Source: a virus
Taxonomy: Duplodnaviria > Heunggongvirae > Uroviricota > Caudoviricetes
IMG/VR virus record: IMGVR_UViG_2541047842_000004
Strand: one strand, 5' to 3'
DNA: 35,960 bases
Shown: positions 1-35,960 of the stretch, piece by piece
How positions within the stretch are numbered: the first letter of the stretch is position 1
Layout: each line of letters begins with the position of its first letter
Position numbers and translations under genes: made by a program
Notes under the pieces: generated by a model
Database searches by the model: none
What the model was told of the DNA's origin: nothing
Seen by the model: only the letters and a program-made list of their open reading frames with translations

Positions 1-1143
1 CTATGCTGTTTTGATATCTACGATAACCCAGTCTTTACCACGATCATCATTGTATCGGTCGGTCATTTTTCTGGATTTATGGCCTAACAACTTTTGCGTA
101 TCCAGACCCTGTTCCCGATATAACCGTTCTGACAGAGATCGCTGCTCATGAAATGTGGGCGCAGTTCCTTGCTCCCATTTTATGCCACATTTTTCCCTGG
201 CCTTTTTAAAAGCCGTTGTCAGAGTATTTGCAGAAACCTGGTCTCCTCTGTTTGCTTGAGAGGTAGTGTGACGGTAATGGACCAGATATTTACTAACAAC
301 AGCATCCCTGCACTGAGATATAACTTCACGAAGGGTAATATTCAGAGCATCGCATTTCAGGTTAAGCGGAATAGCAAGTTTTGAACCGGTTTTTTCCTGA
401 GTAATGTGCAACATGTCGTCCCAGATATCAGAGAATTTCAAATTGCAGATATCACCTAAACGTTGTCCAGTAACAAGAGCAAGTAGCATGCCGCATTTTA
501 AATAGGGCTGCCGTCTGCTTACGCTTTCAAATATTGCCTGCCATTCGGGCAGTGACAATCTTTGGCGGTTTACTCGATTTCGCGGTTGTTTTGTTGCCTG
601 CGCTGGGTTAAATCCTGGCGGAACATGTCCTGCGTGTTGTGCTTCTTTGAAGACGTCGATCAACACCATTCTCACGACTTGCGCCATCCTGTTATGACCT
701 TCAGCCTTTACAGCATCAATTATTTCGGCAATATCAAGTGCGGTAATATCCTTGAGGTGTTGCATTCCACAATGCTCACGGAAAAGACGAATGGGTTTGC
801 CTTTTTGCCGATAGGAGTTGGGTCTTAGTTCATTATGTTGCAGCCTGTCCTCCTGGATAGAAATATATTTATCAAGCCATTCTGTCACCGTAATTTCTGA
901 GCGCCTGCCTTTCATTCTTTCCAGACGCTCATTGACGCTTAATATTTGTCGGGTACGTTGTTCAGCAATAATGGTATTTGCTTCAGTAGCAACTTGTTTT
1001 GCTTCATTCTCATCAGTTCCTAAGCTATGAAAACGACCGGATAGTGGATGTTTGTATTGCCAATATACCTTTCCGGTTCGCTTATCTAATTTGCAATATA
1101 AATTGGGTATAGAGATTTTGTGAGATCGGGGTCTAGCAGCCAT
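1..1143 (-). CDS. int: Phage tyrosine integrase (lambdoid Int family, not lambda Int itself)
   Basis: 380-aa ORF whose stop codon is at positions 1-3; C-terminal catalytic region shows tyrosine-recombinase-like motifs (TFHEQRSLSERLY, LLGHKSRKMTDRY); start overlaps the adjacent excisionase-like ORF. Confidence 0.9.
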   Translation of the reverse strand: MAARPRSHKISIPNLYCKLDKRTGKVYWQYKHPLSGRFHSLGTDENEAKQVATEANTIIAEQRTRQILSVNERLERMKGRRSEITVTEWLDKYISIQEDRLQHNELRPNSYRQKGKPIRLFREHCGMQHLKDITALDIAEIIDAVKAEGHNRMAQVVRMVLIDVFKEAQHAGHVPPGFNPAQATKQPRNRVNRQRLSLPEWQAIFESVSRRQPYLKCGMLLALVTGQRLGDICNLKFSDIWDDMLHITQEKTGSKLAIPLNLKCDALNITLREVISQCRDAVVSKYLVHYRHTTSQANRGDQVSANTLTTAFKKAREKCGIKWEQGTAPTFHEQRSLSERLYREQGLDTQKLLGHKSRKMTDRYNDDRGKDWVIVDIKTA

Positions 1144-1369
1144 CAGCGATTATCCGTTGGAGTTTTGGGTTTGCGTTTATTGGGAGTTGCGGTTCTGCAA
1201 GCGTTCCTACAAAACGGGAATTTCGGTCAATCATCCAGTAGCGACCAACTTTTATAGCGGGTGGGGCCATCATTTTCCCTTGCGCGTATTTTTTCAGAAC
1301 TCGCTCACTTGGTGCTAAGTCCCCAAATTCTTCTTTAGCCCAGTCCTGTAAAGTGATTAGTCGAGACAT
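1133..1369 (-). CDS. xis: Excisionase-like protein
   Basis: 78-aa ORF immediately upstream of int with an 11-nt overlap, the typical xis-int arrangement; N-terminal LxLQDW and KVGRYWM segments resemble small phage excisionases. Family assignment is by recollection. Confidence 0.65.
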   Translation of the reverse strand: MSRLITLQDWAKEEFGDLAPSERVLKKYAQGKMMAPPAIKVGRYWMIDRNSRFVGTLAEPQLPINANPKLQRIIADGC

Positions 1370-1508
1370 TTGTCCTCCTCTTAGCTGCTGAGGGAGTTTG
1401 TGACCGATATATCTGACATGATATTAAGCTCATGGCAGGTACATCTCTTGACTGGTCATAGAGATAAATTTAATGCTGAGAAATGCAGTATTGAATTTAT
1501 CAATTTTT

Positions 1509-1748
1509 CTATTTCCTGCGTATGGCACGTAACTTCTTAATGTGTTCTGCCGTTTCGATCTCTTCTGCTATCCGATCTGCATCAGCTTTATTCACAGGTT
1601 CAAAGTCATGATTAAAGCGGAACATGCTGGCGATACATGTTCTGCCTTTTCGGATGTAGTGAACTTTGTTGTAGGTAGAACGCAGGATTTTGCAGGGAGT
1701 GCCGTGGTGGTCGACGTACCAGGTGTTAGGAAAAATGATTCTGAGCAT
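1509..1748 (-). CDS. Hypothetical protein (early-left accessory region)
   Basis: 79-aa ORF on the same strand as the pL operon; no family recognised. Confidence 0.45.
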   Translation of the reverse strand: MLRIIFPNTWYVDHHGTPCKILRSTYNKVHYIRKGRTCIASMFRFNHDFEPVNKADADRIAEEIETAEHIKKLRAIRRK

Positions 1749-1795
1749 TTTTACACCTCAGTTGGACGATGTTGAAATTTGCTGCTTTGAGGCCA

Positions 1796-2014
1796 TCACA
1801 ATCCCCATTGTTTGTTCTTAAGTTCGATCTCCTCCTGGCAACTTGCACAAGTCCGACAACCCTGAACGACCAGGCGTCTTCGCTCATCTATCGGATCGCC
1901 ACACTCACAACAATGAGTGGCAGATACAGTCTGGTAGTTCAGACGACGCATTTTTATTGCTGTATTGCGCTGTAATTCTTCGATTTCTGATGCTGAATCA
2001 ATGATGTCTGCCAT
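1796..2014 (-). CDS. TraR/DksA-family C4 zinc-finger protein
   Basis: 72-aa ORF with CxxC...CxxC spacing (CCECGDPI ... CRTCASC), characteristic of the phage/plasmid TraR-DksA zinc-finger family. Confidence 0.7.
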   Translation of the reverse strand: MADIIDSASEIEELQRNTAIKMRRLNYQTVSATHCCECGDPIDERRRLVVQGCRTCASCQEEIELKNKQWGL

Positions 2015-2065
2015 CTTCCATTAATCCCTGAATTGTTGGTTAATACGCTTGAGGGTGAATGCGAA

Positions 2066-2091
2066 TAATAAAAAAGGAGCCTGTAGCTCCC
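2066..2091 (-). terminator. Putative rho-independent terminator (minus strand) between early-left genes
   Basis: Minus-strand reading gives hairpin GGAGC-tacag-GCTCC followed by a TTTTTTT run. Confidence 0.35.
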
Positions 2092-2112
2092 TGATGATTT
2101 TGCTTTTCATGT

Positions 2113-2412
2113 TCATCGCTCCTTAAAGACGCCGTTTAACATGCCGATCGCCAGGCTTAAATGAGTCGGTGTGAATCCCATCAGCGTTACCGTTTCGCGG
2201 TGCTTCTTCAGTACGCTACGGCAAATGTCATCGACGTTTTTATCCGGAAACTGCTGTCTGGCTTTTTTGATTTCAGAGTTAGCTTGACGGGCAATGCTGC
2301 GAAGGGCGTTTTTCTGCTGAGGTGTCACTGAACAAGCCCCATGCCGGAAAGCATAAGCACACAGAATATGAAGCCCGCCGCCAGAAAAATGCATTCTGTT
2401 GTTGTCATGCAA
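2113..2412 (-). CDS. Hypothetical protein (non-lambda, occupies the lambda orf61 position)
   Basis: 99-aa ORF whose start overlaps the stop of the upstream orf63-like gene by 8 nt (translational coupling); no family recognised. Confidence 0.5.
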   Translation of the reverse strand: MHDNNRMHFSGGGLHILCAYAFRHGACSVTPQQKNALRSIARQANSEIKKARQQFPDKNVDDICRSVLKKHRETVTLMGFTPTHLSLAIGMLNGVFKER

Positions 2413-2596
2413 GCTCTCTCTCGTTTGCCTCTGCTTTCGCCGCCATCATTTCCAGCTTTTGTGAAAGGGATGCGGCTAACGTATGAAATTCTTCGTCTGT
2501 TTCTGCTGGTATTGGCACAAACCTGACTCCAATTTGAGCAAGGCTATGTGCCATCTCAATGCTCGTTCTTAACTCAACAGGAGATGCTTTGTGCAT
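2405..2596 (-). CDS. Lambda orf63-like small protein
   Basis: 63-aa ORF at the position collinear with lambda orf63 relative to exo; sequence matches my recollection of lambda orf63. Confidence 0.6.
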   Translation of the reverse strand: MHKASPVELRTSIEMAHSLAQIGVRFVPIPAETDEEFHTLAASLSQKLEMMAAKAEANERELA

Positions 2597-2751
2597 ACAG
2601 CCCCTCGTTTATTATTTATCTCCTCAGCCAGCCGCTGGGCTTTCAGTGGATTTTGGATAACAGAAAGGCCGGGAAATACCCAGCCTCGCTTTGTAACGGA
2701 GTAGACGAAAGTGATCGCGCCTACCCGGATATTATCGTGAGGATGCGTCAT
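2569..2751 (-). CDS. Lambda orf60a-like small protein
   Basis: ORF immediately upstream of exo, collinear with lambda orf60a; start taken at the internal Met (MTHPHD...). Confidence 0.55.
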
Positions 2752-3428
2752 CGCCATTGCTCCCCAAATACAAAACCAATTTCAGCCAGTGCCTCGTCCA
2801 TTTTTTCGATGAACTCCGGCACCATCTCGTCAAAACTCGCCATGTACTTTTCATCCCGCTCAACCACGACATAATGCAGTCCTTCACGCTTCATACGCGG
2901 GTCATAGTTGGCAAAGTACCAGGCATCTTTTCGTGTCACCCACATGCTGTACTGCACCTGGGCCATGTAAGCCGACTTTATGGCCTCGAAACCACCGAGC
3001 CGGAACTTCATGAAATCCCGGGAGGTAAACGGGCATTTCAGCTCAAGGCCATTGCCGTCACTGCATAAACCATCGGGAGAGCAGGCGGTGCGCATACTTT
3101 CGTCGCGATAGATGATCGGGGATTCAGTAACATTCACGCCGGAAGTGAATTCAAACAGAGTTCTGGCGTCGTTCTCGTACTGTTTTCCCCAGGCCAGCGC
3201 CTTAGCATTAACTTCCGGAGCCACACCGGTGCAAACCTCAGCCAGCAGGGTGTGGAAGTAGGACATTTTCATGTCAGGCCACTTCTTTCCTGAGCGGGGC
3301 TTTGCTATCACGTTGTGAACTTGTGAAGCGGTGATGACGCCGAGCCGTAATTTGTGCCACGCATCATCTCCCTGCTCGATAGCTCTCACGTCGATCCCGG
3401 TACGCTGCAGGATAATGTCCGGTGTCAT
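2748..3428 (-). CDS. exo: Lambda exonuclease (Red alpha)
   Basis: 226-aa product [30 protein letters not shown]... is near-identical to lambda Exo as I recall it; 4-nt overlap with bet. Confidence 0.97.
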
Positions 3429-4210
3429 GCTGCCACCTTCTGTTCAGTGGCTTTTTGTTTCAGGAATCCAAGAGCTTTCACTGCTTCGTCCTGTGTCAGT
3501 TCTGACGATGCACGAATGTCGCGGCGAAATATCTGGGAACAGAGCGGCAATAAGTCGTCATCCCATGTTTTATCCAGGGCGATCAGCAGAGTGTTAATCT
3601 CCTGCATGGTTTCATCGTTAACCGGAGTGATGTCGCGTTCCGGCTGACGTTCTGCAGTGTATGCGGTATTTTCGACAATGCGCTCGGCTTCATCCTTGTC
3701 ATAGATACCAGCAAATCCGAAGGCGAGACGGGCACACTGAATCATGGCTTTATGCCGTAACATCCGTTTGGGATGCGACTGCCACGGCCCCGTGATTTCT
3801 CTGCCTTCGCGAGTTTTGAATGGTTCGCGGCGGCATTCATCCATCCATTCGGTAACGCAGATCGGATGATTACGGTCCTTGCGGTAAATCCGGCATGTAC
3901 AGGATTCATTGTCCTGCTCAAAGTCCATGCCATCAAACTGCTGGTTTTCATTGATGATGCGGGACCAGCCATCAACGCCCACCACCGGAACGATGCCGTT
4001 CTGCTTATCAGGGAAGGCGTAAATTTCTTTCGTCCACGGATTAAGGCCGTACTGGTTGGCGACGATCAACAATGCGATGAACTGCGCATCGCTGGCATCA
4101 CCTTTAAATGCCGTCTGGCGAAGAGTGGTGATCAGTTCCTGTGGGTCGACAGAATCCATGCCGACACGTTCAGCCAGCTTCCCTGCCAGCGTTGCGAGTG
4201 CTGTACTCAT
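3425..4210 (-). CDS. bet: Single-strand annealing protein Bet (Red beta)
   Basis: 261-aa product [37 protein letters not shown]... matches lambda Bet. Confidence 0.97.
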
Positions 4211-4215
4211 CCGTT

Positions 4216-4632
4216 TTATACCTCTGAATCAATATCAACCTGGTGGTGAGCAATGGTTTCAACCATGTACCGGATGTGTTCTGCCATGCGCTCCTGAAAC
4301 TCAACATCGTCATCAAACGCACGGGTAATGGCTTTTTTGCTGGCCCCGTGGCGTTGCAAATGATCGATGCATAGCGATTCAAACAGGTGCTGGGGCAGGC
4401 CTTTTTCCATGTCGTCTGCCAGTTCTGCCTCTTTCTCTTCACGGGCGATCTGCTGGTAGTGACGCGCCCAGCTCTGAGCCTCAAGACGATCCTGAATGTA
4501 ATAAGCGTTCATGGCTGAACTCCTGAAATAGCTGTGAAAATATCGCCCGCGAAATGCCGGGCTGATTAGGAAAACAGGAAAGGGGGTTAGTGAATGCTTT
4601 TGCTTGATCTCAGTTTCAGTATTAATATCCAT
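4216..4632 (-). CDS. gam: Gam, RecBCD inhibitor
   Basis: 138-aa product [61 protein letters not shown]... matches lambda GamL. Confidence 0.95.
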
Positions 4633-4730
4633 TTTTTATAAGCGTCGACGGCCTCACGAAACATCTTTTCATCGCCAATAAAAGTGGCGATAGTGAATTT
4701 AGTCTGGATAGCCATAAGTGTTTGATCCAT
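4587..4730 (-). CDS. kil: Kil (FtsZ-inhibiting host-killing protein)
   Basis: C-terminal 47 aa of the 89-aa track ORF ([47 protein letters not shown]) matches lambda Kil; overlaps the gam start and the cIII end as in lambda. Confidence 0.85.
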
Positions 4731-4863
4731 TTTTTGGGACTCCTGGCTGATTAAGTATGTCGATAAGGCGTTTCCATCCGTCACGTAATTTACGGGTGAT
4801 TCGTTCAAGTAAAGATTCGGAAGGGCAGCCAGCAACAGGCCACCCTGCAATGGCATATTGCAT
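4699..4863 (-). CDS. cIII: CIII (FtsH protease inhibitor, stabilises CII)
   Basis: Hand translation of the minus strand from ATG at 4863 gives [54 protein letters not shown] (54 aa), which is lambda cIII; below the 60-aa cutoff of the ORF track. Confidence 0.85.
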   Translation of the reverse strand: MQYAIAGWPVAGCPSESLLERITRKLRDGWKRLIDILNQPGVPKNGSNTYGYPD

Positions 4864-4935
4864 GGTGTGCTCCTTATTTATACATAACGAAAAACGCCTC
4901 GAGTGAAGCGTTATTGGTATGCGGTAACGCCGCGC

Positions 4936-5304
4936 TCAGGCGGCTTTGATAGTCATATCATCTGAATCAAATATTCCTGATGTATCGATATCGGTAATTC
5001 TTATTCCTTCGCTACCATCCATTGGAGGCCATCCTTCCTGACCATTTCCATCATTCCAGTCGAACTCACACACAACACCATATGCATTTAAGTCGCTTGA
5101 AATTGCTATAAGCAGAGCATGTTGCGCCAGCATGATTAATACAGCATTTAATACAGAGCCGTGTTTATTGAGTCGGTATTCAGAGTCTGACCAGAAATTA
5201 TTAATCTGGTGAAGTTTTTCCTCTGTCATTACGTCATGGTCGATTTCAATTTCTATTGATGCTTTCCAGTCGTAATCAATGATGTATTTTTTGATGTTTG
5301 ACAT
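4936..5304 (-). CDS. ea10: Ea10 (lambda early protein)
   Basis: 122-aa product MSNIKKYIIDYDWKASIEIEIDHDVMTEEKLHQINNFWSD... matches lambda Ea10; same spacing to cIII as in lambda. Confidence 0.8.
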   Translation of the reverse strand: MSNIKKYIIDYDWKASIEIEIDHDVMTEEKLHQINNFWSDSEYRLNKHGSVLNAVLIMLAQHALLIAISSDLNAYGVVCEFDWNDGNGQEGWPPMDGSEGIRITDIDTSGIFDSDDMTIKAA

Positions 5305-5321
5305 CTATTCATATCCTCACA

Positions 5322-5350
5322 GATAAAAAATCGCCCTCACATTGGAGGGC
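5322..5350 (-). terminator. Putative rho-independent terminator in the leftward operon (tL2-like position)
   Basis: Minus-strand hairpin GCCCTC-caatgt-GAGGGC followed by a TTTTTT run, just upstream of ea10. Confidence 0.4.
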
Positions 5351-5500
5351 AAAGAAGATTTCCAATAATCAGAACAAGTCGGCTCCTGTTTAGTTACGAG
5401 CGACATTGCTCAGTGTATTCACTCGTTGGAATGAATACACAGTGCAGTGTTTATTAGTATGCCTGTCTTTTAACCACATCAGGCTCGGTGGTTCTCGTGT

Positions 5501-5548
5501 ACCCCTACAGCGAGAAATCGGATAAACTCTATTCACCCCTACAGAGAG
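5501..5548. repeat. Two direct copies of ACCCCTACAG(C/A)GAG, 34 bp apart, directly upstream of sieB
   Basis: acccctacagcgag at 5501-5514 and acccctacagagag at 5535-5548, read directly from the sequence. Confidence 0.5.
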
Positions 5549-5564
5549 CAAAAGAGAAACGCCG

Positions 5565-7271
<1,707 letters not shown>

Positions 7272-7275
7272 TTAG

Positions 7276-7345
7276 GTTTGCTGGGAAGAAAGACAGTCTT
7301 ATGGATGAACTTATCGCTCAGGATAAGCATGGCAAAAACAAGTAA
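7276..7345 (+). pseudogene. sieB: Displaced 3' remnant of sieB downstream of IS5
   Basis: Removing the IS and one TTAG copy restores a continuous sieB frame ending ...YIRFAGKKDSLMDELIAQDKHGKNK with stop at 7343-7345. Confidence 0.6.
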
Positions 7346-7361
7346 TTAGCAAATGAATTTA

Positions 7362-7670
7362 TCATCTCGCCGTCAGTTGTTTTGATTTCCGGTAGCCTGC
7401 CGCGTAAATAGCTACGTTTGGCAGGCAAACACTTCCACTGCATTCATCTACTTTCTTGCAGCGAAGGCTTCCGAGTGATATTGCTTTTTCAGAAAGGCTT
7501 AACCGCTTTCTCGGGTCTTCCTGAACAGGTTCCTCACTGTCTGTGCCGAAGATCGAATCGATGATGTTGCAGATGGAATCACGCTCGATGGCCAGCTTTC
7601 TGCGCCGCTCATGACGGCGAGTTTTGGCATTTCCTGCAAATGTTGATTTTCCGTACACGATTACCGTCAT
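7362..7670 (-). CDS. N: Antitermination protein N homologue (P22 gp24-type)
   Basis: 102-aa product from ATG at 7670: MTVIVYGKSTFAGNAKTRRHERRRKLAIERD..., with an arginine-rich N-terminal motif; resembles P22 gene 24 protein as I recall it, not lambda N; sits just downstream of nutL. Confidence 0.8.
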   Translation of the reverse strand: MTVIVYGKSTFAGNAKTRRHERRRKLAIERDSICNIIDSIFGTDSEEPVQEDPRKRLSLSEKAISLGSLRCKKVDECSGSVCLPNVAIYAAGYRKSKQLTAR

Positions 7671-7788
7671 GATGTTTTCCTCATGTGAAATGGCTTTGGT
7701 GGTGATGCGCCAGATGCTGATCTTCTGGTTGCTGTCGTTACTGCTGCAATTCACATCACCCCAAACCCATCTCGTTTGGTATCTGTTC

Positions 7789-7823
7789 GCGCTTTGTCAG
7801 CGCATCATCGAAGTTAAAGAGCC
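7789..7823 (-). promoter_or_regulatory. nutL (boxA-like plus boxB hairpin)
   Basis: Minus strand reads ggctctttaa cttcgatgat GCGCTGACAAAGCGC: a boxA-like element followed by a GCGC/tgacaaa/GCGC hairpin, the P22-type boxB as I recall it. Confidence 0.6.
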
Positions 7824-7870
7824 TGCCAATCTGTTCCGTTTGGCTGCCAGCGTCCTGCTGATGGCGATTA

Positions 7871-7931
7871 TAATGAACCAATAGTTCGATATTATCAAGA
7901 ACTATAAGTACGAATTGTTTGTGGTTCATTA
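7871..7931. promoter_or_regulatory. Nested inverted repeats in the presumed pL/OL region
   Basis: taatgaacca (7871-7880) pairs perfectly with tggttcatta (7922-7931); inside, atagttc (7881-7887) pairs with gaactat (7899-7905); an AGTACGA heptamer at 7907-7913 is shared with the OR region. Confidence 0.3.
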
Positions 7932-8080
7932 ACTTAATGAGATATGTTTTTGATATGTAAAGGAATTTATTTTTGTAAAGATTGAAGATTGGTCAGTAGG
8001 AGAGAAAGAATTGTTTGCTGGCGTGTTAGTTCGTGGGTTAGCACATGTGCGGATGTTAAATAAGGTAGACGATCGTGAGG

Positions 8081-8106
8081 AAAAGAAAAACCGGCGCTGA
8101 GGCCGG
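8081..8106 (-). terminator. Putative rho-independent terminator ending the cI-orf299 transcription unit
   Basis: Minus strand: hairpin CCGGC-ctcagc-GCCGG followed by TTTTTCTTTT, 7 nt downstream of the orf299 stop. Confidence 0.45.
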
Positions 8107-8112
8107 GTATAA

Positions 8113-9012
8113 TTATTTGATTATTTCTTTTATAAAGACTTCTTTCGGTTGGTATTTTTTATCTGATGATTTGAGCTGGTACGTTATTGTTATATCAGCA
8201 CGTACAGAAAATTTACCTGCAAAATCTGATGGGTTTACGTTGGGGCCAAGAACCATATTTACTCTTCGATCTATTAATCCAGGGATAACAGCAGCCCAAC
8301 CTTTCTCTGGATTGTCGAGGTCTAATGCACGGATTTCAACATCAACATCAAAATGATCCTGAGTATATGACTCTGGTGTGAAGACAACTTCAGTTGGGGC
8401 TTTTTTAATGGTTTCAGCGGGAATGGTCACTGTACCACCCCCTGTACCTATGACCATCGTAGATCCTTCGTCTGCCCTAGCTGGGGCAAGCGTCTTAATG
8501 GAACTTTTGGCAAGAGTCTTCTTATTGGTTACCGTGCTTTCTATGATTGCTTGAAGACGGTCAGGTGAAATATTAGCCTCACCGGCACCAATATTGATGA
8601 TTGTATTGTTATTTGCTTCAAAGTGGGAGGTGTTGCTTGGAGCCATAGCCTTAGTTGCTAGAACTAAGCCATATCCAACCAGACCAATAACAACAGCACC
8701 AACGAGAGCGTTTCTCATTTTCCCATTTCCGATCTTTGCATGAGCGCCAGCAAGAAACTTGTCCATTTCTTCTTGGCTACCAAAGAGGAGTTTAATAACA
8801 ATATCTTCATAAAGGCTTCCTGCTTCTAATCGCGCAACATGCACCGATATATCAAGGATATTAGCCCCTGTCAGTTCCTGCAAAACACCTTCTGATTGTT
8901 TTGCGATGGCCTCCCACCCTTGAAGGGAGGTAATCACATCTTTGATGCTTACAGGTTCTTTAGTTGAATAATATATGTTTTCGGTAAAGGTTAAAGATAA
9001 TTCTTGGGACAT
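8113..9012 (-). CDS. Uncharacterised 299-aa predicted single-pass membrane protein in the rexAB slot downstream of cI (candidate exclusion/defence gene)
   Basis: Long ORF with GAGG Shine-Dalgarno about 6 nt upstream of ATG 9012; one strongly hydrophobic segment near residues 100-124 (ALVGAVVIGLVGYGLVLATKAMA); coding region visibly AT-rich compared with flanking cI and structural genes; followed by a terminator; no match to any protein I can recall. Confidence 0.75.
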   Translation of the reverse strand: MSQELSLTFTENIYYSTKEPVSIKDVITSLQGWEAIAKQSEGVLQELTGANILDISVHVARLEAGSLYEDIVIKLLFGSQEEMDKFLAGAHAKIGNGKMRNALVGAVVIGLVGYGLVLATKAMAPSNTSHFEANNNTIINIGAGEANISPDRLQAIIESTVTNKKTLAKSSIKTLAPARADEGSTMVIGTGGGTVTIPAETIKKAPTEVVFTPESYTQDHFDVDVEIRALDLDNPEKGWAAVIPGLIDRRVNMVLGPNVNPSDFAGKFSVRADITITYQLKSSDKKYQPKEVFIKEIIK

Positions 9013-9141
9013 CCGAGCCCTCGCTGTTTCTTTCGATTTGCTGTGTTAAGCTAATATTTTAATATCCATGTTTCTGTTTGCTTGCAGTGTGTTTCTCACC
9101 ACCATCCAAACGTACTGGTTACTAGCTATGTGATGATGAAG

Positions 9142-9849
9142 TCATGAACTTTTCAGCCATTCCCTGGCCTCGATGTCATCTAGGTGGCGAGATTGCTTCA
9201 GAATACCAGCTACATACTCCACCTTTGCTACTTGATGATAAGGCAACGTTATTGGCCTGTGGTCTTGGTTGATGCTTGTAAATTGGTATTCTCCGTCTCT
9301 GTCATAGCCAAGAACCTTGATCATGTTGTGCCCTTCAATGGTTCTGACAAACACCTCATCACCTGGGAATACTTTGGTGTTAGGCTCAATGAGTACATAT
9401 TCTCCTGATTTTATTCTGGGCCACATGCTGTCTCCTTTTACACGAAGACCAAAGGCATCTGGATCATCGCTATAAATCTTGAGCCACCCATCGCGCTCTT
9501 CGGTCATCTCGATGGCACCATCAACACCAAGAATTGCCTCACCAACCACGCGCACTAACCCTTTTTTTAATTTGCCAACAATTGAAAAAGTATCTTCATC
9601 ATTCGCTCCATTTAACGAAGTGCCGTGCTGAAGCCAAACAACATCAACGTTTAGAAATTTCGCAAGCGCATTCATTTTTTCCTGGCGTGGTAAAGACTCA
9701 GCATTAAACCATTTGCTAACGCCTTTGGACGAAAGAGAAAGGGCACGGGCTATGGCCATTCCCCTACCATGTTCATCAAGACCAGCTTCTTTACAGGCTT
9801 GCGCTAGCCGCTGGGCGAATTCTTTGCGCACTTTTTCATTCTGAACCAT
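9142..9849 (-). CDS. cI: CI-type prophage repressor (N-terminal HTH plus C-terminal S24 LexA-like autopeptidase domain)
   Basis: 235-aa protein; C-terminal domain contains the GDSM serine motif and a downstream lysine (MIKVL) typical of LexA/CI autocleavage domains; divergently oriented to cro; sequence differs from lambda CI. Confidence 0.9.
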   Translation of the reverse strand: MVQNEKVRKEFAQRLAQACKEAGLDEHGRGMAIARALSLSSKGVSKWFNAESLPRQEKMNALAKFLNVDVVWLQHGTSLNGANDEDTFSIVGKLKKGLVRVVGEAILGVDGAIEMTEERDGWLKIYSDDPDAFGLRVKGDSMWPRIKSGEYVLIEPNTKVFPGDEVFVRTIEGHNMIKVLGYDRDGEYQFTSINQDHRPITLPYHQVAKVEYVAGILKQSRHLDDIEAREWLKSS

Positions 9850-9927
9850 GAGTACGATACTAAAGCACTTGCAAAAACTTTCAGTTCAACCATAATGCGT
9901 ACTGAAAGTACGAAAAAGGACATTCCT
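9850..9927. promoter_or_regulatory. OR operator / pRM-pR divergent promoter region between cI and cro
   Basis: 78-bp cI-cro spacer containing AGTACGA heptamers (9851-9857, 9907-9913) and an inverted repeat actttcagt (9877-9885) / actgaaagt (9901-9909). Confidence 0.5.
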
Positions 9928-10155
9928 ATGCAAAATCTTGATGAGCCGATTAAAGGTGTCGGCATCCCTGAAGTTGCGAAGGCTTGTGGAGTTAGCGAAA
10001 GGGCTGTCTATAAGTGGCTCAAAAACGGCTTCCTCCCTAAGACTGAGTTTTTTGGGAAAACGAAATACGCATCAAAAATCGAAGAGATTTCTGGTGGCAA
10101 ATATCAAGCAAGCGAAATGCTTGAAATAAGCAAAAAGAACCTTCTGGCAGCATAA
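9928..10155 (+). CDS. cro: Cro-like repressor (HTH)
   Basis: 75-aa product from ATG 9928 with AAGGA Shine-Dalgarno 7 nt upstream; HTH-like segment GIPEVAKACGVSERAVYKWLKNG. The longer track ORF from 9895 would start inside the operator region, so the shorter start is preferred. Confidence 0.8.
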   Translation: MQNLDEPIKGVGIPEVAKACGVSERAVYKWLKNGFLPKTEFFGKTKYASKIEEISGGKYQASEMLEISKKNLLAA

Positions 10156-10162
10156 GTAACAC

Positions 10163-10197
10163 CGCTCTTTATCAATCTGCACCGCCGACAACGCGGT
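10163..10197 (+). promoter_or_regulatory. nutR (boxA plus boxB hairpin)
   Basis: cgctcttta (10163-10171) followed by hairpin ACCGC-cgacaa-CGCGGT (10181-10197), just downstream of cro. Confidence 0.6.
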
Positions 10198-10261
10198 AAC
10201 TAATTAAGAACTCATCGAAAGATGCGTATTAGTGATTATTTACCTATGGAAATAGTAAGAA

Positions 10262-10561
10262 ATGGAACAAACAAATTACAGCAAACTATCACAGCGCGAC
10301 GTTGATCGCGCAGAAACAGATTTACTTATCAACCTGTCAACGCTTACTCAGCGCGGTCTGGCAAAGATGATTGGCTGTCATGAATCGAAGATAAGCAGAA
10401 CAGACTGGAGGTTTATAGCTTCGGTCTTGTGTGCTTTTGGCATGGCATCAGACATCAGTCCGATTAGCAGAGCTTTTAAGTATGCGCTTGATGAAATCAC
10501 CAATAAAAAACGCCCGGTGTGCAAGACCGAGCGTTCTGAACAAATCCAGATGGAGTTCTGA
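10262..10561 (+). CDS. cII: CII-like transcriptional activator (chimeric: divergent N-terminus, lambda-identical C-terminus)
   Basis: 99-aa protein ending ...TNKKRPVCKTERSEQIQMEF, matching the lambda CII C-terminus (…TNKKRPAATERSEQIQMEF); same 33-bp spacing to O as in lambda. Confidence 0.85.
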   Translation: MEQTNYSKLSQRDVDRAETDLLINLSTLTQRGLAKMIGCHESKISRTDWRFIASVLCAFGMASDISPISRAFKYALDEITNKKRPVCKTERSEQIQMEF

Positions 10562-10593
10562 GGTCATTACTGGATCTATCAACAGGAGTCATT

Positions 10594-11493
10594 ATGACAA
10601 ATACAGCAAAAATACTCAACTTCGGCAGAGGTAACTTTGCCGGACAGGAGCGTAATGTGGCAGATCTCGATGATGGTTACGCCAGACTATCAAATATGCT
10701 GCTTGAGGCTTATTCGGGCGCAGATCTGACCAAGCGACAGTTTAAAGTGCTGCTTGCCATTCTGCGTAAAACCTATGGGTGGAATAAACCAATGGACAGA
10801 ATCACCGATTCTCAACTTAGCGAGATTACAAAGTTACCTGTCAAACGGTGCAATGAAGCCAAGTTAGAACTCGTCAGAATGAATATTATCAAGCAGCAAG
10901 GCGGCATGTTTGGACCAAACAAAAACATCTCAGAATGGTGCATCCCTCAAAACGAGGGAAAATCCCCTAAAACGAGGGATAAAACATCCCTCAAATTGGG
11001 GGATTGCTATCCCTCAAAACAGGGGGACACAAAAGACACTATTACAAAAGAAAAAAGAAAAGATTATTCGTCCGAGAATTCTGGCGAATCCTCTGACCAG
11101 CCAGAAAACGATCTTTCTGTGGTTAAACCGGATGCTGCAATTCAGAGCGGCAGTAAGTGGGGAACAGCAGAAGACCTGACCGCCGCAGAGTGGATGTTTG
11201 ACATGGTGAAGACCATCGCGCCATCAGCCAGAAAACCGAATTTTGCTGGGTGGGCTAACGATATCCGCCTGATGCGTGAACGTGACGGACGTAACCACCG
11301 CGATATGTGTGTGCTTTTCCGCTGGGCCTGCCAGGACAACTTCTGGTCCGGTAACGTGCTGAGTCCGGCCAAACTCCGCGACAAGTGGACCCAGCTCGAA
11401 ATCAACCGTAACAAGCAACAGGCTGGCGTGACAGCCGGAAAACCAAAACTCGACCTGACAAACACTGACTGGATTTACGGGGTGGATCTATGA
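10594..11493 (+). CDS. O: Replication initiator protein O
   Basis: 299-aa product MTNTAKILNFGRGNFAGQERNVADLDDGYARLSNMLLEAY... matches lambda O; contains the ori iterons internally. Confidence 0.97.
   Translation: MTNTAKILNFGRGNFAGQERNVADLDDGYARLSNMLLEAYSGADLTKRQFKVLLAILRKTYGWNKPMDRITDSQLSEITKLPVKRCNEAKLELVRMNIIKQQGGMFGPNKNISEWCIPQNEGKSPKTRDKTSLKLGDCYPSKQGDTKDTITKEKRKDYSSENSGESSDQPENDLSVVKPDAAIQSGSKWGTAEDLTAAEWMFDMVKTIAPSARKPNFAGWANDIRLMRERDGRNHRDMCVLFRWACQDNFWSGNVLSPAKLRDKWTQLEINRNKQQAGVTAGKPKLDLTNTDWIYGVDL
10941..11065 (+). repeat. ori-lambda: four ~19-bp iterons followed by an AT-rich unwinding region, inside gene O
   Basis: Iterons atccctcaaaacgaggga (10942), atcccctaaaacgagggat (10962), atccctcaaattgggggat (10986), atccctcaaaacaggggga (11009), then an A-rich tract (…caaaagaaaaaagaaaagattatt). 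Confidence 0.85.
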
Positions 11494-12191
11494 AAAACAT
11501 CGCCGCACAGATGGTTAACTTTGACCGTGAGCAGATGCGTCGGATCGCCAACAACATGCCGGAACAGTACGACGAAAAGCCACAGGTACAGCAGGTAGCG
11601 CAGATCATCAACGGTGTGTTCAGCCAGTTACTGGCAACTTTCCCGGCGAGCCTGGCTAACCGTGACCAGAACGAACTGAACGAAATCCGCCGCCAGTGGG
11701 TTCTGGCTTTCCGGGAAAACGGGATCACCACAATGGAACAGGTTAACGCAGGAATGCGCGTAGCCCGTCGGCAGAATCGACCATTTCTGCCATCACCCGG
11801 GCAGTTTGTTGCATGGTGCCGGGAAGAAGCATCCGTTATCGCCGGACTGCCAAACGTCAGCGAGCTGGTTGATATGGTTTACGAGTATTGCCGGAAGCGA
11901 GGCCTGTATCCGGATGCGGAGTCTTATCCGTGGAAATCAAATGCGCACTACTGGCTGGTTACCAACCTGTATCAGAACATGCGGGCCAATGCGCTTACTG
12001 ATGCGGAATTACGCCGTAAGGCCGCAGATGAGCTTGTCCATATGACTGCGAGAATTAACCGTGGTGAGGCGATCCCTGAACCAGTAAAACAACTTCCTGT
12101 CATGGGCGGTAGACCTCTAAATCGTGCACAGGCTCTGGCGAAGATCGCAGAAATCAAAGCTAAGTTCGGACTGAAAGGAGCAAGTGTATGA
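11490..12191 (+). CDS. P: Replication protein P (DnaB helicase loader)
   Basis: 233-aa product MKNIAAQMVNFDREQMRRIANNMPEQYDEKPQVQQVAQIINGVFSQLLATFP... matches lambda P; 4-nt overlap with O. Confidence 0.97.
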   Translation: MKNIAAQMVNFDREQMRRIANNMPEQYDEKPQVQQVAQIINGVFSQLLATFPASLANRDQNELNEIRRQWVLAFRENGITTMEQVNAGMRVARRQNRPFLPSPGQFVAWCREEASVIAGLPNVSELVDMVYEYCRKRGLYPDAESYPWKSNAHYWLVTNLYQNMRANALTDAELRRKAADELVHMTARINRGEAIPEPVKQLPVMGGRPLNRAQALAKIAEIKAKFGLKGASV

Positions 12192-12478
12192 CGGGCAAAG
12201 AGGCAATTATTCATTACCTGGGGACGCATAATAGCTTCTGTGCGCCGGACGTTGCCGCGCTAACAGGCGCAACAGTAACCAGCATAAATCAGGCCGCGGC
12301 TAAAATGGCACGGGCAGGTCTTCTGGTTATCGAAGGTAAGGTCTGGCGAACGGTGTATTACCGGTTTGCTACCAGGGAAGAACGGGAAGGAAAGATGAGC
12401 ACGAACCTGATTTTCAAGGAGTGTCGCCAGAGTGCCGCGATGAAACGGGTATTGGCGGTATATGGAGTTAAAAGATGA
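12188..12478 (+). CDS. ren: Ren (Rex exclusion escape protein)
   Basis: 96-aa product MTGKEAIIHYLGTHNSFCAPDVAALTGATVTSINQAAAKMARAGLLV... matches lambda Ren. Confidence 0.9.
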   Translation: MTGKEAIIHYLGTHNSFCAPDVAALTGATVTSINQAAAKMARAGLLVIEGKVWRTVYYRFATREEREGKMSTNLIFKECRQSAAMKRVLAVYGVKR

Positions 12479-12551
12479 CCATCTACATTACTGAGCTAAT
12501 AACAGGCCTGCTGGTAATCGCAGGCCTTTTTATTTGGGGGAGAGGGAAGTC

Positions 12552-12992
12552 ATGAAAAAACTAACCTTTGAAATTCGATCTCCAGCACATCAGCAAAACG
12601 CTATTCACGCAGTACAGCAAATCCTTCCAGACCCAACCAAACCAATCGTAGTAACCATTCAGGAACGCAACCGCAGCTTAGACCAAAACAGGAAGCTATG
12701 GGCCTGCTTAGGTGACGTCTCTCGTCAGGTTGAATGGCATGGTCGCTGGCTGGATGCAGAAAGCTGGAAGTGTGTGTTTACCGCAGCATTAAAGCAGCAG
12801 GATGTTGTTCCTAACCTTGCCGGGAATGGCTTTGTGGTAATAGGCCAGTCAACCAGCAGGATGCGTGTAGGCGAATTTGCGGAGCTATTAGAGCTTATAC
12901 AGGCATTCGGTACAGAGCGTGGCGTTAAGTGGTCAGACGAAGCGAGACTGGCTCTGGAGTGGAAAGCGAGATGGGGAGATCGGGCTGCATGA
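12552..12992 (+). CDS. ninB: NinB (Orf recombination protein)
   Basis: 146-aa product from MKKLTFEIRSPAHQQNAIHAVQQILPDPTKP..., matching lambda NinB; the longer track ORF starts upstream. Confidence 0.9.
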   Translation: MKKLTFEIRSPAHQQNAIHAVQQILPDPTKPIVVTIQERNRSLDQNRKLWACLGDVSRQVEWHGRWLDAESWKCVFTAALKQQDVVPNLAGNGFVVIGQSTSRMRVGEFAELLELIQAFGTERGVKWSDEARLALEWKARWGDRAA

Positions 12993-13516
12993 CTATCAAA
13001 TCAAATACGCCAGCACACGACAAGGACTGCTGGCAAACGCCGCTTTGGCTTTTTGATGCACTGGATATTGAGTTTGGATTCTGGCTGGATTCGGCAGCGA
13101 GCGACAAAAATGCTCTGTGTGCTCACTGGCTAACTGAGGCCGACGACGCGCTCAATTCTGAGTGGGTAAGCCACGGTGCAATCTGGAATAACCCACCGTA
13201 CAGCAATATCAGGCCGTGGGTGGAAAAAGCCGCTGAGCAGTGCATACAACAGCGACAGACGGTAGTTATGCTTGTGCCAGAGGATATGTCAGTCGGATGG
13301 TTCAGCAAGGCTCTGGAGAGTGTCGACGAAGTTCGCATTATCACTGATGGACGGATTAATTTTATCGAACCATCGACAGGGCTGGAGAAGAAGGGAAACA
13401 GCAAAGGCTCCATGCTGCTGATTTGGCGACCGTTCATCAGTCCTCGACGGATGTTTACTACCGTATCCAAAGCGGCATTGATGGCGATCGGGCAGGGCGT
13501 CAGGAGGGCGGCATGA
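12989..13516 (+). CDS. Phage DNA N6-adenine methyltransferase (Dam-like orphan MTase)
   Basis: 175-aa product from [30 protein letters not shown]... with a catalytic (D/N)PPY-type motif (WNNPPYSN); occupies the lambda ninC position. Confidence 0.8.
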
Positions 13517-13689
13517 GGCGACAGCGACGAAGTTTCACCGACATCATCTGCGAAAACTGCAAATACCTTCCAACGAAACGCTCCAGAAATAAACGCAAGC
13601 CAATCCCAAAAGAATCTGACGTAAAAACCTTCAATTACACAGCTCACCTGTGGGATATCCGGTGGCTAAGATATCGTGCGAGGAAATGA
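13513..13689 (+). CDS. ninE: NinE-like protein
   Basis: 58-aa product [58 protein letters not shown] resembles lambda NinE; ATGA overlap with the preceding gene. Confidence 0.7.
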
Positions 13690-14033
13690 CAATGGATTAT
13701 TCACAGTTAAGTGATTTTGAAATTAACAGAATGGTAGGAGACATAATTTTTAAAGGCCTTTGGGCAAGTAAACCGGAAACATCAGGGAATAACACCAACA
13801 AATGGTATTACGGAAATGCTGATACAACTTTTGAGCCATTAAATCATTTGCCTGACTACTGCAATGATCCGAGCGCTTCATGGCCGATTATTGAGAAATA
13901 CAGGATTTCTATCTTAGACCAGTTAACTGAATGGTGTGTGGATGCAAAAGGCGTAAGCCCAATATTTGATACCAGACCTCTCCGCGCCGCCATTATTGTC
14001 TTTCTCCTGATGCAGGAGGCCAATAATGCTTAG
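13686..14033 (+). CDS. Hypothetical nin-region protein (possibly NinX-like)
   Basis: About 116 aa from [26 protein letters not shown]...; ATGA-type overlap with ninE; family not recognised with confidence. Confidence 0.55.
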
Positions 14034-14243
14034 CCCATCTCAATCCCTTCAATACCTGAAAGGAAGCATAGAGCGGGCTTCAATGTGCACAGAGTGGATT
14101 CTATCTAGGTTTAGCGCATACAGAAGATTGCCGGTAAAGGGCATGCCAAGCAAGTCGATGCTGCATATGCAAAAGAATGCGCGCGGGAAGGTATGGCGAG
14201 AACGCAGGTTATCTGGCTGAAAGAGGGGGTAATTAAGGCGTGA
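14026..14243 (+). pseudogene. Probable recombination scar: NinF-like 5' fragment joined out of frame to a ybcO-like (DUF1364) 3' fragment
   Basis: Frame from 14026 begins [19 protein letters not shown] (NinF-like N-terminus as recalled) then diverges; a different frame ends ...[31 protein letters not shown], resembling the YbcO C-terminus, with stop at 14241-14243 overlapping the rusA start. Confidence 0.4.
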
Positions 14244-14602
14244 ATACTTACCACATCACACTACCCTGGCCTCCGAGCAATAATCGCTATTATCGCCATA
14301 ATCGCGGGCGCACGCACGTCAGCGCAGAGGGGCAGGCATACCGCGATAACGTCGCCCGAATCATTAAAAACGCAATGCTGGATATCGGCCTGGCGATGCC
14401 TGTGAAAATCCGCATTGAGTGCCACATGCCGGATCGCCGTCGCCGTGACCTGGATAATCTGCAAAAAGCCGCTTTTGACGCACTCACCAAAGCAGGTTTC
14501 TGGCTGGATGATGCTCAGGTCGTTGATTACCGCGTTGTGAAGATGCCTGTTACCAAAGGTGGGAGGCTGGAATTGACCATCACCGAAATGGGGAATGAAT
14601 GA
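14240..14602 (+). CDS. rusA: Holliday junction resolvase RusA
   Basis: 120-aa product (GTG start) [47 protein letters not shown]... matches E. coli DLP12 RusA. Confidence 0.9.
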
Positions 14603-14739
14603 TGTTTGAGTTTTATATGGCAGAACGTCTTCGCCACCGCTGGGTGCGTCTGCGCTTATATCGTTTCCCCGGTTCTGTTTTGACCGATTACCGAATACTG
14701 AAGAATTACGCCAAAACACTGACAGGAGCAGGAGTATGA
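14599..14739 (+). CDS. ylcG: YlcG-like small protein
   Basis: Hand-translated 46-aa [49 protein letters not shown], overlapping the rusA stop; resembles DLP12 YlcG as recalled. Confidence 0.6.
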
Positions 14740-14824
14740 AGTCAGAGATAACAATCAACTAATACTGTTTTGCTGATTTTTGCTTGTAATTGGCGTTCTG
14801 GTCTGATTTTTGTGGAGTAAGTTG

Positions 14825-15202
14825 ATGCGTGATATTCAGATGGTTCTTGAGCGTTGGGGAGCGTGGGCGGCTAATAATCATGAAGATGTGACCTGGTCGT
14901 CCATTGCCGCCGGTTTTAAGGGATTAATTCCTTCAAAAGTAAAATCTCGCCCGCAATGTTGTGACGATGACGCGATGATCATTTGCGGGTGCATGGCCCG
15001 TCTGAAAAATAACAACAGCGATTTGCATGATTTGTTAGTGGACTATTATGTCGGCGGCATGACTTTTATGGCGCTTGCGCGTAAGCATGGTAGATCTGAT
15101 TGTTGGATTGGCAGGATGCTCCAAAAAGCTGAGGGCGTAGTGGAGGGCATGCTGATGGTGTTGGATCTCAGATTGGAGATGGATGCTGATTGTTTGAGAT
15201 AA
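14825..15202 (+). CDS. Q: Late-gene antiterminator Q (phage 82 / DLP12 QuuD type)
   Basis: 125-aa product from ATG 14825: [60 protein letters not shown]...; resembles QuuD/Q82 as recalled; followed by a terminator. Confidence 0.85.
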
Positions 15203-15300
15203 TTAAAGGAAAAGTTGCTGTCTGGTTATCATTAGACTAATGTTTCAAATGTTAGAATCGCAACGTAGTTATGATCATATAACAGCTTGTTCCCTGATTT

Positions 15301-15330
15301 AGCCAGCCTCCCCAAAGGCTGGTTTTTTTT
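15301..15330 (+). terminator. tR'-like rho-independent terminator downstream of Q
   Basis: Hairpin AGCCAGCC-tccccaaa-GGCTGG followed by an 8-T run; in the position of lambdoid tR', where Q acts. Confidence 0.6.
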
Positions 15331-15358
15331 CTAATAAGTATCAATCCGGTTAGGTATT

Positions 15359-15883
15359 TTATTGTTTGACCCATAATAGTTCATTGACATTGAATCCCAA
15401 TTTTTGAGCAGTACGCACATAGTCTGCTTTTACATTATCTGGAATAGTTGGAGTCCGTGCCAGAATCCATAGGTATTCTCTGTTCGGACCACTGACAAGA
15501 GCATACTTATACTCATCATCCAGTTTGATTACATTATAGCCACCATAGAAGGGGCCAAAAAACGAAACCTTCAACGCTGCAGTTGTATTATCTCCTGTAA
15601 AGTATGCTTTACCTTCGCTCTCGCTCCATTTGTTTTTCGTTGGGTCATATCCACGATTAAGTACACTAATCCCTCCGTCGTTCCGTTTCCCATAAGTGGC
15701 GCTGACCTGTTCCAGACCACGTTCAAATCGGTTCTCAAGCCGAGCTATTTCATACCATTTTCCGAGGTAGCGGTTGGTGTCAAAATTTGTAATCGGCTGC
15801 ACACCTTTAGGTGGTGTCGGGGCCTTACATGCTATCAGAGTGAAAGAGAGTGCAATGCCAGTCAACACAGGCCATAACTTCAT
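15359..15883 (-). CDS. blc: Bacterial lipocalin (Blc-like outer-membrane lipoprotein)
   Basis: 174-aa product with a lipoprotein signal peptide and lipobox (LIAC) and lipocalin motifs (GKWYEIARLENRFERG, YFTGDNTTAALKVSFFGPFYGGYNVI); resembles E. coli Blc. Confidence 0.85.
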   Translation of the reverse strand: MKLWPVLTGIALSFTLIACKAPTPPKGVQPITNFDTNRYLGKWYEIARLENRFERGLEQVSATYGKRNDGGISVLNRGYDPTKNKWSESEGKAYFTGDNTTAALKVSFFGPFYGGYNVIKLDDEYKYALVSGPNREYLWILARTPTIPDNVKADYVRTAQKLGFNVNELLWVKQ

Positions 15884-16075
15884 AATATATCCTGTACTTT
15901 TGATAGTTGAGAGTAAGTATTAAAGATAGATGATTACTACCGATCACCTAAAGAACTTTCCTACTATATTAGGAATAGTCCATAACAAAAAAATTGTCAG
16001 TGATGACGGCAGAAAGGCAGTTTAGGTCGTGTACTACACTGTTAACCTGTTAATGAATTAGTCAAGGGGTAGGCA

Positions 16076-17035
16076 ATGATAAAAAAACCTGTCGTTGGGA
16101 TCAGTGGTTGTTTGGCCGGTTCTTCTGTCCGTTTTGATGGTGGTCACAAAAGAGCTAGCTTTTTAATGGACAAATTACTGGAATGGGTAACATTCAAACC
16201 AGTATGTCCGGAAATGGCTATAGGGCTTCCAGTTCCGCGTCCTGCTCTACGTCTTGTTCGCTCGGCGCAAGGAAATATACGGATGTGTTTCAGCCACGAC
16301 CAGAATGAGGATGTTACAGAGAAAATGACAGAGTTTAGTCGTTCTTATCTTGACAAATTAAAGGATGTATCGGGATTTGTGGTTTGTGCAAAATCTCCTA
16401 GCTGTGGTATGGAACGCGTGCGTGTATATGATGAAAATGGTAATCGTGGTCGTAAAGATGGAGTGGGACTATTTACGAGCACGTTGATGGAAAGGTTTTC
16501 CTGGCTACCGGTTGAAGAGGATGGGCGACTACATGATCCAGTGCTTCGTGAAAACTTTGTTGAAAGAGTATTTGCTTTACATGAGCTCAATCATCTTTAT
16601 AAAGCGAAATTATCAAGAAGGGAATTATTAGCTTTTCATAGCCGTTATAAGCTTCAGTTGTTGGCGCATAGCCAGGCCGGTTATAAAGAGATGGGGCCAT
16701 TTGTGGCTGCAATACATGAGTGGGCAGACCTTGAATCATACTTTGAGGTGTATCGTGAGAAGCTGATGGCGATTCTCAGAAAACCTGCATCACGTAAAAA
16801 TCACACGAATGTGCTGATGCATATACAGGGATATTTTAGTAACTGCTTAAATACACGTCAGCGTAAAGAGTTGAGCGATGTTATACTTAACTATCGAGCT
16901 GGCACGCTACCTCTTCTTGCGCCATTAACTTTGCTGAAGCATTACTTGGCAGAGTATCCTGATGATTATTTGCTTATACAGAATTACTTCCACCCCTATC
17001 CTGATGAACTGGCTCTAAGACTCTTGGTGAACTAG
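16076..17035 (+). CDS. DUF523 (TudS-like Cys-rich domain) fused to DUF1722 (YbgA-like) protein
   Basis: 319-aa product; N-terminal conserved cysteines (GISGCLAG..., PVCPEMAIGLP..., CAKSPSCGMERV) and a C-terminal YbgA-like region (…FHSRYKLQLLAHSQ…HTNVLMHIQGYF…). Domain assignment is by recollection. Confidence 0.75.
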   Translation: MIKKPVVGISGCLAGSSVRFDGGHKRASFLMDKLLEWVTFKPVCPEMAIGLPVPRPALRLVRSAQGNIRMCFSHDQNEDVTEKMTEFSRSYLDKLKDVSGFVVCAKSPSCGMERVRVYDENGNRGRKDGVGLFTSTLMERFSWLPVEEDGRLHDPVLRENFVERVFALHELNHLYKAKLSRRELLAFHSRYKLQLLAHSQAGYKEMGPFVAAIHEWADLESYFEVYREKLMAILRKPASRKNHTNVLMHIQGYFSNCLNTRQRKELSDVILNYRAGTLPLLAPLTLLKHYLAEYPDDYLLIQNYFHPYPDELALRLLVN

Positions 17036-17344
17036 GCGTTTGGAATGCACCAACAAGATGATTTTCTCCTTAGAGAATGTTTACAATCGTAAAAACTTCA
17101 CTATGATATCTATAGTTGTACAGTTTGTAAAAAAATTCGGTTCATGCTTAAGGTAATGTTAATATGTTAATTAATGATTAATAATCAAGCAAGCCAAAAA
17201 TAGTTCTGTTTAATCTAGTATTACATAAATATTTTAAAGAAAATATCAAAGTTCATGATGATATAATGAGATTTTTCTCATTGAAAATATGGCAATTTTA
17301 ATATTTCCACCTATACTTACTTAACTCAAATCTAATTATGTCAG

Positions 17345-18085
17345 GTGGATGGTATGCCATGCATATGTTCTATCATTTTGGTTTTGAACTCGTTTGATAT
17401 CCGGCTTGGTAAAGAAAAAATCTCTCTAAAAAAAGGAAGTGTTGTTGCTATAGAATACAATTTAAAAGTTTTCTTTTCTTCAAATAAAGATAATATAATG
17501 ATCGTGGATATTGAAGAGAAAACAGTTAATGACTTCTTTAAAAACAATACACTCTCACCTTTTTCTGTAAGAAGATTTTATTCAGCATACTTGATAGTAA
17601 ACTGTACAGACTATTCATTGTTAAAGAACTTGATAGGTTGCTTGAATTGTGATGGTGAAACTACGGCTGTAGTTAAAAATTCAATATTATTTGCATGTCT
17701 TGCTATTTTATCCTCGGAAAAAATGTTTCAGAGTTTTTTGTTTGGGTGTCTTAATAGTTTAGGAAGCAAAGTTAAGGCTATTATTCACTCGGACATATCT
17801 GCAGCATGGAGACTTTGTGATATTTCTTCAAGACTATGTCTGAGTGAAAGTTTGTTAAAAAGAAAACTAAAACACGAAGGCTTATCATTTAGCAAATTAA
17901 TTCTTGAAGAACGAATGGTGATGGCTGAAAGGTTATTAAGCTACAATTTCTATCCTGTTGGGAAAGTTGCTAAAATATGTGGTTATGAAAGCGCGTCATA
18001 TTTTATAAGTGTTTTCAGAAGATATTTTGGTGTTCCCCCCCATGAATATTCATCAAGATTTTTTTTAGAAAAAGGCAAGATGTAA
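17345..18085 (+). CDS. AraC/XylS-family transcriptional regulator (AppY/EnvY/Rns-like), start uncertain
   Basis: C-terminal AraC-type double HTH (…LCLSESLLKRKLKHEGLSFSKLILEERMVMAERLL… KVAKICGYESASYFISVFRRYFGVPPHEY); very AT-rich gene preceded by ~300 bp of AT-rich non-coding DNA. Confidence 0.75.
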   Translation: MDGMPCICSIILVLNSFDIRLGKEKISLKKGSVVAIEYNLKVFFSSNKDNIMIVDIEEKTVNDFFKNNTLSPFSVRRFYSAYLIVNCTDYSLLKNLIGCLNCDGETTAVVKNSILFACLAILSSEKMFQSFLFGCLNSLGSKVKAIIHSDISAAWRLCDISSRLCLSESLLKRKLKHEGLSFSKLILEERMVMAERLLSYNFYPVGKVAKICGYESASYFISVFRRYFGVPPHEYSSRFFLEKGKM

Positions 18086-18252
18086 CGTGATGCGTTTTGA
18101 TGATTTTGTAATTTTCATATTTGATGATTATATGATGCTTTCAGCTACGCCAGAATAATCGCTGGCGTTTTTCTTTTCTAATGTAACTTCTGTATCTTTC
18201 CCTCTTTCATTCCAAACCGTGTACACCATCCGTTATTCGCGGAGGTGAGGCT

Positions 18253-18468
18253 ATGAAATCCATGGACAAGTTAACAACGGGCATTGCCTACGGCACCTCT
18301 GCAGGCAGTGCTGGCTACTGGTTTTTACAGTGGCTTGATCAGGTCAGTCCGTCACAGTGGGCGGCGATTGGAGTGCTTGGAAGCCTTGTGTTGGGTTTTC
18401 TCACTTATCTGACAAACCTTTATTTCAAGATTAAAGAAGATAAGCGTAAGGCTGCGAGAGGTGAATAA
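18253..18468 (+). CDS. S: Holin, phage-21-type pinholin (class II) with dual-start motif
   Basis: 71-aa product [71 protein letters not shown] with Met1 and Met4 starts and two TM segments; resembles S21. Confidence 0.9.
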
Positions 18469-18965
18469 TGTCGCCATCATTACGCAAGGCTGTAGCAGCT
18501 GCTATTGGTGGTGGGGCTGTTGCCATAGCGTCTGTGCTCATCACTGGTCCGAGTGGTGACGATGGTCTGGAAGGTGTCAGCTACATACCATATAAAGATA
18601 TTGTTGGTGTATGGACTGTATGTCACGGGCATACAGGAAAAGACATCATGCTCGGTAAAACGTATACCAAAGCAGAATGCAAAGCACTCTTGAATAAAGA
18701 CCTTGCCACTGTCGCCAGACAAATTAACCCGTACATCAAAGTCGATATACCGGAAACAACGCGCGGCGCTCTTTACTCATTCGTTTACAACGTGGGTGCT
18801 GGCAATTTCAGAACATCGACGCTTCTTCGCAAAATAAACCAGGGCGATATCAAAGGCGCATGTGATCAGTTACGTCGCTGGACATATGCTGGCGGTAAGC
18901 AATGGAAAGGTCTCATGACTCGTCGTGAGATTGAGCGTGAAATCTGTTTGTGGGGTCAGCAATGA
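18468..18965 (+). CDS. R: SAR endolysin (lysozyme with N-terminal signal-anchor-release domain)
   Basis: 165-aa protein with a Gly/Ala-rich weakly hydrophobic N-terminus ([20 protein letters not shown]) followed by a lysozyme-like domain; resembles R21; start overlaps the holin stop. Confidence 0.9.
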
Positions 18966-19423
18966 ACAGAGTAACCGCGATTATCTCCGCTCTGGTTATC
19001 TGCATCATCGTCTGCCTGTCATGGGCTGTTAATCATTACCGTGATAACGCCATTACCTACAAAGCCCAGCGCGACAAAAATGCCAGAGAACTGAAGCTGG
19101 CGAACGCGGCAATTACTGACATGCAGATGCGTCAGCGTGATGTTGCTGCGCTCGATGCAAAATACACGAAGGAGTTAGCTGATGCGAAAGCTGAAAATGA
19201 TGCTCTGCGTGATGATGTTGCCGCTGGTCGTCGTCGGTTGCACATCAAAGCAGTCTGTCAGTCAGTGCGTGAAGCCACCACCGCCTCCGGCGTGGATAAT
19301 GCAGCCTCCCCCCGACTGGCAGACACCGCTGAACGGGATTATTTCACCCTCAGAGAGAGGCTGATCACGATGCAAAAACAACTGGAAGGAACCCAGAAGT
19401 ATATTAATGAGCAGTGCAGATAG
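18962..19423 (+). CDS. Rz: Rz i-spanin
   Basis: Product from [23 protein letters not shown]... with an N-terminal TM segment and coiled-coil-like remainder; ATGA overlap with R. Confidence 0.85.
19182..19364 (+). CDS. Rz1: Rz1 o-spanin lipoprotein, embedded in Rz in the +1 frame
   Basis: 60-aa product [47 protein letters not shown]... with lipobox (VVGC) and a proline-rich segment; lies entirely inside Rz. Confidence 0.8.
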
Positions 19424-19454
19424 AGCTGCCCATATCGATGGGCAACTCATGCAA

Positions 19455-19748
19455 TTATTGTGAGCAATAGACACGCGCTTCCAGCGGAGTATAAATGCCT
19501 AAAGTAATAAAACCGAGCAATCCATTTACGAATGTTTGCTGGGTTTCTGTTTTAACAACATTTTCTGCGCCGCCACAAATTTTGGCTGCATCAACAGTTT
19601 TCTCCTGTCCAATTCCCGAAACGAAGAAGTGATGGGTGATGGTTTCCTTTGGTGTTACTGCTGTCGGTTTGTTTCCAACAGTAAACGTCTGTTGAGCACA
19701 TCCTGTAATAAGCATTGCCAGAGCGGCAGAAAACAACATTTTTTTCAT
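19455..19748 (-). CDS. bor: Bor lipoprotein (lysogenic-conversion serum-resistance factor)
   Basis: 97-aa product from MKKMLFSAALAMLITGCAQQTFTVGNKPTAVTPKETITHHFFVSGIGQEKTVDAAKICGG...; matches lambda Bor; lipobox ITGC. Confidence 0.9.
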   Translation of the reverse strand: MKKMLFSAALAMLITGCAQQTFTVGNKPTAVTPKETITHHFFVSGIGQEKTVDAAKICGGAENVVKTETQQTFVNGLLGFITLGIYTPLEARVYCSQ

Positions 19749-20107
19749 CTTATTATCCTGCATTGTTAAAAACGGCAGAATCCTATGTGACAACAATTAA
19801 ACGATAGTTAAATGGATTGATGAAAATTAAAACTATATAGGTGGATGCTCAGCCTATTGGAGGAGGGGGGCACTCAGAATCCTGTGGAATGAAATAAACC
19901 GCTCTTTCTGTCCATTACCCTTTTAGCTGCGCTGTATCGTCGCCGTATTCCCGCATTAACCATGACCGTAGCCCGACGGGGAATTCCTTCTGCGTGAGTG
20001 TGCGGGAATAATCAAAAACGATGCACACCGGGTTTTACTGTGCTGACAGACGCAGGGTTACCCTCATAGTCGCTTTTCCGGTGCGATGGTGGAAGAAACC
20101 GGGATGT

Positions 20108-20302
20108 TTATTCATCATCACTTTGGATTGATGTACATGCTCTCTTTTCTGACGTTAGTCTCCGACGGCAGGCTTCAATGACCCAGGCTGAGAAATTCCC
20201 AGACCCTTTTTGCTCAAGAGCGATGTTAATTTGTTCAATCATTTGGTTAGGAAAGCGGATGTTGCGGGTTGTTGTTCTGCGGGTTCTGTTCTTAGTTGAC
20301 AT
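20108..20302 (-). CDS. ylcI: YlcI-like small protein (DUF3950, probable ribbon-helix-helix)
   Basis: 64-aa product MSTKNRTRRTTTRNIRFPNQMIEQINIALEQKGSGNFSAWVIEACRRRL... resembles DLP12 YlcI as recalled. Confidence 0.6.
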   Translation of the reverse strand: MSTKNRTRRTTTRNIRFPNQMIEQINIALEQKGSGNFSAWVIEACRRRLTSEKRACTSIQSDDE

Positions 20303-20489
20303 GAGGTTGCCCCGTATTCAGTGTCGCTGATTTGTATTGTCTGAAGTTGTTTTTACGTTAAGTTGATGCAGATCAATTAATACGATACCTGCGTCATAAT
20401 TGATTATTTGACGTGGTTTGATGGCGTAGATGCACGTTGTGACATGTAGATGATAATTATTATCATTTTGTGGGTCCTTTCCGGCGATC

Positions 20490-20690
20490 CGACAGGTTAC
20501 GGGGCGGCGACCTCGCGGGTTTTCGCTATTTATGAAAATTTTCCGGTTTAAGGTGTTTCCGTTCTTCTTCGTCGTAACTTAATGTATTTATTTAAAATAC
20601 CCCCTGAAAAGAAAGGAAACGACAGGTGCTGAAAGCGAGCTTTTTGGCCTCTGTCGTTTCCTTTCTCTGTTTTTGTCCGTGGAATGAGCA
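20490..20690 (+). other. cos region (cosQ-cosN-cosB); cosN 12-nt cohesive-end sequence GGGCGGCGACCT at 20512-20523
   Basis: Sequence …gacaggttacg GGGCGGCGACCT cgcgggttttcgctatttatgaaaattttccggtttaagg… matches the lambda cohesive-end region; nu1 follows directly. Confidence 0.9.
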
Positions 20691-21210
20691 ATGGAAGTCA
20701 ACAAAAAGCAGCTGGCTGACATTTTCGGTGCGAGTATCCGTACCATTCAGAACTGGCAGGAACAGGGAATGCCCGTTCTGCGAGGCGGTGGCAAGGGTAA
20801 TGAGGTGCTTTATGACTCTGCCGCCGTCATAAAATGGTATGCCGAAAGGGATTCTGAAATTGAGAACGAAAAGCTGCGCCGGGAGGTTGAAGAACTGCGG
20901 CAGGCCAGCGAGGCAGATCTCCAGCCAGGAACTATTGAGTACGAACGCCATCGACTTACGCGTGCGCAGGCCGACGCACAGGAACTGAAGAATGCCAGAG
21001 ACTCCGCTGAAGTGGTGGAAACCGCATTCTGTACTTTCGTGTTGTCGCGGATCGCAGGTGAAATTGCCAGTATTCTCGACGGGCTCCCCCTGTCGGTGCA
21101 GCGGCGTTTTCCGGAACTGGAAAACCGACATGTTGATTTCCTGAAACGGGATATCATCAAAGCCATGAACAAAGCAGCCGCGCTGGATGAACTGATACCG
21201 GGGTTGCTGA

Positions 21211-21236
<26 letters not shown>
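20691..21236 (+). CDS. nu1: Terminase small subunit Nu1
   Basis: 181-aa product MEVNKKQLADIFGASIRTIQNWQEQGMPVLRGGGKGNEVLYDSAAVIKWYAERD... matches lambda Nu1. Confidence 0.97.
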
Positions 21237-24917
<3,681 letters not shown>

Positions 24918-24937
<20 letters not shown>

Positions 24938-26237
24938 TCTCCCGCATATTGCCAGTATGGCCTTTAATGAGCCGCTGATGCTTGAACCCGCCTATGCGCG
25001 GGTTTTCTTTTGTGCGCTTGCAGGCCAGCTTGGGATCAGCCGCCTGACGGATGCGGTATCCGGCGACAGCCTGACTGCCGGAGAGGCACCCGCGGCGCTG
25101 GCGTTATCCGTTGATGATGACGGACCACGACAGGCCCGCAGTTATCAGGTCATGAACGGCATCGCCGTGCTGCCGGTGTCCGGCACGCTGGTCAGTCGGA
25201 CGCGAGCGCTGCAGCCGTATTCGGGGATGACCGGTTACAACGGCATTATCGCCCGTCTGCAACAGGCTGCCAGCGACCCGATGGTGGACGGCATTCTGCT
25301 CGATATGGATACGCCAGGCGGGATGGTGGCAGGGGCATTTGACTGCGCTGACATCATCGCCCGTGTGCGTGACATAAAGCCGGTATGGGCGCTGGCCAAC
25401 GACATGAACTGCAGTGCAGGTCAGTTGCTTGCCAGTGCCGCCTCCCGGCGTCTGGTCACGCAGACCGCCCGGACAGGCTCCATCGGCGTCATGATGGCTC
25501 ACAGTAATTACGGTGCTGCGCTGGAGAAACAGGGTGTGGAAATCACGCTGATTTACAGCGGCAGCCATAAGGTGGATGGCAACCCCTACAGCCATCTTCC
25601 GGATGACGTCCGGGAGACACTGCAGTCCCGGATGGACGCAACCCGCCGGATGTTTGCACAGAAGGTGTCGGCATATACCGGCCTGTCCGTGCAGGCTGTG
25701 CTGGATACCGAGGCTGCAGTGTACAGCGGTCAGGAGGCCATTGATGCCGGACTGGCTGATGAACTTGTTAACAGTACCGATGCGATCACCGTCATGCGTG
25801 ATGCACTGGATGCACGTAAATCCCGTCTCTCAGGAGGGCGAATGACCAAAGAGACTCAATCAACAACTGTTTCAGCCACTGCTTCGCAGGCTGACGTTAC
25901 TGAGGTGGTGCAAGCGACGGAGGGCGAGAACGCCAGCGCGGCGCAGCCGGACGTGAACGCGCAGATCACCGCAGCGGTTGCGGCAGAAAACAGTCGCATT
26001 ATGGGGATCCTCAACTGTGAGGAGGCTCACGGACGCGAAGAACAGGCACGCGTGCTGGCCGAAACCCCCGGTATGACCGTGGAAACGGCCCGCCGCATTC
26101 TGGCAGCTGCACCACAGAGTGCACAGGCGCGCAGTGACACTGCGCTGGATCGTCTGATGCAGGGGGCACCGGCACCGCTGGCTGCAGGTAACCCGGCATC
26201 TGATGCCGTTAACGATTTGCTGAACACACCAGTGTAA
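24918..26237 (+). CDS. C: Head maturation protease / minor capsid protein C
   Basis: 439-aa product from GTG 24918 (VTAELRNLPHIASMAFNEPLMLEPAYARVFF...) matching lambda gpC; 20-nt overlap with B as in lambda. Confidence 0.9.
25632..26237 (+). CDS. nu3: Scaffolding protein Nu3 (in-frame internal start within C)
   Basis: By lambda architecture Nu3 is the C-terminal 201 codons of the C frame; the corresponding Met (…QSRMDATRRMF…) is present at 25632. Confidence 0.6.
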   Translation: MDATRRMFAQKVSAYTGLSVQAVLDTEAAVYSGQEAIDAGLADELVNSTDAITVMRDALDARKSRLSGGRMTKETQSTTVSATASQADVTEVVQATEGENASAAQPDVNAQITAAVAAENSRIMGILNCEEAHGREEQARVLAETPGMTVETARRILAAAPQSAQARSDTALDRLMQGAPAPLAAGNPASDAVNDLLNTPV

Positions 26238-26246
26238 GGGATGTTT

Positions 26247-26579
26247 ATGACGAGCAAAGAAACCTTTACCCATTACCAGCCGCTGGGCAACAGTGACCCG
26301 GCACATACGGCAACCGCGCCCGGCGGATTGAGTGCGAAAGCGCCTGCAATGACCCCGCTGATGCTGGACACCTCCACCCGTAAGCTGGTTGTGTGGGATG
26401 GCACCACCGACGGTGCTGCCGTTGGCATTCTGGCGGTTGCTGCTGACCAGACCAGCACCACGCTGACGTTCTACAAGTCCGGCACGTTCCGTTATGAGGA
26501 TGTGCTCTGGCCGGAGGCTGCCAGCGACGAGACGAAAAAACGGACCGCGTTTGCCGGAACGGCAATCAGCATCGTTTAA
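26247..26579 (+). CDS. D: Capsid decoration protein D
   Basis: 110-aa product [52 protein letters not shown]... matches lambda gpD. Confidence 0.95.
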
Positions 26580-26634
26580 CCTTACCCTTCATCACTAAAG
26601 GCCGCCTGTGCGGCTTTTTTTACGGGATTTTTTT

Positions 26635-27660
26635 ATGTCGATGTACACAACCGCCCAGCTGCTGGCGGCAAATGAGAAGAAATTTAAGTTTGATCCGCTG
26701 TTTCTGCGTCTCTTTTTCCGTGAGAGCTATCCCTTCACCACGGAGAAAGTCTATCTCTCACAAATTCCGGGACTGGTAAACATGGCGCTGTACGTTTCGC
26801 CGATTGTTTCCGGTGAGGTTATCCGCTCCCGTGGCGGCTCCACCTCTGAATTTACACCGGGATATGTCAAGCCGAAGCATGAGGTGAATCCGCAGATGAC
26901 CCTGCGTCGCCTGCCGGATGAAGATCCACAGAATCTGGCGGACCCGGCTTACCGCCGCCGTCGCATCATTCTGCAGAACATGCGAGACGAAGAGCTGGCC
27001 ATTGCTCAGGTCGAAGAGATGCAGGCCGTTTCTGCCGTGCTTAAGGGCAAATATACCATGACCGGTGAAGCCTTCGATCCGGTTGAAGTGGATATGGGCC
27101 GCAGTGTGGCGAACAACATCACGCAGTCCGGCGGTACGGAGTGGAGCAAGCGTGACAAGTCCACGTATGACCCGACCGACGATATCGAAGCCTACGCGCT
27201 GAACGCCAGCGGTGTGGTGAATATCATCGTGTTTGATCCGAAAGGCTGGGCGCTGTTCCGTTCCTTCAAAGCCGTCAAGGAGAAGCTGGATACCCGTCGC
27301 GGCTCTCATTCCGAGCTGGAGACAGCGGTAAAAGATCTGGGCGAAGCGGTGTCCTATAAGGGGATGTATGGCGATACGGCGATCGTCGTGTATTCCGGAC
27401 AGTACGTGGAAAACGACGTCAAAAAGAACTTCCTGCCGGACAACACGATGGTGCTGGGGAACACTCAGGCACGCGGTCTGCGCACCTATGGCTGCATTCA
27501 GGATGCGGACGCACAGCGCGAAGGTATTAACGCCTCTGCCCGCTACCCGAAAAACTGGGTGACCACCGGCGATCCGGCGCGTGAGTTCACCATGATTCAG
27601 TCAGCACCGCTGATGCTGCTGGCTGACCCTGATGCGTTCGTGTCCGTACAACTGGCGTAA
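26635..27660 (+). CDS. E: Major capsid protein E
   Basis: 341-aa product MSMYTTAQLLAANEKKFKFDPLFLRLFFRESYPFTTEKVYLSQIPGLVNMALY... matches lambda gpE. Confidence 0.97.
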   Translation: MSMYTTAQLLAANEKKFKFDPLFLRLFFRESYPFTTEKVYLSQIPGLVNMALYVSPIVSGEVIRSRGGSTSEFTPGYVKPKHEVNPQMTLRRLPDEDPQNLADPAYRRRRIILQNMRDEELAIAQVEEMQAVSAVLKGKYTMTGEAFDPVEVDMGRSVANNITQSGGTEWSKRDKSTYDPTDDIEAYALNASGVVNIIVFDPKGWALFRSFKAVKEKLDTRRGSHSELETAVKDLGEAVSYKGMYGDTAIVVYSGQYVENDVKKNFLPDNTMVLGNTQARGLRTYGCIQDADAQREGINASARYPKNWVTTGDPAREFTMIQSAPLMLLADPDAFVSVQLA

Positions 27661-27701
27661 TCATGGCCCTTCGGGGCCATTTTCTCTCTGTGGAGGAGTC
27701 C

Positions 27702-28097
27702 ATGACGAAAGATGAACTGATTGCCCGTCTTCAGGTGCTGGGTGAGCAACTGAACCGTGATGTCAGCCTGACGGGGACGAAAGAAGAACTGGCACTCCGT
27801 GTGGCAGAGCTGGAAGAGGAGCTTGATGACACGGATGACGCTGCTGGTCAGGACACATCTGTCAGCCCGGAAAATGCGCTGACCGGACATGAAAATGAGG
27901 TGGTATCAGCGCAGCCGGATACCGTGACTGATACGGCTGATCTGGTCACGGTTGTGGCACTGGTGACGCTGCATACTGATGCACTTCACGCCACGCGGGA
28001 TGAGGCTGTGGCATTTGTGCTGCCGGGAACGGCGTTCCGTGTCTCTGCCGGTGTGGCAGCTGAAATGACAGAGCGCGGCCTGGCCAGAATGCAATAA
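27702..28097 (+). CDS. FI: DNA packaging protein FI
   Basis: Product from MTKDELIARLQVLGEQLNRDVSLTGTKEELALRVAELEEELDD... matches lambda gpFI with a few substitutions. Confidence 0.9.
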   Translation: MTKDELIARLQVLGEQLNRDVSLTGTKEELALRVAELEEELDDTDDAAGQDTSVSPENALTGHENEVVSAQPDTVTDTADLVTVVALVTLHTDALHATRDEAVAFVLPGTAFRVSAGVAAEMTERGLARMQ

Positions 28098-28108
28098 CGG
28101 GAGGCGCT

Positions 28109-28462
28109 GTGGCTGATTTCGATAACCTGTTCGATGCTGCCATTGCCCGCGCCGATGAAACGATACGCGGGTACATGGGAACGTCAGCCACCATGACATC
28201 CGGTGAGCAGTCCGGTGCTGTGATACGTGGTGTTTTTGATGATCCTGAAAATATCAGCTATGCCGGACAGGGCGTGCGCGTTGAAGGCTCCAGCCCGTTC
28301 CTGTTTGTCCGGACTGATGATGTGCGGCAGCTGCGGCGCGGCGACACGCTGACCATCGGTGAGGAAAACTTCTGGATAGACCGGATTTCGCCGGATGATG
28401 GCGGAAGCTGTCATCTCTGGCTTGGGCGGGGCGTACCGCCTGCCGTTAACCGTCGCCGCTGA
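28109..28462 (+). CDS. FII: Head-tail connector protein FII
   Basis: 117-aa product MADFDNLFDAAIARADETIRGYMGTSATMTSGEQSGAVIRGVFDDPENISYAGQG... matches lambda gpFII. Confidence 0.95.
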   Translation: MADFDNLFDAAIARADETIRGYMGTSATMTSGEQSGAVIRGVFDDPENISYAGQGVRVEGSSPFLFVRTDDVRQLRRGDTLTIGEENFWIDRISPDDGGSCHLWLGRGVPPAVNRRR

Positions 28463-28473
28463 AAGGGGGATGT

Positions 28474-29052
28474 ATGGCCATAAAAGGTCTTGAGCAGGCC
28501 GTTGAAAACCTCAGCCGTATCAGCAGAACGGCGGTGCCCGGTGCCGCCGCAATGGCCATTAACCGCGTTGCTTCATCCGCGATATCGCAGTCGGCGTCAC
28601 AGGTTGCCCGTGAGACAAAGGTACGCCGGAAACTGGTAAAGGAAAGGGCCAGGCTGAAAAGGGCCACGGTCAAAAATCCGCAGGCCAGAATCAGGGTTAA
28701 CCGGGGGGATTTGCCCGTAATAAAGCTGGGTAACGCGCGGATTGTCCTGTCCCGACGCAGGCGTCGTAAAAAGGGGCAGCGTTCAGCCCTGAAAGGTGGC
28801 GGCAGCGTGCTTGTGGTGGGAAACCGTCGTATTCCCGGCGCGTTTATTCAGCAACTGAAAAATGGCCGCTGGCATGTTATGCAGCGTGTGGCCGGGAAAA
28901 ATCGTTACCCCATTGATGTGGTGAAAATTCCGATGGCGGTGCCGCTGACCACGGCGTTTAAACAGAATATTGAGCGGATACGGCGTGAGCGTCTTCCGAA
29001 AGAGCTGGGCTATGCGCTGCAGCATCAACTGAGGATGGTAATAAAGCGATGA
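28474..29052 (+). CDS. Z: Tail completion protein Z
   Basis: 192-aa product MAIKGLEQAVENLSRISRTAVPGAAAMAINRVASSAISQSASQVARETKV... matches lambda gpZ. Confidence 0.95.
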   Translation: MAIKGLEQAVENLSRISRTAVPGAAAMAINRVASSAISQSASQVARETKVRRKLVKERARLKRATVKNPQARIRVNRGDLPVIKLGNARIVLSRRRRRKKGQRSALKGGGSVLVVGNRRIPGAFIQQLKNGRWHVMQRVAGKNRYPIDVVKIPMAVPLTTAFKQNIERIRRERLPKELGYALQHQLRMVIKR

Positions 29053-29444
29053 AACATACTGAACTCCGTGCAGCCGTACTGGATGCACTGGAGAAGCATG
29101 ACACCGGGGCGACGTTTTTTGATGGTCGCCCCGCTGTTTTTGATGAGGCGGATTTTCCGGCAGTTGCCGTTTATCTCACCGGCGCTGAATACACGGGCGA
29201 AGAGCTGGACAGCGATACCTGGCAGGCGGAGCTGCATATTGAAGTTTTCCTGCCTGCTCAGGTGCCGGATTCAGAGCTGGATTCGTGGATGGAGTCCCGG
29301 ATTTATCCGGTGATGAGCGATATCCCGGCACTGTCAGATTTGATCACCAGTATGGTGGCCAGTGGCTATGACTACCGGCGCGACGATGATGCGGGCCTGT
29401 GGAGTTCAGCCGATCTGACTTATGTCATTACCTATGAAATGTGA
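29049..29444 (+). CDS. U: Tail terminator protein U
   Basis: 131-aa product [52 protein letters not shown]... matches lambda gpU. Confidence 0.95.
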
Positions 29445-29451
29445 GGACGAT

Positions 29452-30192
29452 ATGCCAACACCAAATCCTCTGGCACCGGTGAAAGGGGCCGGGACCACAC
29501 TGTGGGTTTATAAGGGGAACGGTGACCCTTATGCGAACCCGCTTTCAGACGTTGACTGGTCGCGTCTGGCTAAAGTTAAAGACCTGACGCCCGGCGAACT
29601 GACCGCTGAGTCCTATGACGACAGTTATCTCGATGATGAAGATGCGGACTGGACCGCGACCGGACAGGGGCAGAAATCTGCCGGAGATACCAGCTTCACG
29701 CTGGCGTGGATGCCCGGAGAGCAGGGGCAGCAGGCGCTGCTGGCGTGGTTTAATGAAGGGGATACCCGAGCCTATAAAATCCGCTTCCCGAACGGCACGG
29801 TCGATGTGTTCCGCGGCTGGGTCAGCAGTATCGGTAAGGCGGTGACGGCGAAGGAAGTGATCACCCGCACGGTGAAGGTCACCAATGTGGGCCGTCCGTC
29901 GATGGCAGAAGATCGCAGCACGGTGACGGCGACAACCGGCATGACGGTGACACCCGCCAGTGCTTCCGTAGTGAAAGGGCAGAGCACCACGCTGACCGTG
30001 GCATTCCAGCCGGAGGGCGCAACCGACAAGAGCTTCCGTGCGGTGTCTGCGGATAAAACAAAAGCCACCGTGTCGGTCAGTGGTATGACCATCACCGTGA
30101 AAGGTGTTGCTGCAGGCAAGGTCAACATTCCGGTCGTATCCGGTAATGGTGAGTTTGCTGCGGTTGCAGAAATCAACGTCACCGCCAGTTAA
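29452..30192 (+). CDS. V: Major tail tube protein V
   Basis: 246-aa product from [45 protein letters not shown]... matches lambda gpV, including the C-terminal Ig-like region. Confidence 0.95.
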
Positions 30193-30207
30193 TCCGGAGA
30201 GTCAGCG

Positions 30208-30630
30208 ATGTTCCTGAAAACCGAATCATTTGAACATAACGGTGTGACCGTCACGCTTTCTGAACTGTCAGCCCTGCAGCGTATTGAGCATCTCGCCCTG
30301 ATGAAACGGCAGGCAGAACAGGCGGAGTCAGACAGCAACCGGAAGTTTACTGTGGAAGACGCCATCAGAACCGGCGCGTTTCTGGTGGCGATGTCCCTGT
30401 GGCATAACCATCCGAAGAAGACAAAGCTGCCTTCCATGAATGAAGCCGTTAAACAGATTGAGCAGGAAGTGCTTACCACCTGGCCCACAGAGGCAATTTC
30501 TCATGCTGAAAACGTGGTGTACCGGCTGTCCGGTATGTATGAGTTTGTGGTGAATGATGCCCCTGAACAGGCAGAGGACGCCGGGTCTGCAGAGCCTGTT
30601 TCTGCGGGAAAGTGTTCGACGGTGAGCTGA
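30208..30630 (+). CDS. G: Tail assembly chaperone G
   Basis: 140-aa product MFLKTESFEHNGVTVTLSELSALQRIEHLALMKRQAEQAESDSNRKFTVEDAI... matches lambda gpG. Confidence 0.95.
   Translation: MFLKTESFEHNGVTVTLSELSALQRIEHLALMKRQAEQAESDSNRKFTVEDAIRTGAFLVAMSLWHNHPKKTKLPSMNEAVKQIEQEVLTTWPTEAISHAENVVYRLSGMYEFVVNDAPEQAEDAGSAEPVSAGKCSTVS
30606..30612 (+). promoter_or_regulatory. Programmed -1 ribosomal frameshift slippery heptamer G GGA AAG (G to G-T fusion)
   Basis: gggaaag sits in the X XXY YYZ register of the G frame, 6 codons before the G stop; the T frame is the -1 frame and stays open to 31046. Confidence 0.8.
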
Positions 30631-31046
30631 GTTTTGCCCTGAAACTGGCGCGTGAGATGGGGCGACCTGACTGGCGCGCCATGCTTGCCGGGATGTCATC
30701 CACAGAGTATGCCGACTGGCACCGCTTTTACAGTACCCATTATTTTCATGATGTTCTGCTGGATATGCACTTTTCCGGGCTGACGTACACCGTGCTCAGC
30801 CTGTTTTTCAGCGATCCGGATATGCATCCGCTGGATTTCAGTCTGCTGAACCGGCGTGAGGCTGACGAAGAGCCTGAAGATGATGTGCTGATGCAGAAAG
30901 CGGCAGGGCTTGCCGGAGGCGTCCGCTTTGCCCCGGACGGAAATGAAGTTATCCCCGCTTCCCCGGATATGGCGGGCATGACGGAGGATGACGTAATGCT
31001 GATGACAGTATCAGAAGGGATCGCAGGAGGAGTCCGGTATGGCTGA
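30612..31046 (+). CDS. T: T portion of the tail assembly chaperone G-T frameshift fusion
   Basis: Open -1 frame following the slippery site (…FDGELSFALKLAREMGRPDWRAMLAGMSSTEYADWHRFYSTHYFHDVLLDM…), matching lambda gpT; no independent initiation expected. Confidence 0.8.
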   Translation: MFDGELSFALKLAREMGRPDWRAMLAGMSSTEYADWHRFYSTHYFHDVLLDMHFSGLTYTVLSLFFSDPDMHPLDFSLLNRREADEEPEDDVLMQKAAGLAGGVRFAPDGNEVIPASPDMAGMTEDDVMLMTVSEGIAGGVRYG

Positions 31047-33618
31047 ACCGGTAGGCGATCTGGTCGTTGATTTAAGTCTGGATGCGGCCAGATTTGACGA
31101 GCAGATGGCCAGAGTCAGGCGTCATTTTTCCGGTACGGAAAGTGATGCGAAAAAAACAGCGGCAGTCGTTGAACAGTCGCTGAGCCGACAGGCGCTGGCT
31201 GCACAGAAAGCGGGGATTTCCGTCGGGCAGTATAAAGCTGCCATGCGTATGCTGCCTGCGCAGTTCACTGACGTGGCCACGCAGCTTGCAGGCGGGCAAA
31301 GTCCGTGGCTGATCCTGCTGCAACAGGGTGGTCAGGTGAAGGACTCCTTCGGCGGGATGATCCCCATGTTCAGGGGGCTTGCCGGTGCGATCACCCTGCC
31401 GATGGTCGGGGCCACCTCGCTGGCGGTGGCGACCGGTGCGCTGGCGTATGCCTGGTATCAGGGCAACTCAACCCTGTCCGATTTCAATAAAACGCTGGTC
31501 CTTTCCGGTAATCAGGCGGGACTGACGGCAGATCGTATGCTGGCCCTGTCCAGATCCGGGCAGGCGGCAGGGCTGACGTTTAACCAGACCAGCGAGTCAC
31601 TGACGGCGCTGGTGAATGCCGGTGTGCGTGGTGGTGAGCAGTTTGAGGCAATCAGCCAGAGTGTGGCGCGTTTCTCCTCTGCATCCGGCGTGGAGGTGGA
31701 CAAGGTCGCTGAAGCCTTCGGGAAGCTGACCACTGACCCGACGTCTGGGTTGACGGCGATGGCGCGCCAGTTCCATAACGTGACGGCGGAACAGATTGCG
31801 TATGTTGCTCAGTTGCAGCGTTCCGGCGATGGGGCCGGGGCATTGCAGGCGGCGAACGAGGCCGCAACGAAAGGGTTTGATGACCAGACCCGTAAACTGA
31901 AAGATAACATGGGTACGCTGGAGACCTGGGCAGACAAGACTGCACAGGCATTCAAATCCATGTGGGATGCGGTGCTGGATATTGGTCGCCCGGACTCCTC
32001 TGCAGATATGCTCGCCAAAGCTGAAAAGGCTTTTGATGAAGCGGATAAAAAATGGCAGTGGTATCAGAGCCGAAGCCACCGGCGCGGTAAAACGTCAGCA
32101 TTTCTTGCCAATCTCCGGGGGGCATGGGAGAAGAGAGAGAATGCGCGACTTGGGCTTTCAGCCGCCACGTTGCAGGCAGATCTTGAAAAGGCCAGTGAGA
32201 TGGCAGCAAAAGATCGGGCCGAGTCTGAGGCATCACGGCTGAAATATACCGAAGAGGCGCAGAAGGCTTACGAACGCCTGCAGACACCGCTGGAGAAATA
32301 TACCGCCCGCCAGGAGGAACTGAATAAGGCACTGAAAGACGGAAAAATCCTGCAGGCAGATTACAACACGCTGATGGCGGCGGCGAAAAAGGACTATGAA
32401 GCGACGCTGAAAAAGCCGAAGCAGTCCGGCGTGAAAGTGTCTGCGGGCGATCGTCAGGAAGACAGTGCTCATGCTGCCCTGCTGACGCTTCAGGCAGAAC
32501 TCCGGACACTGGAGAAGCATGCCGGAGCGAATGAGAAAATCAGCCAGCAGCGCCGGGATTTGTGGAAGGCGGAAAGTCAGTTCGCGGTACTGGAGGAGGC
32601 GGCGCAACGTCGCCAGCTGTCCGCACAGGAGAAATCCCTGCTGGCGCATAAAGATGAGACGCTGGAGTACAAACGCCAGCTGGCTGCACTTGGCGATAAG
32701 GTCACGTATCAGGAGCACCTGAACGCGCTGGCGCAGCAGGCGGATAAATTCGCACAGCAGCAACGGGCAAAACGGGCAGCCATTGAGGCGAAAAACCGGG
32801 GGCTGACTGACCGGCAGGCAGCGCGGGACGCCACGGAACAGCGCCTGAAGGAACAGTATGGCGATAATCCGCTGGCGCTGAATAGCGTCATGTCAGAGCA
32901 GAAAAAGACCTGGGCGGCTGAAGACCAGCTTCGCGGGAGCTGGATGGCAGGCCTCAGGTCAGGCTGGAGTGAGTGGGAAGAGAGCGCCACGGACAGTATG
33001 TCGCAGGTTAAAAGTGCAGCCACGCAGACCTTTGATGGTATTGCACAGAATATGGCGGCGATGCTGACCGGCAGTGAACAGAACTGGCGCAGCTTCACCC
33101 GTTCCGTGCTGTCCATGATGACAGAAATTCTGCTTAAGCAGGCAATGGTGGGGATTGTCGGGAGTATCGGCAGCGCCATTGGAGGTGCTACCGGTGGCGG
33201 CTCATCAGCGTCAGGTGGTGCAGCCATTCAGGCCGCTGCGGCGAAACTCCATTTTGCGACCGGAGGATTTACGGGAACCGGCGGCAAATATGAGCCAGCA
33301 GGGATTGTTCACCGTGGTGAATTTGTCTTCACGAAGGAGGCAACCAGCCGGATTGGCGTGGGGAATCTTTACCGGCTGATGCGCGGCTATGCCACCGGCG
33401 GTTATGTCGGTACACCGGGCAGCATGGCGGACAGTCGGTCGCAGGCGTCCGGGAAGTTTGAGCAGAATAACCATGTGGTGATTAACAACGACGGCACGAA
33501 CGGTCAGATAGGGCCACAGGCGCTGAAGGCGGTTTATGACGTAGCCCGTAAGGCGGCAATGGATGTTGTGACCGGGCAGATGCGTGATGGTGGTCTGTTC
33601 TCCGGAGGTGGACGATGA
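31039..33618 (+). CDS. H: Tail tape measure protein H
   Basis: 859-aa product MAEPVGDLVVDLSLDAARFDEQMARVRRHFSGTESDAKKTAAVVEQSLSRQALAAQKAG... matches lambda gpH; Ala/Gln-rich coiled-coil and C-terminal Gly-rich region. Confidence 0.97.
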   Translation: MAEPVGDLVVDLSLDAARFDEQMARVRRHFSGTESDAKKTAAVVEQSLSRQALAAQKAGISVGQYKAAMRMLPAQFTDVATQLAGGQSPWLILLQQGGQVKDSFGGMIPMFRGLAGAITLPMVGATSLAVATGALAYAWYQGNSTLSDFNKTLVLSGNQAGLTADRMLALSRSGQAAGLTFNQTSESLTALVNAGVRGGEQFEAISQSVARFSSASGVEVDKVAEAFGKLTTDPTSGLTAMARQFHNVTAEQIAYVAQLQRSGDGAGALQAANEAATKGFDDQTRKLKDNMGTLETWADKTAQAFKSMWDAVLDIGRPDSSADMLAKAEKAFDEADKKWQWYQSRSHRRGKTSAFLANLRGAWEKRENARLGLSAATLQADLEKASEMAAKDRAESEASRLKYTEEAQKAYERLQTPLEKYTARQEELNKALKDGKILQADYNTLMAAAKKDYEATLKKPKQSGVKVSAGDRQEDSAHAALLTLQAELRTLEKHAGANEKISQQRRDLWKAESQFAVLEEAAQRRQLSAQEKSLLAHKDETLEYKRQLAALGDKVTYQEHLNALAQQADKFAQQQRAKRAAIEAKNRGLTDRQAARDATEQRLKEQYGDNPLALNSVMSEQKKTWAAEDQLRGSWMAGLRSGWSEWEESATDSMSQVKSAATQTFDGIAQNMAAMLTGSEQNWRSFTRSVLSMMTEILLKQAMVGIVGSIGSAIGGATGGGSSASGGAAIQAAAAKLHFATGGFTGTGGKYEPAGIVHRGEFVFTKEATSRIGVGNLYRLMRGYATGGYVGTPGSMADSRSQASGKFEQNNHVVINNDGTNGQIGPQALKAVYDVARKAAMDVVTGQMRDGGLFSGGGR

Positions 33619-33944
33619 AAACCTTCCGCTGGAAAGTGAAACCGGGTATGGATGTGGCTTCGACTCCTTCCGTCAGGGAGGTGCGCTTTGGTGATGGCTA
33701 TTCCCAGCGAGCGCCTGCCGGGCTGAATGCCAACCTGAAAACGTACAGCGTGACGATTTCTGTCCCCCGTTGGGAGGCCACGGCGCTGGAATCGTTTCTG
33801 GCAGAGCACGGAGGCTGGAAAGCCTTTCTGTGGACGCCGCCTTATGACTGGCGGCAGATAAAGGTGACCTGCGCAAAATGGACGTCGCGGGTCAGTATGC
33901 TGCGTGTTGAGTTCAGCGCAGAGTTTAAACAGGTGGTGAACTGA
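33615..33944 (+). CDS. M: Tail tip protein M
   Basis: 109-aa product MKTFRWKVKPGMDVASTPSVREVRFGDGYSQRAPAGLNANLKTYSVTISVPRWEAT... matches lambda gpM. Confidence 0.95.
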   Translation: MKTFRWKVKPGMDVASTPSVREVRFGDGYSQRAPAGLNANLKTYSVTISVPRWEATALESFLAEHGGWKAFLWTPPYDWRQIKVTCAKWTSRVSMLRVEFSAEFKQVVN

Positions 33945-34642
33945 TGCAGGATATCCGGCAGGAAACACTGAATGAATGCACCCGTGCGGAGCAGTCGGCC
34001 AGCGTGGTGCTCTGGGAAATCGATCTGACAGAGGTCGGTGGTGAACGTTATTTTTTCTGTAATGAGCAGAACGAAAAAGGTGAGCCTGTCACCTGGCAGG
34101 GGCGGCAGTATCTGGCGTATCCCATTCAGGGGAGTGGTTTTGAACTGAATGGCAAAGGCACCAGTACGCGCCCCACGCTGGCAGTCTCTAACCTGTACGG
34201 CATGGTCACCGGGATGGCGGAAGACCTGCAGAGTCTGGTCGGCGGAACGGTGGTCAGGCGTAAGGTTTACGCCCGTTTTCTGGATGCGGTGAACTTCGTC
34301 AACGGAAACAGCGATGCCGATCCGGAGCAGGAGGTGATCAGCCGCTGGCGCATCGAGCAGTGCAGCGAACTGAGCGCGGTAAGTGCCTCCTTTGTACTGT
34401 CCACGCCGACGGAAACGGATGGTGCTGTTTTTCCGGGGCGCATCATGCTGGCCAACACCTGTACCTGGACCTATCGCGGTGATGAGTGCGGTTATAGCGG
34501 TCCGGCGGTCGCGGATGAATATGACCAGCCGACGTCCGATATCACGAAGGATAAATGCAGCAAATGCCTGAGTGGCTGTAAGTTTCGCAATAATGTCGGC
34601 AACTTTGGCGGCTTCCTTTCCATTAACAAACTTTCGCAGTAA
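33944..34642 (+). CDS. L: Tail tip protein L
   Basis: 232-aa product MQDIRQETLNECTRAEQSASVVLWEIDLTEVGGERYFFCNEQNEKGEPVTWQG... matches lambda gpL, including the C-terminal Cys cluster. Confidence 0.95.
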   Translation: MQDIRQETLNECTRAEQSASVVLWEIDLTEVGGERYFFCNEQNEKGEPVTWQGRQYLAYPIQGSGFELNGKGTSTRPTLAVSNLYGMVTGMAEDLQSLVGGTVVRRKVYARFLDAVNFVNGNSDADPEQEVISRWRIEQCSELSAVSASFVLSTPTETDGAVFPGRIMLANTCTWTYRGDECGYSGPAVADEYDQPTSDITKDKCSKCLSGCKFRNNVGNFGGFLSINKLSQ

Positions 34643-34647
34643 ATCCC

Positions 34648-35391
34648 ATGACAGAGACAGAATCAGCGATTCTGGCGCACGCCCGGCGATGTGCGCCAGC
34701 GGAGTCGTGCGGCTTCGTGGTGAGAACGCCGGAGGGGGAAAGATATTTTCCCTGCGTGAATATCTCCGGTGAGCCGGAGGATTATTTCCGGATGTCGCCG
34801 GAGGACTGGCTGCAGGCAGAGATGCAGGGTGAGATTGTGGCGCTGGTCCACAGTCATCCCGGTGGTCTGCCCTGGCTGAGTGAGGCCGACCGGCGGCTGC
34901 AGGTGCAGAGTGATTTGCCGTGGTGGCTGGTCTGCCGGGGGGCGATTCACAAGTTCCGCTGTGTGCCGCATCTCACCGGGCGGCGCTTTGAGCACGGGGT
35001 GACGGACTGTTACACGCTGTTCCGGGACGCTTACCATCTGGCGGGGATTGAGATGCCGGATTTTACGCGGGAGGATGACTGGTGGCGTCACGGTCAGAAT
35101 CTCTATCTGGATAATCTGGAGGCAACGGGGCTGTATCAGGTGCCGTTGTCAGCGGCGCAGCCGGGCGATGTGCTGCTGTGCTGCTTTGGTTCATCGGTGC
35201 CGAATCATGCCGCTATTTACTGTGGTGACGGCGAGCTGCTGCACCATATTCCTGAACAACTGAGCAAACGAGAGAGGTATACCGACAAATGGCAGCGACG
35301 CACACACTCCCTCTGGCGTCACCGGGCATGGCACGCATCTGCCTTTACGGGGATTTGCAACGATTTGGCCGCCGCATCGATCTTCGTGTGA
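34648..35391 (+). CDS. K: Tail tip assembly protein K (JAB/MPN plus NlpC/P60-like domains); a shorter product could start at the internal Met at 34792
   Basis: 247-aa ORF MTETESAILAHARRCAPAESCGFVVRTPEGERYFPCVNISGEPEDYFRMSPEDWLQAEMQGEIVALVHSHPGG... matching lambda gpK; HSHPGG-type JAB motif present. Confidence 0.9.
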   Translation: MTETESAILAHARRCAPAESCGFVVRTPEGERYFPCVNISGEPEDYFRMSPEDWLQAEMQGEIVALVHSHPGGLPWLSEADRRLQVQSDLPWWLVCRGAIHKFRCVPHLTGRRFEHGVTDCYTLFRDAYHLAGIEMPDFTREDDWWRHGQNLYLDNLEATGLYQVPLSAAQPGDVLLCCFGSSVPNHAAIYCGDGELLHHIPEQLSKRERYTDKWQRRTHSLWRHRAWHASAFTGICNDLAAASIFV

Positions 35392-35960
35392 AAACGGGGG
35401 CTGAAGCTATCCGGGCGCTGGCCACACAGCTCCCGGCGTTTCGTCAGAAACTGAGCGACGGCTGGTATCAGGTACGGATTGCCGGGCGGGACGTCAGCAC
35501 GTCCGGGTTAACGGCGCAGTTACATGAGACTCTGCCTGATGGCGCTGTGATTCATATTGTTCCCAGAGTCGCCGGGGCCAAGTCAGGTGGCGTATTCCAG
35601 GTTGTCCTGGGGGCTGCCGCCATTGCCGGATCATTCTTTACCGCCGGAGCCACCCTTGCAGCATGGGGGGCAGCCATTGGGGCCGGTGGTATGACCGGCA
35701 TCCTGTTTTCTCTCGGTGCCAGTATGGTGCTCGGTGGTGTGGCGCAGATGCTGGCACCGAAAGCCAGAACTCCCCGTACACAGACAACGGATAACGGCAA
35801 ACAGAACACCTATTTCTCCTCACTGGATAACATGGTTGCCCAGGGCAATGTTCTGCCGGTTCTGTACGGTGAAATGCGCGTGGGGTCACGCGTGGTTTCT
35901 CAGGAGATCAGCACGGCAGACGAAGGGGATGGTGGTCAGGTTGTGGTGATTGGTCGCTGA
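35289..35960 (+). CDS. I: Tail tip assembly protein I
   Basis: 223-aa ORF MAATHTLPLASPGMARICLYGDLQRFGRRIDLRVKTGAEAIRALATQLPAFRQKLSDGWYQ... matching lambda gpI; overlaps the K 3' end by 103 nt as in lambda; stop codon is the last three bases of the window. Confidence 0.9.
   Translation: MAATHTLPLASPGMARICLYGDLQRFGRRIDLRVKTGAEAIRALATQLPAFRQKLSDGWYQVRIAGRDVSTSGLTAQLHETLPDGAVIHIVPRVAGAKSGGVFQVVLGAAAIAGSFFTAGATLAAWGAAIGAGGMTGILFSLGASMVLGGVAQMLAPKARTPRTQTTDNGKQNTYFSSLDNMVAQGNVLPVLYGEMRVGSRVVSQEISTADEGDGGQVVVIGR

Follow-up and report, generated by a model that had tools for sequence, protein, structure and literature searches.

A PatE-related AraC/XylS-family regulator gene between the antiterminator and holin genes of a lambda-like Escherichia coli prophage

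Phages are known to rewire the stress and virulence regulons of E. coli through AraC-like regulators encoded by prophages, such as AppY, PatE and PsrA/PsrB. The DNA analyzed herein (the window, 35,960 bp) is a complete lambda-like E. coli prophage adjoining icd, and the presence of a gene for an AraC/XylS-family protein in its late region raised the question of what such a regulator controls: host genes, phage genes, or its immediate neighbors. Prophage regulators of the PatE/Psr type are already known; what is added here is, judged by sequence, an uncharacterized relative sharing 53% identity with PatE.

The regulator gene and its protein

As summarized in Table 1, the regulator is encoded on the plus strand as a 243-residue protein (RefSeq WP_001112170.1), which belongs to a PHROGs family annotated as function unknown (phrog_1450). 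With the base composition of the locus (p(stop) = 0.0825 per codon), an open frame of 243 codons is expected by chance with a probability of ~8e-10, and the other five frames at the locus contained 7–24 stops each. An earlier note, made from the sequence alone, had described this frame as running from GTG 17345 or ATG 17354 to the stop at 18085; it was present as claimed, and the start codon, which had been left uncertain, was settled as ATG 17354. This assignment was favored by the spacing of 4 nt from the Shine-Dalgarno sequence AGGTGGA (5 nt from its AGGTGG core), within which GTG 17345 falls, by the invariance of the ATG across an alignment of seven diverged loci, by the resulting N-terminus M-x-x-x-C-S-[IV]-[IV], which is common to PatE, AppY, YdeO and GadW, and by the identical RefSeq start.

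Table 1. Features of the regulator locus and its surroundings in the window
Feature	Position	Strand	Basis
Q antiterminator gene	14825..15202	+	Pfam Phage_antitermQ E 2.5e-51; RefSeq 'antiterminator Q family protein'
tR'-like intrinsic terminator directly 3' of Q	15301..15334	+	9-bp stem, 5 GC pairs, T-run
Blc lipocalin lipoprotein gene, cassette partner	15359..15883	-	Pfam Lipocalin_2 E 2e-43; NCBIfam Blc 315.5 bits vs cut-off 267
TudS (2-thiouracil desulfurase) + DUF1722/YbgA fusion gene, cassette partner	16076..17035	+	PF04463 E 3.6e-40; PF08349 E 1.3e-40
AT-rich upstream/intergenic DNA, candidate H-NS-bound regulatory DNA	17036..17288	+	Composition, TpA density
Distal sigma-70-like site TTTACA-16-TATGAT	17080..17107	+	Consensus 10/12; within near-palindrome 17080-17131
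Proximal promoter-like element	17289..17319	+	-35 ATGGCA (17289-17294), 17-nt spacer, extended -10 C-TATACT-TA (17311-17319)
Shine-Dalgarno AGGTGGA	17343..17349	+	Read from sequence; GG invariant in seven loci
Regulator CDS	17354..18085	+	ORF call, Pfam, RefSeq, PHROGs; dN/dS 0.26 vs 87% copy
N-terminal beta-rich regulatory/dimerization domain + helical linker, residues 1-135	17354..17758	+	AF2, fold matches, dN/dS 0.32
C-terminal AraC-type DNA-binding domain, two HTH, residues 136-237	17759..18064	+	Pfam, 3mkl match, dN/dS 0.13
Intrinsic terminator closing moron unit	18147..18178	+	7-bp stem, 5 GC pairs, T-run
Holin gene, downstream slot boundary	18253..18468	+	Pfam Phage_holin_2_1 E 3e-35

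The C-terminal double HTH, whose absence on careful alignment the earlier note had named as a possible objection, proved real: Pfam HTH_18 matched residues 161-237 (E 2.9e-15, 56.8 bits vs a cut-off of 33.6) and HTH_AraC was likewise recognized (E 1.7e-12, 47.6 bits vs 26.6), giving the ~100-residue C-terminal domain with two HTH motifs that defines the AraC/XylS family. In the AF2 model (pLDDT 84), this domain comprises seven helices and was in good agreement with the crystal structure of the GadX DNA-binding domain 3mkl (1.2–1.5 Å, TM 0.86–0.89), which it also matched in sequence (E 5.5e-21). The full-length model showed the two-domain fold of the Rns/ToxT class, with a beta-rich N-terminal domain preceding the AraC DNA-binding domain, and its top Foldseek matches were CsvR, Rns and ToxT (E 2e-11 to 1e-7, TM 0.45–0.55). 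The N-terminal domain alone gave no PDB sequence match even at E 10. The protein is very probably a functional DNA-binding regulator.

DNA identical to that of the window was found in 110 of 5426 complete E. coli genomes and in 11 induced phages, and an 87% variant lies intact in ~575 further genomes, inside a decayed, heavily deleted prophage that has lost its replication and structural genes. Together, the regulator and this variant occur in 699 of the 5426 genomes (~13%), yet the protein is unnamed; literature searches on the protein accessions, the Lambda_ev phages and the cassette returned nothing relevant. The reading frame is intact in ~680 genomes, decayed prophages included. Compared with the 87% copy, dN/dS was 0.26 overall, 0.32 in the N-terminal domain and 0.13 in the DNA-binding domain, and it stayed at 0.13–0.32 across the identity tiers of homologs, which are separated by dS values from 0.36 to above 1. 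The gene is thus intact, of the AraC family and under purifying selection, and it is retained in decayed prophages. Many of the carrier genomes are those of human clinical isolates, and the inducible carrier phages come from infant gut isolates, e.g., Lambda_2G7a and 1H12.

Prophage setting, base composition and upstream DNA

The regulator gene sits between Q, which is 87% identical in nucleotide sequence to DLP12 quuD, and the holin gene, 3' of genes for a Blc lipocalin and a TudS/YbgA-like protein. Flanks were read at six loci, spanning three Pfam families of Q, and at each of them the regulator gene occupied the Q-to-holin position. Both the insertion into the late operon (Q to S) and the composition unlike the backbone are those of lambdoid morons, and the regulator gene is such an add-on between the antiterminator and lysis genes of a lambda-like prophage. 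The post-Q hairpin had a sub-threshold Rfam match only. The predicted terminator at 18147 was also present in the 87% copy, where the 3' arm of its stem lacks a single base. The blc gene, the ybgA-like gene and the regulator gene travel together in the 100%, 87% and 75% tiers, and the regulator occurs without the other two in the 62%, 54% and 37% tiers. The three cassette proteins gave no defense-system match with PADLOC.

The extreme AT-richness reported for the frame and its upstream DNA was confirmed: GC content was 26.7% in the intergenic region (17036-17353) and 31.3% in the CDS (GC3 = 0.26), against 50.5% for the window, and the locus as a whole had 30% GC (70% AT across 1050 bp) vs 47–48% in the Q and holin/lysozyme genes. 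At scales of 318, 732 and 1050 nt, the minimum-GC segment of the entire window was the regulator locus. Judged by this composition, the gene was clearly acquired horizontally, as had been proposed. An AT content far above that of the backbone across several hundred bp is what marks xenogeneic DNA, and TpA density upstream of the gene reached 0.116 vs 0.042 window-wide, 2.8-fold above the window average. From the AT and TpA content we infer silencing of the locus by H-NS, and its occupancy by H-NS is predicted to be quite likely. Against this, the published high-affinity H-NS motif (TCGATAAATT-like, allowing up to two mismatches) had no match in 17036-18085, compared with 29 across the window, and the A-tracts at the locus showed no obvious phasing.

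Upstream of the gene, one element was conserved throughout the family. The proximal promoter-like element (consensus match 9/12, predicted transcription start site ~17324) was kept as TTGGCA-N17/18-TATACT in seven loci of seven, including Sakai ECs_0287, with T17290, G17292, A17295, A17313-A17315 and T17318 as invariant columns. Its -10 CTATACTTA (17311-17319), the single exact occurrence of this sequence in the window, resembles the extended -10 preferred by sigma-S; TATACTT was conserved in all tiers, and the -13C of the sigma-S form in the 100%, 87% and 75% tiers only. This likeness is compatible with what has been reported for PatE, whose expression is linked to RpoS and stationary phase. 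Because promoter-like sites were not enriched in the region (12 observed vs 11.3 expected from shuffles), the case for a promoter here is one of conservation, and we consider it fairly likely that the proximal site is the main lysogenic promoter. That a PatE-like family recurs between Q and the holin gene, whichever of three unrelated types of Q precedes it, and shares this element also provides a straightforward way to locate such regulators and compare them.

As the only upstream element conserved family-wide, the proximal element implies a 5' untranslated region of ~30 nt. The ~300-bp AT-rich stretch, which had been described as a long leader, is therefore probably not a transcribed leader but mostly upstream, intergenic DNA. 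The fold predicted for the short 5' untranslated region was unremarkable (z = -0.88) and thus lent no support to an RNA thermometer or riboswitch, and an Rfam scan of 14700-18600 assigned no RNA family to the upstream region. The middle of this region was rich in indels and poorly conserved between tiers. The distal sigma-70-like site, which is accompanied by a mirror-image site on the minus strand, belongs to a 30-nt block perfectly kept in the 87% and 75% tiers despite diverged flanks; the block was limited to tiers linked to ybgA and absent where ybgA is missing. It is possible that this putative site serves as an upstream promoter or operator. Direct and inverted repeats in the region were short, as expected for AT-rich DNA, and the near-palindrome 17080-17131 was the only one coinciding with a conserved block. 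Small ORFs in the intergenic region were of 38 residues or less; the 75% tier has a longer spacer containing a 51-residue ORF without a counterpart in the window.

Relatives among prophage and chromosomal regulators

The earlier note had called the protein AppY/Rns-like. Its placement on the AppY/GadX/Rns branch of prophage AraC/XylS regulators held, but the closest relative was neither AppY (29–30% identity) nor Rns but PatE. For PatE (z0321, OI-8/CP-933H of EHEC O157:H7), the Sakai counterpart was assigned from position rather than locus tag: Sp1/CP-933H has a single AraC-type gene, ECs_0287, which is hence the probable PatE. Identity to ECs_0287 was 53% over the full length, 39% in the N-terminal domain and 71% in the DNA-binding domain, where the helix SESLLKRKLK is identical. 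Near-identity to a characterized regulator, which would have made the protein known rather than novel, was not observed: by sequence it is a relative of PatE, its nearest characterized homolog. Both are prophage-borne and of similar length (243 vs 247 residues), and they share the N-terminal M-x-x-x-C-S, the TTGGCA-N17/18-TATACT element and the Shine-Dalgarno sequence; a degenerate tR'-like hairpin upstream of PatE further suggests that PatE came from the same post-Q slot. However, they are not orthologs. The PatE-tier proteins (P0014-P0016) formed clusters of their own, the window regulator falling in a separate 50%-identity cluster, and megablast with the PatE-tier gene retrieved a different set of genomes at 85–86%, none at the locus of the window (657 genomes for PatE vs 699 for the window regulator); of the two, only the window regulator is linked to blc and ybgA. 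While the PatE regulon (gadE, gadBC and hdeAB up, LEE down) has been established experimentally, the window regulator is known from sequence. According to a review (PMC10877973), gadE/hdeA and acid resistance are activated by both PatE and PsrB, and PatE levels increase along with RpoS on entry into stationary phase. Given the identity of 53%, and of 39% in the N-terminal domain, the target set or the input signal could differ from those of PatE.

The probable PsrB, an AraC-type protein assigned by position (EDL933_RS10010, 237 residues) to a pair of secretion regulators that EHEC prophages encode, PsrA and PsrB, was more distant than PatE at 40% full-length identity, and its gene likewise lies between an antiterminator-like gene and a holin gene, in an effector-carrying lambdoid prophage. 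Being prophage-encoded and homologous to PatE and PsrB over its full length, the window regulator belongs by sequence to the PatE/Psr-type class. For PsrA (z1789, OI-50 per the review), annotation and tblastn revealed no AraC-type gene in Sakai Sp6 or EDL933 CP-933N. The 37% tier (P0023), considered as a Psr candidate, was rejected, as its 65 genomes are mainly of porcine ETEC and bovine strains, not O157. A 'PatE' of Nissle 1917 (CIW80_12240) has been reported to give acid protection on overexpression (2025 preprint); this entry could not be mapped (RS12240 is bcsZ in RefSeq, with only GadW and GadX nearby) and was set aside as evidence.

Alignment against AppY, EnvY, YdeO and GadX, the check suggested in the earlier note, gave identities of 26–34% with GadW included. 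AppY, a DLP12-borne AraC/XylS activator, has the same two-domain layout and N-terminal motif, with 22% identity in the N-terminal domain and 40% in the DNA-binding domain; its gene, however, lies at the far end of DLP12 beside ompT, outside the Q-to-S slot, so that neither the identity nor the location is that of an AppY ortholog. Reported to be expressed under the control of H-NS, RpoS and ArcA, AppY has pleiotropic effects and feeds into acid resistance through AR2 (PMC10057817). GadW, GadX and YdeO fall in the same AraC sub-branch, with DNA-binding domains 42–46% and N-terminal domains 15–27% identical to those of the window regulator, but they are chromosomal acid-fitness regulators and not phage-borne. 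The best NCBIfam profiles were those of YdeO (E 2e-32, full length) and GadX (E 3e-28), and the protein scored below all NCBIfam equivalog cut-offs: 112.7 bits vs 348 for YdeO NF007407 (28% identity to K-12 YdeO), and 98.9 bits vs 500 for GadX NF007432, over the C-terminal half only (26% identity). The whole-chain Foldseek matches to Rns, CfaD, CsvR and ToxT covered 243–256 aligned columns, at ~20% identity, TM ~0.5 (~0.53 for the whole Rns fold) and an rmsd of ~7 Å, indicating that the domain orientation differs from that of Rns/ToxT or is uncertain; by sequence, the DNA-binding domain alone was detectable (E ~1e-18). CsvR, Rns and ToxT are fatty-acid-binding activators of pilus and virulence genes, with the ligand contacted by H20/R75 in Rns and K31/K230 in ToxT.

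Candidate targets of the regulator

On balance, we lean slightly toward a moron with its own promoter, regulator gene and terminator, encoding a factor of the PatE/Psr/AppY/GadX-GadW/YdeO clade that would be kept low by H-NS, activate acid fitness and be co-expressed late. In the lysogen, H-NS-type silencing of the 70%-AT DNA would hold expression down; transcription would then start at the proximal promoter (17289-17317) with its -10 CTATACTTA, and the protein would activate AT-rich host promoters, to which its two HTH motifs would bind. The likeliest targets would lie in the gadE/hdeAB acid-fitness regulon, the shared end-point of PatE, PsrB, AppY, YdeO, GadX and GadW. Upon induction, Q-modified RNA polymerase initiating just 3' of the Q gene would read through the terminators at 15301-15324 and 18147-18168, and the regulator would be co-expressed with the lysis genes, as is stx, which occupies the same Q-to-S slot. 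That the regulator acts mainly on host genes seems likely by homology, in that PatE, probable PsrB and AppY are all reported to regulate host and not phage genes; that it acts on the acid-resistance regulon specifically is a tentative suggestion. If it does, it would be a widespread fitness factor, transmissible by phage, that aids passage through the stomach in strains other than EHEC.

The least improbable competitor, still an unlikely one, is a host regulon outside acid resistance, comprising, e.g., genes for adhesins/fimbriae or biofilm formation, or those of anaerobic growth or starvation, driven by a different signal through the diverged N-terminal domain. The divergence of this domain (39% identical to PatE, 15–27% to the K-12 paralogs), the whole fold being closest to the pilus and virulence activators CsvR, Rns and ToxT with their fatty-acid ligands, and the pleiotropy of AppY point in this direction, but the DNA-binding domain, which sets specificity, is 71% that of PatE with an identical first recognition-type helix, and all characterized members of the sub-clade touch gadE/hdeAB. 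Control of the co-carried blc and TudS/YbgA-like genes, in the classic layout of an AraC regulator beside its operon, would account for the co-travel of the three genes in the upper tiers, for the conserved near-palindromic block between ybgA and the regulator, and for our finding no terminator between these two genes. It is nevertheless improbable: the regulator stands directly 3' of Q or alone, without blc/ybgA, at the PatE locus as well as in the tiers of 62%, 54% and 37% identity, and the element kept in all tiers is its own proximal promoter-like element, with nothing comparable near blc or ybgA.

Lysis timing, late gene expression or the lysis-lysogeny decision could also be imagined as its object, since the gene lies directly 5' of the holin gene within the Q-dependent late operon at six of the six loci read. 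This is rather more improbable again, considering that the Q-to-S slot is a standard insertion site for lysogenic-conversion cargo, its equivalent in DLP12 holding nmpC, that the gene persists intact in a remnant devoid of replication and structural genes, that its base composition is unlike the phage backbone, and that its relatives PatE, PsrB and AppY target genes of the host. A silent gene without function, carried along and simply not degraded so far, would be in keeping with the strong silencing suggested by extreme AT-richness and with the empty annotation and literature searches; it is highly improbable in view of the dN/dS values, the frames intact even in decayed prophages, and the conservation of the Shine-Dalgarno sequence, start codon and promoter-like element.

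In a further reading, the regulator would be more than one additional acid-resistance activator. By analogy with Rns/ToxT, the diverged N-terminal domain might sense a small lipid-like ligand, possibly linked to Blc, and, given the position of the gene in the Q-dependent late transcript directly 5' of the holin gene, the protein might also be made in a burst on induction and reprogram stress and surface regulons of the host or of neighboring lysogens in the course of lytic growth, a long shot that would make the protein a 'late-expressed host reprogrammer' following a logic analogous to Stx release.

Coding sequence and relatives of the regulator

The regulator's plus-strand ORF begins at GTG 17345 or ATG 17354 and ends with the stop codon at 18085. 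Given the local composition (A 0.33, T 0.36; 0.0825 expected stops per codon), an open frame of 243 codons would arise by chance with a probability of about 8e-10, and each of the remaining five frames contained 7-24 stops. Pfam HTH_18 (residues 161-237 of the 246-aa form, E 2.9e-15, 56.8 bits against a cut-off of 33.6) and HTH_AraC (E 1.7e-12) were both detected, confirming the C-terminal AraC-type HTH described in the earlier note. The extreme AT-richness that it reported for the ORF and the preceding ~300 bp was also borne out: the GC content was 26.7% in the intergenic spacer and 31.3% in the CDS (GC3 0.26) versus 50.5% in the window, whose minimum-GC segment was this locus at the 318, 732 and 1050 nt scales. 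The start codon, previously left between GTG 17345, ATG 17354 and later codons, is ATG 17354, because AGGTGGA precedes it at normal SD spacing, neither the ATG nor the GG of the SD varies across seven aligned loci (proteins 37-100% identical to the window protein), the resulting N-terminus, MPCICSIILVLNSF, fits the M-x-x-x-C-S-[IV]-[IV] start of PatE, AppY, YdeO and GadW, and RefSeq adopts the same start (WP_001112170.1, 243 aa). GTG 17345 falls within the SD.

The top NCBIfam matches were the YdeO and GadX equivalogs, whose cut-offs were unmet by a wide margin (112.7 versus 348 bits and 98.9 versus 500 bits, respectively). Among PDB sequences, the GadX DNA-binding domain ranked first (E 5.5e-21), followed by CsvR, Rns and ToxT. 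In PHROGs the protein matched phrog_1450 over its full length (E 7.5e-109), a family whose function is given as unknown, and it had no match in PADLOC. The family was narrow, with E. coli-type sources in a search of 5.8 billion proteins, a few Salmonella records too among sequenced phages, identity tiers of about 82, 75, 62, 52 and 36%, and only nine 50%-cluster representatives with E below 1e-30.

Identity of known AraC-type regulators to the window regulator (%)
Protein	Full length	N-terminal domain	DNA-binding domain
PatE (Sakai ECs_0287)	52-53	39	71
Probable PsrB (EDL933_RS10010)	40
GadW	34	27	46
AppY	29-30	22	40
YdeO	28	19	42
EnvY	27	16	44
GadX	26	15	43
YbcM (DLP12; first two figures from forced global alignment)	19	13	26

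The alignment against AppY, EnvY, YdeO and GadX that the earlier note had proposed thus gave full-length identities of 26-30%. Its AppY/Rns-like label held in part: the overall fold is predicted to be that of the Rns/ToxT class, but the closest relative was PatE rather than AppY. PatE also carries the helix SESLLKRKLK identically. With YbcM, pairwise BLASTP aligned the DNA-binding domain alone (28% over 98 residues). Orthology with PatE, AppY, YdeO, GadX, GadW or PsrB was rejected in every test (identities and NCBIfam cut-offs).

We treated ECs_0287 as PatE by position, not by locus tag, since it is the sole AraC-type gene of Sakai prophage Sp1, the counterpart of CP-933H/OI-8 in which patE (z0321) has been placed (PMC10877973); the 52% tier protein was 98% identical to it. 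The gene taken as probable PsrB (L020:5275-5988) encodes an AraC-type protein of 237 aa and lies in the nleG-carrying prophage of EDL933. The review literature gives AraC-like psrA as z1789 in OI-50; neither annotation nor tblastn revealed an AraC-type gene in CP-933N/OI-50 (L016) or Sakai Sp6 (L014-L015) in the current assemblies. A 2025 preprint names CIW80_12240 as the acid-protective 'PatE' of E. coli Nissle 1917. No such AraC gene was matched in NZ_CP022686.1 (L017-L018), where RefSeq RS12240 is bcsZ and the AraC-type genes within ~30 kb of it are gadW and gadX only.

In an AlphaFold model built from 14 family sequences (pLDDT 84.4, pTM 0.72), a beta-rich N-terminal domain is joined through a helical linker to a DNA-binding domain of seven helices. 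The closest whole-chain PDB matches of the model were CsvR, Rns and ToxT (E 2e-11 to 1e-7, TM ~0.5), and the modelled DNA-binding domain superposed on that of GadX at 1.2 A. For the N-terminal domain alone, no relative was detectable by sequence among solved structures.

The Q-to-holin slot and its cargo

The window is a lambda-like prophage, 99.997-100% identical to the icd-adjoining prophage of E. coli 2017C-4173W12 (NZ_CP030768.1), the sole difference being an IS5 insertion at 6077-7271. This IS5 is complete (1195 bp, 99.7% identical to K-12 IS5B, TTAG target duplication) and breaks a sieB-equivalent superinfection-exclusion gene. The backbone mirrors that of DLP12, in which nmpC fills the Q-to-holin slot.

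Features around the regulator, in gene order
Feature	Position	Strand	Remark
rusA, ylcG
Q antiterminator	14825-15202
tR'-like terminator hairpin	15301-15334		strong, directly after Q; terminator 15301-15324
blc lipocalin lipoprotein gene	15359-15883	-
TudS+DUF1722/YbgA-like gene	16076-17035	+
Intergenic spacer	17036-17353
Distal sigma-70-like block	17080-17107	+
Near-palindrome	17080-17131		TTTACAA...TTGTAAA
Proximal element, ATGGCA	17289-17294	+
Proximal element, TATACT	17312-17317	+
SD, AGGTGGA	17343-17349	+
AraC-type regulator gene	17354-18085	+
Terminator	18147-18168		3' of regulator gene
holin, lysozyme, Rz
bor homologue	19455-19796	-	3' of lysis genes; RefSeq: Iss (increased serum survival lipoprotein)

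The hairpin after Q is likely tR' and probably also terminates the convergent blc gene; its only Rfam match was sub-threshold (RF02278, 26 versus 50 bits) and looks like mere hairpin similarity. The terminator 3' of the regulator recurs in the 87% copy, minus one base of the 3' arm of the stem. The arrangement of candidate promoter, gene and terminator would fit the classic moron layout.

As far as flanks were read, the regulator lay between antiterminator and holin at each locus, and the adjoining antiterminators spanned three Pfam families (PF06530, PF03589 and PF06323). At the 62 and 54% tiers it directly follows Q at ~200-240 nt, and at the 37% tier it directly follows the antiterminator on a contig that stops before any holin position; the short 75% contig begins within the cassette and shows only ybgA and holin as flanks. 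Ahead of the promoter element of the regulator, locus L010 has a clean tR'-type hairpin, and a degenerate copy of it remains upstream of PatE, which suggests that PatE arose in the same post-Q slot.

Both cassette partners, found only in the 100, 87 and 75% tiers, carry the PHROG label 'unknown function' and are under purifying selection (dN/dS 0.07 for blc and 0.11 for the TudS/YbgA-like gene, whose 319-aa product joins a 2-thiouracil-desulfurase (TudS) domain to DUF1722/YbgA). The bor/iss gene is a further lysogenic-conversion gene of this prophage.

Of 5426 complete E. coli genomes, 110 carried exactly the same regulator-locus DNA, as did 11 induced phages that have been sequenced (Lambda_ev series, 1H12 and Lambda_2G7a). 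A variant with 87% nucleotide and 82% protein identity was present in ~575 further genomes of this set. This variant (L002, NZ_CP029741.1 4066056-4080796) sits in a heavily deleted prophage adjoining ybhC, in which trkG is present and the genes for integrase, gam and tail have become pseudogenes. Q, blc, ybgA, the lysis genes and the regulator itself have all stayed intact there, a retention that looks like domestication.

Selection and proposed function

The dN/dS of the regulator was 0.26, 0.23 and 0.19 against the 87, 75 and 62% copies, respectively, and its frame was intact in ~680 genomes, decayed prophages included, which together rule out a decaying relic; a silent passenger is a very unlikely alternative. 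In the same three comparisons, where synonymous sites were unsaturated, the DNA-binding domain showed dN/dS of 0.08-0.14 versus 0.28-0.33 for the N-terminal domain, a contrast that would fit conserved DNA-binding specificity alongside a diversifying sensing or oligomerisation domain.

As far as sequence can tell, the protein would work like PatE, PsrB, AppY, YdeO, GadX and GadW, whose common target is the gadE/hdeAB acid-fitness regulon (PMC10877973, PMC10057817). The best-supported reading is thus of a PatE-family prophage AraC-type activator that would bind AT-rich host promoters and activate the gadE/hdeAB acid-fitness genes, its most likely target; control of a different host regulon is less likely, and control of phage functions unlikely. 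A role as a local controller dedicated to blc and ybgA is also unlikely, as at the 62, 54 and 37% tiers the regulator directly follows the antiterminator, and the 62 and 54% tiers are devoid of both genes. The regulator thus adds a fairly widespread, uncharacterised new member to a known class of prophage regulators and is of modest interest; inducible phages that carry the gene exist, which makes it easy to test. In lambdoid late operons, Q-modified polymerase reads through terminators on induction; by analogy, it would pass both terminators here, and the regulator would be expressed in the late lytic phase too.

Candidate promoters and AT-rich upstream DNA

Relative to the 87% copy, the spacer was diverged and indel-rich with two perfectly conserved islands, namely the distal block TTTACAATCGTAAAAACT-CACTATGATA, a 10-of-12 sigma-70-like site, and TTTCCACCTATACTTAC. 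When the comparison was widened to the 75, 62, 54, 53 (PatE) and 37% loci, the distal block was present only where the regulator gene follows ybgA, and the proximal element was revealed to be family-wide, reading TTGGCA-N17/18-TATACT in distant tiers and ATGGCA-N17-TATACT in the window. Promoter-like sites were not enriched in the region (12 versus 11.3 expected from shuffles), and thus the argument for the candidate promoter rests on conservation. From the proximal site, transcription is predicted to start near 17324 and to leave a 5' UTR of ~30 nt, which had no significant structure (z = -0.88) and no Rfam match. Most of the ~300-bp AT-rich leader proposed earlier would therefore be upstream DNA.

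The extended -10 of the proximal element, CTATACTTA, occurs as an exact copy only here in the window, and only the closest tiers share its -13C. The sigma-S extended -10 consensus is about CTATACTTAA, which the element appears to resemble. This likeness agrees with the reported rise of patE with rpoS in stationary phase (PMC10877973).

The locus is 70% AT over 1 kb with a TpA density of 0.116 versus 0.042 in the window as a whole. A high-affinity H-NS motif was not found in it with up to 2 mismatches, and its A-tracts were not clearly phased. Xenogeneic-silencing work predicts H-NS binding for such composition, and H-NS silencing of the locus is plausible. The near-palindrome spanning the distal block contains mirror-image sigma-70-like sites (plus strand 17080-17107, minus strand 17131-17103), and could be a bidirectional promoter or the operator of a dimeric protein.
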